A DNA stretch of 64,000 bases from positions 148,761-212,760 of the forward strand of contig CAVPYI010000006.1 of assembly GCA_963709905.1 (NCBI GenBank), in the 5' to 3' direction. Below are positions 1-64,000 of the stretch, one piece after another. Numbering within the stretch: position 1 is the first letter of the stretch; each line of letters begins with the position of its first letter. The position numbers and the translations under genes were made by a program. Source of the stretch: an uncultured Gemmatimonadales bacterium (GTDB lineage: Bacteria > Gemmatimonadota > Gemmatimonadetes > Gemmatimonadales > GWC2-71-9). A model generated the notes under the pieces. That model did not search any database. It was not told where the DNA came from and saw only the letters and a list, made by a program, of their open reading frames with translations.

Positions 1-1239
1 ATGGGGACGCTGGCTTCCGGCGGCGATCCGGTCCCAGTACCCCTCCAGTTGCAGGGCGGCCACCTTGGCACGTTCGGGCGCGGGGATCGCCGGATCGGTG
101 ATGTCGCTCCCCGCGAGGCCGAAGCCGGCACGCAGCGAATCGAGTTCGTTCCGGTAGTGCGCGAGGAAGCCGTACCATTCTGCCGGAGACACCTGGATCC
201 CCGCCGAGTCGGCCTCCTTGAGGAGGAGGGCGTTCTCGCCCAGGGTCCGAGCGAAACCCGCCACCACGCTGTCCGGCTGATCGGCGAAGTCGGCGCCGAA
301 ATTCGGACCCAGGGCGGTGACCCACTGGAGAAAGTCGGCCACGGTCAGTGTCCCGCCGTCGAACTTGACCAGCCGTTTCCCGTCACGGCGCGCCTTGTCG
401 CGATCGGCCAGGGCCTCGCGCATCCGGGCGGGCGCACCGGGGTCGACCTTCAGGTTCTTCCGCTGGCCGAGTTCCCGCAGGTACACGGAGTCGAGCGTCG
501 CCCCGAATCGCTCCCGGGCGTACTGGAGCAGCTTGTCGCGCACCTCCGGCGCCGGTGGCCGGCGGATGATGTGGTACCCGAATGGGGTCGCGATGACCCC
601 GGTGATGCCGCCCGGCTTGAGCAGCCAGCCGGCACTGTCGAACGCGGTCACCCATTGGCCTCTGGGTGCGGCGGGAAGGTAGCCCCCGGTCTCCTTGCTG
701 ACCGGGTCCTCGCTCAGCTCACCGGCCAGTCTGCCGAAATCGGCCCCGGACGCGACTCGCCGGCCGGCCAGTTCGGCCTTTCGGTGGGCCGCGGCGTGTT
801 CCTCCGGCTTCGCGTTGGGTTGGACCCGGAAGAGGATGTGCTGCAGGATGCGGACACCCTCGGCGGCGTAAATGCTGTCGCCCACCTCGGGGCTCAGCGG
901 CGTACGCCGGGCCAGCAGGGTGTCGTGCCAGCGGGTAGCGCGGGCTTCCGTCAGCTCGGGCCAGAGCACCGCGGCCGCGGTCGCCGAGTCGCCGAGCTGG
1001 CGGCCGGCGGCCAGCGCCTGCGCGAACAGCATGTGGTCGACCCAGGTGTTGGCCACGACTTCGGCAGCCTGATAGGTCATTGGCAGCCCCTTCACCGAGG
1101 CGATGACCTTGGCCAGGCGGTCCACCGACAGGCGTTGTCCCTGCGCTTCCGCGGCAACATCCGCCCGGGCGACGAACATCTCCCTCACGTCGCATCCCGA
1201 CAGCAGCGCCGCCGGTGCTAGTACGGCCCACCAACGCAT
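1..1239 (-). CDS. PpiC/parvulin-type peptidyl-prolyl cis-trans isomerase lipoprotein (SurA/PrsA-like); C-terminus lies beyond the window edge
   Basis: My own translation of the minus strand from the ATG at 1239 stays open to position 1. It begins MRWWAVLAPAALLSGC (lipobox) and contains the rotamase signature ...GGITGVIATPFGYHIIRR. This ORF is absent from the supplied track. The listed 1..1221(+) ORF is its antisense shadow. Confidence 0.8.
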   Translation of the reverse strand, partial: MRWWAVLAPAALLSGCDVREMFVARADVAAEAQGQRLSVDRLAKVIASVKGLPMTYQAAEVVANTWVDHMLFAQALAAGRQLGDSATAAAVLWPELTEARATRWHDTLLARRTPLSPEVGDSIYAAEGVRILQHILFRVQPNAKPEEHAAAHRKAELAGRRVASGADFGRLAGELSEDPVSKETGGYLPAAPRGQWVTAFDSAGWLLKPGGITGVIATPFGYHIIRRPPAPEVRDKLLQYARERFGATLDSVYLRELGQRKNLKVDPGAPARMREALADRDKARRDGKRLVKFDGGTLTVADFLQWVTALGPNFGADFADQPDSVVAGFARTLGENALLLKEADSAGIQVSPAEWYGFLAHYRNELDSLRAGFGLAGSDITDPAIPAPERAKVAALQLEGYWDRIAAGSQRPH

Positions 1240-1271
1240 GGACTCTCCCGTCTCGTGTGACTGTGCCGCGG

Positions 1272-4200
1272 TTATGAACGTCCGCGCTTGCCGGCGGCGG
1301 CGGGGCGCTCCACACTGGCCGGTTCGCCCGCTGAGCCTGACGGCGCCCCATCCGCCACCTTCTCCAGCGCCCGCACCAGCGCCGGTACCAGCGCCTCCCC
1401 ACCCAGCCGGGTAAGCCGGAGGGCCAGCGGCACGGTGCGCCGCACTTCGACCGCCAGCTGCACGTGATCCAGCGCGGTGGAAAGCCCCGCGAACCGGGGC
1501 ACCGCGCCCTCACGGAAGGTGAGCCGGGCCTCATCGCCCCGGACCAGCAGGTGCTGCAGGCCGAGGTCCGCTCCGACGACCCGGAGCCGCGCCATGTTCA
1601 GCAAGGTCTCGACCGGATCGGGCAGCGGGCCAAAGCGCTCGCGCAGCTCGTCGTGAAGCTGTGCAATGTCGCCAGCGACCGCGGCCCGCGCCAGTCGGCG
1701 ATAGAAATCGAGTTTGATGTCGTCGGCCACCACGTAGCCGTCGGGCAGGTGCGCCGGGCGATCCAGCACGATCTCGGGTGGCGCCGGCCGCTCCCCTCGC
1801 GCGCCCTGCCCCCGCAACGCGCGCACCGTTTCCTCGAGCCAGCGCAGGTACAGATCGAAGCCCACCGCCTGGGCGTGACCCGATTGCTCCGCGCCCAGCA
1901 GGTTCCCCGCGCCACGCAGCTCCAGGTCCTTGAGCGCGATCCGGTATCCGGCGCCGAGGTCAGTGTGATGCTCCAGCACCTTGAGGCGATCTTCGGCCTC
2001 CCGGTCGATCTGGTCCGGCACCAGCAGGTAGCAGTACGCCCGCCGATGGCTGCGGCCCACCCGGCCCCGCAGCTGATACAGCTGGGCCAGGCCGAGCCGG
2101 TGGGCATCGTGGACGACCATGGTATTGGCGTTCGGCACATCGAGCCCCGATTCGACGATCATCGTGGAGACCAGGATGTCCACCTCCCCCGCCACGAACC
2201 GCCGCATCACATCCTCCAGCTCGTCGGCCGGCATCTGGCCGTGCCCGACCGCCACCCGGCCGCGGGGCGCCAGGGTCCGCACTCGCGCCGCGATGGTGTC
2301 GATCGTTTCGATCCGGTTGTGTACGGCGAAGACCTGGCCGCCCCGGTCCAGCTCCCGGGCAAACGCTTCCTCGAGCAACCCGTCGTCCCACGGCTCCACG
2401 AAGGTCAGGATCGGCGAGCGGTCCCTGGGGGGCGTCTCGATCAGCACCAGGTCGCGCAGCCCCGCCAGCGACAGGTGCAGCGTCCGGGGGATCGGTGTGG
2501 CCGTCAGGGTGAGCACGTCCACCGAGAGCCGGAGCGCCTTCAGCCGCTCCTTGTGTTTCACCCCGAACCGGTGCTCTTCGTCAACCACCAGCAGCCCGAG
2601 ATCCTTGAACGTCACGTCGGCCGACAGCAGCCGGTGGGTACCGATGATGACATCGATCTCGCCCGCGGCCAGACGCTGCAGCACCACCTTCTGTTCTTTC
2701 GCGGTTCGGAAACGCGACAGGACTTCGACCCTGACGGGATAGTCGGCCAGTCGCTCGGTAAAGGTCCGGGCGTGCTGATCCGCCAGGATCGTCGTCGGCA
2801 CCAGCACGGCGACCTGTTTACCCCCCTGCACCGCCTTGAATGCGGCCCGCACCGCCACTTCCGTCTTGCCGTAGCCCACGTCGCCGACCAGCAGCAGGTC
2901 CATCGGGATCGCCTGCTCCATGGCCCGCTTGACCGCCTCGGTGGCCTTGCGCTGGTCGGGCGTGTCCTCGTACAGGAACGCCGACTCGAGCTCCCGCTGC
3001 CAGCGGGTATCGGGAGGAAAGGCGAAGCCCTCGCTCACCTTCCGCCGCGCGTACAGCTCGAGCAGCTCGGCGGCCATCTCGCGGATCGCCTGCCGGGTCC
3101 GGTCGCGGACTTTCTGCCAGGCGGTGCCCCCGAGCCGGTGCAGCCGGGGCGGCGGCTGGTCCCCGTCGTCACCACCGGAGCGATACCGCTCCAGCTGATC
3201 GAGGCGGTACAGCGGAACGTTGAGTCGATCGCCGCCCTCGTACTCCACGATGGCCACCTCGAGGGTGGCCTCGCCCACCTGGATCGTATCGATGCCCCGG
3301 TACACCCCGATGCCGTGGTCGAGGTGGACGACGTAGTCGCCGGCCGCCAGCTGCCCGGTGGCGGCCGAGGGGGCCGCCTGACGATAGCGCCGGGCGCGGC
3401 GGAGCCGGCGGGCGCGGCGGAAAATCTCGTGATCGGTGAGCACCCGGAGACTCCGCATCACGAAGCCCCCGTCGAGTGCCCCGATCGCCAGCGTGGCGTT
3501 GAGCCGTCCGCCCCCTTCCATGAGCAGCTCGTCGAGCCGCTCCAGCTGGCCCTCGTTGTCGCACAGCACCACGCTCGGCAGGTCGCCGACGAGCACGCCC
3601 CTGAGCCGGCGGATATCCCGCTCGACCGGTTCCGGCGGGAAGAACCCCGCGTTGAGGCCGTCGCCGGATGTGGAATTCGAGTCGCCCCGAACCTCGAGCC
3701 GGGCGAAGGCCTGCACTCGCCGGCCCCAGGACTCCGGTGCCTCGAACAGGTCCTCGCGCGTAGGCACCTCCTCGCCCATCCGCCGGGCCACTTCGAGGTG
3801 ATGGGCGGCCTCCCGCCATGCCCGGGCGATCTCTTCCGAGTTCGCGGTCGCCGAATCCTCGATCAGCAGGGTGTCGGACGGCAGCAGCTCGAGCAACGTC
3901 TGTCGGGTGGCCGCCGCCGTCTCCGATGGCGGAGGTCCGGCCGCCGGTAGTTTCGGCACCGACGGCTCGGCCTGGATCGGCAGGACCGTGATCTCGTCGA
4001 GCGGCTCCCCCGACCGTTGACTGGTAAGATCGAACGCCCGGATCGAATCGAGATCGTCTCCCCACCACTCCAGTCGGGCAGGATTGGCCATCCCGAATCC
4101 ATAGACGTCGATGATCCCCCCGCGGACGCTGAACTCGGCCACCTCCGTCACCGTGGCGACCCGCGCGTAGCCCATCGCCTCGAGAGCCTCCGCAACGGCG

Positions 4201-4673
4201 GGCAAGTGGGGCGACTCTGCGCCCGCCACCCCGGCACGGCCCGGCCGGATCCGCAGGGTGCGGGTCCGCAGCCATTCCACCACCGGGGTCCGTTCCTGGC
4301 ACGCCCGGGCGGTGGTAATGAGAATCCGCAGCCGCGAATCGAGCAGCGCCGCCAGGGTCTCGGCGCGCTCGCCGGCGATTTCGTAATGGGGCTCCTGCTC
4401 TCCGAACGACTCCCGCTGGGGGTACAAGGCGACCGGCGCATCGCTGAGGTGTTGCAGGTCGGTCAACCAGCGTTCGGCATCGGCGGGCGTCGGCGCCACT
4501 ACGGCGAACAGCCGTTTCTCGAAGGTCCGCGCCAGCCAGGCCAGCATCACCGCCGGGCTCGAACCCGGCAGGCCGTCCAGGCGGAGCCCAGCCCCCCGCC
4601 CCGGAAGCCTGGAGCGCAGGTCGAACGCGAACGCGGTGCGCTGGAACGCGTCGAGAACCGGTGTCAGGGTCAT
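1272..4673 (-). CDS. mfd: transcription-repair coupling factor Mfd
   Basis: Translation shows the superfamily-2 helicase motifs (LLVGDVGYGKTEVA, DEEHRFG), a CarD-like region and a TRCF C-terminal domain. I place the start at MTLTPVLDAF (ATG 4673), which overlaps the upstream gene stop as ATGA. The 5' extension to 4979 looks spurious. Confidence 0.95.
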   Translation of the reverse strand: MTLTPVLDAFQRTAFAFDLRSRLPGRGAGLRLDGLPGSSPAVMLAWLARTFEKRLFAVVAPTPADAERWLTDLQHLSDAPVALYPQRESFGEQEPHYEIAGERAETLAALLDSRLRILITTARACQERTPVVEWLRTRTLRIRPGRAGVAGAESPHLPAVAEALEAMGYARVATVTEVAEFSVRGGIIDVYGFGMANPARLEWWGDDLDSIRAFDLTSQRSGEPLDEITVLPIQAEPSVPKLPAAGPPPSETAAATRQTLLELLPSDTLLIEDSATANSEEIARAWREAAHHLEVARRMGEEVPTREDLFEAPESWGRRVQAFARLEVRGDSNSTSGDGLNAGFFPPEPVERDIRRLRGVLVGDLPSVVLCDNEGQLERLDELLMEGGGRLNATLAIGALDGGFVMRSLRVLTDHEIFRRARRLRRARRYRQAAPSAATGQLAAGDYVVHLDHGIGVYRGIDTIQVGEATLEVAIVEYEGGDRLNVPLYRLDQLERYRSGGDDGDQPPPRLHRLGGTAWQKVRDRTRQAIREMAAELLELYARRKVSEGFAFPPDTRWQRELESAFLYEDTPDQRKATEAVKRAMEQAIPMDLLLVGDVGYGKTEVAVRAAFKAVQGGKQVAVLVPTTILADQHARTFTERLADYPVRVEVLSRFRTAKEQKVVLQRLAAGEIDVIIGTHRLLSADVTFKDLGLLVVDEEHRFGVKHKERLKALRLSVDVLTLTATPIPRTLHLSLAGLRDLVLIETPPRDRSPILTFVEPWDDGLLEEAFARELDRGGQVFAVHNRIETIDTIAARVRTLAPRGRVAVGHGQMPADELEDVMRRFVAGEVDILVSTMIVESGLDVPNANTMVVHDAHRLGLAQLYQLRGRVGRSHRRAYCYLLVPDQIDREAEDRLKVLEHHTDLGAGYRIALKDLELRGAGNLLGAEQSGHAQAVGFDLYLRWLEETVRALRGQGARGERPAPPEIVLDRPAHLPDGYVVADDIKLDFYRRLARAAVAGDIAQLHDELRERFGPLPDPVETLLNMARLRVVGADLGLQHLLVRGDEARLTFREGAVPRFAGLSTALDHVQLAVEVRRTVPLALRLTRLGGEALVPALVRALEKVADGAPSGSAGEPASVERPAAAGKRGRS

Positions 4674-6457
4674 GGGAACCGGCGCGACCCGCTGGCCAGG
4701 GCCACTTCGATCAGGCCAAGCACGAGGGTGAGCCAGAGGAGTGAACCGGTGAGACTGGCCCGGCCCGCGCCGGCGAAGGCCGCGCCCGCCGATTCTGCCA
4801 GAGAGACCACCCGGGCACCCGGCCAGAGGCCGGTGACGGCGGCGGTCGTGGCCGGCGTCAGCACGGATTCGCGTTGATCGAGATTGACCGCTACGCCGCC
4901 GATGGTGTCGCGGCCGGCGAGAAAGTAGTAGACGCCCGGCGCCGGCGGGCGGAACGCCGCGCCACCTTCCACAGCCCACCGCCCCTCACCCCGGATCACG
5001 CCGGTCGCGAGGTCCGGCACGAGCACGGCATCGCCCGGGGCAGCCTCGACCATCGTCGGCTGCCCCCGGGCGATACGGTTGACGAGCTGATCCATGAACG
5101 GCATGAAGGACGCGGACAGGGGCAACGCCGTCCAGTCGGGATCCAGGCGGCTGCCCAGCAGCACCAGGTCCCCGGTCCGGACGATCCACGGCGCACCGCC
5201 GACGCTGGCCACCACACCCGTGACTGCCCCCGGACGAGTGGGCTCGAGCACCAGCCGCCGGAGGACCTGGACCCGCGGAACCACCGGCCCACTGTCCGTG
5301 ACCGTCGGTGTCGTGGTCAAGGCGCCGAACCGCCAGCCGGCCCCGCGGCGTCCCAGCGCCCGGTTGAGGGCGCCGATCCCCGCGGGATCGGCGGGCGGCA
5401 TCACGATCGACCCCCGGTCTCCGAGGGTTCCAAGGGAGAGGTCGGTGCCCCGGCGCAGCCGCCCGCCGGACTCGAGCACGCCGGCGGCTGTGGCGATGAA
5501 CCGGTCACCCGGATCCCAGGAAGCCCGGGCGACCGGCGCGATCCTCACCAGGGCCAGACGGTCGTCATCGGCGCGAAGCTCATCCGGCGCCTTGGAGGCC
5601 CGGACAGTCCACCATCCGGGGACCGCCCCTGCGAGGGGAAAGTTCACCGTGCCTCCGGCCGGAACCAGTGCCTGGCGCCCGGGCCGGTCCTCGAGCGCGA
5701 CCGAGACCGGTGCCGGGGGCCCCGCGTCGCCGACCACCGAGACGGTGACCGCTCCACCCTCCGGTGTCCATGGCTGCGGGCCGGGATCAATGCGTACCAC
5801 ACCCTGGTTGAGCGGCGGGGGGGCGTCGGGACGCACTACGACCACCGGGGTGCGGATCGGGGCCGGCGAGAGCGCCGTCGCCTGCAGATCGGTCACCACG
5901 GCGATCACCCCCGGGCGCGGGTCGGTCGCCAGCACTTCCCCTGCGGTCGTCAGGGCCTCCCCGAGGTCGAGCCGCCGGGTGCCGGCCTGCAGACTGTCCA
6001 CCCGGGCCGCGAGGTCCGCCGGGCCCCCGCGCCGGGCCAGTCCGTCGCTGGTGAGAAGCCAGAGCGCATCGGACGGATTGGCGCGCTCGAAGATCCGCCG
6101 AGCCGCGGTGCGAAGCTCCGCGAGACGCGGGGTCCCCGATACCACGGCGCCGCTCGACGGCGAGTCGTCCAACACGACCACCACCGCGCTCGGCGCATGG
6201 CTCGCCGCCTGACGCAACGGGGCCGATGGTCCGGCCGCCGCCAGCACCAGGAACAGGACGATCAGCGTCCGCACCAGCAGCAGCAGCCAGTGTCGGAGCT
6301 TGAGCCGCCGCTGATGCTCCTCGGTTACCTGAACGAGATAACGAACGGCGGGGAATTCGACGGTCGGCGGGTCCCGGCGCTGGATGAGGTGCAGCAGCAA
6401 TGGCACGCCGGCGAGCGGCAGACCCAGCAGAACCCAGGGATAGAGAAAGCCGATCAC
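4670..6457 (-). CDS. BatA-like protein with N-terminal double-transmembrane domain
   Basis: The N-terminus IGFLYPWVLLGLPLAGVPLLLHLIQRRDPP...RRLKLRHWLLLLVRTLIVLFLVLAAAGP is the typical BatA double-TM anchor. A GTG start at 6457 overlaps the DUF58 stop (GTGA). There is a C-terminal TM segment. Confidence 0.7.
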   Translation of the reverse strand: MIGFLYPWVLLGLPLAGVPLLLHLIQRRDPPTVEFPAVRYLVQVTEEHQRRLKLRHWLLLLVRTLIVLFLVLAAAGPSAPLRQAASHAPSAVVVVLDDSPSSGAVVSGTPRLAELRTAARRIFERANPSDALWLLTSDGLARRGGPADLAARVDSLQAGTRRLDLGEALTTAGEVLATDPRPGVIAVVTDLQATALSPAPIRTPVVVVRPDAPPPLNQGVVRIDPGPQPWTPEGGAVTVSVVGDAGPPAPVSVALEDRPGRQALVPAGGTVNFPLAGAVPGWWTVRASKAPDELRADDDRLALVRIAPVARASWDPGDRFIATAAGVLESGGRLRRGTDLSLGTLGDRGSIVMPPADPAGIGALNRALGRRGAGWRFGALTTTPTVTDSGPVVPRVQVLRRLVLEPTRPGAVTGVVASVGGAPWIVRTGDLVLLGSRLDPDWTALPLSASFMPFMDQLVNRIARGQPTMVEAAPGDAVLVPDLATGVIRGEGRWAVEGGAAFRPPAPGVYYFLAGRDTIGGVAVNLDQRESVLTPATTAAVTGLWPGARVVSLAESAGAAFAGAGRASLTGSLLWLTLVLGLIEVALASGSRRFP

Positions 6458-7377
6458 CCGAGGCCGGCCGGTCCACCGACCACGCGTCTGAGTGCGAGGC
6501 CGAATGGCGTGCTGGTGATGATGTGATGGTAGTGGATATCGCTGGCTCGACAGGCACGTCGCCACGCGGATACGACCCCGGCGACGGTCTCGCGGTAGGC
6601 CGCGGCCCAGTCCTTGGGACGGAGCGTGACCCCCTGGCGGGTCTCGGGATCCTCGAACCGTGCTTCCGCCGGTCCCCCCAACTCCATTTCCGCCGGGTCC
6701 ATCACATGCAGGACCATCACCTGATGCCCGCGGTGACGCAGAAACTTGAGGGCCCTGAGCGCCAGGTCGCGCTCAAGCAGCAGGTCGGAAATGAAAACCA
6801 CCAGTCCGCGGCGCCGCAACAGGTCCATCACCCGGCGGAGCGCCGGTTCGGCCGCCGTCCCCTGCCCCGGCGTCAGGTCCGCAAGGGTGGTGAGCAGCCG
6901 GTGCCACTGCGCCGGGCGGGCTCGGGCGGGAACCACCGCCCGCACCGTATCGTCGAAGGCAATCAGTCCGGTCGCGTCCCGCTGCCGGATGAGCAGCAGG
7001 GCGAGTGCCGCCGCCAGTCGCTGCACGTAATCCAGCTTGGGCAGCACCCCGGCCGGATCGCCGGTCCAGGCCATCGACCGGCTGGTGTCGAGGACCAGCA
7101 TGGCCCGCAGGTTGGTCTCCTCCTCGAATTGCTTGACGTACAGCCGGTCCTTCCTGCCAAGCAGCTTCCAGTCCACGTAGCGCAGCTCGTCCCCGGGCTG
7201 ATACATCCGGTGTTCGGCGAATTCCACCGAGAACCCGCGGCGCGGCGAACGGTGCAGGCCCGCGAGAAACCCTTCGACGATACCTTGAGTGAGCAGCTCG
7301 AGCCCCGCCACACGGGAGGCCTCAAGGGGATCGAGCAGATCGGGTCGGGGACGCGACCGAACGCCGGGGGCGGTCAT
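6454..7377 (-). CDS. DUF58 domain protein (vWA-like, MoxR-system associated family)
   Basis: Contains RRGFSVEFAEHRMYQPGDELRYVDWKLLGRKDRLYVKQFEEETNLRAMLVLDTSRSM, the DUF58 hallmark. I place the start at MTAPGVRS (ATG 7377). Confidence 0.85.
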   Translation of the reverse strand: MTAPGVRSRPRPDLLDPLEASRVAGLELLTQGIVEGFLAGLHRSPRRGFSVEFAEHRMYQPGDELRYVDWKLLGRKDRLYVKQFEEETNLRAMLVLDTSRSMAWTGDPAGVLPKLDYVQRLAAALALLLIRQRDATGLIAFDDTVRAVVPARARPAQWHRLLTTLADLTPGQGTAAEPALRRVMDLLRRRGLVVFISDLLLERDLALRALKFLRHRGHQVMVLHVMDPAEMELGGPAEARFEDPETRQGVTLRPKDWAAAYRETVAGVVSAWRRACRASDIHYHHIITSTPFGLALRRVVGGPAGLG

Positions 7378-7522
7378 GGGGGCCGCAACGTATCGGGGAC
7401 GGACCGGTGAAGTCAACGCAACCGTCCGGTGTTCCCTCCGGCAGACGTCCCGCGACCCGGACGGGTCTGGGGCCACCACCCTAAGCGACTGTGAAACAAT
7501 GCCTTAGACGGATCGCGAGTGC

Positions 7523-7538
7523 TGGCATATCCCATGCT
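7523..7538 (+). promoter_or_regulatory. candidate sigma-54 type -24/-12 promoter
   Basis: TGGCATatcccATGCT has GG and GC at the canonical spacing of the consensus TGGCAC-N5-TTGCW. It lies about 46 nt upstream of the ATG at 7584. Confidence 0.25.
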
Positions 7539-7583
7539 TTACATCGGGCTGCAGAATCTGTCACGACGTTTCAGGGAGGCCAT

Positions 7584-8870
7584 ATGTCCGGTGCAATCAC
7601 GCTCGCGCTCGCTGCACTGACCGCGACCGCGGCCCCGCCAGTCGATGCCGGGACCGACGACATCATCGCCCGGTGGGTGCGCGGTTCGGCCCTGGAACGC
7701 CCGCGGGTGAACGTCTGGCTCAATCGGGATGAGATCTACCAGCGGGGCGACAACGCCCGGGTGTATTTCAAGAGCGACCACGACGCCTACGTGACCATCC
7801 TCCGGATCGATACGGACGGACGGCTGCGGATCCTGTTTCCGATCGATCCCTGGGAGGACAACTGGGCCCGGGGCGGCCGCACCTTCGAGGTCCTGGGCCG
7901 CGACCGGGACGAGGCCTTCCGGGTGGATGACTATCCGGGCGTCGGGTATGTCTTCGCCATCGCCTCGACCGACCCGTTCAATTACGACGACGTCATCCGC
8001 GGGGACCATTGGGACTACCGCACCATCTCCGACGGCCGGGTCCGGGGCGATCCGTATGTCGCGGTGCTCGACGTGGCCGACCGGATCGCGCCGGCGGGAG
8101 AGTACGATTACGACGTGGCGGAGTACTCGGTCGAGCGCCACTATGACTACCCCCGGTTTGTCTGCTACGACTGCCACGCCTACGCCAGCTGGCGGTACTG
8201 GGATCCCTACAGCGCGTACTGCTCCCGTTTCCGCATCGTCATCTACGACGACTGGTACTATTACCCCTACCGTCGCCGGTACTACGGTGGCACGGTGATC
8301 GTGCGACCCTATCGTCCGGGCCCGCGGTACGTCTTCAAGGATAGCGATCCCCGGAACGACTTCATCACTCGCGTGGCCACGCGCCCGCGCAACGACATCG
8401 ATGCCCGTCGCCCCCCGGAGCGGAACCGCACCGGCGTGGACGTGGGCGGCCGGGGCACCATTCCGACGCCAGTGTCGCCCCGCCGACGGGCGCCTGAGGC
8501 CACGACCCAGACGCCGGGTGGGGGCGAGGTTCGCCGTCGACCGGAACCCCGCGAGCCGTCGCGCTCGAGCCCCGAGGCCAGCGCGCCGCGCGAGGCACCG
8601 CGCCGGGCGGCCCCGGAGCGGACCAGGGAGCCGGGCACCCGTGATCGCCCCGCGCCGTCCGCCGAGCCGTCAGGCCGCCGCCCGAGTGACGGCAGCAGCG
8701 TGCGGCCCCGGACCCCGGAGCCGGAACGCGAGAGCCGAGCCGCGGGCGCGGGAGCCGGCGCGGGAGCCCGCACGCCGCCCTCCGGCGGAAGCCAGCCGTG
8801 GAGAACCCCGGGTGAAATCCGACCCTCCCAAGAACTCGGGTGGGCCGGAGCTCAAGCGCCGTCGGCCTGA
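7584..8870 (+). CDS. DUF4384 domain protein with signal peptide and a long Arg/Pro/Glu-rich C-terminal tail
   Basis: GGGAGG lies 6 nt upstream of the ATG at 7584. The product starts with signal peptide MSGAITLALAALTATAAP, then a DUF4384-like core (VYFKSDHDAYVTILRIDTDGRLRILFP), a Cys/Tyr/Trp-rich segment and a low-complexity tail of about 170 aa. Confidence 0.7.
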   Translation: MSGAITLALAALTATAAPPVDAGTDDIIARWVRGSALERPRVNVWLNRDEIYQRGDNARVYFKSDHDAYVTILRIDTDGRLRILFPIDPWEDNWARGGRTFEVLGRDRDEAFRVDDYPGVGYVFAIASTDPFNYDDVIRGDHWDYRTISDGRVRGDPYVAVLDVADRIAPAGEYDYDVAEYSVERHYDYPRFVCYDCHAYASWRYWDPYSAYCSRFRIVIYDDWYYYPYRRRYYGGTVIVRPYRPGPRYVFKDSDPRNDFITRVATRPRNDIDARRPPERNRTGVDVGGRGTIPTPVSPRRRAPEATTQTPGGGEVRRRPEPREPSRSSPEASAPREAPRRAAPERTREPGTRDRPAPSAEPSGRRPSDGSSVRPRTPEPERESRAAGAGAGAGARTPPSGGSQPWRTPGEIRPSQELGWAGAQAPSA

Positions 8871-8893
8871 CTGACCGCGCGAAACCCCATGAT

Positions 8894-8932
8894 GCGCCCG
8901 GCCGTACTGCCCCGGCCGGGCGCTATCTTTTC
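8894..8932 (+). terminator. rho-independent terminator
   Basis: Perfect 11-bp stem gcgcccggccg / cggccgggcgc with an 8-nt loop, followed by TATCTTTTC. It sits just after the stop at 8870. Confidence 0.6.
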
Positions 8933-8972
8933 AGCTCGACATCCACAGTCCCAACCTCATCCCGGGTGGCCG

Positions 8973-18010: not shown

Positions 18011-19155
18011 AACGCAGGCTGGGCATCTCGACCGTGGCGGTGCACGGGCAGCCGGCGCGCCGCGGGGACTGGTCCCCGGTGGTGGCCCCGCTGTACCAGA
18101 GCAGCACCTTCACCAATCCGGTCGGTTCCGACGAGACCGTGATGTACAGCCGGTACGGGAATAACCCGAACCAGGTCGCGCTCGGCACCAAGTACGCCCT
18201 GCTGGAGGGAACCGAGGCGGCGATCTTCGTCGCCAGCGGCATGGCCGCGACCGCGCTGGCGCATCTGGCGGTACTCCGCCCCGGGGACCACCTGATCTCG
18301 AGTTCCTGGATCTACGGCGGAACCAAGCGCCTGTTCGACGAGGAGTTCGGCCGCCTGGGGATCGAGGTGACCTACGTCCAGCCCGACCAGCCGCGACAGT
18401 GGCGGCGCTCGGTCCGCAAGAGCACTCGGGCCGTGTTCGTCGAGACCCCGACCAACCCGACCATGCGGGTGATCGACCTCACCCCCACGGCGCAGATTGC
18501 CCGCGATGGCGGTCTGGCGCTCCTGGTCGACGCGACCTTCGCGAGTCCGGTCAACTACCGGCCGACGGAGCACGGCGCGGATATCGTGATCACCAGCGCC
18601 ACGAAATATCTGAACGGGCACAGCGACATCGTCGCCGGCGCCGTGGCGGCGTCCGGGTCGATCATCGAGGAAGTGACCCGCCTCATGACGCTCTGGGGTC
18701 AGCCCCTCGACCCGCATGCGGCGTGGCTGGTCGAGCGCGGGATGCGAACGCTGGCCCTTCGGATGGAGCGGCACAACGCCAACGGTCTGGCGGTCGCCCG
18801 CTGGGCGGAGACCCGGGACGGGATCACGGCGGTGCACTACCCGGGTCTGCCGAGCCATCCGGATCATGCGCTGGCGGCACAGGTCCTCGACGGCTTCAGC
18901 GGCATGGTGGGCCTGGAGCTCAAGGGCGGGACGCGGGCGGCGGAGCGGTTTCTGAAGAAGCTCAAGCTCGTGACCCACGCCCCCAGCCTCGCGGGCGTCG
19001 AGAGTCTCATATCGGAGCCGCGCCTGACAAGCCATCACCGTCTCACCGAGGACCAGCGGGCGAAACTCGGCATCCCCGACGGGTTCGTCCGCCTCTCCTG
19101 CGGGATCGAGGACGCCGCGGACATCATCGCGGACCTGGACCAGGCGCTGGGCTAG
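18007..19155 (+). CDS. Cys/Met metabolism PLP-dependent enzyme (cystathionine gamma-synthase / beta-lyase family)
   Basis: Family motifs including ...DIVITSATKYLNGHSD... (PLP lysine) and C-terminal VRLSCGIED. Confidence 0.9.
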   Translation: MKRRLGISTVAVHGQPARRGDWSPVVAPLYQSSTFTNPVGSDETVMYSRYGNNPNQVALGTKYALLEGTEAAIFVASGMAATALAHLAVLRPGDHLISSSWIYGGTKRLFDEEFGRLGIEVTYVQPDQPRQWRRSVRKSTRAVFVETPTNPTMRVIDLTPTAQIARDGGLALLVDATFASPVNYRPTEHGADIVITSATKYLNGHSDIVAGAVAASGSIIEEVTRLMTLWGQPLDPHAAWLVERGMRTLALRMERHNANGLAVARWAETRDGITAVHYPGLPSHPDHALAAQVLDGFSGMVGLELKGGTRAAERFLKKLKLVTHAPSLAGVESLISEPRLTSHHRLTEDQRAKLGIPDGFVRLSCGIEDAADIIADLDQALG

Positions 19156-19248
19156 GCCACGGCGCCGGGACCGCCGGCCGGGCGGCCCCAGGCAGCCGGG
19201 CGCGCGGACGCCCTGTCGCCCCCCGGGTCCTCCTCCTATTTTCCCCCC

Positions 19249-19938
19249 GTGATCCGCTTCTCCCACGTCTTCAAGGACTACCCCAAGGGCACCGCCCTCA
19301 AGAACGTCTCCCTTCACATCGCGAGGGGTGAGTTCATCTTCCTCACCGGTCACTCCGGGGCCGGGAAATCGACGATGCTCAAGCTGCTGTACGGGGAGCT
19401 TCGTCCGACCGGCGGTGATGTCCGGGTTTCGGGCTTCACGATCGGGGCGCTGGCCCCCGATGACGTTCCCAGGCTCCGCCGGCGACTCGGGATCATCTTC
19501 CAGGACTTCCGGCTGCTGGAGGATCGCACCGCCGAAGAGAACGTGGCCTTCGCGCTCGAGGTCACCGGGGCCCGCTCCGACACCATTCCACCCAAGGTCA
19601 TGCGGGTGCTGACCCAGGTCGGCCTCGCCGCCAAGGCGTCAGCCTATCCGCAGGAGCTGTCGGGCGGGGAGCAACAGCGGGTGGCCATCGCCCGGGCCCT
19701 GGTCAACGACCCCACGATCCTGATCGCCGACGAGCCCACCGGCAACCTCGACGAGCGGGCGACCCGAGGGGTCTTCCAGCTGATCCGTGAAATCAACGCC
19801 GCTGGGACCGCCGTGGTGATGGCGACCCACGACCTGGACCTGGTCAAGCAGACGACCTACCGCACGGTGGAGCTTCGGGAGGGCACTATCGTGTTCGACA
19901 GCGGGGTGGATGACGGCGCCGAGGCGGCGGTCGAATGA
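19249..19938 (+). CDS. ftsE: cell division ATP-binding protein FtsE
   Basis: Walker A GHSGAGKST, signature LSGGEQQR and Walker B ILIADEPTGNLD. It is followed by ftsX. Confidence 0.9.
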   Translation: MIRFSHVFKDYPKGTALKNVSLHIARGEFIFLTGHSGAGKSTMLKLLYGELRPTGGDVRVSGFTIGALAPDDVPRLRRRLGIIFQDFRLLEDRTAEENVAFALEVTGARSDTIPPKVMRVLTQVGLAAKASAYPQELSGGEQQRVAIARALVNDPTILIADEPTGNLDERATRGVFQLIREINAAGTAVVMATHDLDLVKQTTYRTVELREGTIVFDSGVDDGAEAAVE

Positions 19939-20804
19939 GGCTCCTCACCCGCGAGGCGCTGGCGGTGTTCCGGCGGGCCCCGCTGTTGTCGGCGCTCTCC
20001 ATCACGACCATCGGTTTCTCGCTCTACGCCGTGGGGCTGTTTGCGCTGGTGGCGGTGAACCTGCGGGAGGCGCTCCGGGACGTCGAACAGCGGGTGGAGG
20101 TCGTCGCCTATCTGTTCCGGGGCACGCCGCCCGAGGCCATCGCCCAGGCTTCCCAGGATATCGCCGCCTTCCCGGAAGTCGGCGGCGTCACCTTCGTCAG
20201 TGAAGACGAGGCGCTCAAGCGGGCGCGTCTGGAGCTGGTCGAGTTTCGGGACGCGTATCGTGACCTGGCCGTGAATCCGCTCCCCTCCTCGCTCGAAATC
20301 CAGCTCAAGGACGGGTTTCGGGATGCCCGGAACACGGCCGCGGTCGCCGAGCGCCTGCGGGGCTACGGGTTCATCGACGACGTGCGCTACGGCCGGGAGT
20401 GGATCGAGAAGCTGGACCGGCTGCGCAACATCGCGGGTCTGGTGGGCGTGACCATCGGCCTCGCGTTCGCCGCCGTCGCGGTGGTGATCATCGGTGTCAC
20501 GATCCGGATCACCGTCCTCCAGCGGGCCCGCGAGATCGCGATCATGCGACTCGTCGGGGCCACCAACAACTTCATCCGCGGCCCGTTTCTGCTCGAGGGA
20601 GCGCTCAAGGGATTGCTGGGCGGGCTGCTCGCCGTGGTGCTCTGTTTCGGAACCTATGTGATGTTCCGTGGCCAGGTCGACCTGGCGACCTCCGGGATCG
20701 TCTTCCTGCGGGGGCCGCAGGTCGCCATGGGCATTCTGTTCGGCGTGCTGATCGGCTTCAGCGGCAGTCTGGTGAGCGTCGGGAGGCATCTCAAGAATGT
20801 GTAA
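19935..20804 (+). CDS. ftsX: cell division permease FtsX
   Basis: ATGA overlap with ftsE. FtsX topology: one TM, a periplasmic domain, then three C-terminal TM segments. Confidence 0.85.
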   Translation: MRLLTREALAVFRRAPLLSALSITTIGFSLYAVGLFALVAVNLREALRDVEQRVEVVAYLFRGTPPEAIAQASQDIAAFPEVGGVTFVSEDEALKRARLELVEFRDAYRDLAVNPLPSSLEIQLKDGFRDARNTAAVAERLRGYGFIDDVRYGREWIEKLDRLRNIAGLVGVTIGLAFAAVAVVIIGVTIRITVLQRAREIAIMRLVGATNNFIRGPFLLEGALKGLLGGLLAVVLCFGTYVMFRGQVDLATSGIVFLRGPQVAMGILFGVLIGFSGSLVSVGRHLKNV

Positions 20805-22038
20805 CCGGGCCGGCGGGCCGGCGCGGGGCCGCATGGTGTCCTGGGCCGTGAGAGCGACCCAGGTCGCACTCGTCGCCGCGGGCCTCGTCGCCGGTGCGCC
20901 CGCCCGGTTGTCCGCCCAAACGGACCTCGGCGAATCCCGGCGCCGCCTCGAGGAGGTCCGCAAGGAGCGCGAGCGCCTGGAGCGGGAACGGAGTCGGCTC
21001 CAGGGTCAGGTTCAGGATCTCGGCAAGGAACTGGACAACCTCGAGCGGCAGCGCCAGTCCACCAACCGGATCGTGAACGAGATCGAGTCCCAGATCGGCG
21101 GCCTGAACAACCACGTCGACCGCGCCAGTGCCGACCTCGCGCTGGCGCAGGACAATCTCGCCGAGAAACGCGCCGTGCTCGAGCGGCGGCTGGCGGAAAT
21201 CTACAAGCGGGGGCGGCTCTACACCTTCGAGGTGCTGGTGTCGGCCCAGTCCTTCGGCGACCTGCTGTCGCGATACAAGTATCTCTTTCTGCAATCCCGG
21301 CAGGACAAGGCGCTCGTCGGCGATGTCGAGAAGCTGATGACCCAGGTGGAGAGTCGCCGGCAGGAGATTCTCCAGGTCCGCTCCCAGCTCGACGTGAGCC
21401 GCGAGGAGCGGGCCGGTGAGCTGCGACGCTACGGCCGGCTGGTGGACGAGCGGGCGATGCGGCTCCGTGAGACCCGCCGCAGCGCGCGCAGTACCGAGCA
21501 GCAGCTTTCGGCCCTGGAGCGCGACGAGGCCCGGCTCAACGAGCTGTTGGCCCGCCTGGAAGCGGCCCGGCGCACCGCCGAGGCACGGAGCCGCGCCCCG
21601 GTCAGCGGGGCGGAAGGGCCCGGCACGCTGACGACGGCCGATATCGGCAAGCTCGACTGGCCGGTCGACGGGCAGATCCTCACCAATTTCGGGAGCGAAC
21701 GGCTGCCGTCCGGCGCCGTCATCCGCAACAACGGCATCCGCATCGGCGCTCAGGCCGGCACTCCGGTCAAGGCCGTCGAGGATGGCACGGTGGAAGTCCT
21801 GCAGGCCCTCGGCACCTACGGCCTGAGCGTCATCGTGGCCCACGGGAACGGTTACCGCTCGCTCTATATGCACCTCGGCGAGGCCCGGGTGGCGCGAGGC
21901 AACGTCGTGGCCAAGGGCCAGATCGTGGGGACGGTGGGCGGGGTGAGCAGCGACGAGGGGCCGCACCTCTATTTCGAGATCCGCGGGGAGGGCGGCATCC
22001 CCCTCGATCCGACCGACTGGCTCAAGCGCCGACGCTAG
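20797..22038 (+). CDS. EnvC-like murein hydrolase activator (coiled coil + M23/LytM domain)
   Basis: Long coiled coil followed by M23 motifs. The start could instead be MVSWAV at 20833. Confidence 0.85.
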   Translation: MCNRAGGPARGRMVSWAVRATQVALVAAGLVAGAPARLSAQTDLGESRRRLEEVRKERERLERERSRLQGQVQDLGKELDNLERQRQSTNRIVNEIESQIGGLNNHVDRASADLALAQDNLAEKRAVLERRLAEIYKRGRLYTFEVLVSAQSFGDLLSRYKYLFLQSRQDKALVGDVEKLMTQVESRRQEILQVRSQLDVSREERAGELRRYGRLVDERAMRLRETRRSARSTEQQLSALERDEARLNELLARLEAARRTAEARSRAPVSGAEGPGTLTTADIGKLDWPVDGQILTNFGSERLPSGAVIRNNGIRIGAQAGTPVKAVEDGTVEVLQALGTYGLSVIVAHGNGYRSLYMHLGEARVARGNVVAKGQIVGTVGGVSSDEGPHLYFEIRGEGGIPLDPTDWLKRRR

Positions 22039-22057
22039 GACGGCGCCGCCGGAAACC

Positions 22058-23500
22058 CTAGAAGGCGGCGGACTCGGCGGTACCGATGCGTCCTTCGATC
22101 TGCGCCTTGCCTCGGAGCAGGGCGGTTTCCATCAGGGCGTACAGGTCCTCGGAATCGCTGGCGGCGGGGTGCGGGAAGGAGACCACGCCGGCCGAGAGGG
22201 TGGGGCGATCCGTCGGCGCGAGGTCGGGAAACGGATGAAGGCCGATCCGACCGCGCACCCGTTCGATCGAGGCGCGGGCGCCGGCGAGGTCGGTCTCCGG
22301 CAGCACCAAAGCGAACTCGTCGCCCCCGTACCGGCTCACGAAATCCGAGGCCCGGACTTCCCTGAGCAGCACGCCGCCGAGTTCCGCGAGCAGCCGGTCA
22401 CCGGCGATGGTGCCGAATCGTTCGTTGTAGCTGCGCAGGCCGTCGACGTCGAGCAGGACCACGCCGAAGGCGAGCGAATAGCGTCGGGCCCGCTGGAATT
22501 CCTCCTGAATCCGCCGATTCAGCGCCTCCAGATTGCCGCACCCGGTGAGCTTGTCGGTCACGAGGGCGCCCGCCTGGCGACGGCGCATCCCGGCCCGGCG
22601 CTCCTCATTCTCGAGCAGCCGGGAGGCGGCCGCCAGCAGGCGCTCAGCGAAACTCAGCTGCTCCGGGGTGAGCGGCGGGTCCTCGTGCCGGGTCCGCAGC
22701 AGGAACGCACCGGCGGGCTTGCCGTGCAGATTCACCGGGATGACCGCCACGCTCCGCACATCGGCGCTCACGCCGAGCTCCTTCCAGACGGCGCGGACCT
22801 CCGCGTAGAACGTGTGCGACTCGAAGTCGGGGATGAAGACGGTCTTGTCGGTGCGGAGCGCTTCACGAATCTCGGGGTAGCGCATCAGGTCGACCCGGAG
22901 GTCCCGGGTGGCCGGCTTTTCCAGTACGGCGACCACCCGGCCGTAGCGGTCCCCGGGCGAGGCGAGCAGGAATGAGCAGCGGGGCAACTCCAGGGCGAGG
23001 CCGACCCGTCGGACCAGGGTTTCGACGATTCCCTCGGAGCGGAGCGATGCCGACAGGTCCTGCAGGATGTCGAACATCAGCTCCTGGCGCCACGCCGTGC
23101 TTCGATCCGATCCGTTGGAGGGAACCCGCCGCAGTCGCGCGGCCACCCGGGCGGTGAGTTCAGGGAGCAGGACCGGCGTGACCACTACGTCGTCGGCCCC
23201 CATCGCGAGAGCCCGGGCGGGGCCGTCAGGTTCGGGCTGAGTCAGGATGACGATTCGCGGAATCGCCCCCCAGGCCTCGCCCTCGAGGGAATGCAGCACC
23301 TGTTCCAGCCGCCGGTCGGCACGAGCGGTGGTGAGCAGGATGAGATCGGGCGCCGCCGCCGTGGGGTGGTGAACCTCGTCCGCCTCGGCCTCGACCAGAT
23401 GGTACCCGCCGCGCGCCAGCGCCCGCTCCAGCCCTTCGGGTCGTGCGGCGGCGTCTCCGAGCAGGAGAATGCGGCGCGGGGGCGACGGCGTGTCGGTCAC
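22058..23500 (-). CDS. response regulator receiver - GAF - GGDEF diguanylate cyclase
   Basis: The N-terminal REC-like region (ILLLGD...PDLILLT), a central GAF-like region and the RYGGDEFALVL active-site motif. Confidence 0.85.
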   Translation of the reverse strand: MTDTPSPPRRILLLGDAAARPEGLERALARGGYHLVEAEADEVHHPTAAAPDLILLTTARADRRLEQVLHSLEGEAWGAIPRIVILTQPEPDGPARALAMGADDVVVTPVLLPELTARVAARLRRVPSNGSDRSTAWRQELMFDILQDLSASLRSEGIVETLVRRVGLALELPRCSFLLASPGDRYGRVVAVLEKPATRDLRVDLMRYPEIREALRTDKTVFIPDFESHTFYAEVRAVWKELGVSADVRSVAVIPVNLHGKPAGAFLLRTRHEDPPLTPEQLSFAERLLAAASRLLENEERRAGMRRRQAGALVTDKLTGCGNLEALNRRIQEEFQRARRYSLAFGVVLLDVDGLRSYNERFGTIAGDRLLAELGGVLLREVRASDFVSRYGGDEFALVLPETDLAGARASIERVRGRIGLHPFPDLAPTDRPTLSAGVVSFPHPAASDSEDLYALMETALLRGKAQIEGRIGTAESAAF

Positions 23501-23571
23501 GACGAACAGGAACCCAGCCTGGCGGTCGGGGACGTTCCCGACCCGAGGGCGCTGTCAAGGAAAACCCGCCC

Positions 23572-24462
23572 ATGCGGAAGCATCCCGTCGCGGCCGGCGA
23601 TCTGCTCGGGGCGCACGTCTCGACCCAGGGCGGGGTTCATACCGCGCCGGCGAGAGCCGAGGCGATTGGCGCCCGCACCATGCAGATCTTCACCAAGACG
23701 CCCAGCCAATGGCGCGAGCCGCTGATCCCCACCGCCAGCCGCGACAAGTTCCGGGAGGAAGTAGCGCGGACCGGGGTGGCAGTCCTGGTTGCCCACGATT
23801 CGTACCTCATCAATCTGGCGTCCCCGGACCAGGCGCTCCGGGACCGCTCCATCAAGGCGTTCACCGCCGAGCTGGGCCGCTGCGAAGCGCTGGCCATCCG
23901 GTATCTGGTTTCGCATCCCGGAAATTACATCGAGCGGCAGGAAGAGGGCCTCGAGCTCAATGCGGCCGGCTACGCCCGCTGCCTCGCGGAGGCGCCTGGG
24001 CAGGTCGTGGTGCTGCTCGAAACGACCGCGGGCGCGGGCACCGCCCTGGGCTCGACGTTCGAGGAGCTGGCGGCAATCCGCGACCGGATTCCCGAGCCGC
24101 ACCGGTCGCGCATCGGATTCTGCGCCGACACCTGCCACCTCTACTCCGCGGGCTATGACCTGGTGAACGACTATGACGGCGTCTGGCAGCGGTGGGACCG
24201 GGTGCTGGGACTCGGCCGGCTCCGCTGCCTGCACCTGAACGACTCCAAAACCGGGTTCGGCTCCAGGCGGGACCGTCATGAGCTCATCGCCGAGGGATCG
24301 CTCGGCGCGGAGCCCTTCCGCCGGATCATGCGTGACCCGCGGCTCGGGCATGTCGTCAAGATCATCGAGACGCCAAAGGGTGAGGATGCGTTCACTCTCG
24401 ATCGCAAGATGCTGCGCCGCCTCCGGGCCTACGCGCGCGGTGGCCGGACCGCAGCGCGTTGA
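23572..24462 (+). CDS. nfo: endonuclease IV (deoxyribonuclease IV)
   Basis: LGAHVSTQGG..., VAHDSYLINLASP, YLVSHPG and CADTCHLYSAGYD are Nfo family motifs. I place the start at MRKHPV (ATG 23572). Confidence 0.9.
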   Translation: MRKHPVAAGDLLGAHVSTQGGVHTAPARAEAIGARTMQIFTKTPSQWREPLIPTASRDKFREEVARTGVAVLVAHDSYLINLASPDQALRDRSIKAFTAELGRCEALAIRYLVSHPGNYIERQEEGLELNAAGYARCLAEAPGQVVVLLETTAGAGTALGSTFEELAAIRDRIPEPHRSRIGFCADTCHLYSAGYDLVNDYDGVWQRWDRVLGLGRLRCLHLNDSKTGFGSRRDRHELIAEGSLGAEPFRRIMRDPRLGHVVKIIETPKGEDAFTLDRKMLRRLRAYARGGRTAAR

Positions 24463-24494
24463 CCCGGCTCACGGCTCGCCGCATCTTAGGCCCC

Positions 24495-25085
24495 ATGCGT
24501 GTCCCCGTCCTGGTGCTCGTGATCTGCATTCCGACTGTGGCATCAGGCCAGGCCCGATACAGCGCGACCCTCGGGTTCACGGCCGGGACGTCCCTGGTCG
24601 AGGACCGCATCGGCCGGAGCATCCGCGTCGCACAGCGGCTCGCACCGACGGCCACGCTGGGTGTCTCGTTCCCGGTGTCGGCCCGGGAACGGGCCGGGGT
24701 GGAGGTGGCCCTCGGTCTCGGCAGCGCTCGCATCGAGGAGACCGGGCTCCCGACGGTTGACGGTCCCGATTTCCGCACCCTCGCCGTCACCGGAGGAGTC
24801 GAAGGGCCGGTGCTCCCCGGGCTCAGCTACCGGGGAGGCGCGGGCCTGCTCAAGTACCTGCCGGATGATACCGGCATTTTTCGTCGGGGCGGTCCGCTGC
24901 TCCTCCTGCTGACCGGTGGCGCCGACTACCGCGTCCCGATGAGCGGGAGACTCGGCCTCGTCGCCCGTCTGCGCTACGATTATCAGCGGTTTTCGACCGG
25001 TGCCCTGGAATCTGCCGGATTCACGCGCAGCCAGGACGTTCACCGGCTCGGCCTCGGCCTCGGCATCGAGTACCACCGCCCATGA
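24495..25085 (+). CDS. hypothetical outer-membrane beta-barrel-like protein
   Basis: Signal peptide MRVPVLVLVICIPTVASGQ, alternating beta-strand pattern and a terminal aromatic (GIEYHRP). A TTG at 24459 is an alternative start. Confidence 0.5.
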   Translation: MRVPVLVLVICIPTVASGQARYSATLGFTAGTSLVEDRIGRSIRVAQRLAPTATLGVSFPVSARERAGVEVALGLGSARIEETGLPTVDGPDFRTLAVTGGVEGPVLPGLSYRGGAGLLKYLPDDTGIFRRGGPLLLLLTGGADYRVPMSGRLGLVARLRYDYQRFSTGALESAGFTRSQDVHRLGLGLGIEYHRP

Positions 25086-25762
25086 CCCGCTCCGTCGTGC
25101 TGCTCGCGCTGTCCGGCCTCACCGTCCTGGTGGCCGGTCACGGCTGCAGTGACATCGCCGCGCCCGCGCGCGCCACCCCCTACGACTGGCGCCTCATCGT
25201 CCCCTACGATAGCGCCGGCCCCCGCGTGGACAGCCTGTCGTTCCACTGGCCCAGAGCGGCCATGCCCTTGAAGATCTGGGTCGAGCAGGAGCAGTACCAG
25301 ATCCGCGACCGGGTCCGCGAAGGAATAGCCCGCTGGCGGGGCGCCTTCCTGTATGGGGAATGGGACGCAACCGTGGTCGACGACTCCAACACCGCCGATG
25401 TCCTGGTCCGTGCCATTCAACCTCCGCTCGGCCCGGCGCCCGGGGCACTTCGTTTTCGGGCCCAGATCCTCTCGTGCGAGGGCGCGACCGATGTCGATAC
25501 CGTCGCCACCCGGTTCGAGCTCCGGGTGCCGATCCGCGCGTACGTGTACCCCACCAACCCCACCGCGGCCGACCTCACCGAATGCTTGCGGATCGTCGCG
25601 GCCCACGAGCTGGGGCACGCGATGGGCATCTTCCAGCACTCATCCGACTCGCTGGACCTGATGTTCGCCGTTCCCACGGCAGAGGGGCTGACGGATCGCG
25701 ACGTCAGCACCGCCGTGAGTGCCTATCATTTTCCGCCCGACATGGTACCGCTTCGGCCGTAG
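25082..25762 (+). CDS. matrixin-like zinc metalloprotease lipoprotein
   Basis: Lipobox LVAGHGC. HExxH-type motif VAAHELGHAMGIFQHS. ATGA overlap with the upstream gene. Confidence 0.65.
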   Translation: MTRSVVLLALSGLTVLVAGHGCSDIAAPARATPYDWRLIVPYDSAGPRVDSLSFHWPRAAMPLKIWVEQEQYQIRDRVREGIARWRGAFLYGEWDATVVDDSNTADVLVRAIQPPLGPAPGALRFRAQILSCEGATDVDTVATRFELRVPIRAYVYPTNPTAADLTECLRIVAAHELGHAMGIFQHSSDSLDLMFAVPTAEGLTDRDVSTAVSAYHFPPDMVPLRP

Positions 25763-25867
25763 CCGCATAGATATACAACGGTTGCACGTGGCCCGGTCCT
25801 TGCCGAGATTTCCGGCCGCGCCCCCGTCGGCCGTTCCCGCCGGGCCACGCGTTCTCCCGGAGCCTGC

Positions 25868-27739
25868 ATGACCGCACCAGCCGCAACCCGAGGGGTCGAT
25901 TGTCCCTCCTGGGTTACGCATGAGCGTCTTCGAGCCTGGGTGGCGGAGATCGCCGCCCTTACCCAGCCCGACCAGATCCACTGGTGCGACGGGTCGGAGG
26001 CGGAAAACACGGCCCTGCTCGACCAGATGGTCGCCGCCGGGACGTTGCGTCGCCTGAACCCCGCCAAGCGACCCAACAGCTACCTGGCCCTGTCCGACCC
26101 GAACGACGTGGCCCGGGTGGAGGACCGCACCTTCATCTGCAGTATCCGCCGTCAGGACGCCGGCCCGACCAACAACTGGGTCGACCCGCGGGAGATGCGC
26201 ACCACCCTCCGGCGGGTCTTCAACGGGGCGATGCGCGGTCGGACGATGTACGTGGTGCCCTTCAGTATGGGCCCGCTCGGGTCACCACTGGCGCATATCG
26301 GGGTTGAGCTGACGGATTCGCCGTACGTGGTGGTCAACATGCGCATCATGACCCGCATGGGCCATGGCGCCCTCACAGCCCTGGGCGAAGGCGATTTCGT
26401 CCCCTGCGTCCATTCCGTGGGGCGCCCGCTCGCCCCTGGCGAGCAGGACGTCCGCTGGCCGTGCAACAAGGACGAGAAGTACATCGTCCACTTCCCCGAA
26501 GATCGCAGCATCTGGTCGTACGGGTCGGGCTACGGCGGGAATGCGCTGCTGGGGAAGAAGTGTTTCGCCCTCCGCATCGCGTCGGTCATGGCCCGTGACG
26601 AAGGCTGGATGGCCGAACACATGTTGATCGTCGGTCTGCAGAGCCCCGACGGCGAGAAGCGCTACCTCGCCGCTGGATTCCCGAGCGCCTGTGGCAAGAC
26701 CAACCTGGCGATGCTGCTCCCGCCGGCCGGTTGCGAAGGGTGGAAGGTCACGACCGTCGGCGACGACATCGCCTGGATTCGCCCTGGCCCCGATGGGCGG
26801 CTGCATGCCATCAACCCCGAGGCCGGATTCTTCGGAGTGGCGCCGGGTACATCGGCCAGCTCCAATCCAACGGCCATGGCGACCATCAGGGCGAACACCA
26901 TCTTTACTAACGTCGCGCTCACGCCGGACGGGGACGTATGGTGGGAGGGGATGACCGATCAGCCCCCGACCGCCCTCACGGACTGGCAAGGCGAGTCGTG
27001 GACCCCATCCTGCGGGCGCAAGGCCGCCCACCCCAACGCCCGGTTCACTGCCCCTGCGGCGCAGTGTCCCTCGATCGACCCGCAGTGGGAGAATCCCGAG
27101 GGAGTGCCGATCAGCGCGTTCCTGTTCGGCGGGCGGCGGGCCTCGCTGGTGCCGCTGGTGGTGCAGGCGGTCAACTGGAATTTCGGGGTGTACACCGCCG
27201 CCACGATCGGCTCCGAGACCACCGCCGCCGCGGCCGGCGCGGTCGGCCAGGTCCGCCGCGACCCCATGTCGATGCTGCCGTTCTGCGGGTATCACATGGG
27301 TGATTACTTCAACCACTGGCTGCAGATGGGGCGACAGATCAACGATCCGCCCCGGATCTTCTGCGTGAACTGGTTCCGCAAGGACGCCAGGGGAAACTAC
27401 ATCTGGCCGGGCTACAGCCAGAATCTCCGGGTCCTGAAGTGGATCTTCAATCGCGTACGGGGCAAGGCGGGCTCCACCGAGAGCCCGCTGGGCTGGATGC
27501 CGAGGTACGAGGACCTGGACTGGAAGGGCATGGAGGGTTTCGACGAGGAGACCTTCCGCGACCTCATGTCCGTGCCCCGCGAGGCCTGGAAAACGGAAGT
27601 ACTGGGCCACCAGGAACTGATTGAGCGCCTGTACGACCGCATCCCCAAAGAGTTCATCCTGATGCGCGAGCTGGTGTTGTCGAGCCTGTGGCGCTCCCCC
27701 GAAGAATGGAAGCTGGCCCACGAGACCGACGCGGATTAG
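25868..27739 (+). CDS. pckG: phosphoenolpyruvate carboxykinase (GTP)
   Basis: The length, and motifs such as [13 protein letters not shown] and the WMAEHMLI region, are typical of GTP-PEPCK. Confidence 0.95.
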
Positions 27740-27745
27740 GGATCG

Positions 27746-27818
27746 GGCGTCAGGCAGCCGGCGTCAGGGTATCTACCCGGACGTCACCGCTCTGACGCCT
27801 GACGCCTGACGCCTGACC
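27746..27818. repeat. palindromic heptamer-array element: (GGCGTCA)n - spacer - (CTGACGC)n
   Basis: ggcgtca ggcagcc ggcgtca gg ... ctgacgc ctgacgc ctgacgc ctgacc. The arms are reverse complements. The element ends directly at the ATG at 27819. Confidence 0.75.
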
Positions 27819-29099
27819 ATGCCCGACCTCGAAGTCATCCGGGATCCGCTCTGGGACAACATCCGGCTGGACGGCACCGCAGTTCGGGTGCTCGACACGG
27901 CCCCCATGCAGCGTCTCCGTTACGTCCGCCAGCTCGGCCACGCCTTCCTGGTCTACCCCGGCTCCACCCACACCCGGTTCGAGCACGCCCTCGGCGCGTA
28001 TCACCTGACCCGTCTGGCGCTCGCCGCGCTCGAGGAACGGGACGAGCTGCGCGATGTCCCGCCGCTCCACGGGCAGGCTGCCCGTCTCGCCGCGCTGCTG
28101 CACGACGTCGGGCACTATCCGTTCTCGCACGCCCTCGAGGAGGCGGGATTCCCGCACCATGAGCGGCTCGGCGTGGCCCGCCTGGGCGTGGAGCCGCTGG
28201 TTGGAGAGCTCACCAGGGCGGGCGGGCCCGAACTCGTGGGGCTCATCGGCCAGTTCATCACCGGCCGGAGCACGAGTCCCCTCCAGGGCCTCATTTCGGG
28301 CTCCCTCGATCTCGACAAGATCGACTACCTGAGCCGCGACGCCCGGATGTGCGGCGTGCCCTACGGCGCCGTGGACGTTGACCGCCTGCTGGCCTCCCTG
28401 GCCCTGATCGAAACCGCTCCGGGTCGGCTGGAACTCGGGGTTCAGGAGAAGGGGATCAGCGCGCTGGAATCGCTGCTGTTCGCCAAGTACCAGATGTACC
28501 GCAACGTCTACTGGCACCACGCGGTGCGCAGCGCCACCTGCATGTTCAAACGCGCCGTGCGCGCGACAGTGCACGCCGGGCGCATCGAGATGGGGGCGGT
28601 GGCCGAGGCGACCGATGACGGACTCATGGAGCGGCTCGCCGTGGCCGATCCGACGGGCTTGAGCAACGCCGTGTATGCCCGGCGGCTATTCAAACGCGCC
28701 CTGGACCTCCCCGCGAGCGAGGTCCCGCCCGAGACCGAGCCCTGGTGCCGGGAGCGGCCCGACCTGCTCGAGCGGGTCGAGAACCGGCTGGCCGAGGAAG
28801 TCGGCCTCGACCCCGGTGAACTGCTCTTCGATTATCCCTCGAACCCGACGATGCTCAGTGTGAATCTGCCGCTGCGGACCCGGAACGGGCGAGTGGAACG
28901 GCTCACGGAGGAGGGCCGGGTCGGCCAGTTCGGCCTGCCCAGGGTGGCGGAAGAGTTATACCAGAGCGCCCGTCGACTGCGAATCTTCACGGCCCGGCCC
29001 GTCTCACGGGATCTGGCCGGCGCGCGCGGGCTGGTAGAAGTACCGGCCGGGGAGCTGCCCCGGATCCTCGACGGCAGGGCCTCGCTCCTCGAAGCGTAA
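27819..29099 (+). CDS. HD domain phosphohydrolase (dNTP triphosphohydrolase / SAMHD1-like family)
   Basis: THTRFEHALGAYHL, LLHDVGHYPFSH and DLDKIDYLSRD motifs. Confidence 0.85.
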   Translation: MPDLEVIRDPLWDNIRLDGTAVRVLDTAPMQRLRYVRQLGHAFLVYPGSTHTRFEHALGAYHLTRLALAALEERDELRDVPPLHGQAARLAALLHDVGHYPFSHALEEAGFPHHERLGVARLGVEPLVGELTRAGGPELVGLIGQFITGRSTSPLQGLISGSLDLDKIDYLSRDARMCGVPYGAVDVDRLLASLALIETAPGRLELGVQEKGISALESLLFAKYQMYRNVYWHHAVRSATCMFKRAVRATVHAGRIEMGAVAEATDDGLMERLAVADPTGLSNAVYARRLFKRALDLPASEVPPETEPWCRERPDLLERVENRLAEEVGLDPGELLFDYPSNPTMLSVNLPLRTRNGRVERLTEEGRVGQFGLPRVAEELYQSARRLRIFTARPVSRDLAGARGLVEVPAGELPRILDGRASLLEA

Positions 29100-29109
29100 C
29101 GCCGGCCCG

Positions 29110-30336
29110 TCAGGGTCCGCGACGCTCCCGCAGGAAGCTGGTGAATCTCGGATCGTCTCGAATACGGTTGAAGGCCGAGTCGCTCGTGATCTGTTCGAGC
29201 GACCAGCGACTCGGGACGTCGCGGAGCCAGGCGATCGCGCTGTCCACGTCCCCCAGCGCAGCCGCCGACGTCCCGGCCCCGACCGCCACGAAGCCGCGGT
29301 TCCGGTTACCGAGGTCCCTGGCGCGCTGATAGGCGTTCAAGGCCGTTCGGTACTCGCCGGCCCCGCGCGCGGCGTCCGCCAATCGGAGGGCGATGTCCGG
29401 ATCGGTGGATCGGCGGGCCGCGAGTTGCTGGTACAGCCCCAGCGCCTCCCGGAACTCACCCGCTCCAAGCCGCCCCGCCGCCCGCGCCTCATCGCGGCCA
29501 CGGGAGAGCGCTTCCGTGACATCCGGCTGGGTCACCTCACGCATGAAATCGAGAGTCCGCCGAATCACGGCGACCGAGAGCGCGTTATCGTCGCTCAGCT
29601 CGAACGGGTGATGGCCCAGGGGGTGATTGACCACCGTCCAGGGGGCATTGGCGGCCAGCGCCCGCGCCACCAGTGCGTCGAGCCCGCGGTTGGTGCCCGG
29701 GTTGTCCAAGCCAGCGCGGACGACCAGCACCGGTATGTCGGTGCGGAAGTGGGTGGCGTCGGACGAGCCGTAATACAGGGTGAGCCCGCGAATGTCGCGG
29801 CGCGACGTATCCATCGCGAGGTGAACCGCGCGGGTCGCGTTGGCCGATGCCGCGAACACGACCACGCGATCGGGATCGAGGCCGAACTCGCCGGCCCGCG
29901 CACGGAGTGCGCCCAGCAACGCGTCGAAATCGGCGGCCGTCCCGCCGGCGCGCGAGTCATAAGTCACACCCGCAAGCCCCGCCGCGGCGGCCAGTCGGCC
30001 CCAGCCGATGTAGATCCCCCAGTCCTTGAATCCCCGGGCCTCGATGGCGTTGTAGAAGACGACCAGCGGGAGACCCACCGCCCGCCGTGCGGGAGGTGGA
30101 AGAAAGAGATTGTACCGAAGGTCGACCCCGCCGCTCTGAAATCCGAGATCCCTGCGGATTTCGACGCTGTCGGTGGCGAGCGGATGATATACGAGGCGGC
30201 TGCTGTCCCGGACCTGGCCGGAGAGTCCGGTTGCGGGGAGAGCAAGCAGGAACAGGGTCAGCGACGTGCCGGCAGCCATGTGGCCCCGAGAGGGAGCGTT
30301 CAGGGGGCTACGGCCGATGAATTGGGAGAGTTTCAT
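29110..30336 (-). CDS. alpha/beta hydrolase-like domain fused to C-terminal TPR-like repeats
   Basis: Signal-like MAAGTSLTLFLLALPATGLSGQ, a hydrolase-like core, then TPR-like helices (ALGLYQQLAARRSTDPDIALRLADAARGAGEYRTALNAYQRA). The start is ambiguous (30378 GTG, 30336 ATG or 30279 ATG). Confidence 0.6.
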   Translation of the reverse strand: MKLSQFIGRSPLNAPSRGHMAAGTSLTLFLLALPATGLSGQVRDSSRLVYHPLATDSVEIRRDLGFQSGGVDLRYNLFLPPPARRAVGLPLVVFYNAIEARGFKDWGIYIGWGRLAAAAGLAGVTYDSRAGGTAADFDALLGALRARAGEFGLDPDRVVVFAASANATRAVHLAMDTSRRDIRGLTLYYGSSDATHFRTDIPVLVVRAGLDNPGTNRGLDALVARALAANAPWTVVNHPLGHHPFELSDDNALSVAVIRRTLDFMREVTQPDVTEALSRGRDEARAAGRLGAGEFREALGLYQQLAARRSTDPDIALRLADAARGAGEYRTALNAYQRARDLGNRNRGFVAVGAGTSAAALGDVDSAIAWLRDVPSRWSLEQITSDSAFNRIRDDPRFTSFLRERRGP

Positions 30337-30381
30337 GTTCCGATCCGGCACGCCGAGCCGGTCGGAGGGAGCGGGCACGGC

Positions 30382-31161
30382 TCAGGATTTGTGGGCGGTC
30401 GACAAGGTGGGGACGGTGACGTCGGCCGGCGCTTCCTGCTCGATTCGAATGATGATCGCCGTGATGTTGTCGAGTCCTCCCCGGCGATTCGCTTCATTGA
30501 TCAGCTTGTCGACCCACTGCTGGGGCCCGCCCTCGCCCTGGAGGATGGTCGACAGCTGCTCGTCCTCGAGCATCCCCGTCAGCCCGTCCGAGGCAAGCAG
30601 CAGCACGTCACCCGGGCGCAGATGACCGAAGTAGAGGTCCGGAACGACCTCGGCGTTGGCGCCGATGCATCGCGTGATGACGTTGCTGTATGGATGGATC
30701 CTGGCCTGGTCAGGGGTCAGCAGGCCGAGGTCGACCTGCTCCTGGACGTAGGAATGGTCCTTGGTGACCTGCAGGAAACGGCCACTGCGAAGCAGATAGG
30801 CCCGGCTGTCGCCGACCTGACCGAGAATGTAGCGCTGGGGCAGCAGAATGAGCGCCGTGGTGGTGGTGCCCATGCCGCGCTTGTCGTGTTCGGTGAGCGT
30901 ACGATCGAAAATGGCGGAGTTGGCCTCGATGATCGCGTGGCGCATCCGCTCGCCCGCCAGGTCGTCGGACATGCCACGCAGCATGCCCAGTTCGCGCGAG
31001 ATAATGCGCACCGCCATTTCGCTCGCCACTTCCCCGGCCGCGTGTCCCCCCATCCCGTCGGCGACGATGAATACGCCGCGGTCGGCGAGCATCAGGTAGT
31101 TGTCTTCGTTCCCCGACCGGACAACGCCCGTGTCGGTGCGAGCAGCGCAGGAGAACCGCAC
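30382..31161 (-). CDS. PP2C-family Ser/Thr protein phosphatase
   Basis: RTDTGVVRSGNEDN, VADGMGGHAAGEVAS and LASDGL motifs. Confidence 0.9.
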   Translation of the reverse strand: MRFSCAARTDTGVVRSGNEDNYLMLADRGVFIVADGMGGHAAGEVASEMAVRIISRELGMLRGMSDDLAGERMRHAIIEANSAIFDRTLTEHDKRGMGTTTTALILLPQRYILGQVGDSRAYLLRSGRFLQVTKDHSYVQEQVDLGLLTPDQARIHPYSNVITRCIGANAEVVPDLYFGHLRPGDVLLLASDGLTGMLEDEQLSTILQGEGGPQQWVDKLINEANRRGGLDNITAIIIRIEQEAPADVTVPTLSTAHKS

Positions 31162-31171
31162 GGGAGCGGGG

Positions 31172-32542
31172 TTACCTCAAGAGCAGGATGGCGGCCAGGA
31201 CGCCCAGCAACACGATGAGCACGGCCGGGATCAGCCAGGGAGGTCGGCCGCTCGAGGCGCGTGGGGCGATGACGATCGGAGAGCGTCTGGGTGTCGGGTG
31301 CCGGGACGGAGGCTCCGCCGGATGCGTGGGCGCGGCGGCCGCAACCGGGACGGGCTCGCGCACGGGTGGCGACGGTGGCGGCGGCGGCGGCGGCGGTTCC
31401 ATGGCGCCCATCATCTTGGTCCCGGTCCCGGCGTCCATGCTGACGTGGTCATCGGTCGGTTCGAACATCACCGAGACCTCGCCGAACCGCACGATGGTCC
31501 CGGGACCGAGCAGCGCTTCGGCCTGGATCCGCTCACCGTCGACCCAGGTGCCGTTGGTGGAGCCGTTATCTACCACGACCCACACCCCCTCGCGTCGCTG
31601 CAGCTTGGCATGGGCGCTGCTGACGCTGTCGTCGGGAATCACCAGGTCGTTGTAGTCTGCGCGCCCGATGTTCACGACCGGCACCCGAACCGTCAGCCGC
31701 TGTCCCTTGAGGATCCCGCTGCGCACCATGAACGTGGCCAGGGGCACACTCGGCCCCGACGAGCGGACGGTCGGCTTCGGCATCGACGGGGTCGGCACCG
31801 GCCCGCCGTGCATGGTCTGGGAGAGCCGCTCCTCGGCGCCGGCCGGCGGCGGCGGCGCCACGCTTGGCGCCGGGGCCGGAGCATCGGCCGCCTTGTCCGC
31901 GTAGAACCGGAAATCGTGATCGCCGATCTTGATCACGTCCGCCCGGGCCAGGATCCGCTGGGCTTCGATCCGGTCTCCGTTCACGAATGTTCCGTTGGTG
32001 CTGCTATCCACCAGGACATATCCCTGGGGTGAGACGAAAATCTCCGCGTGGCGCCGTGACACGTCCTTGTTCGGCACGACGATGTCGCACCCGGCCTCGC
32101 GACCGATCACCAGAGGCGTCGAGCCAATCGTGTACTCCCGGCCGTCGGTCAGGCACACCAGCCGACCGCCGGTCGCCGCCGTGGGCGGTTTCGGGCTCGA
32201 CGGCTTGGCCGTCGCGGAAACCATCCTGGCGACATCAGACGAACTCACGAACTGAGTGCTGCCACTCCGCCTCGGGTCGTGGACCAGGAGCTCGTGGATC
32301 CCGATCTGTACCTTGTCGCCGTGCAGGATCGGAGCCGGCTCAATACCCAGCTTCACCCCGTTCAGCAGGACGTCGTTGTCGTCCACCCGGCGGACCGAGG
32401 CGGAACCATCGGCCGTACCGACCGCCACCGCGTGGGCCGCCGCGACGCCTGTCAGCCGGAGCCCACAGGACGGATCGGTACCGATCACCATCTCCCCCAG
32501 TGGGATGGGAGTGCGCTCGCCGCCGAACTCCAATTCCATCAT
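31172..32542 (-). CDS. membrane-anchored protein with three FHA domains
   Basis: Three FHA cores (the second and third carry ...VSRRHAEI...GYVLVDSSTNGTFVNG and ...VSSAHAKL...VVDNGSTNGTWVDG), a Pro-rich linker and a C-terminal TM segment WLIPAVLIVLLGVLAAILLL. Confidence 0.85.
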   Translation of the reverse strand: MMELEFGGERTPIPLGEMVIGTDPSCGLRLTGVAAAHAVAVGTADGSASVRRVDDNDVLLNGVKLGIEPAPILHGDKVQIGIHELLVHDPRRSGSTQFVSSSDVARMVSATAKPSSPKPPTAATGGRLVCLTDGREYTIGSTPLVIGREAGCDIVVPNKDVSRRHAEIFVSPQGYVLVDSSTNGTFVNGDRIEAQRILARADVIKIGDHDFRFYADKAADAPAPAPSVAPPPPAGAEERLSQTMHGGPVPTPSMPKPTVRSSGPSVPLATFMVRSGILKGQRLTVRVPVVNIGRADYNDLVIPDDSVSSAHAKLQRREGVWVVVDNGSTNGTWVDGERIQAEALLGPGTIVRFGEVSVMFEPTDDHVSMDAGTGTKMMGAMEPPPPPPPPSPPVREPVPVAAAAPTHPAEPPSRHPTPRRSPIVIAPRASSGRPPWLIPAVLIVLLGVLAAILLLR

Positions 32543-32619
32543 CAGTCAGGACCTCGATTGGACCGGATTGCCAAACGTATCCGCCGCCGCGTAACCACGC
32601 AAGCGATAGAGGCTTACGC

Positions 32620-32644
32620 GGTAGTGGGTCAGGGACCCACTACC
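32620..32644 (-). terminator. perfect 11-bp hairpin immediately 3' of the ABC gene stop (no U-tract)
   Basis: ggtagtgggtc agg gacccactacc. It is flanked by 10-bp direct repeats (see findings). Confidence 0.4.
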
Positions 32645-32647
32645 GGC

Positions 32648-34570
32648 TTACGCGCTCAGAGGCTGGACCCGCTCCTGCCCCCGAAGCTGCAGCTCGTACA
32701 GACGCTGGTACAGACCGCCCGCCTCCAGGAGCGCACGGTGGGTACCGCGCTCGCGAATTTCTCCATGGTGCAGCACCAGGATCTCGTCGGCGTGGAGAAT
32801 GGTACTCAGCCGGTGCGCCACGACCAGATTCGTCCGGCCCGCCATCAGCTCCGTCACCGCCCGCTGAACCTGGACCTCCGCCACGGCGTCGACCGAACTC
32901 GTCGCCTCGTCGAGGACCAGGATCCCGGGATCACGCGCCAAGGCCCGGGCAAAGGAAAGCAGTTGTCGCTCCCCCACACTGAGGTTTCGCCCTCGCTCCC
33001 CCAGCACATGACCGTACCCCCCGGGCAGGAGATCGATGAACCGGTCCGCCCCGACCCGCCGAGCCGCGGCCCGGGCGGCCTCCGGGGTGATCGCGGCATC
33101 GAGCACCAGGTTTCTCAGAATGTCGCCGGTGAACAGAAACAGGTCTTGCTGCACGAAGCCAATCAGGCCCCGGAGCTCGGCCGGGTCGAGTTCACGGATG
33201 TCCGTCCCGTCCACGGTGATACGCCCGCGGTCGATATCGTAGAACCGGAGCAGCAGGTTGATGATCGTCGTTTTCCCGGCACCGGTGTGCCCGACCAGCG
33301 CCACGGTCTGACCAGGGCTGGCGCGGAAACTCACCCCCCGGAGCACCCACTCGCCACTCGGCGGCTCGGCGGTTCGGCCGCTCGACGGCTCGGCGGCTGG
33401 AGGAGCCGAAGCCACCCGAGGCCGGGGCTCCGATGCACTTACCCCACCGGCCGCCGAGCCGTCGAGCGGCCGAGCCGCCGAGCCGCCGTACCGGAACCAG
33501 ACGTTCTCGAACACCACCTCACCGCGCACCGGCCGGGAGAGACGCACCGGGGTGGGCCGGCTTCTCACTTCCGGCTCCGTGTCCAGGAGGCGGAAGATCC
33601 GTTCCGAGGAGGCCATCGCGCTCTGCAGCAGGTTGTACTTCTCCGACAGGTCCTGGAGCGGCTCGAAGAACCTCCGGGTGAGCTGGAGAAAGGCGGCCAG
33701 CACACCGACGGTGAGCGTGCCGCCCAGGACGCGCCCCCCGCCGTATCCCAGCAGCAGCGCCAGCGAGACGATCGCCAGGAACTCGACCACGGGGAAGAAT
33801 ACGGCGTACACCGTGATGGAGCGGAGGTGGGAATCGAGATGCGCCTGGTTGACCGACTCGAACGCCCGCCCTGCCGCCGCCTCGCGGCCGAACAGCTGAA
33901 TGACGCGGATCCCCGACAGGTGCTCCTGCAGCAAGGCGTTCATTCTGGCCACCCGGGCGCGGATCTCGCGAAAGGTCTCGCGCACGTACCGCCGGAAGGT
34001 GAAGACGGCGATCAGCATCAAGGGGATCACGGCGAACGCCATCAGCGCCAGGCGCCAGTCCATCACCAGCATCATGGCGACGATTGCCATCAGGGTGAAG
34101 ACATCGCCGAAGACCGTCACCACCCCGGACGAAAACAGCTCGTTGAGGGTCTCGACATCCGAGGTGACCCGGGTCATCAGGCGACCGACCGGGTGCCGGT
34201 CGAAGAACGGCACCGAGAGCCGCTGCAGGTGGCTGAAGAGCTGCAGCCGGAGGTCGGCCATGATCCGCTGGCCCATCCAGGCCGTGAGGTACGCCTGGGC
34301 GAAGTCGAGCAGGAACCCGAGCAGCAGCGCGCCCAGCAACAGGAGCGCCAGCCGGCCCAGCAACCCGACGTCCCGCGCCGGCACCGCCACGTCCAGCGCC
34401 CGCTGCGTCAGGGCCGGGCCGACCAGGGCGAGGGCGGCGGTCCCGAGGAGCGACAGCACCGCCAGCGCTGCCAGCCACCAGTACGGACGCAGGTAGACCA
34501 GCAGGCGACGCATGAGTTCGGCGTCGTAGCGCTTTTCGTCGGGTTCGACGAACGGATCGAGCTCGGCCAT
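32648..34570 (-). CDS. ABC exporter, fused permease/ATPase (MsbA-like)
   Basis: Six-TM domain, Walker A GHTGAGKTT, signature LSVGERQLL and Walker B ILVLDEATSS. I place the start at MAELDPFVEP (ATG 34570). The upstream part of the listed 1579-aa ORF is an artefact. Confidence 0.9.
   Translation of the reverse strand: MAELDPFVEPDEKRYDAELMRRLLVYLRPYWWLAALAVLSLLGTAALALVGPALTQRALDVAVPARDVGLLGRLALLLLGALLLGFLLDFAQAYLTAWMGQRIMADLRLQLFSHLQRLSVPFFDRHPVGRLMTRVTSDVETLNELFSSGVVTVFGDVFTLMAIVAMMLVMDWRLALMAFAVIPLMLIAVFTFRRYVRETFREIRARVARMNALLQEHLSGIRVIQLFGREAAAGRAFESVNQAHLDSHLRSITVYAVFFPVVEFLAIVSLALLLGYGGGRVLGGTLTVGVLAAFLQLTRRFFEPLQDLSEKYNLLQSAMASSERIFRLLDTEPEVRSRPTPVRLSRPVRGEVVFENVWFRYGGSAARPLDGSAAGGVSASEPRPRVASAPPAAEPSSGRTAEPPSGEWVLRGVSFRASPGQTVALVGHTGAGKTTIINLLLRFYDIDRGRITVDGTDIRELDPAELRGLIGFVQQDLFLFTGDILRNLVLDAAITPEAARAAARRVGADRFIDLLPGGYGHVLGERGRNLSVGERQLLSFARALARDPGILVLDEATSSVDAVAEVQVQRAVTELMAGRTNLVVAHRLSTILHADEILVLHHGEIRERGTHRALLEAGGLYQRLYELQLRGQERVQPLSA
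33357..33489. repeat. palindromic octamer-array element, copy B, inside the ABC exporter coding sequence
   Basis: The left arm ctcggcggctcggcggttcggccgctcgacggctcggcggc and the right arm gccgccgagccgtcgagcggccgagccgccgagccgcc are reverse complements with one mismatch. The spacer is about 50 nt. Confidence 0.8.
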
Positions 34571-35658
34571 CAGCCGTCGGCCACCAACGGCGCATCGTCG
34601 GTCAGCTGGGGCCGGCCCTTGATCCGGGCGTGCAACCAGCGGGAGAAGACCAGGAACCCGAAAGCGAGCGTGAAATAGGACAGGATCGCCCGCCAGATCA
34701 GGGTGTACAGCGGGCTCAGTTCCCGGGGGATGTAAACCGAGGACATCACCGCCGTCGAGAGCAGCTCGGCGATCCCCGAGGCCCCCGGCGTGGGGGCGAA
34801 GTACAGCAGGAACGTGATCAGCGTCTGGACCAGCAGCACATCCACGAACTGCGCCTGCACCCCGACGGCGCGGAGCGCCACGTACCCGGCCAGCAGCTTG
34901 TTGGCGTGCGAGGGCGCCGACATCAGTACGCCGAAGAACAGCGCCAGCCACCCCTTCGGGCTGTTGAAGGCGAGGATACTCCCGTGCGCTTCGTCGATCC
35001 CCTGGCGGACGCTCTCGATCCGGTCGGCCACGCGCCTGCTCCGGCGGGAGAGCCGCTCGGCGAGGGAGTGCAGCCAGCCCCGCGCCAGCCCCGGGAAGAC
35101 GATCACGACCACCAGCACCACCCCGATCCCGACGAACAGCCCCAGGCTCCCCAGGAAGAGATCGTAGAGCGTGAGGCCGAACACGTTGCCGTGCTCGCCC
35201 AGGGAGCGTCCCGCCCCCAGGAGGATGGCCAGCGGGCCGGCGATCGCGAAGAAGATCACCGTGGAGATGAACGACATCAGCGTGGTCGTGACGGCCACCG
35301 GGAGCGGCACCCCCGCCCGCCGCATTGCGTAGATCATCATCGGGCCGGCGCCCGAGTTGAGCGGCGTCAGGTAGCCGGCCCAGGCCGCCATTCCGCCCGA
35401 CAGAATCATCCCGCCGACGGGCGGTTTGGGGTGGACGTGCCGGACCAGCACCCAGTTGCGCATCCCGCCACCCAGCCAGTCCAGCGAGGTCAGGCACATC
35501 CCCACGAGGATCCACCCCCAGCGGATCCGGCCCACCGCCTCGACGAATGCCGGGAGGTTGTTCCCGTAGACCAGCACCCCGGCGTAGCCGAGGATCGAGA
35601 TGCCGACGAAGATGAGAAACCCGCGCGCCAGGAGGCGCGGGGTGAGGACGGAGGCCAT
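34570..35658 (-). CDS. flippase-like / lysylphosphatidylglycerol-synthase TM-region family membrane protein (UPF0104)
   Basis: Polytopic membrane protein, about 8 TM. The family assignment comes from overall pattern recognition. The stop overlaps the ABC start (TGATG). Confidence 0.7.
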   Translation of the reverse strand: MASVLTPRLLARGFLIFVGISILGYAGVLVYGNNLPAFVEAVGRIRWGWILVGMCLTSLDWLGGGMRNWVLVRHVHPKPPVGGMILSGGMAAWAGYLTPLNSGAGPMMIYAMRRAGVPLPVAVTTTLMSFISTVIFFAIAGPLAILLGAGRSLGEHGNVFGLTLYDLFLGSLGLFVGIGVVLVVVIVFPGLARGWLHSLAERLSRRSRRVADRIESVRQGIDEAHGSILAFNSPKGWLALFFGVLMSAPSHANKLLAGYVALRAVGVQAQFVDVLLVQTLITFLLYFAPTPGASGIAELLSTAVMSSVYIPRELSPLYTLIWRAILSYFTLAFGFLVFSRWLHARIKGRPQLTDDAPLVADG

Positions 35659-35689
35659 TGGGGCGGAAATCTAGTATTGTTTCAGGTTC

Positions 35690-38506
35690 ATGTCGTCCCC
35701 CGTTCTCCGCATCGTCAACGCCCGGCAGCACAATCTCAAGGGCGTCACGGTCGATCTTCCCCGCCGAGCGTTGATCGTCATCACCGGTCCATCCGGATCG
35801 GGCAAGAGCTCGCTCGCCTTCGACACCCTGTACGCGGAAGGGCAGCGCCGCTACATCGAGTCGCTCTCCACCTACGCCAAGCAGTTTCTCGAACGGATGC
35901 CCAAGCCGGCGGTGGACCGGCTGGAAGGCCTCGCTCCCGCCATCGCCATCGAGCAGCGCAACCCGACCGTGTCCAGCCGCTCCACGGTCGGTACCGCCAC
36001 CGAGATCTACGACTACCTCCGTCTGCTCTGGGCCCGGGTGGGCCGGCAGCAGTGCCGGCTGTGCGGCCGTCCGGTGCACCGGGACACCCCGGAGTCCGCC
36101 GCCGGTACGGTCGTCGATCAGGCCACCGGCGGCCCGCTTCAGATCACCTTCCCGCTGCCATCCACCGCCCGCCAGAGCCACGCCGCGATCGTCGAGAACC
36201 TGGCCGCCCTCGGCTTCGTCCGGGTCATCGCGGACGGCACGGTCATCCACCTCGAGGAGGCTCCGCCCGACATCGATCTCGCGAGCATCGCGGATCTGCT
36301 GGTGGTGGTCGACCGACTCTCCCTGGACCCGCCGGGCCACCGAGCCGCCGAGCCGCCGAGCCGCCTGGTCGAATCTCTCGCGACCGCATTCGCCGAGGGC
36401 GAGGGGATCGCAATCGTCCTCCAGGAGGCGGGGCGGTTCCGGTTCACGGAACGTCCCGCCTGCAGCGAGTGCGACACGCCCGCGGTGCCCATCACCCCGG
36501 CGCTGTTTTCCTTCAATAACCCGCGCGGAGCCTGTCAGGCGTGCAACGGCTTCGGCGCCATCCTCGAGTACGACGAATCCCTGGTCATCCCGGAACCTTC
36601 CCGGAGCCTCAGCGAGGGCGCCATCGATCCGTGGACCAAGCCGCGGTATGAGACCCGCCGCCGCCTGCTGCTGAACACGGCGCGCACGCTGGGCGTGGAT
36701 CCCGACCGCCCCTGGGCCCGGCTCACCGAGCGCCAGCGCCGCGAGCTGCTCCACGGCCACCATGGACGATACGTGGGGATCTTCCCGTTCCTGAAGGCGC
36801 TCGAGCAGAAGCGCTACAAGCAGTACATCCGGGTCTTCCTGCGTCAGTACCAGCTGGCCACGACCTGCCCGACGTGCGGGGGGGCGCGCCTCAACGAGGA
36901 CGCCCTGGCAGTGCGGATCGCCGGTGAGCCGATCTCGGCGCCGGCCGCGCGGCCGGTCGAGTCGCTGCACCAGTGGCTCGAACAACTGCCGCTGTCTGAT
37001 TTCGACCAGCAGGTCGCCCACCTGATCCTCGACCAGCTCCGCCAGCGCATTGCCTACCTGCGGGACGTGGGACTCGGCTACCTCACCCTCGATCGCCTCA
37101 CCCGCACCCTGTCCGGCGGCGAGGCCCAGCGGATTGCGCTCGCCAACGCGCTGGGCTCGAAGCTGGTGGACGCGTTGTACGTGCTGGATGAGCCGTCGAT
37201 CGGCCTGCACCCCCGGGACATCCACCGACTCCTCGCCCTGCTCGAGCGGCTGCGCGACAACGGCAACACCCTGGTGGTGGTGGAGCATGACCCTGCCGCG
37301 ATGCGGCGAGCCGACTTCATGCTCGAGCTGGGACCGGGAGCGGGCGAACACGGCGGACAGGTGGTGTACGCGGGATCGGTGGAGCATGCCGCCGAGTCGC
37401 TCACCGGCCAGTACCTGTCAGGCCGGAAGCGGATCGGCGTACCCAGCGTTCGGCGCTCGCTGGGACCCTGGCTCCGCGTCGAAGGAGCGACCCTCCACAA
37501 TCTCCACGACGTCAGCGTGGCGATTCCGCTCGGAACGGTGACCGCCGTCACCGGGGTCTCGGGGTCGGGAAAGAGCACGCTGGTCCACAACGTCCTGTAC
37601 CGGCAGCTCGAAACCCGGCTCAAGGGCGGACATTCCGCCAAGGAACACCTGGGCGAGACGGTCGGGACCGTTCGGAAGCTGACGGGTGTGGAGCACCTCG
37701 ACGACGTCCTGTTGATCGACCAATCCCCCATCGGACGGACACCGCGCTCGAACCCGATCACCTACGTGAAGGGATTTGACGAGATTCGTGAACTCTTCGC
37801 CGCCCAGCCCTCCGCCCGCCAGCAGAAGCTGAAAGCGCAGGCCTTCTCCTTCAACATGCCCGGAGGACGGTGTGAGACGTGCGAGGGAGCCGGCGCGGTG
37901 CTGGTCGAAATGGTCTTCCTCGCCGATGTCTACGTTCCCTGCGAGACCTGCGGCGGGACCCGGTATCGGCGCGAGGTGCTGGACGTGCGAATCCAGGGTT
38001 GCTCGATCGCCGACGTGCTGCAGTTCACCGTCGACGAGGCGATCCGGCGCTTCCGTCATCAGGCCAGGCTGGGACAGGCCCTCTGGCAGCTCCAGCAGGT
38101 CGGCCTGGGCTATCTCCGCCTCGGGCAGCCGGCCACGACGCTCTCGGGCGGGGAGGCTCAGCGACTGAAGATCGCCCGTGAACTGGCCCAGTCCGGCCGA
38201 CGGGGCGGGCGCAAGCTCTACATACTCGATGAGCCGACCACCGGGCTCCACCTCGACGACGTCCGGGTGCTGATCCAGGTCCTCGACCGGCTGGTGGACG
38301 CCGGGCACACCGCCCTCATCATCGAGCACCATCTCGACATCATCAAGCGCGCCGACTGGGTGATCGACCTCGGGCCCGAGGCCGGAGACGCGGGCGGCCG
38401 GGTCGTGGTCCAGGGAACCCCGGAAGAGGTGGCCGAGACCCCCACCTCCCACACCGGTCGCTACCTGCGGGAAGTGCTGGATCCGGCCGCCATGGTCGGC
38501 GGATGA
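35690..38506 (+). CDS. uvrA: excinuclease ABC subunit A
   Basis: ITGPSGSGKSSLAFDTLYAEGQRRY, zinc-finger Cys pairs, two ABC modules and VTGVSGSGKSTL. Confidence 0.95.
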   Translation: MSSPVLRIVNARQHNLKGVTVDLPRRALIVITGPSGSGKSSLAFDTLYAEGQRRYIESLSTYAKQFLERMPKPAVDRLEGLAPAIAIEQRNPTVSSRSTVGTATEIYDYLRLLWARVGRQQCRLCGRPVHRDTPESAAGTVVDQATGGPLQITFPLPSTARQSHAAIVENLAALGFVRVIADGTVIHLEEAPPDIDLASIADLLVVVDRLSLDPPGHRAAEPPSRLVESLATAFAEGEGIAIVLQEAGRFRFTERPACSECDTPAVPITPALFSFNNPRGACQACNGFGAILEYDESLVIPEPSRSLSEGAIDPWTKPRYETRRRLLLNTARTLGVDPDRPWARLTERQRRELLHGHHGRYVGIFPFLKALEQKRYKQYIRVFLRQYQLATTCPTCGGARLNEDALAVRIAGEPISAPAARPVESLHQWLEQLPLSDFDQQVAHLILDQLRQRIAYLRDVGLGYLTLDRLTRTLSGGEAQRIALANALGSKLVDALYVLDEPSIGLHPRDIHRLLALLERLRDNGNTLVVVEHDPAAMRRADFMLELGPGAGEHGGQVVYAGSVEHAAESLTGQYLSGRKRIGVPSVRRSLGPWLRVEGATLHNLHDVSVAIPLGTVTAVTGVSGSGKSTLVHNVLYRQLETRLKGGHSAKEHLGETVGTVRKLTGVEHLDDVLLIDQSPIGRTPRSNPITYVKGFDEIRELFAAQPSARQQKLKAQAFSFNMPGGRCETCEGAGAVLVEMVFLADVYVPCETCGGTRYRREVLDVRIQGCSIADVLQFTVDEAIRRFRHQARLGQALWQLQQVGLGYLRLGQPATTLSGGEAQRLKIARELAQSGRRGGRKLYILDEPTTGLHLDDVRVLIQVLDRLVDAGHTALIIEHHLDIIKRADWVIDLGPEAGDAGGRVVVQGTPEEVAETPTSHTGRYLREVLDPAAMVGG
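36338..36365. repeat. solo arm of the octamer array (CCGAGCCG)x3 inside uvrA
   Basis: ccaccgagccgccgagccgccgagccgcc, translated HRAAEPPSRL in the uvrA frame. Confidence 0.55.
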
Positions 38507-39372
38507 CGCACCGGCAGGCGGTGCTGGCGCTCTGGGCTACCTGCCTCATCTGGGGCGTGGCCTTTCCGCTGGCCAAAGTCGCCCTTCAGGACGCCACGCC
38601 GATGGCCTTCACGGCGGCGCGATTCCTCGTGGCGACGGCGCTGATCGCGCCGGGTCTCCGCGGCATCACTCGCGAGGAGTGGCGCTACGGCGGGGCCCTG
38701 GGCGTCCTGCTGTCGCTGGGCTTCGCCACCCAGACCGTCGGGCTCGACCTCACCACCGCCAGCCGATCGGGTTTCATCACGGCGCTGTATATCCCGTTCG
38801 TCCCGATCATCGTCCTGCTGGTCTACCGCACCCTACCCGACCGGCTGTCGGCCGCCGGGCTGGCCGTCGCCCTGGGCGGCATGGCGCTGCTCACCAGTCC
38901 GGCGGGTCTGGGGAGCGGCCTGAATCCCGGGGACGTGCTCACGCTCCTGTGCGCCCTGTGCTTCGCGGCCCACATGGTCGCGACCGGGTCCTTCGCTCGC
39001 CGGTTCCGGGTCGAGCGGCTCATGATGAGCCAGATCGCCGTTTCGGCCCTGCTCACCACCCTGGCCACCCCGGTGCTCGAGACCCCGCGCTTTTCGGCGA
39101 CACCGATGCTGCTCGGCATCGTGGCCTACGAGGCGGTCCTGGCCAGTGTGATCGCCATCCGCCTCCAGCTCGCCGCCCAGCGGGTGCTCACGCCCACCTA
39201 CACTGCCCTGGTCTACACGCTCGAGCCCGTGGTCGCCGCCCTCACGAGCCTGCTGATCACCGGGGACCGGCTCACGCCGCTGCAGTGGCTGGGCGGGCTG
39301 CTCATCGTCACCGGCAGCCTGCTCCCGGAACTCGGGCTGCGGTATGGTCGAGCAACGACCGGCCGGTCCTGA
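38503..39372 (+). CDS. DMT/EamA family transporter
   Basis: ATGA overlap with uvrA. LIWGVAFPLAKVAL... and ten predicted TM segments in two EamA repeats. Confidence 0.85.
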   Translation: MTHRQAVLALWATCLIWGVAFPLAKVALQDATPMAFTAARFLVATALIAPGLRGITREEWRYGGALGVLLSLGFATQTVGLDLTTASRSGFITALYIPFVPIIVLLVYRTLPDRLSAAGLAVALGGMALLTSPAGLGSGLNPGDVLTLLCALCFAAHMVATGSFARRFRVERLMMSQIAVSALLTTLATPVLETPRFSATPMLLGIVAYEAVLASVIAIRLQLAAQRVLTPTYTALVYTLEPVVAALTSLLITGDRLTPLQWLGGLLIVTGSLLPELGLRYGRATTGRS

Positions 39373-39466
39373 CATCCGCGCTCACGGCCTCCCCCAGACG
39401 ACCGCGGCCCGGATCCGCGGCATGCGGACCCGGGCCTGGCCATGGTGCTACCCGCCTCGTGGCTCG

Positions 39467-40573
39467 CTAGCCCAGTCGCCTGAGCGGAGGCCGATCGAGG
39501 ACGCCGGCGGATCGGAGCAGGCGACCGGCGTCCCGCAGCGCCCGTTCGGTGGTGTCCCAGTCGATGCAGGCGTCGGTGATCGACACGCCGTACGCGAGGC
39601 CCGCGGCGCCGACGCCCAGCTTCTGGCAGCCGGCGTGAAGGTGGCTCTCGAGCATCGCTCCCACGACATGCGGGCTGCCGGCCGCGACCTGGGCCAGGAC
39701 CTCGCCGAAGACCGCCGGCTGACGGGCAGCATCCTTGTTGGAGTTGCCGTGGCTGCAGTCCACCATGACGCGGGCGGGCAGCCCGCGGTCGACGCACAGG
39801 GAGGCCGCCTCGACCAGGGAGGCCGCATCGTAGTTGGTGCGGCCGCCGCCGCCGCGCAGCACGAGGTGGCGGTCGGGATTCCCGGTGGTGTGGACGATGG
39901 CGCCTCTGCCGTCGTCGTCCATGCCGAGGAAGGTGTGGGGGGTTCCCGCCGCCTGCATCGCGTCCAGCGCCACCTGCAGGTTGCCGTCGGTGGTGTTCTT
40001 GAAGCCGACCGGCATGGACAATCCGCTCGCCATCTCCCGATGGGTCTGCGATTCGGCGGTGCGCGCCCCGATGGCGGTCCATGCCACCAGGTCGGCGATG
40101 TACTGCGGCACGACGGGTCCAAGCAGCTCGGTGGCGGCCGGGAGACCGAGGCCGTTCACCTCGAGCAGCAGCCGCCGCGCCGTGCGGAGCCCGAGCATCA
40201 TGTCGCGGGTCCCGTCGAGGTGCGGGTCGTTGATCAGACCCTTCCAGCCGACCGTCGTCCGCGGCTTTTCGAAATAGACCCGCATGACGAGGCACAGCGT
40301 CTGCGATAGCTCCTCCCGCAGCGCCGCCAGCCGGCGGGCGTACTCGAGAGCGGCCCCGGGATCATGGATGGAACAGGGCCCCACGACGACCAGCAACCGG
40401 CGATCCTCGCCCGTGAGAATCCGCCGCACGGCGGTCCGCCCCTCGAGCACCGTCGAGGCGATGGCCCGGGTGATGGGCAGGTCCACCAGCACAGTGCGCG
40501 GCGGCTCGAGCGGCTCGAACCGGGTGACGCGGAGATTGCTGGTTTCCGGGACGATCGGCCTCAGTGACGACAT
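39467..40573 (-). CDS. 3-deoxy-7-phosphoheptulonate (DAHP) synthase, class I
   Basis: [31 protein letters not shown] and VDCSHGNS motifs. Confidence 0.9.
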
Positions 40574-40702
40574 CGTGGCTCCGCTGCGTGTCTTGTCGCG
40601 AGGAATAAAGATGCGCCTCCCTGTGTGGTCGCGCCAGAGGCGGTGCGGCCGTTAGCTTCGAGCCTTCGGAACGACCAACCGCATCGCGATCCCCGGTGTC
40701 GC

Positions 40703-41605
40703 ATGCCCGAATTGCCGGACATTAGGGTCTATCTCCACGCGCTCGAAGCCCGGATCCTGGGCGCGCCGCTCGAACGGGTGCGCCTCACAAGTCCGTTCGT
40801 GCTGCGGAGCGTCGCCCCGCCGCTGGCGGAGGTCGAAGGCCGGCGGGTCCGCGGGCTCGAGCGCCTCGGCAAGCGAATCGTCGTGGCGCTGGAGGACGAC
40901 TGCTTTCTGGTCGTGCACCTGATGATTGCTGGTCGGTTCCGGTGGCTCGCTCCCGGCCGCAGGCCGCCACCTCGCATCGGCCTGGCGGCCTTCGATTTTC
41001 CGGCCGGTACGCTGGCGCTGACCGAGGCCGGGAGTCGTCGTCGCGCCTCCCTGCACCTCGTCCGGGGCCGCGACGACCTGGCCCAGTTCCAGCGCGGCGG
41101 GCTCGATGTCGAGCAGGCCAGCGCACCGGAGTTCCGCGCGGCCCTCCGGCGAGAGAACCACACCCTGAAGCGAGCCCTCACCGACCCCACGCTGGTCGAC
41201 GGTATCGGCAATGCCTATTCGGACGAGATCCTGCATCGGGCCCGGTTATCCCCGCTGCAGCTCACCAGCCGCCTTGATGACGCCGAGCTCGACCGGCTCC
41301 AGGAAGCCGGCCGGACCGTGTTGCGCGAGTGGACCGCGCGGCTGCTGGCCGAGACCGGCGACCGATTCCCGGAGAAGGTCACCGCGTTCCGCCCGGGGAT
41401 GGCCGTACACGGCCGCTACCAGCAGCCCTGCCCCGCGTGCGACACCCCGATTCAGCGCATCCGCTACGCCGACAACGAGACCAACTACTGCCCTCGCTGC
41501 CAGACCGGCGGCCGGCTCCTGGCGGATCGAGCCCTGAGCCGGCTGTTGCGGGAAGACTGGCCACGCTCCCTGGAGGAACTCGAGGAACGAAAGCAGGGGC
41601 GATGA
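40703..41605 (+). CDS. Fpg/Nei family DNA glycosylase/AP lyase
   Basis: N-terminal MPELPD catalytic start, H2TH region and C-terminal zinc finger [25 protein letters not shown]. Confidence 0.85.
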
Positions 41606-42918
41606 CCAGCCCGACGCTGGTCCGCGCCATCGGCCGGTGGAGTCTGTTCGCGCTGTTCCTGAACGGGGTGATCGGCAGCAGCGTGTTCGGACTGCCCTCG
41701 ATCATCGCCGGGAAGCTCGGGGCCATGAGTCCACAGGCCTGGCTGGTGGCGGCCGTCGGGATCGGGACGGTGATCGCCTGTTTTGCGGAAGTGGCCTCGC
41801 GGTTCCGGGAGGCCGGCGGCCCCTATCTCTACGCCCGCGAAGCCTTCGGCAGCTTTGCCGGTATCCAGATGGGGTGGCTGAGCTACCTGGTGCGGCTCAC
41901 CGCCTCGGCAACCAATGCCAACCTGTTCGTGATCTACCTCGGCGAGCTGTGGCCCGCGGCGCAGGGCCGGGCGGCGGGAGGTCTGGTGCTGGCGGCGGTG
42001 ATCGCCCCGCTGGCCGTCGTGAACTACCGCGGCGTCCGCCACGGCGCCCGTCTCAGCAACGCGGCCCTGGCGCTCAAGCTCACACCGCTTGCCGCCTTCG
42101 TCGCGCTCGGACTCCTGCTGGCCCTGCCGCGCGAGGGCCCCGCCCTGCCACCCGGGCCAGCCGATGTCAGACCGTGGCTCGACACCATCCTGTTGCTGGT
42201 CTTCGCCTACGGGGGCTTCGAGGCCGCGCTGGTTCCGCTCGGCGAGGCCAAGGACCCGACCCGGGATGCCCCGGTCGCCCTGGGACTGACGCTGCTGGTC
42301 TGCGCCGTCCTGTATTCGCTGGTGCAGCTGGTCGTCAACGCCGCGCTTCCCGACCCCGCGGCGCACCAGCGACCGCTGGCGGCGGCAGCCCAGGTCTTCC
42401 TCGGGCCAGCCGGAGGCATCCTCATGGCGCTGGCGGCGATGATCTCGGTCTACGGCTACCTGGCCGGCGCCATGGTGAACGTGCCACGCCTCACCTGGGC
42501 CATGGCCGACCGGGGGGACTTGCCATCCTTTTTCGGCCGGGTCCATCCCCGATTTCGTACCCCCGGTGTATCGGTGGTCGTGTTCGCCATCCTGGTGTGG
42601 CTGCTCGCGGCCTCGAGCGGGTTCCTCCAGAACCTCACCCTCTCGGCGGTGTCCAGGCTGTTCACCTACGGAGCGGTGTGCGGCGCCCTCCTCATCTTCC
42701 GCGTCCGCGACAGCCGGAGTCCGGGGGGCCCCACTCCGGCAGCGGGCCTCCGGCTCCCCTACGGAGTCGCAATCTCGGTCGCCGGAGTGCTGTTCTCCGC
42801 CGTGCTCGTAACCCGGATGTCGTCGAAGGAAGTGGTGCCGCTCGCGCTCACCTTCCTGCTGGGAGCCCTCAACTGGCTCTGGATCCGCCGCCGCGCCCGA
42901 CTCCGCCTGACAGATTGA
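41602..42918 (+). CDS. APC family amino acid permease
   Basis: ATGA overlap with the preceding gene. [33 protein letters not shown]... and about 12 TM segments. Confidence 0.85.
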
Positions 42919-43230
42919 GACACCGCCGCCGGGCCCGGTCACCGGCCCGTGGATCGATCCTGCTGTGTCCGACCACGAAACCGTCGTGCCCGCCCCATAC
43001 TCATCGATGATGCATCCGACCGGAGTGTCAGAAAAACATATAGTTGCTAACCGGATAGCGTCACATAATGACATTCAGATCAATCGATTAGCCATCCTAT
43101 GCCTTAGTGGCCAACATATTGACAGCCAAAGCGTCTTCCGCGGCATCTGAATTGCGCGAACCGAGCTATCCGATTGTGGGTACACCCGGAGCGATCCGGA
43201 GCCGAGACGAGGCCCACGCAGGGAGGATCG

Positions 43231-45036
43231 ATGCGCGGTCGAGCGATCCACGATGAACGCGGATTCGCACTGGAAGCGACGCTGATGCTGCTGGTTCTGC
43301 TGGCCGCGGTGCTCAGCTTCGCGGTCCTGGGGACCGTCATGGTGCAGCGAGCCGCGGGGACGGACTACCGGGCGGCCAGGACCAATTACGCCGCCGAGGC
43401 GGGGGCCGACCATGTGATGGCCCAGCTGCAGACCAACATCCAGGACGGCGTCATCACCAACGCCGAGCTGGCGGCCCTCACGACGCCCGTGCTCTCCGGG
43501 TTCAGCTACACCCTCAACGCAACCCGGGTGGGCGGAACGGTGGCGCAGCCGATCTCGAGCGGGCCGTACACCGGCCTGACCGGTCTCAATCAGCGGATCG
43601 ATATCAGCGTCGGGGCCCGGAACGGCCTGAACGACTACAGTGCGGCGGTGGTCTCGGCCAATGCGCGGTCCATTCCGCTGTTCCAGTTCGGCGTGTTCTA
43701 CGACAAGGACCTCGAGATCACCAACGGCCCGCCGATGACCTTCGCGGGCTGGGTGCACAGCAACGGCAAGATCTACCTGTCGTCGCGGAATCAGCTATTC
43801 ACCGACATGGTCACCACGGCCGACAGCCTGATCTGGCAGCGCAAGGATCAGAACCTCCGGTACTACGGGACCTGGATCAACAATTCGGCCGGCGACTCGG
43901 TCAATCTCACCTTCGACAGTCGCAACCCGGGCCCGCTGGGTTTCGCGGGAGCCAGCCAGCGCGACTTCGACGGCCGGGTCGGCTCGGCCGCCAGCGGGGT
44001 CACGCCGCTGCGGCTCCCGCTGCCCGCCGGCATGCCGGCCACCGAGCTGATCGCGCCGCGTAACGCCGGCGACTCACCGGCGCTGCAGTTGGTCAAGCTC
44101 TCCTGGCTGGCCGACTGGCAGATCATCATCGACTTGACGACGGGACTGAACAACAACGTCTGCGCCCAGATGGTCGCGACCCCGAGGCCCGGCGGCCTCG
44201 AGCAGCCCGCGATGGCCGATTGCAGCAACATCTTCAGGGGCCTGCCGAACGCCTTCCTGGAGGGCCGGGAGGACGTCCGCCCCGACCTGTTGGAGATCGA
44301 CGTGGACTCCCTCCATACCTGGGTGCAGAGCAGCCTCGGGGCCCGACGGAACGCCATCCTCTATATCACGTTTGCCGGCGCCTGCCCGGTGGCCAACACC
44401 ACCTGCGACTACCCGGCCATCCGCCTCAAAGACGCGGCCAGGCTGCAGCACCCGTGGACCATCGCGACCGACCGGCCGCTCTATATCCAGGGCAACTACA
44501 ACAGCAACGTCGCGTGGCAGCCGGCCGCCATTCTCGCGGACGCCGTCACCATCCTCTCCAATCCGGGCGCCGACTGGGTGGACGGCAACTACAGCACGGC
44601 CGCCCAGGTCAGCGCGGTGAGCGCCAAACCGCAGGTGTCCCAGGCGGTGTGGATCTACGCCGCGATCGCCGCCGGCAACTCCTCGACGCCCTGCGACTGG
44701 GCCATCACCACCTGTGTCCCGAATTTCCTCCCGCCCAACCCGCCCGCCTCGCCCGGCACCTTCAACTACGGCGGCGGCCTGGAGAACTTCCCGCGGTTCC
44801 TCGAGAACTGGGGTGGGTCGGCCACCGGCACGCGAGTGCACTACCGGGGCTCGCTGGTATCCCTGTTCGAGAGCCAGTATGCCCGGTTGCGGCGCTGGGG
44901 GTGGCGCAACTACTACGTCCCCCCGCAGCGCGACTGGCAGTTCGACATGCGCTTCCGCGATCCCACGCAGCTGCCCCCGGGCACGCCCGCGGCGGGTGAC
45001 GTGGTCCAGATCGCCTTCCGGCCGGTGTATCAGTGA
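43231..45036 (+). CDS. large PilX-N-domain (pilus assembly) protein
   Basis: GGGAGG RBS. N-terminus MRGRAIHDERGFALEATLMLLVLLAAVLSFAVLG is pilin-like. The gene context is minor pilins. Confidence 0.65.
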   Translation: MRGRAIHDERGFALEATLMLLVLLAAVLSFAVLGTVMVQRAAGTDYRAARTNYAAEAGADHVMAQLQTNIQDGVITNAELAALTTPVLSGFSYTLNATRVGGTVAQPISSGPYTGLTGLNQRIDISVGARNGLNDYSAAVVSANARSIPLFQFGVFYDKDLEITNGPPMTFAGWVHSNGKIYLSSRNQLFTDMVTTADSLIWQRKDQNLRYYGTWINNSAGDSVNLTFDSRNPGPLGFAGASQRDFDGRVGSAASGVTPLRLPLPAGMPATELIAPRNAGDSPALQLVKLSWLADWQIIIDLTTGLNNNVCAQMVATPRPGGLEQPAMADCSNIFRGLPNAFLEGREDVRPDLLEIDVDSLHTWVQSSLGARRNAILYITFAGACPVANTTCDYPAIRLKDAARLQHPWTIATDRPLYIQGNYNSNVAWQPAAILADAVTILSNPGADWVDGNYSTAAQVSAVSAKPQVSQAVWIYAAIAAGNSSTPCDWAITTCVPNFLPPNPPASPGTFNYGGGLENFPRFLENWGGSATGTRVHYRGSLVSLFESQYARLRRWGWRNYYVPPQRDWQFDMRFRDPTQLPPGTPAAGDVVQIAFRPVYQ

Positions 45037-45599
45037 GCGGCCGTGACTCAGGACGTGCCGGGTTCAGCCTGGTGGAGATGATGCTGGTCGTGGTCATGAT
45101 CGGGATGATGACCGCCTTTGCGCTGCCACGCCTTCGGCGCACGGAAACCGCCAAGGGACGGGACGCGGCCGCGCTCCTGGCCCGGGATCTCGAGGCCGTC
45201 CGGACCCGGGCCCTCAGCACCCGGGCGCGGGCCCGGGTGGTTTTCGTGCCGGGGGGCAGCCAGTATCTGGCGTATCTGGATGAGAATCGCGACGGCGTGA
45301 TTGCCCAGGACGCCACCGAGGCCGCCGCGGTCCAGGTCTTCAGGGCGCGGCAGCTGGAGCCCGGCATCGAGTTCGGGCGTGGGGCGGCACCGCCGGTGCC
45401 CGGCACGAACGGGACGGGGGCGATCACCTTGCCGGGCAGCCAGGTGGACTTCGACGCCCGGGGCCTCACCTTCCCGCTGGGGACCGCCGGCGTGGTGTAC
45501 CTGGTGTCCACCCGGGACACGACCGCGGTCGCCGCGGTGGTGGTGACTGGCGCCGCGGCGATGCGTACGTGGACTTATCTCGGAGGGACCTGGCAATGA
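45033..45599 (+). CDS. GspH/FimT-family pseudopilin (prepilin-type N-terminal methylation domain)
   Basis: GFSLVEMMLVVVMIGMM class-III signal. GTGA overlap with the upstream gene. Confidence 0.7.
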   Translation: MSGRDSGRAGFSLVEMMLVVVMIGMMTAFALPRLRRTETAKGRDAAALLARDLEAVRTRALSTRARARVVFVPGGSQYLAYLDENRDGVIAQDATEAAAVQVFRARQLEPGIEFGRGAAPPVPGTNGTGAITLPGSQVDFDARGLTFPLGTAGVVYLVSTRDTTAVAAVVVTGAAAMRTWTYLGGTWQ

Positions 45600-45976
45600 A
45601 CCCGGCGTCCGATACCCGCGGGTTCACCCTGGTCTCGGTGATCCTGGCAATCGTGCTGCTGTCCTTCGGGCTGCTGGCGATGGCCCGAACCCAGTCCCTG
45701 CTGGCCGTGGTCACCCACGACACCGGCAACCGGGGCACCGCGGTGATGCTGGCCAGCCGCTATCTGGAGGAGCTGCGCACCCGGGATCCGTGGACGCTCG
45801 CCTCGGAGCCGCCGGCGACGGTGAATGCCTCGGGTCAGGCCTCGCCGAGCGGCCCCTTCACCCGGTCAACCGTGGTCACCCTCGACAACAACAACCTCGT
45901 GCGTGTCCAGGTCGTGGTGCGGTATCCGCGCGGTACCGGCGCGATCACCATCGAGACGCTGATCTTCCGGACATGA
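45596..45976 (+). CDS. PilV-like minor pilin
   Basis: MNPASDTRGFTLVSVILAIVLLSFGLLAM. ATGA overlap. Confidence 0.6.
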   Translation: MNPASDTRGFTLVSVILAIVLLSFGLLAMARTQSLLAVVTHDTGNRGTAVMLASRYLEELRTRDPWTLASEPPATVNASGQASPSGPFTRSTVVTLDNNNLVRVQVVVRYPRGTGAITIETLIFRT

Positions 45977-46887
45977 ACGCATCCCGCCCCCGCAGGCCGG
46001 CGACCGCCGGCTTTACGCTGGTCGAGATCATGATTGCCCTGGTCATCGGGCTCGCCGTCCTCGGTGCGTCCATGTCGGTGGCCATGGCGGCGTGGCAGGG
46101 TGTCCGCGGGACCGCGCTCCGCGACGGCATCGAGCGTCGGGCGCGATTCCTCGGGGTCAGCCTGCAACGGGACGTGCAGGAGGTGGGGGTAGACCTCGAC
46201 TCGGACCCGGTCAACGGATCGCTCATCGCGGCGGCGGACACCGCCATCTTTCTGCGGGTGCCGTACAGCCCGAACCCGGCGCCCGCGTACCCGTTGAGCC
46301 TGGTGAACTTCGCCAACGGGCAGTGCGGCTCCACCTGCCTCGAGTTCGTGCGCGACACCGCGGCGTTGCAGCTCGCCGCCGGCGACCTGGCCCGGGTGCA
46401 GTCGGGCACGGCCCGGCGGCTCATCGTCGTCACCAGCGTGACCCCGCTCTCCGCCACCACGGCCCAGGTGCGGTTCGCCAATCTGGGCTCCCTCCTGCAC
46501 CAGGCGGGCGGCATCGCCAGCCTGGCAACCGGGAATGGCACCTTCGTTCAGCGGCTGGCCATGGTGGCCTACTGGCGGCAGGGTACCACGCTGACGCGGG
46601 CCGAAGGGGTGAGCGCCACCGGCGCGCTGCTGGGCAACGCCCTGGCCGAAGGCGTGTCCGCGTTCAGCGTCGCGCTGGTTTTCACGGACCGGGATACCTT
46701 GCCGAGCGCCAACGGATCCGACAGCGATCCTACCAACGACTACAACCTCATCGCCGGCATCCGCTTCAGAGCCACGCTCGAGGCCGACCGGCCCGATCCG
46801 CGAATCAACGGCGGCGCCCTGCTCAGCCAGCAGCGGGAGTGGTACTACGTCCCGCGTAACCTGGTCTACCAGCGCAATCACTTCTGA
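45973..46887 (+). CDS. PilW-like minor pilin
   Basis: MNASRPRRPATAGFTLVEIMIALVIGLAVLG. ATGA overlap. Confidence 0.6.
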   Translation: MNASRPRRPATAGFTLVEIMIALVIGLAVLGASMSVAMAAWQGVRGTALRDGIERRARFLGVSLQRDVQEVGVDLDSDPVNGSLIAAADTAIFLRVPYSPNPAPAYPLSLVNFANGQCGSTCLEFVRDTAALQLAAGDLARVQSGTARRLIVVTSVTPLSATTAQVRFANLGSLLHQAGGIASLATGNGTFVQRLAMVAYWRQGTTLTRAEGVSATGALLGNALAEGVSAFSVALVFTDRDTLPSANGSDSDPTNDYNLIAGIRFRATLEADRPDPRINGGALLSQQREWYYVPRNLVYQRNHF

Positions 46888-46979
46888 GCCGGGGCGACGG
46901 CGCCGGTAGCGTGAGTAGACCCGCTCGTGGACTTCGTCCCACCCGGCCTGACCAGAACCGCCCCGACCCCCCCAACACA

Positions 46980-47011
46980 ACAACGGCTCAGGCAATCGCC
47001 TGAGCCGTTGT
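46980..47011. terminator. bidirectional hairpin terminator between the pilW-like gene and tRNA-Asn
   Basis: Perfect 14-bp stem acaacggctcaggc / gcctgagccgttgt with loop AATC. Confidence 0.6.
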
Positions 47012-47040
47012 GTCGTTGTGGAATTCGATTGGCCTGCCAG

Positions 47041-47113
47041 CTCCCGAGGCAGGACTCGAACCTGCGACCCGCTGATTAACAGTCAGCTGCTCTACCAACT
47101 GAGCTACTCGGGA
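47041..47113 (-). tRNA. tRNA-Asn (anticodon GTT)
   Basis: Hand-folded cloverleaf: acceptor TCCCGAG/CTCGGGA, D arm GCTC-AGTTGGTA-GAGC, anticodon arm GCTGA-CTGTTAA-TCAGC, T arm GCAGG-TTCGAGT-CCTGC. 73 nt, no encoded CCA. Confidence 0.9.
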
Positions 47114-47520
47114 AGGCGCGAGAGGATACAAGATAAGCCGGGGGTAAATCAAGCGGATGGTCGTTTCGGCTTCTATACGGCCAGTATCGAGACAGCGTAA
47201 CGACATTTACGTGTCACTGTCGCCGACTCATGGTCAGTCATGCTGCAGAGATCCGGCAGTCTGACGACTGGTTTCAGCACACTACCTGACAACTCCTCTA
47301 GCGACGCACACCTAAGTCATTTATTAACAACGAATTCCGATATCTGCGAGTAGACACTCACATCGCATTTATGTGAGCGAGCACTCACAGCCAGTTACCA
47401 CGAATTCTCCCGCTTAGCCGATCATTCTTTGATGCCAGACTGACATGTAAGTGTTTGTTGAAAACGATTTTACAGAATCTCGGACTACCGGCTTTCGCTC
47501 CGGCTCTTACTTTGCATGCC

Positions 47521-48612
47521 ATGTCGCTGCACCCGTTGGCCGGACACGGCGCCGAATCAGCTCGTGTGCTCAGGGCGCTTGAGGAAGGTCGGCTGCCCCA
47601 GATGCTCCTGCTGACGGGACCCCAGGGGGTAGGGAAACAGCGGTTCGCTCTCTGGCTGGCGCAGGCGATTCTGTGTGAAACGTCATCGGCACGGCCCTGC
47701 GGTGTTTGCCGGCCCTGTCGACAAGTGGGCGAATTAACCCACCCCGATGTGCACTGGTTCATGCCGCTTCCACGGCCCAAAGCCGCAGCGGTCGAGCGAC
47801 AGGTCGAAGAGCTGGCGGGGACACTCGGGGAGATTCTCGAGGAACGGCGCAAACAGCCGCTGTACCAGCCGGCGGACGGGATGGCGGGGCATTTTGTGGC
47901 CACCACGCGGCTGATCCAGCGCGAGGCCGCCCTGACCCCCGTGGCCGGGAAGTACAAGGTTTTCATCGTGGCGGAGGCGGACCGCCTGGTGCCTCAGGAG
48001 TCGAGCCCCGAGGCGGCCAACGCCGTCCTGAAGCTGCTGGAGGAGCCACCGCGGGACAGCTACTTCGTCCTGACCACGGTGGACGCGGGGAGGCTGCTTC
48101 CGACGATTCGATCGCGGCTGGTCCCGCTCCGACTGGGCCGGCTCTCGGATGAGGACGTTGAGCGGTTTCTGTCAACGTATGCGGAGAAGGGGCGCCCGGA
48201 ATCCGGGTTCGGGAACCGGATCACCATGGCCCGGGGTTCTATCGGAAGAGCCCTGGCCGCAGGCGATCAGCGGGCCAAGGCTGATCGGGCGGTGGACGAG
48301 TTGTTGGCGGCAGTAGCCGGCGGCGCGGGAAACCGGGCCGAGCGGGCCCTGAAACAGGGACCGTGGGCCGCCCGCGGAGACTTTACGGCCATGCTGGACG
48401 CGTTGCAGGAAGGGTTGTCTGGCGCGGCACGGGCCGCGAGTGGCGGGGTGGCGGCGCCATCGGTACCCGCCGGGCTGCGGTCGCCCCGGACAGTGGAATC
48501 ACTGGTGCGGGCGGTGGGCCATGCGGCGGAGGCGCAGGAGGCGGCTCGGGGAAACGTGAACCCCCAGCTGTTACTGGCCGCACTCGCGGACGATCTGGCG
48601 GAGGTGCTGTGA
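47521..48612 (+). CDS. holB: DNA polymerase III subunit delta'
   Basis: LLLTGPQGVGKQRFALWLAQAILCE...CGVCRPCRQV...HPDVHW and the VFIV..ADRL box. Confidence 0.85.
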   Translation: MSLHPLAGHGAESARVLRALEEGRLPQMLLLTGPQGVGKQRFALWLAQAILCETSSARPCGVCRPCRQVGELTHPDVHWFMPLPRPKAAAVERQVEELAGTLGEILEERRKQPLYQPADGMAGHFVATTRLIQREAALTPVAGKYKVFIVAEADRLVPQESSPEAANAVLKLLEEPPRDSYFVLTTVDAGRLLPTIRSRLVPLRLGRLSDEDVERFLSTYAEKGRPESGFGNRITMARGSIGRALAAGDQRAKADRAVDELLAAVAGGAGNRAERALKQGPWAARGDFTAMLDALQEGLSGAARAASGGVAAPSVPAGLRSPRTVESLVRAVGHAAEAQEAARGNVNPQLLLAALADDLAEVL

Positions 48613-49088
48613 GCCTGAGCCACCTCGATGACGCGGGTCGGGCCAGGATGGTCGACGTGGCCGGCAAGCCGGCCAGTCGTCGGTCGGCGGTGGCCGAGGG
48701 CCTGGTGCGAATGAGCGTGGAGGCGTTCGGCCTGGTCGAAAGCAACGCGATCGCGAAGGGTGATGTCCTTCGCATCGCGGAAGTGGCCGGGACGATGGGC
48801 GCCAAGCGAACGGCAGAGCTGATTCCGCTCTGTCACCCGGTGCCGCTGGATCTGATCCAGGTGGTCTGTGAGGCCGATCCGGGCCTGCCTGGTGTCCGGG
48901 TCACTGCCAGTGCGGTGGCCACCGGACGGACCGGAGTGGAGATGGAAGCGTTGACTGCCGTATCGGTTGCCTGCCTCACCATTTACGACATGGTCAAGGC
49001 GGCCGATCGCGGAATGCTGATTGAAGGAATCCGCCTGCTGGAGAAGACGGGCGGAACGCGAGGGGATTGGCGGCGAGCGAGTCGGTAG
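48609..49088 (+). CDS. moaC: cyclic pyranopterin monophosphate synthase MoaC
   Basis: The GTG at 48609 overlaps the holB stop (GTGA). SHLDDAGRARMVDV..., KGDVLRIAEVAGTMGAKRTAELIPLCHP and GVEMEALTAVSVACLTIYDM. Confidence 0.9.
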   Translation: MSLSHLDDAGRARMVDVAGKPASRRSAVAEGLVRMSVEAFGLVESNAIAKGDVLRIAEVAGTMGAKRTAELIPLCHPVPLDLIQVVCEADPGLPGVRVTASAVATGRTGVEMEALTAVSVACLTIYDMVKAADRGMLIEGIRLLEKTGGTRGDWRRASR

Positions 49089-49146
49089 GGGTCGGAGTCG
49101 GCCCAGCCGCGTCACCGTCGCCAGGACCCGAAGCCAAGGAGGTCGA

Positions 49147-49839
49147 ATGCACGTCGAAGAGCCTGATCCTCACGGTCGTACCCGCTGGACGCGCCGGCTG
49201 CTTGCCCGGGGCGTCGCGTTGCTCGCCGCCGCGCTGATTGTCAGCGCGCTCGCGGGGTCCAGCTCGAGGGCACGGGCCGCGGAGGACGCGGCGCCGCTCA
49301 GCCTGGGGGCCGTGGCCGACGAAGTGCGTACCCTGAGCCAGCGGCTCGAGTCCGCCCGCGGAGAACTCACCATCGCGAAGGCGCTGGTGGAGCGCGGCAA
49401 CGCGATCATCCGGTATTCGGGGATGTACGAGATTCCGGCCGACCTGGCCGCCGCGATCTACGACATCGCGCTCAGTGAGGGGATCGAGTCCGACGTCGCA
49501 TTCCGCGTGGTGCAGGTAGAGAGTCGGTTCAAGGCCCGGGCGCTGTCGAGCAAGTCGGCGATCGGGTATACCCAGATTCAGGCCGCGACCGCCCGGTTCT
49601 ACGAGCCGGGACTCTCCGTCGAGCAGCTGTACGAGCGGGACGTCAATCTCCGCATCGGGTTCCGCTTCCTGAAGGACCTGATCCGCCGCTACGACGGCGA
49701 TCTGGAACTCGCGCTGGTCGCCTACAATCGCGGACCGGGACGGGTGGAGGAGATCCTGCTGCAGGGCGGCGACCCCTCCAACGGGTATGCCGCGAAGGTG
49801 CTCAAGGGGACTCGCCACGAACCTACCGGCACCAACTGA
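49147..49839 (+). CDS. lytic transglycosylase (SLT domain) protein
   Basis: AAGGAGG RBS. TM/signal anchor. SLT motifs VVQVESRF, IGYTQI and AYNRGPG. Confidence 0.8.
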   Translation: MHVEEPDPHGRTRWTRRLLARGVALLAAALIVSALAGSSSRARAAEDAAPLSLGAVADEVRTLSQRLESARGELTIAKALVERGNAIIRYSGMYEIPADLAAAIYDIALSEGIESDVAFRVVQVESRFKARALSSKSAIGYTQIQAATARFYEPGLSVEQLYERDVNLRIGFRFLKDLIRRYDGDLELALVAYNRGPGRVEEILLQGGDPSNGYAAKVLKGTRHEPTGTN

Positions 49840-49866
49840 CCGGCAGGTTCAGCCAGCCGTACGCCG

Positions 49867-49895
49867 ACAGGGGCGGGTCATCGACCCGCCCCTGT
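49867..49895. terminator. bidirectional hairpin terminator between convergent genes
   Basis: Perfect 13-bp stem acaggggcgggtc / gacccgcccctgt with a 3-nt loop. Confidence 0.6.
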
Positions 49896-49922
49896 TGACG
49901 TTCCCCCCTCGGCTCTCACCTG

Positions 49923-51653
49923 CTACGGGATGGTCAGTCGGGTTCCGGCCCTGATCCGATCGTCGTCGACCAGGTCGTTGGCTTCCCGGAGGGTCGACAC
50001 CGAGACTCCGTACTGTCCCGCAATCCCTATGAGGGTATCTCCCCGCCTGACCAGATGACTGCGCTGCCCGCCGGGGGAGGGGGCGCTCTCAGGCACGGCC
50101 GTCTCCACCCGGGTCGGGGCCGGCAGCCGGATGACCTGACCGGCCCGGAGCTGCTCCGTGGAGGTGAGCGCATTGAGCTTCCGGAGCGCCTGCACCGTCG
50201 TGCCGTAACGCTGGGCAAGCAGCCAGAGCGAGTCCCCGCTCCGCACCCGGTAGCGAATCGTGGCCGATCCCCCCGTAGACGCGACGTGCGGGGCCCGCGC
50301 CCGCGGCGCCGGCTCCGCAATGGTCGGAACAAAGCTCGTCGGAATGACGAGCCTGGTCCCGGGACGTAGCCGGTTCACCCGCACGCCCGGATTGGCATCC
50401 GTCACGAGCCTCGTGGTGACCCGGTACATCCGGGCAATAGCACCCAACGTCTGCCCGCGGGTGACCGTGTGCTCGACGAAACTGACCCGGTCCTTGGGAT
50501 CCAGGGCGGCATACCGCGCCGTCACCAGGTCGCCGGTTCCCACCGGCACCCGGACCACCGCCTCCTTGCGGGGCGGGGTGACCAGCCGGATGTAATGCGG
50601 ATTGAGTTCGCGCAGCGCGGACACCGTGGTGTCGGCCAGGCTCGCCAGGACGTCGAGGCCGGTCGCGTCCTTGACCGTGATGGAATCGTAGGCGAGGGGG
50701 TCGACCCCGGTGGCACGCTCGAAGCCGTATTTTTCGGGCTGCTTGGCTATCAGGGCCGCCGCGATCAGCTTCGGGACGTAGTCTTTGGTTTCCCGGCGCA
50801 GGAACCGGGTGTCGTACAGGCGAAAGAACGTGGCATCGGGGTTCTCCTCCTCCTCCTCCTCATCGCCGATTCGCCTGAGGCCCCGGCCGACCTTCCCCGC
50901 CCCGGCGTTGTAGGCCGCGGCCGCGAGGTACATCGAGCCGAACCGGTCGCGCAGATCGGCAAGGTGCCGGGCGGCCGCATCGGTGGCCCGGACGGGATCG
51001 CGCCGTTCGTCCACCCAGGTGTCGATCCTGAGACCGTACAGCTTCGCCGTCCCCTTCATGAACTGCCACATCCCCGTTGCCCGGGCCCGGCTGACGGCGG
51101 AATTGGAGAACCCGCTTTCGATCAACGCCAGGTACACCATGTCCTCCGGCACGCCGTTCTCGCGGAGCCGGCCGCGGATCATCGACTCGTACCTTGGCAT
51201 TCGCTGCAGCCAGATGCCGAAGCGCTCCCGAGCCTGACCCTGGAAGAAGTCGAGGTAGTATTTCACCCGCGCGTGTGACCCGTAGGTCGACACGTCGATG
51301 TCGTAGCTCACCTCGGCCGTTTCCGCCGCGTTGGCGCCACCCGGCACATTCGCCCCTACATCGGCCTCGTTACCCGAGTCCACCGCCGCCGGGTGGGCGG
51401 CGTCCAGCTGCTCGAGAATCCGCGCGTCCGCCGCGGAATCGGCATCGATCAGCGCCAGATCCGCGCGGGCCTGCTCGGCCGCGGCCAGCACCGACTCGGG
51501 TGCCTGAACCAGGGCCTGCGACTCCACCACGACGCCTGCCGCGGGCTTCGCTTCCTGGGCCGGAACGACCGGGGCCGGAGCCGGAGCGGGCGGGGAGCCA
51601 CCGCCACAGGCGGTGAGCACGGCAACCAGAGGCCAGAGGCGCGTCGGCTTCAT
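49923..51653 (-). CDS. MltD-like lytic murein transglycosylase with three LysM domains
   Basis: Lipobox LTACGG. SLT core (YLALIESGFSNSAVSRARATGMWQF, AAYNAGAGKV). Three C-terminal LysM repeats. Confidence 0.85.
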   Translation of the reverse strand: MKPTRLWPLVAVLTACGGGSPPAPAPAPVVPAQEAKPAAGVVVESQALVQAPESVLAAAEQARADLALIDADSAADARILEQLDAAHPAAVDSGNEADVGANVPGGANAAETAEVSYDIDVSTYGSHARVKYYLDFFQGQARERFGIWLQRMPRYESMIRGRLRENGVPEDMVYLALIESGFSNSAVSRARATGMWQFMKGTAKLYGLRIDTWVDERRDPVRATDAAARHLADLRDRFGSMYLAAAAYNAGAGKVGRGLRRIGDEEEEEENPDATFFRLYDTRFLRRETKDYVPKLIAAALIAKQPEKYGFERATGVDPLAYDSITVKDATGLDVLASLADTTVSALRELNPHYIRLVTPPRKEAVVRVPVGTGDLVTARYAALDPKDRVSFVEHTVTRGQTLGAIARMYRVTTRLVTDANPGVRVNRLRPGTRLVIPTSFVPTIAEPAPRARAPHVASTGGSATIRYRVRSGDSLWLLAQRYGTTVQALRKLNALTSTEQLRAGQVIRLPAPTRVETAVPESAPSPGGQRSHLVRRGDTLIGIAGQYGVSVSTLREANDLVDDDRIRAGTRLTIP

Positions 51654-51919
51654 CGGTCGGCTTGCCTTTCACTGAGGAGAGAGTCCTGGGGATTACCGGC
51701 CGTCCTGAGGCCGGGCCCCGCTACTCTGATCGACGGCGTCCGTACGCTGGTCAGATCTCACGAACAGCCTGCAAGATCCCTGCGAACGGGCGAAAAGAGA
51801 ACCCCCTTTTTCGGCCGATATTCGGTCACGGAATGTGACGGCTGACCCGGGCCACACCGGGCCAGCACGGGCCTCCTCGTCCTACGGCGGTTCCGGGACG
51901 GGTGCTTCGGGTGGGGGCC

Positions 51920-52342
51920 TTACGGCATGAAGAACTGATTTCCGAGAATCCGGTTGGTAGCGTTGAGCACCGCGAGAGCCGCGCCTTTGGTGGGATCGGC
52001 ATCGGCGGTCAGGTAGCAGCCCACCAGTCGATGGGTTTCCCGTCCCTCGGGAACCGACAGCGACACGATGACGACGCTCGAATCGAAGGCCCGAACGGCC
52101 TTCACGCCCAGCAGTTCGAAACGAATAGCACCCTTCACGGCCTTGGTGAGAGCGATCACGCAGGCTTCGGCAGCGCAGCGAAGCTCACCCGCCTGCGAGG
52201 CCAGACCCTCCGACGCACCCTCGAACTCGGTGCTATCCTGCCACGTGAGCACCACCCGCGCGCGGCAACGGCCGCTCGCCAGCCGATCGAGCTCGAATTC
52301 GGCGAACCTCAGACGATCGTTGAATCGTGGGTTGGGAGGCAT
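51920..52342 (-). CDS. hypothetical protein (140 aa)
   Basis: Open frame with high third-position GC. Start taken at MPPNPRF. I recognise no family. Confidence 0.45.
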   Translation of the reverse strand: MPPNPRFNDRLRFAEFELDRLASGRCRARVVLTWQDSTEFEGASEGLASQAGELRCAAEACVIALTKAVKGAIRFELLGVKAVRAFDSSVVIVSLSVPEGRETHRLVGCYLTADADPTKGAALAVLNATNRILGNQFFMP

Positions 52343-52580
52343 GGTACGGATCCCCTCTGCGCGCGGTTCTCGCCCCGGGGAACCATACATGAAATGCGCG
52401 ACTCGCGCCTCCCGCCAGCGGGCACGGACACCCGACGGGCGACCCCCGAGGGACGACGAGACGACCAGGCTGCGATAGCTGGGAACCGTGACCCCCGGGA
52501 TGGGGGGACGGTGGGACCGGCGGGGCGGCGGTTTTCCTTGAGATCCTGCGGGGCCTTGAGGCCTGCTCGGGGACTGACCC

Positions 52581-52847
52581 TCAGTCGCCCGGATACCTCA
52601 CACCGACCCCGATATGCCTGGCGACGACTGCGGCCACCTTGTCATCCGAGAGCCGGTCGGCCTGGGCGTAGAGATCAGACCGGGAGGAGGACTGCAGCCC
52701 GGTACTGGCCCAGACGGCCCGCGCGGTAACCTCACCTGCGGCCCGGCAACTCAGCATGAGCCGCCATCCGTGGGTGTTGACCACGCGCTCCGCCACGGGA
52801 GCCACCGACCACCGGGTTTGGCCTACAGTGATTTCACGCCACGACAT
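52581..52847 (-). CDS. hypothetical small protein (88 aa)
   Basis: Open frame from MSWREITVGQ. No recognisable motif. The 5' extension to 53048 is unlikely. Confidence 0.35.
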   Translation of the reverse strand: MSWREITVGQTRWSVAPVAERVVNTHGWRLMLSCRAAGEVTARAVWASTGLQSSSRSDLYAQADRLSDDKVAAVVARHIGVGVRYPGD

Positions 52848-53053
52848 CGCAATTCTTCGTCTGTTCAGGGGGGCGCGAATGTCGCGCCCGTTGGAAGGAC
52901 TGTCAAGACCTGTGCCAGCCTTGTGACAGTACGAGATCAGCAACCTGGGGCAAGTAACGGGGGCCTGCCCTACACCGGCAGGTCTGGTGACGCGGGTCAC
53001 TCGCGGCTCCGGTGCGGCCCGTCCCGCGCAGGGGACCGTGGCCGCCACGGTTT

Positions 53054-53986
53054 CTAGCTGCGGACCAGGGCCTGGAAGCGATCGCGAAGGTCGCGGGTGA
53101 CTGGGCCGGCCCGCCCGGCCCCGATGATTCGCCCGTCAACCATCCGAATGGGGGCAATCTCCGCCGCGGTGCCTGTGAGGAAAGCTTCATCGGCGGTATA
53201 CAGGTCGTAGCGGTTGAGCATGGTCTCCACCACCCGGTACCCCGCCTCGGCGGCGATCTCGAGCACGGCGTCGCGGGTAACGCCGCGGAGCAGGCCGGCG
53301 TAGACCGCGGGCGTGTAGAGCACGTTGTCCTTCCAGACGAAGAGGTTCATGCCGGTCGCTTCGGCGATGTGCCCACTCGCATCCAGCATGATCGCGTCAT
53401 CGGCGCCGGCGTTGGTGGCCTCGACCTTCGCCATGATGTGGTTCAGATAGTTGAGCGACTTGACCCGGGGCGAAAGCGCCTCGCGCTGATTGATCGGGGT
53501 TCCGGCAGTGACCAGGGTCAGCCCCTGCTCGTACCGTTCGGGAGGCCAGATCGCGATCGTGTCGAAGATGATGATGACCGAGGCGCGCGCGCACTTACGC
53601 GGGTCGAGCCCCAGATCTCCCACGCCCCGGGTAACGATATGGCGCAGGTAGCCGTCGGTGAGCTTCGCCCGGCGAACGCCATCCTCGGTAACGGCGATCA
53701 TCTGCTCGCGCGGGATTGGAATGGTCAGGGTGATCGCGTGGGCCGAATCGTACAGCCGGTCGACGTGCTCCTTCAGCCTGAAGATCCGGCCTCCATAGAC
53801 CCGCATGCCCTCGAACACGCCGTCGCCGTACAGCAGCCCATGGTCGAACACCGAAATCTTGGCCGAATCCTTGTCGAGCCACTTGCCGTCGAGGTATATG
53901 AGCGTCACGGCGGAATCCTCACCAGATTCGGGCGTTTTTCGGGGTGCGCCAACGGGGCGCGGAGCGTCGCGGGTGGGCAAAGACAT
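53054..53986 (-). CDS. ilvE: branched-chain amino acid aminotransferase (class IV)
   Basis: VFDHGLLYGDGVFEGMRVY, the KSLNYLN region and GVTRD motifs. Confidence 0.9.
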   Translation of the reverse strand: MSLPTRDAPRPVGAPRKTPESGEDSAVTLIYLDGKWLDKDSAKISVFDHGLLYGDGVFEGMRVYGGRIFRLKEHVDRLYDSAHAITLTIPIPREQMIAVTEDGVRRAKLTDGYLRHIVTRGVGDLGLDPRKCARASVIIIFDTIAIWPPERYEQGLTLVTAGTPINQREALSPRVKSLNYLNHIMAKVEATNAGADDAIMLDASGHIAEATGMNLFVWKDNVLYTPAVYAGLLRGVTRDAVLEIAAEAGYRVVETMLNRYDLYTADEAFLTGTAAEIAPIRMVDGRIIGAGRAGPVTRDLRDRFQALVRS

Positions 53987-54053
53987 GTGTGAGCCTTTGT
54001 TGCCGCCTGAGGACGAGACCGCAATATTGGGGTCGCTCAGGCGTGAGGAATCA

Positions 54054-54126
54054 TGAGGGCGGTGGGACTCGAACCCACTACCTAGAGATTAAAAGTCTCT
54101 TGCTCTACCCGTTGAGCTACGCCCCC
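54054..54126 (-). tRNA. tRNA-Lys (anticodon TTT)
   Basis: Hand-folded cloverleaf: acceptor GGGGGCG/CGCCCTC (one G-U), D arm GCTC-AACGGGTA-GAGC, anticodon arm AGAGA-CTTTTAA-TCTCT, T arm GTGGG-TTCGAGT-CCCAC. 73 nt. Confidence 0.9.
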
Positions 54127-54188
54127 CGCCGACCGAAACGTGGGGTTGCTGCGGGTGAAACTCAAGGCCGGTCCCACCACGGAGATTC

Positions 54189-54578
54189 ATGCAATCGTTC
54201 CGCACGCTGCTCTGCCTCGCCGCATGCCTGCTCATGGCGGCGGTTCCCGCCCGCGGGCAGGGCCGGGACGATGACCGCTGGCAGATCCAGCTCGAGAGCG
54301 GCGAATACATCTGGGACATCCGCCTGGTCCGGTTGGCGGGCGACACGCTGGTCTTCCGTCAGGCGGATTCGATCGGTGGTGTCGGCGTGCCACAGATCAG
54401 GGAGTTGCGCCTGATCCGCAAGACCGAGGTCCGGCTCGGTGAAGGCGGCGGGGGCACCATGGCCGCCCTCACCGGCGTGGATGACGAGGTGTTCGACTTC
54501 GCCGTGATGGACTTCGCGGACCGCGTCCGGACGATCCAACAGATCTTTCTGCTGCACCCGCCGAAACCCCAGCCGTAG
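54189..54578 (+). CDS. hypothetical secreted protein
   Basis: Signal peptide MQSFRTLLCLAACLLMAAVPARGQ. No recognisable domain. Confidence 0.5.
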   Translation: MQSFRTLLCLAACLLMAAVPARGQGRDDDRWQIQLESGEYIWDIRLVRLAGDTLVFRQADSIGGVGVPQIRELRLIRKTEVRLGEGGGGTMAALTGVDDEVFDFAVMDFADRVRTIQQIFLLHPPKPQP

Positions 54579-55385
54579 ACGACCGCGCGCCGGCGCCGGC
54601 GCCGTGGTCCCGAATATCCCCGAACCCCCGCCCTCGCCAGCCAGCACGACTCTTTCACCAGCGCTAGTGGCCCGCTGCTGTTCGACACCCTCCGGGCGCC
54701 GGCGCCCTACTGCTATCGCTGTCCGCTTGGACTCGAGCGTTCCTCCTGCGCGGTCGACTGCCTGCAGGCCCTCGAACGGCTGGTGCGCGAACATGGCCAG
54801 GAAATCGCCTCCGGCTGCGGCCGATCGGGCCGAATGTTCGCCTGCGAGCTCGAGGATGTGGTGCCCGACATCCTGTGTCTTGCGAAGGGACCGACCGGAG
54901 GCTACCTCCCACTGGCCGCGACGCCCACGACGGAGCGCATCTTTCAGGCGTTCCTGGGCCCGCCGGCGGAGGGACGCACGTTCTTTCACGGCCACACCTA
55001 TACCGGCAATGCCCTGGCTGCCGCCGCGGCGCTGGCCACGCTCGATATTTTCGAGCACGACCGTATCCTCGACCAACTCGGGGCGAAGATCGCCTGCCTC
55101 GCCGGCGAGCTCGCCCGCCTGCGTGAGTTGCCGGCGGTGGGGGACATCCGCCAGTTCGGCCTGGCCGCCGGGGTGGAGCTGGTCCAGGACCGGACCGGCA
55201 AGTTGCCGTTTCCCGCGGCCGAGCGACGTGGCATGCGGGTATGCCGGGCGGCGCGTGATCGGGGCGTCTTTCTCCGCCCCCTCGGAGACACCATCGTGCT
55301 GATGCCACCGTTGTCGATTACCGAGTCCGAGCTTTTTCACCTCGTCGACGCCGTCCGGGACGGCATCCGGGAGACCTGTCCATGA
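54579..55385 (+). pseudogene. bioA: truncated and internally deleted bioA (adenosylmethionine-8-amino-7-oxononanoate aminotransferase) remnant
   Basis: The frame is open from 54579 and reads ...GPLLFDTLRAPAPYCYRCPLG...LERLVREHGQEIA|SGCGRSGRMFACE...CLAKGPTGGYLPL...FFHGHTYTGN.... This is the C-terminal half of BioA. There is no room for the N-terminal 150-plus residues, and the segment between EIA and the GxGRTG box is missing. Confidence 0.65.
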
Positions 55386-56143
55386 CATCGCCTCCCCCGA
55401 AGAAACGGGCCTCGCCGGGCCGGACGACCCGGCCGAGCACCACCCCGCGGGACGAGCCGCCACCGCCCCCGCCACTGCTCCCGATCACGCTGGTCGTCGG
55501 CACCAATACCGACGTCGGCAAGACCTGGGTTACCTGCGCGATCGCCCGGGCCCTGCGCGATCTCGGGCAGCAGGTGTTGGCCGTCAAGCCGATCGAAACC
55601 GGGGTCGGCGAGGAGCCGAGTCCCACGGAGGATGGCGCCCTGCTCGCGGCCGCCACCGGCCAGACCGGGCCGAAGCGGGCCCTGATCCGGCTGCCGGGCA
55701 AGCTCGGACCCGCCATCGCGGCGGACCAGGCGAGCGTGACGATCGACTACGACGATCTTATCGCGCGGCTTCGCAGCCTGGCGACGCCGGACACCCTGCT
55801 GCTGGTGGAAGGCTCGGGCGGCCTGCTCTCGCCCCTGACCTGGTCCGACAACCACCTGGATCTGGCCCACAGCCTGGAGGCCCGGGTGCTGATCGTGGCG
55901 GCCGACCAGCTGGGGACCATCAGTCACACGCTGCTCGCGCTCCGGGTCCTCCTGGCCGAGAAGATCCCGGTGCTTGGAGTGGTGCTGAATCAGGCGGGTG
56001 AGCCGGATGAATCCACCCGGACCAACGCCAGCGCCATCGCACGGCTGGCGGACCACACGCCCGTCGTGACGGTGCCTCGGCTCACCGACCCGGTTCGCGC
56101 CGCCGAGGCGGTGAAGGAGGTCGCCGGCTGGCTGCTGCCCTGA
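55382..56143 (+). CDS. bioD: dethiobiotin synthase
   Basis: P-loop GTNTDVGKTWVT and KPIETG. ATGA overlap with the bioA remnant. Pro-rich N-terminal extension of about 35 aa. Confidence 0.85.
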   Translation: MTSPPPKKRASPGRTTRPSTTPRDEPPPPPPLLPITLVVGTNTDVGKTWVTCAIARALRDLGQQVLAVKPIETGVGEEPSPTEDGALLAAATGQTGPKRALIRLPGKLGPAIAADQASVTIDYDDLIARLRSLATPDTLLLVEGSGGLLSPLTWSDNHLDLAHSLEARVLIVAADQLGTISHTLLALRVLLAEKIPVLGVVLNQAGEPDESTRTNASAIARLADHTPVVTVPRLTDPVRAAEAVKEVAGWLLP

Positions 56144-56144
56144 G

Positions 56145-56807
56145 CTATCCGAGGGGCAGGCTGATCTGACTGACGGGGGAGAAGGAGCGGCGATGGTGCG
56201 GGGTCGGGCCCTGGGATGCGATGGCGCGGCAGTGCTCGTCGGTGGCGTACCCGGCGTTCGAGTCCCAGGCGAATCCCGGATAGCGCGCGGCCAGGCGGCG
56301 CATGAGCGTGTCGCGCACTTCCTTGGCCAGAATGCCGGCCGCCGCGACGGTATAGCAGAGATTGTCGCCGTCCACCAGCGCTTCGTGCGCGAACCCGCAC
56401 TCCGGCATCGGGGTCCCGTCCAGCAGGATGCGAAAATCCGTCGCCCCGCAGGCGAGGGCCCGGGCACGGACCCCCGGAGCATTCACCGCGCGGGTCACGG
56501 CCCGCCGCATGGCCAGCGCCGTGGCCCGGCGGATGTTGAACCGATCGATTTCGCGCACGCTGGCCGCCCCCACCGCCAGGGTGATGGCGGTCAGCCGTAT
56601 CTGGGGCACCAGCAGGGCCCGTTGCCGGGCTGAGAGGGTCTTGCTGTCGCGGAGCCCGGGGATCCGCCTTGCCCCGGCAGGAAAGGCAACGGCCGCGGCC
56701 ACCACTGGACCAGCCAGGGGGCCGCGGCCGACTTCGTCCACGCCGACGAGCAGGGCGCTCGCGGTCCAGGCTTTCCGCTCGCGCGCCAGCGTCGGCTGCC
56801 CGGGCAT
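56145..56807 (-). CDS. rnhB: ribonuclease HII
   Basis: VGVDEVGRGPLAGPVV and DSK motifs. Confidence 0.9.
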   Translation of the reverse strand: MPGQPTLARERKAWTASALLVGVDEVGRGPLAGPVVAAAVAFPAGARRIPGLRDSKTLSARQRALLVPQIRLTAITLAVGAASVREIDRFNIRRATALAMRRAVTRAVNAPGVRARALACGATDFRILLDGTPMPECGFAHEALVDGDNLCYTVAAAGILAKEVRDTLMRRLAARYPGFAWDSNAGYATDEHCRAIASQGPTPHHRRSFSPVSQISLPLG

Positions 56808-56810
56808 CGG

Positions 56811-57167
56811 TCAGTCCTGGGGAACGTCCCGCTTCTCCCGGATGCGAGCGGCCTTGCCGCTCACTTTGCGCAGGTAGTACAGCTTGGCACGACGGACCCG
56901 TCCTTTGCGGACCAGCTCGATCGAGGCCAGGCTCGGGCTGTGCAGCGGAAAGACCCGCTCCACCCCCACGCCCGCGGAGATCTTGCGGACGCGGAAGGTC
57001 TCGTTGATCCCCCCGCCCCGGCGGCCCATGCAGAGCCCTTCGAAGGCCTGCAGCCGCTCCTTGTCGCCCTCGCGCACGCGCACCAGGACCTTGATGGTAT
57101 CTCCCGGATTGAACTGCGGGATATCCGTCCGAAGGCCCTCGCGGGCCACCTCCGCCATCCGTTCCAT
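56811..57167 (-). CDS. rplS: 50S ribosomal protein L19
   Basis: [29 protein letters not shown].... GAGGAGG RBS before the ATG at 57167. Confidence 0.95.
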
Positions 57168-57235
57168 TCGTTCCTCCTCCGCTCGCGGGACCTCGGGTCC
57201 CGCTCGTGCCGTCGCCGACGCCAGCCTGGGCGCCA

Positions 57236-57934
57236 TCAGTCCGCTTCTGCCCGATATTCCGCCCACAGGTCCGGCCGCCGCTCCCGGGTGAGCCGTTCCG
57301 CCTCCGCCTGCCGCCACGCCGCGATCTCGGCGTGATTCCCCGAGAGCAGCACCTCGGGAACTGCCCGGCCCCGGTACTCCGGGGGCCTGGTGTAACTCGG
57401 TGGGCTCAGCAATCCCTCGGCGTGCGAGTCGCTGGCGGCGGACTCGTGATCGCCCAGCACGCCTGGGAGGAGCCTGACCACCGCGTCGATCACCGCGATC
57501 GCGGCCGGCTCACCGCCCGACAGGACGAAATCCCCGAGCGACAGTTCTTCGGTCGCCAGCCCGTCCGCCACCCGCTGGTCCACGTCCTTGTAGTGGCCGC
57601 AGAGCAGGGTGAGCCGATCGCCCAGCGAGAGCCGTACCGCGTCCGGGTGCCGGAATCGCCGGCCGCGGGCCGAGAGCAGCACGATGGGACCCCGCCGGCT
57701 TTCCGGGTCGAGCGTCGCCACCGCCTCGTAGAACGGCTCGGGCTTGAGCACCATCCCGGCTCCGCCGCCATACGGGTAATCGTCCACCGTCTGGTGCCGG
57801 TCGTGGGTGAAGGTCCGCAACTGCACCAGCGCGAATCGCACCTTGCCGGCCGCCTGGGCGCGTCCCGGGATGCTCGCCCCGAGATAGGGCGCGATGACCT
57901 CCGGAAACAGCGAGACCACGTTGATCAGCATCAT
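57236..57934 (-). CDS. trmD: tRNA (guanine37-N1)-methyltransferase
   Basis: [24 protein letters not shown] and [11 protein letters not shown] motifs. Confidence 0.95.
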
Positions 57935-58016
57935 CGGCGACCAGGCGACATGGCGACCACGCGACGGGTCGTCTCCTCGGCGGGCGGGCCTTGTCGCGCC
58001 TGTCGCCCCCTGCCTC

Positions 58017-58553
58017 CTACAGCTCCAGCAGCCCTTCCGGCAAGGCGACCACCAGCACCCGGTCGCCGCGATGTACCTCTCGCACGAACTCCTTGCGGAA
58101 CGGCAGCAGGAACTCGCGTTTCGGTCCCTGCACTTCGATGGTCAGCCCCGCGGGCAGATCGTACACCTCGGTGACCAGGCCGACCGCCGACCCGTCTTCC
58201 CGGCGCACGGCGAACCCCGCCAGCTCGTGAACGTAGACCTCGTTCTCGCCCGGGGCCGGCAGCTCGTCGGCGGACGCGCCGAGGAACTGCCCCCGCCACT
58301 GCTCCAGGCTGTCGCGGGTGTCGTAGCCGCGGAACTTGACCAGCCACTCCCGGTGAAACGGCCGACTGCGCTCCACGATGACCGGCTCACCGACCAAGGC
58401 GCCTTCGAGACTCATCCGCACCAGGCTACGTCCAACCCCGAACACCTCGGCGGGTTCCGCGGTGAGCGGATACACCGCGCATTCGCCCTTCAGACCATGC
58501 GGCTTGCGGAGGCGCCCGACCGCCAGAAAGCGGGGGCGCTCCGGCTCCGTCAC
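58017..58553 (-). CDS. rimM: 16S rRNA processing protein RimM
   Basis: VGRLRKPHGLKGE N-terminus, PRC-barrel C-terminus and operon context. Confidence 0.9.
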   Translation of the reverse strand: MTEPERPRFLAVGRLRKPHGLKGECAVYPLTAEPAEVFGVGRSLVRMSLEGALVGEPVIVERSRPFHREWLVKFRGYDTRDSLEQWRGQFLGASADELPAPGENEVYVHELAGFAVRREDGSAVGLVTEVYDLPAGLTIEVQGPKREFLLPFRKEFVREVHRGDRVLVVALPEGLLEL

Positions 58554-58813
58554 GCCTTCGCGGCCGCGAGCACGCCGGCCCGCTCGAGGATGGCGCGCAC
58601 GGTATCGGTCGGGGTTGCCCCCTTCGCGATCCAGGCCTTGGCCTGATCGGTGTCGAGCGTCACCTTGTCGGCGGCGTTGGCCGCGCGAGGATCGTAGGTG
58701 CCGATCGCCGCCACGAAACGGCCGTCACGGGGCGCGGTCCGATCGGACACCACGATGCGGTAGACCGGAATCCCTTTCCGGCCGACGCGGCGAAGGCGGA
58801 TACGAGTTGCCAT
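58550..58813 (-). CDS. rpsP: 30S ribosomal protein S16
   Basis: MATRIRLRRVGRKGIPVYRIVV. Confidence 0.95.
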   Translation of the reverse strand: MATRIRLRRVGRKGIPVYRIVVSDRTAPRDGRFVAAIGTYDPRAANAADKVTLDTDQAKAWIAKGATPTDTVRAILERAGVLAAAKA

Positions 58814-58861
58814 GGCTGCTCTTTCCTTGCTGTTGGTCGCCCGGTACCGGGAAACCGGTGA

Positions 58862-60202
58862 TTACCTGCCGAACATTCCCGGTCCCTTGCCGAAGGGCAT
58901 TCTCACCCCCGGCTTGCCGGCCGATTTCATGAGCTTCTGCATCTGCTTGAACTGATTCAGCAGCTGATTCACTTCCTGTACGGTGCGGCCCGCGCCCTTC
59001 GCGATCCGCAGGCGTCGCGAGCCGTTGATCACGTCGGGATCGGCTCGTTCCGCGGGCGTCATCGACAGCACGATCGCTTCCACGTGCCGCAGCCGCTGGT
59101 CGTCGAGATTGGCCCCCTGCAGCATCTGGGGTTTGACTCCCGGCAGCATGCCCAGCACGCTCTTGAGCGAGCCCATCTGCTGCATCTGCTTCATGGCGGT
59201 CAGGAAGTCCTGGAGATCCAGGCCCTTCTTGGAGGTCGCCTTCCTGGCCAGCTTCTCCGCCTCGGCGATATCGACCGTCGCCTGGGCCTTCTCGACGAGG
59301 GTGAGGATGTCTCCTTTCTGGAGAATCCGACCCGCCAGCCGGTCCGGACGGAAGGGCTCGAGCTGATCGAGCTTTTCGCCCAGACCGAGATACTTGATCG
59401 GCGCCCCGGTGGCCCCGTAGATCGAGAGCGCCGCACCGCCCCGGGCGTCGCCGTCCATCTTGGTGAGGATCACCCCGGTCACGCCCAGGACCTCGTGGAA
59501 GCCGCTGGCAATGCGCACGGCGTCCTGTCCGGTCATGCCGTCGGCCACCAGCAGGATCTCCCGCGGCTTCACGGCGGCCTTGAGCGCCTTGAGCTCGTCC
59601 ATCATCTCGGCGTCGATCTGCAGGCGGCCGGCGGTGTCCACCAGCACGGTCCGCGCCCGGGCCTTTCCCGCCTCGATGATGCCCCGCCCTACGATGCCGA
59701 TGACGTCCGTGCCGCCGGGCTCCGCGTGACAGCCAACTTCGACCTGCCGGGCCAGAGTGGCCAACTGCTCTACGGCCGCCGGCCGGTAGACGTCCGCCGC
59801 CACCAGGAACGGGGCCTTCTGCTCCAGCTTGAGTCGCCGGGCGAGCTTGCCCGCGGTGGTCGTCTTGCCCGACCCCTGCAATCCCACCAGCAGAATCACC
59901 GTGGGCGGCACCGATGCGAACTCGATCGGCGCCTGTTTCTCCCCCAGCAGCGCTACCAACTCGTCGTACACGATCTTCACCAGCTGATCGCCGGGACGCA
60001 CCGACTTGATCAGCTGAGTCCCGATCGCCCGCTGCTCTACCCGCTCGAGGAACTTCCGAGTGAGATCGAAGCTGACATCCGCTTCGAGCAGCACCCGCCG
60101 GATCTCCCGGAGGCCATCCTTGACCGCATCCTCGGTGAGAACACCCCGCCTGGTGAGCTTGGCGAGCGTGGCCGTGAGTTTGGCGGACAGCTCGTCGAAC
60201 AT
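58862..60202 (-). CDS. ffh: signal recognition particle protein Ffh
   Basis: N and G domains (GLQGSGKTTT, DTAGRL) and a Met-rich M domain. Confidence 0.95.
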   Translation of the reverse strand: MFDELSAKLTATLAKLTRRGVLTEDAVKDGLREIRRVLLEADVSFDLTRKFLERVEQRAIGTQLIKSVRPGDQLVKIVYDELVALLGEKQAPIEFASVPPTVILLVGLQGSGKTTTAGKLARRLKLEQKAPFLVAADVYRPAAVEQLATLARQVEVGCHAEPGGTDVIGIVGRGIIEAGKARARTVLVDTAGRLQIDAEMMDELKALKAAVKPREILLVADGMTGQDAVRIASGFHEVLGVTGVILTKMDGDARGGAALSIYGATGAPIKYLGLGEKLDQLEPFRPDRLAGRILQKGDILTLVEKAQATVDIAEAEKLARKATSKKGLDLQDFLTAMKQMQQMGSLKSVLGMLPGVKPQMLQGANLDDQRLRHVEAIVLSMTPAERADPDVINGSRRLRIAKGAGRTVQEVNQLLNQFKQMQKLMKSAGKPGVRMPFGKGPGMFGR

Positions 60203-60393
60203 AAGCCCCCGAAAATAGAGGGGTTACGTCACTGTGGCAAGGCTGGGACGGAGCTGGCGGAAGCCCGAAACGACCATGAATGGCGGACCCGGTGGAGCGG
60301 GTCGCGTCGAAATGCATCGGGCTGCGTCGCGGTGTTGACGAAGGGGTGAGGCCCGGGTGTTAGCCTCGGGTCGAACCTGCCACTGGAGCCCCC

Positions 60394-60657
60394 GTGAAAC
60401 CCGTCCCGTCGTTACCCACCCCGGCCGATGACCCGCGGACCGACATCGGCGTGCGGGTGGCCGATGCCCTCGCCGAGGCCGTCAGCCACGGCCCGTTCGC
60501 CGCCCTTCGAACCGCACGGTCACTCTCCGACGACGAGCTGCGTCTCGGTCTCGAGTTCGTCAGCACGGTGCTGGAGGTCGCGTCCAGCTCTGCCCGAGCG
60601 ATGGCGGCGGTGCTGGCGGAACGGGGCGACCTGGTGCGGGATACCGCCGTCCACTGA
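60394..60657 (+). CDS. hypothetical small protein (87 aa, GTG start)
   Basis: Open frame with GC-rich third codon positions. No motif. Confidence 0.35.
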   Translation: MKPVPSLPTPADDPRTDIGVRVADALAEAVSHGPFAALRTARSLSDDELRLGLEFVSTVLEVASSSARAMAAVLAERGDLVRDTAVH

Positions 60658-60684
60658 ACCCGCCGGCCCGGGCGCGCGCCGCGA

Positions 60685-61911
60685 TTACGGCACCAGTTCC
60701 ACCGAGGCAATCTGCTTCCAGCCCAGCCATTCGTTGGGTGCGATGACCAGGCGGGTGGCCGGCCGCCCCTGGATCGCCAGGCTGGTGAGTTCCATCCGAT
60801 AGGCGAGGCGACGTCGGGACTCGAGCCGCTGGCCGGTAGTGCCCAGGAACCGGGTCCGGCTGGGCGCATCGTCCCAGACGATGTACCACACCATGGCCGG
60901 CCCCGCCGGGGTCTGGTACACCCGGAAGCGATCGCCGCCCCACCCGTAGGCGATCGGGGTCGCGATTTCGGTGGTCGACGATGCACTGACCAGGTCGGCC
61001 GCGAGCACCCGGATCTCGAACTCCCCCATGACATCCTCGTAGATCACCCGGGGCTCGTCGGCGGTGAAGCGGAGCGCCAGGGGCTGGTCCCCGCGTCCGT
61101 AGCGGTACGGATGCAGGATCTGTTCGGTGGAGACCGGCATCCGGGCGCCGTAGGGCTGGGAGTCGCGGTGCTCCGAGCCATACCACCATCGGAGAAAGTC
61201 CGCGCCAGCCAGGTAGGGAAAGACGATGCTCTCGCGAAGGACCCGCGGCGCCTTGCTGTAGACCGGCATGGTGCGCTGCTGGATCCGGAACTGCTCGCGA
61301 TACGTCTCCCAGAACTCGGGCATCGCGTACAGGTTCTGGTCCGGTACCATGACCTGGAGCCCGGCCAGCGTGGCCTGGCCCTCGAGAATGGCCTGCGCCG
61401 CGGCGAGACGGTCGTTGTCGCCCTTCTGCCGCATGATCGAATCGAGGGGCAGGTACTGGTGCTGGAGGGCGTGGACCAGCTCGTGGGCCACGATCGCCCG
61501 GAGAAACGTGGGCTCGGCGTTGCCGACCACGAACAGCATGGTCGAGTCCGGCTCGTAGTACCCCACGATCTGCTCGGTAAAGAGATCGAGCAGCAGCGTC
61601 CGCAGATCGAGCGAATCGGGGAGCAGCCCCAGGACCCGGTAGGCGGCCTGCAGACCGAGGGCCTTCTCGACGGGCAGCTCCTGATCGAGTTTGTGGAGGA
61701 CGTAGGCTCGCACCTGCTCGCGGGTTCGGACCGCGGACCTGGGGGGCGACCGGAACCGGAGGCCCACCGCCTTCTCGACGGCCGGCACCAGACTGTCCAC
61801 CAGGGCCGTCACGTCGCGGCCGCGGGGCGCGGGCGGGCGGCCGCGGCAGCCAGGCGCGGCGATGGCCAGCATCGCGACGATCAGGGTTGCAGTACGAAGT
61901 TCCGATACCAT
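60685..61911 (-). CDS. putative zinc metalloprotease lipoprotein (HExxH)
   Basis: Lipobox IAAPGC. IVAHELVHALQH motif. I place the start at MVSELRT (ATG 61911). The rest of the listed 632-aa ORF overlaps pilD out of frame. Confidence 0.65.
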   Translation of the reverse strand: MVSELRTATLIVAMLAIAAPGCRGRPPAPRGRDVTALVDSLVPAVEKAVGLRFRSPPRSAVRTREQVRAYVLHKLDQELPVEKALGLQAAYRVLGLLPDSLDLRTLLLDLFTEQIVGYYEPDSTMLFVVGNAEPTFLRAIVAHELVHALQHQYLPLDSIMRQKGDNDRLAAAQAILEGQATLAGLQVMVPDQNLYAMPEFWETYREQFRIQQRTMPVYSKAPRVLRESIVFPYLAGADFLRWWYGSEHRDSQPYGARMPVSTEQILHPYRYGRGDQPLALRFTADEPRVIYEDVMGEFEIRVLAADLVSASSTTEIATPIAYGWGGDRFRVYQTPAGPAMVWYIVWDDAPSRTRFLGTTGQRLESRRRLAYRMELTSLAIQGRPATRLVIAPNEWLGWKQIASVELVP

Positions 61912-62654
61912 GCGATCACGGAGGGGCCTGCGAGCCAGGTGACGGCGGCGCCTATGCTGAGGAATACCCCGAAAGGCACCAGGCGTTTCCGGCCGAGAAA
62001 GGAGAGCGGCACGAAGACCAGCGTGCCCAGTAACGCGCCCAGAAAGACCGTCAACAGCACGCCCTGCCAACCGACAAAGGCGCCGACCATCGCCATCATC
62101 TTGATGTCGCCGCCGCCCATGGCCTCCTCCTTGAACATGCGCGCGCCCAGGGCGCCGACCATCCACAGCAGCGCCAGACCGGTCGCCGCGCCGATCAGGG
62201 CGCTGGCAATGGCGCTGAAGCCGCCGGGAATGCTGAACAGGATGCCCAGCACGAGACCGCCCAGGCTGAACTCGTCCGGGATCAGGTACTCGCGCGCATC
62301 GGTCATGGTGATGCCGAGCAGGATCGTGAAGAACACGGCGCCGGTGAGGCCCGCGAGGGTCGCGCCGTAGTACCACCCCATGAAGGCCCACAACAGGCTG
62401 GTCGTCAGCTCGACCAGCGGGTACTGAATCGAAATCGGGGTCTGGCATCGGCGGCAGCGGCCCCGGAGCAGCAGCCAGGAGACGATCGGGACATTGTCGT
62501 ACCAGGCGATCAGCTCGCCGCACCCGGGGCAACGCGAGCGCGGGCGCACGACCGACTCCTCCCGGGGCCAGCGCAGGATGCACACGTTGAGGAAGCTCCC
62601 CAGCATGGCACCGATCACGCCCATCACGATGATCACGAAGATCTCAGCGGTCAC
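61881..62654 (-). CDS. pilD: type IV prepilin peptidase (A24 family)
   Basis: N-terminal CPGC...CRRC zinc motif, polytopic A24 core with GGGDIK. Confidence 0.9.
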   Translation of the reverse strand: MTAEIFVIIVMGVIGAMLGSFLNVCILRWPREESVVRPRSRCPGCGELIAWYDNVPIVSWLLLRGRCRRCQTPISIQYPLVELTTSLLWAFMGWYYGATLAGLTGAVFFTILLGITMTDAREYLIPDEFSLGGLVLGILFSIPGGFSAIASALIGAATGLALLWMVGALGARMFKEEAMGGGDIKMMAMVGAFVGWQGVLLTVFLGALLGTLVFVPLSFLGRKRLVPFGVFLSIGAAVTWLAGPSVIAWYRNFVLQP

Positions 62655-63447
62655 GGGTCACCTCGTACAGGATGATACCGGCGGCGACCGCCACATTGAG
62701 CGACTCGACCCCTTTCACCAGCGGTACCGCGACCGATCGGGCGGCCGCGGCGGCGAGTTCCGGGCCCACACCCGCCCCTTCGTTTCCGAACACCAGCGCG
62801 ACCGGGCCGGTCCGAGTCACCCGATCGACCGGGGTGCCATCGAGCGTGGTGGTCCACAGCTCGGCTCGTTCGGTGCGAACCCAGCCGATGCAGGCCGCCG
62901 TCTCGGCGTGGACCGCCGGCAGGCGGAAGAGCGCCCCCGCGCTCCCCCGCAACGCTTTGGGATTGGTGAGGTCCGCGGTCCCGGGCAACGCGATCAGCAG
63001 CTCCGCGCCCAGACCCAGGGCGGCCCGCGCCAGTGCGCCGACGTTGCCCGGATCCTGCACCGCGTCGAGCACCAGGATCACGCTGCGCGGTCCCGCCCGG
63101 ATCTCCCCCAGCTGCCACTCCCGGGGCCGGACCACGGCCACGATCCCCTGGGGATGCTGGGTGTCGGCCAGCTGTCCCAGGAGCTCGTCCGCGACCGGTT
63201 CCAGAGGCACGCCTTCCCGGGTGAGTCGTTGTTTCAGCGATGCACCCCGGGATGTAGCTTCCAGCGCCGGAGAAATCGCGGCGCCTTCGATGGACACCCC
63301 GGCCGCCAGAGCCTCCTCCATCAGGCGCACCCCTTCGGCCAGGGTCAGCGAGCGGCGCTCCCGTGCCCGCCGCCGATGGAGATCCCGGATCGTACTGATC
63401 AGCGACACGGCCACCTGGGTGTTCAGGATGAAGATTGCACTCACCAT
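62644..63447 (-). CDS. TrmH/SpoU family RNA 2'-O-methyltransferase
   Basis: SpoU motifs LVFGNEGAGV and ESLNVAVAAGIILYE. The start is uncertain (ATG 63447 or GTG 63414/63408). Confidence 0.85.
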   Translation of the reverse strand: MVSAIFILNTQVAVSLISTIRDLHRRRARERRSLTLAEGVRLMEEALAAGVSIEGAAISPALEATSRGASLKQRLTREGVPLEPVADELLGQLADTQHPQGIVAVVRPREWQLGEIRAGPRSVILVLDAVQDPGNVGALARAALGLGAELLIALPGTADLTNPKALRGSAGALFRLPAVHAETAACIGWVRTERAELWTTTLDGTPVDRVTRTGPVALVFGNEGAGVGPELAAAAARSVAVPLVKGVESLNVAVAAGIILYEVTRDR

Positions 63448-64000
63448 CGCCGGTTCCGACTCCGGCGGCGGCGCGGGAATTCAGGCCGACCTCAAGACAT
63501 TCCATCAGTTCGGTGTGTTCGGCACCAGCGTCGTGGTCGCGGTGACGGCACAGAACACTCGCGGGGTGCGCGCCGTGCACATCGTACCGGACCGGGTGGT
63601 CGGCGATCAACTGGCCGCGCTGGCCGACGACCTGCCGCCTGCCGCGCTCAAGACCGGCATGCTGGCCACCGCCGGGCTGGTGGGCCTGGTCGCGGACGCC
63701 ATCACGGAGCACGGCTGGGCCGGCTTTGTCTGCGACCCTGTGATGGTCGCGACCTCGGGCGACCGGCTGCTCGACCTGTCGGCAGAGACCGTCGTCCGGG
63801 ACCGGCTCGTGCCGCTCGCGGCGATTGTCACCCCCAACCTCGCCGAGGCCGCGATTCTGACCGGACTCGACGTGCGGAACCTGGCGGGCATGGAGGAGGC
63901 CGGCCGCCGGCTGCTCACGTTCGGTGCCCGCGCCGCCCTGATCAAGGGAGGCCATCTCGACGCGGACGTGATGACGGACCTGCTCGTCACGCCGGCGGGC
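63428..64000 (+). CDS. thiD: hydroxymethylpyrimidine/phosphomethylpyrimidine kinase ThiD (3' end beyond the window)
   Basis: My own translation from the ATG at 63428 gives MKIALTIAGSDSGGGAGIQADLKTFHQFGVFGTSVVVAVTAQNT...LKTGMLA...DPVMVATSGD. It is open to the window end and absent from the ORF track. Confidence 0.85.
   Translation, partial: MKIALTIAGSDSGGGAGIQADLKTFHQFGVFGTSVVVAVTAQNTRGVRAVHIVPDRVVGDQLAALADDLPPAALKTGMLATAGLVGLVADAITEHGWAGFVCDPVMVATSGDRLLDLSAETVVRDRLVPLAAIVTPNLAEAAILTGLDVRNLAGMEEAGRRLLTFGARAALIKGGHLDADVMTDLLVTPAG

Follow-up and report, generated by a model that had tools for sequence, protein, structure and literature searches.

A palindromic octamer array in frame in an ABC exporter gene of a Gemmatimonadales bacterium, and the dispersed repeat family around it

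The window, a 64-kb stretch of DNA from a free-living Gemmatimonadales bacterium (69% GC), holds on its minus strand an intact gene for an ABC subfamily-B exporter of 640 aa with TMD and NBD (32648..34570), in which the ABC_membrane domain spans residues 36-304 and the ABC_tran domain residues 410-558. The exporter belongs to the essential-type transporter genes. Between VWFRY and WVLRGVSF the gene is extended by a palindromic octamer array (33357..33490, no strand), which adds 132 nt without a stop codon and encodes residues 362-405 (GGSAARPLDG...TAEPPS), and the Walker A, signature, Walker B and H-loop motifs are all intact despite the insert. The left arm (33359..33396, plus strand) contains the units CTCGGCGG, TTCGGCCG, CTCGACGG and CTCGGCGG and is directly followed by CTGGAGG, the asymmetric inner motif of the family. 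The right arm (33451..33488, plus strand) is built of CCGCCGAG-type units, among which the variant units of the left arm reappear mirrored and in unchanged order, such that CTCGGCCG and CTCGACGG are found across both arms. Each arm measures 38 nt and the two pair at 37 of 38 positions, enclosing a centre of 54 nt (33397..33450, no strand) that is conserved neither among copies nor among orthologues; a looser extension of the same element (33357-33490) has 45-nt arms with 93% complementarity. At period 8, TRF reports 5.2 copies of CTCGGCGG at 33357-33398 and 4.9 copies at 33450-33488. These values bear out the first-pass annotation, which had described two octamer arms of about 40 nt with one mismatch and some 50 nt between them, placed without a stop codon, and at a length divisible by three, in a minus-strand exporter gene whose product would thereby gain a loop relative to its orthologues.

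The identical element is also present in L137, an independent Logan assembly with 99.97% identity over 2971 nt, and is thus not an assembly artefact. The 16-mer CTCGGCGGCTCGGCGG occurs 18 times in the 64-kb window with up to two mismatches, as against 0.81 expected, and none of 100 shuffles reached this number. The element and a second copy at 13363-13475 are the longest close inverted repeats of the whole 64 kb, and as RNA the exporter element folds at -125 kcal/mol, with a z-score of -10.4. Tryptic peptides predicted to be diagnostic of the insert are PLDGSAAGGVSASEPRPR and VASAPPAAEPSSGR.

The insertion point lies directly after the A-loop tyrosine of the ATPase domain, as established knowledge of ABC ATPases places it. 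AF2 gives pLDDT values below 50 for residues 364-405, flanked by strands at 352-359 and 410-417, so that the insert is predicted to form a disordered surface loop in the β1-β2 loop between two NBD strands. The segment is absent from all solved exporters found in a PDB sequence search, where the NBD aligned only from query residue 59/60, after the insert. The loop comprises 46 residues in the window, compared with 5-7 in basal Gemmatimonadales orthologues, and ranges from 5 to 66 residues across orthologues, its length and sequence tracking whichever repeat family is resident. The loop after the A-loop tyrosine of this ABC exporter represents a natural hot spot, at which 5-66 residues are tolerated.

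Alignment of the orthologues shows a common start nucleotide for the left arm, following TAC, in the window, L050, L051, L052 and L136. Orthologues that have the loop carry the repeat family as well, so that the case which the first-pass annotation named as a refutation does not arise. In other clades palindromes of different 7- or 9-nt units occupy the same exporter loop. The left arm is identical to that of L052 at 24 of 24 positions, with about 77% identity for the whole gene, and CTCGGCCG also occurs in the left arm of L052. The comparison shows that the element entered the exporter loop before the window organism separated from several relatives; the exporter copy is an old insertion that orthologues in a number of other Gemmatimonadales species have inherited, and did not hop in recently. 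It is decaying in most of the related species that share it, judging from hairpin z-scores of -3.7, -2.1, -1.8 and +0.4 in orthologues versus -9.7 in the window. The 'empty-like' loop of L135, GGTTCCTCGGGA, resembles the repeat units and could be a seed rather than a remnant. Within five protein clusters at 90% identity the full-length members all have loops of equal length, so that nothing shows current activity at this site. Signs of ongoing spread come from sites other than the exporter copy.

The window contains further members of the family, as the first-pass annotation had claimed in counting at least two more copies or fragments within 25 kb. The second full copy (13363..13475, no strand; 113 nt) takes up the interval from the lepA stop (13359) to a GT9 glycosyltransferase gene, whose GTG start (13416) and SD-like GGGGGA lie within the centre of the element. 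This copy is missing in the five closest relatives (L055-L059), the only close relatives in a LepA metagenome scan whose other 75 loci served as other-phylum controls. The third member is a one-arm solo array in uvrA (36329..36368, plus strand; 4.6 units of CCGCCGAG), which is in frame, encodes PPGHRAAEPPSR and has orthologues of 3-5 units in L050-L052. Beyond these three loci, a search of the window for degenerate copies of the CTCGGCGG family gave only a doubtful PAEPPSRH in an FHA protein. A GTCAGGC heptamer palindrome (27738..27818, no strand) belongs to the same class and to a different family, and takes up the entire PEPCK-HD spacer, from the PEPCK stop to the start of the HD gene; it and a heptamer array at 15545-15600 are of the Xanthomonas/Nostoc kind. 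Rfam matches over the whole window are limited to two tRNAs, neither of them at the elements. Copies between genes probably serve in addition as hairpins at mRNA 3' ends. Repeat inserts of this sort make proteins look more divergent than they are and can lead gene callers astray, as the GT9 gene that starts inside an element illustrates.

That the element belongs to a dispersed family, as first proposed from the window, is borne out by copies in at least nine Gemmatimonadota genomes. The Gemmatimonadales DNA sampled amounts to about 330 kb, as loci of 22 kb or less plus the 64-kb window. Copies lie in frame in the genes for MutS, QueA, an AcrB-family pump, MnmE and UvrA and in the E2 and NadE linkers, which agrees with the behaviour, resembling that of Rickettsia palindromic elements (RPEs), that the first-pass annotation had ascribed to the element. 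About 16 of 42 sampled CTCGGCGG arrays or elements (roughly 40%) were called in frame within genes, in a sample that is small and partly pattern-selected and misses some known intragenic copies; since flank-based gene calling under-calls intragenic copies, Pfam was used to confirm the host genes. A one-sided motif, CGGCGGCTGG(A/T)CGGCTCGG, recurs in at least 12 elements of at least eight genomes, including the window element at 33391, and the conserved asymmetric inner unit of the family is CTGG(A/T)CGG. The centres vary from copy to copy, solo arms are frequent, and many copies of other genomes terminate in GACGG...CCGTC, a CGTC-like tag, without the 8-9 bp stem of CGTC REPs. At given sites, namely the ABC loop, the PEPCK-HD spacer and the spacer at window position 15545 (versus L055), unit and period (7, 8 or 9 nt) differ among related genomes. 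L001 and L038, with 94% identity over 5.6 kb, have a single divergence hot spot (25 of 92 columns), which falls on an array within a gene; in this array L038 has every unit switched from the CCGTCGGC type to the family motif. Other families, in L050 and L130 (GGGGTCAG), include runs of three or more G, and similar arrays are also present in unrelated phyla (soil-bacterial loci). The Thermoanaerobaculia matches of the genome scan represent a separate GTAG-headed REP family and were set aside. Viral contigs contained no palindromic pair; three unrelated solo 3-unit arrays, in contigs of 46-70% GC, are uninformative. Literature searches found no description of a Gemmatimonadota repeat.

We consider it probable that the arrays represent a selfish or neutral 'foldback' repeat family, native to a Gemmatimonadales clade and spread by templated copying. 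The plan of the family would be two inverted tandem CTCGGCGG arrays around a short, copy-specific centre. (CTCGGCGG)n is open in all six frames, reading LGGSAARR or PPSRRAAE, and because it has no stop codon in any of them the repeat is tolerated inside genes, where copies survive since only those with a length divisible by three, in permissive loops, persist. The DNA would be selfish or neutral rather than an adaptation. Spread and renewal may proceed via templated copying among dispersed copies, by ectopic gene conversion or template switching; alternatively some hairpin-recognising enzyme could act as the copier, as for REPINs, but presumably not a cut-and-paste DDE transposase. The complementarity of the arms would be kept through hairpin-templated (quasipalindrome) correction. 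Counted against the copying are the arrays of differing unit and period (7, 8 or 9 nt) that related genomes have in corresponding positions, which in-situ generation could also yield, the centres, which differ between copies and are unlike those of typical MITEs, and the fact that no dedicated enzyme was found.

As to the suggestion that the repeat is possibly mobile, the signs of gain and templated change come from the lepA-GT9 copy, which L055-L059 lack, and from the switched array of L038. The neighbouring genes with Pfam annotation in L050-L053, L135 and L136 include no Y1 or RAYT gene, of the RAYT/IS200-like type proposed as a possible mobiliser, no target-site duplication is visible by eye in the flanks of the window copies and of about 12 copies in other genomes, and no IS with array ends is present in the fetched loci. 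With neither a RAYT or other transposase nor a target-site duplication found, mobility is something that we still only infer.

The alternative that survives best, although we regard it as unlikely, is an origin of each array in situ, by local replication slippage at slippage-prone or hairpin-prone sites, with palindromes arising via intramolecular template switching and similar units recurring through composition bias. Solo arrays exist and the uvrA array varies between three and five units among orthologues, every copy has its own centre, and the ABC loop, the PEPCK-HD spacer and the window-15545 spacer (relative to L055) bear other units or periods in relatives, all of which would fit such an origin, as would the native-looking L135 loop with its similarity to the units and the similar arrays held by unrelated phyla. 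Composition bias and slippage sit badly, however, with the presence of one and the same 8-mer, well beyond chance, at unlinked sites and in different genomes, with the recurrence of a specific, non-repetitive asymmetric motif at unlinked loci, and with the L038 array, which was switched as a whole to exactly the family motif. A bolder reading, which we hold to be just as unlikely, sees in the arrays the traces of a sequence-copying system that has yet to be described, is active to this day and belongs with neither the DDE transposases nor the classical RAYT/REP systems. Such a system would place short-unit palindromes in spacers prone to hairpins and in protein loops that permit them, replace resident arrays by those of other unit families and so repeatedly make new disordered loops in essential enzymes, across Gemmatimonadota and, to judge from the similar arrays of unrelated soil-bacterial loci, in other phyla too.

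Somewhat less likely still is a REPIN/BIME-type element, that is, an inverted recognition pair that a RAYT-like HUH tyrosine transposase would move in trans in the form of single-stranded hairpins. The inverted arms are conserved together with their internal mismatch, the spacer is variable and target-site duplications are lacking, many copies end in the CGTC-like GACGG...CCGTC, and REPs and RPEs are known to occur in frame in genes, uvrA included (PMC3733652). Against this, the window copies have no GTAG head, a single arm consists of tandem units instead of forming a self-complementary stem-loop of 5-13 bp, and no Y1 transposase gene lies near any copy among the Pfam-annotated neighbours. 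Moreover, the described CGTC REPs consist of 8-9 bp stems and have no dedicated transposase (PMC3733652).

We see little likelihood in a functional element kept by selection, either as a regulatory mRNA hairpin in the exporter transcript or as a flexible linker or regulatory loop beside the ATP site. Such a role could explain why 37 of 38 positions pair in the window copy although the insertion is old and why the left arm matches that of L052 completely at about 77% identity for the gene, and it would suit a site adjoining the A-loop tyrosine and intergenic copies that abut stop and start codons, like terminators or stabilisers. Yet most orthologues have lost the hairpin, the insert is predicted to be disordered, the loop varies between 5 and 66 aa with a length and sequence that follow whichever repeat family is present, and the same DNA is found in many unrelated genes and spacers. 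A classical MITE, a deletion derivative of a DDE-transposase IS with the arrays as its terminal inverted repeats, is very improbable, since small size, long terminal inverted repeats and many copies are set against unconserved centres, frequent solo arms, the lack of a target-site duplication by eye at the listed copies and the lack of an IS with such ends in the fetched loci.

On the preferred reading of a copied foldback family, these repeats add a free-living, GC-rich and little-studied phylum to the cases of selfish DNA within protein-coding genes, of which Rickettsia is the best known, and tie the phenomenon to the little-understood dispersed short-unit tandem arrays that form inverted pairs. 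They suggest a simple rule for in-gene repeats, namely arrays open in all six frames at a permissive-loop site, and offer a tractable case of palindrome perfection and array-family replacement without a recognisable transposase.

Among known systems, RPEs are likewise dispersed palindromes of roughly 100-150 bp (132 and 113 nt in the window) and likewise lie in frame and stop-free as extra surface loops in many unrelated housekeeping genes, as well as in intergenic positions. To our knowledge RPEs have no dedicated transposase and no target-site duplication, and neither has been seen for the arrays described here. RPEs, however, belong to AT-rich, obligate intracellular Rickettsia and have a conserved full-length consensus for each family, in contrast to the tandem 8-nt arms and unconserved centre of the family in free-living Gemmatimonadales with 69% GC, and given the tandem-octamer make-up and the variable centre homology to the RPE-1 to RPE-8 consensus is unlikely. 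As for architecture, long inverted arms of short tandem repeats with a variable middle are shared with the Foldback (FB)/Galileo elements, by analogy only, as these are eukaryotic, kilobase-sized and transposase-linked. MITEs have terminal inverted repeats in common with the family, whose centres differ between copies and at which no target-site duplication was seen by eye. The repeats of archaeal Borgs also add intrinsically disordered low-complexity segments where they lie in ORFs, but are direct repeats with in-ORF units in multiples of 3 nt and an independent origin at each site (PMC9879509), as opposed to a dispersed palindromic family.

The first-pass annotation knew of no described equivalent in this kind of high-GC genome, but both intragenic REPs and convergent arrays are already known. 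GTAG/CGTC REPs lie in frame in genes of high-GC bacteria, including uvrA and other repair genes, and encode 20-80 aa (PMC3733652, PMC3116915); those of the CGTC type have stems of 8-9 bp and no dedicated transposase (PMC3733652). Like REPs, BIMEs and REPINs, the arrays form inverted pairs that give long hairpins with variable spacers and conserved stem imperfections, and are found at gene 3' ends. They differ in that the window copies start with GGCGG after TAC and with CTCGG after TGA, and not with GTAG, in that the arm is a tandem array without self-complementarity instead of a 5-13 bp stem-loop, and in that no RAYT gene is found among the Pfam-annotated neighbours. The dispersed tandem-heptamer families, GGGAATC in Xanthomonas, GGGGA(C/T)T in Nostoc and the cyanobacterial STRR, comprise 2-26 tandem copies of one short unit genome-wide, mostly near gene ends, which for the most part persist at the orthologous sites of different species and show no IS linkage; about 40% of the Xanthomonas sites consist of two convergent arrays on opposite strands, forming an inverted repeat (PMC4692102). 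The Xanthomonas and Nostoc arrays resemble the present family in their many sites with at least two tandem copies of one 6-9 nt unit and in the frequent opposite-strand pairs. By contrast, the 8-nt unit CTCGGCGG lacks G runs of three or longer and, not being G-tract-rich, is not G4-prone, and its family has the conserved asymmetric inner unit. Furthermore, 7-11% of the Xanthomonas arrays lie in genes (PMC4692102), compared with the roughly 16 of 42 called in frame here, without strong under-representation in coding sequence. The closest analogues are accordingly the RPEs, the intragenic REPs of high-GC genomes and the convergent heptamer arrays of Xanthomonas and Nostoc.

The element at 33357-33490 belongs to a dispersed palindromic repeat family, and its copy in the exporter gene is an old in-frame insertion that adds a loop, predicted to be disordered, to an intact ABC exporter. 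Its two arms of tandem octamer units (33359-33396 and 33451-33488, 38 nt each) lie 54 nt apart and differ from perfect complementarity at one position, as the first-pass annotation had described them; a looser extension yields 45-nt arms with 93% complementarity. TRF independently called a period of 8 nt, with 5.2 and 4.9 copies in the two arrays and CTCGGCGG / GCCGCCGA as consensus. The two longest close pairs of a window-wide inverted-repeat scan are the exporter element and a further full copy (13363-13475) that follows the lepA stop codon directly; their predicted RNA folding energies are -125 kcal/mol (z ~ -10.4) and -101.6 kcal/mol (z ~ -10.5), respectively. An assembly artefact is excluded, since an independent Logan assembly (L137; 99.97% identity over 2971 nt) contains the identical element. 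Both arms contain the mirrored variant units CTCGGCCG and CTCGACGG in the same order, and CTCGGCCG is also present in the left arm of the exporter locus of a related genome (L052), which is identical to the window's arm in 24/24 nt. Quasipalindrome correction is a mechanism established in E. coli, and such hairpin-templated correction would have homogenised the arms, although selection may be an alternative cause.

The host gene (34570..32648, minus strand) encodes a subfamily-B exporter of 640 aa with ABC_membrane (36-304) and ABC_tran (410-558) domains. The insert comprises aa 362-405 (132 nt, stop-free) between VWFRY and WVLRGVSF...GHTGAGKTT, so that the proposed in-frame addition of about 44 residues before the Walker A motif is confirmed. 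The F-x-Y motif of ABC ATPases provides, with its Tyr, the A-loop residue that stacks on adenine, and we therefore take the insert to begin one residue past the A-loop, in the β1-β2 hairpin loop. In an AlphaFold2 model built from an alignment of 49 orthologues, residues 364-405 have a pLDDT < 50 and lie between strands 352-359 and 410-417, while the remaining NBD is confident. Alignments of solved exporters to the window protein begin only downstream of the insert, and its best homologues all belong to MAGs of Gemmatimonadales or Gemmatimonadota, which places the window in this order.

In the 120 orthologues compared (68-84% identity), between 5 and 66 residues separate this Tyr from the following Trp. 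A neighbour-joining tree computed without the loop places lengths of 5-7 residues in the basal lineages. In the window's clade many loops open with a translation of the left arm (GGSAARPL, DGSAARRH, DGSGARRF, GGSPVRRF...) and a few close with that of the right arm, AEPPSRRAAEP. Full-length exporters showed no length differences within five 90%-identity clusters. Synteny extends over uvrA, an LPG-synthase-TM gene, the exporter, FHA and PP2C. In the window and four related loci (L050, L051, L052, L136) the left arm starts at the identical nucleotide after the Tyr codon. Unrelated centres follow, and L050 and L051 retain the right arm that L052 and L136 have lost; all thus go back to a single old insertion, common to several species and now decaying. 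Against -9.7 for the window copy, the orthologues have hairpin z-scores of -3.7, -2.1, -1.8 and +0.4. In other clades this loop contains different palindromes, of GTTCCGA heptamers in L053 (VPSSEFRV...ERGTGNERR) and of CACAGATTT nonamers in L054 (TDFTDL...SVKS). With at least five distinct repeat-peptide signatures overall, it is a recurrent, permissive site. Within the window's clade, the shortest loop (L135, 11070-11090) reads TAC GGT TCC TCG GGA GAT TGG; its GGTTCCTCGGGA resembles both CTCGGCGG and GTTCCGA units and could be a deletion remnant or an array-forming seed.

The suspected dispersal, with at least two further copies nearby, is borne out by the copy after lepA, a solo array of 4.6 units in frame in uvrA (36329-36368), and the palindromic pair in at least nine Gemmatimonadota genomes (exact-pattern scan, one genome per species). 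The double-unit 16-mer has 18 matches in the window with up to two mismatches versus 0.81 expected, and a search of the window for degenerate copies returned nothing beyond the exporter, lepA and uvrA loci. The peptide PAEPPSRH (~31318), in the Pro-rich C-terminal part of an FHA-domain protein (31172..32542, minus strand), may be what is left of a decayed array, or a chance match. In other genomes, arrays and full elements also occupy intergenic spacers, where they may act as 3'-end hairpins. The family likewise decorates other housekeeping proteins, with in-frame copies in an AcrB-family pump (L001/L038), MutS (L044), QueA (L007), E2 acyltransferase linkers (L041), the NadE inter-domain linker (L049), MnmE (L037) and UvrA. 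About 16 of 42 sampled copies (~40%) are called intragenic, in a small sample partly selected by the search pattern. Read directly off the sequence, (CTCGGCGG)n translates in any frame into LGGSAARR, and its complement into PPSRRAAE, with zero stops, so copies can survive in genes in either orientation. An asymmetric architecture is common to at least 12 elements of eight or more genomes: CGGCGGCTGG(A/T)CGGCTCGG ends one arm inwardly and the opposite arm consists of plain units; the window element has this motif at 33391. The centres vary in both sequence and length.

Several sites bear on the dynamics of the family. The element after lepA is a gain: in the five closest relatives (L055-L059, LepA identity 75-86%) the lepA-GT9 junction measures 8-85 nt and lacks it. 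The only plausible start of the GT9 heptosyltransferase-like gene, GTG 13416, and the SD-like GGGGGA just upstream lie in the element centre; the gene appears to start inside the repeat (13412-13475), whose centre and right arm encode ~19 N-terminal residues. Over 5.6 kb, L001 and L038 share 94.1% identity, and their sole divergence hot spot (25/92 columns, including the only indel) is the AcrB-family array, in frame at the same site in both (L001 4346-4375, L038 1976-1999). One genome carries (CCGTCGGC)3 and the other the family motif CGGCGGCTGGACGGCTCGGCGG, which suggests a templated replacement. All 81 nt from the PEPCK stop to the HD-domain gene start (27738-27818) form a GTCAGGC-heptamer palindrome, and every related genome examined has other-unit arrays or plain palindromes there: L050 carries arrays of GGGGTCAG, L051 and L052 carry arrays of CTCGGCGG, and L135 and L053 have palindromes without arrays. 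At 15545-15600 the window has adjacent direct arrays, (GTGAGAA)3.4 and (GCTGATA)3.7, without inverted partner; the orthologous spacer of L055 (9997-10120) holds a palindromic (GGTGGCA)n pair, and L053 has GTGAGAA arrays elsewhere (15639-15681). L050-L052 lack the ~1.3 kb that separates the PP2C gene from the HD gene in the window (~29100-30370); since L053 and L054 have a MacB_PCD/FtsX permease gene there, this is probably gene loss in some relatives and not an insertion in the window.

The family is probably selfish or neutral DNA copied by a templated process, be it gene conversion, template switching or the action of some hairpin-recognising enzyme. Such copying would account for the wholesale unit switch and for the asymmetric motif that copies have in common, as well as for their differing centres and the missing target-site duplication. 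A less likely rival is an origin in situ, by slippage and inverted duplication. A RAYT-driven REPIN system could act as mobiliser, but no transposase was found in the 64-kb window and the related loci of up to 22 kb. A function kept by selection would agree with the homogeneous arms of the window copy, less so with the decay in other species. A classical MITE fares worst, as its defining mark, a target-site duplication, was not seen when the flanks of family copies were inspected by eye. That the arrays are the trace of an undescribed, active system writing and overwriting arrays seems rather doubtful.

In Gemmatimonadales loci chosen independently of the repeat, period-7/8 arrays number 11.1 per 100 kb, against 2.8 in LepA loci of other phyla (5.9 where GC is at least 0.62). 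The architecture is not confined to Gemmatimonadota, since palindromes of tandem 7/8-nt units occur in other-phylum LepA loci: three within the 13.8 kb of L113 (3080-3144, 9113-9223, 10916-10992), one in L130 directly after the lepA stop (7275-7306) and one in L078 (710-790). The exact-pattern scan also returned an unrelated, GTAG-headed REP family, abundant in Thermoanaerobaculia/Acidobacteriota MAGs (L002, L003, L005, L009, L011-L012 and ~25 more loci), which reads GTAGCGCCGCCGGCTCGGCGGCTGGACCGCC... and mostly forms inverted dimers; it has the 16-mer GGCTCGGCGGCTGGAC in common with the Gemmatimonadales arm motif, 13/16 nt of which were imposed by the search pattern.

The first-pass annotation knew of no equivalent described in this kind of high-GC genome; no literature description of such a repeat was found for Gemmatimonadota, but intragenic REPs (PMC3733652) and heptamer arrays (PMC4692102) are comparable. 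The likeness it drew to Rickettsia palindromic elements holds, as the in-frame copies in exporter, MutS, QueA, NadE, UvrA and others match their behaviour. The family also behaves like the GTAG/CGTC REPs, known inside genes from several phyla with uvrA among the hosts (PMC3733652), although it has neither the GTAG head nor the short stem-loop that define a REP. Not being depleted in genes and lacking G-tracts, it also departs from the G4-type heptamers; in architecture it is nonetheless like the heptamer arrays dispersed in Xanthomonas and Nostoc genomes, of which ~70-75 per genome are arranged in convergent inverted pairs that are not IS-linked (PMC4692102).
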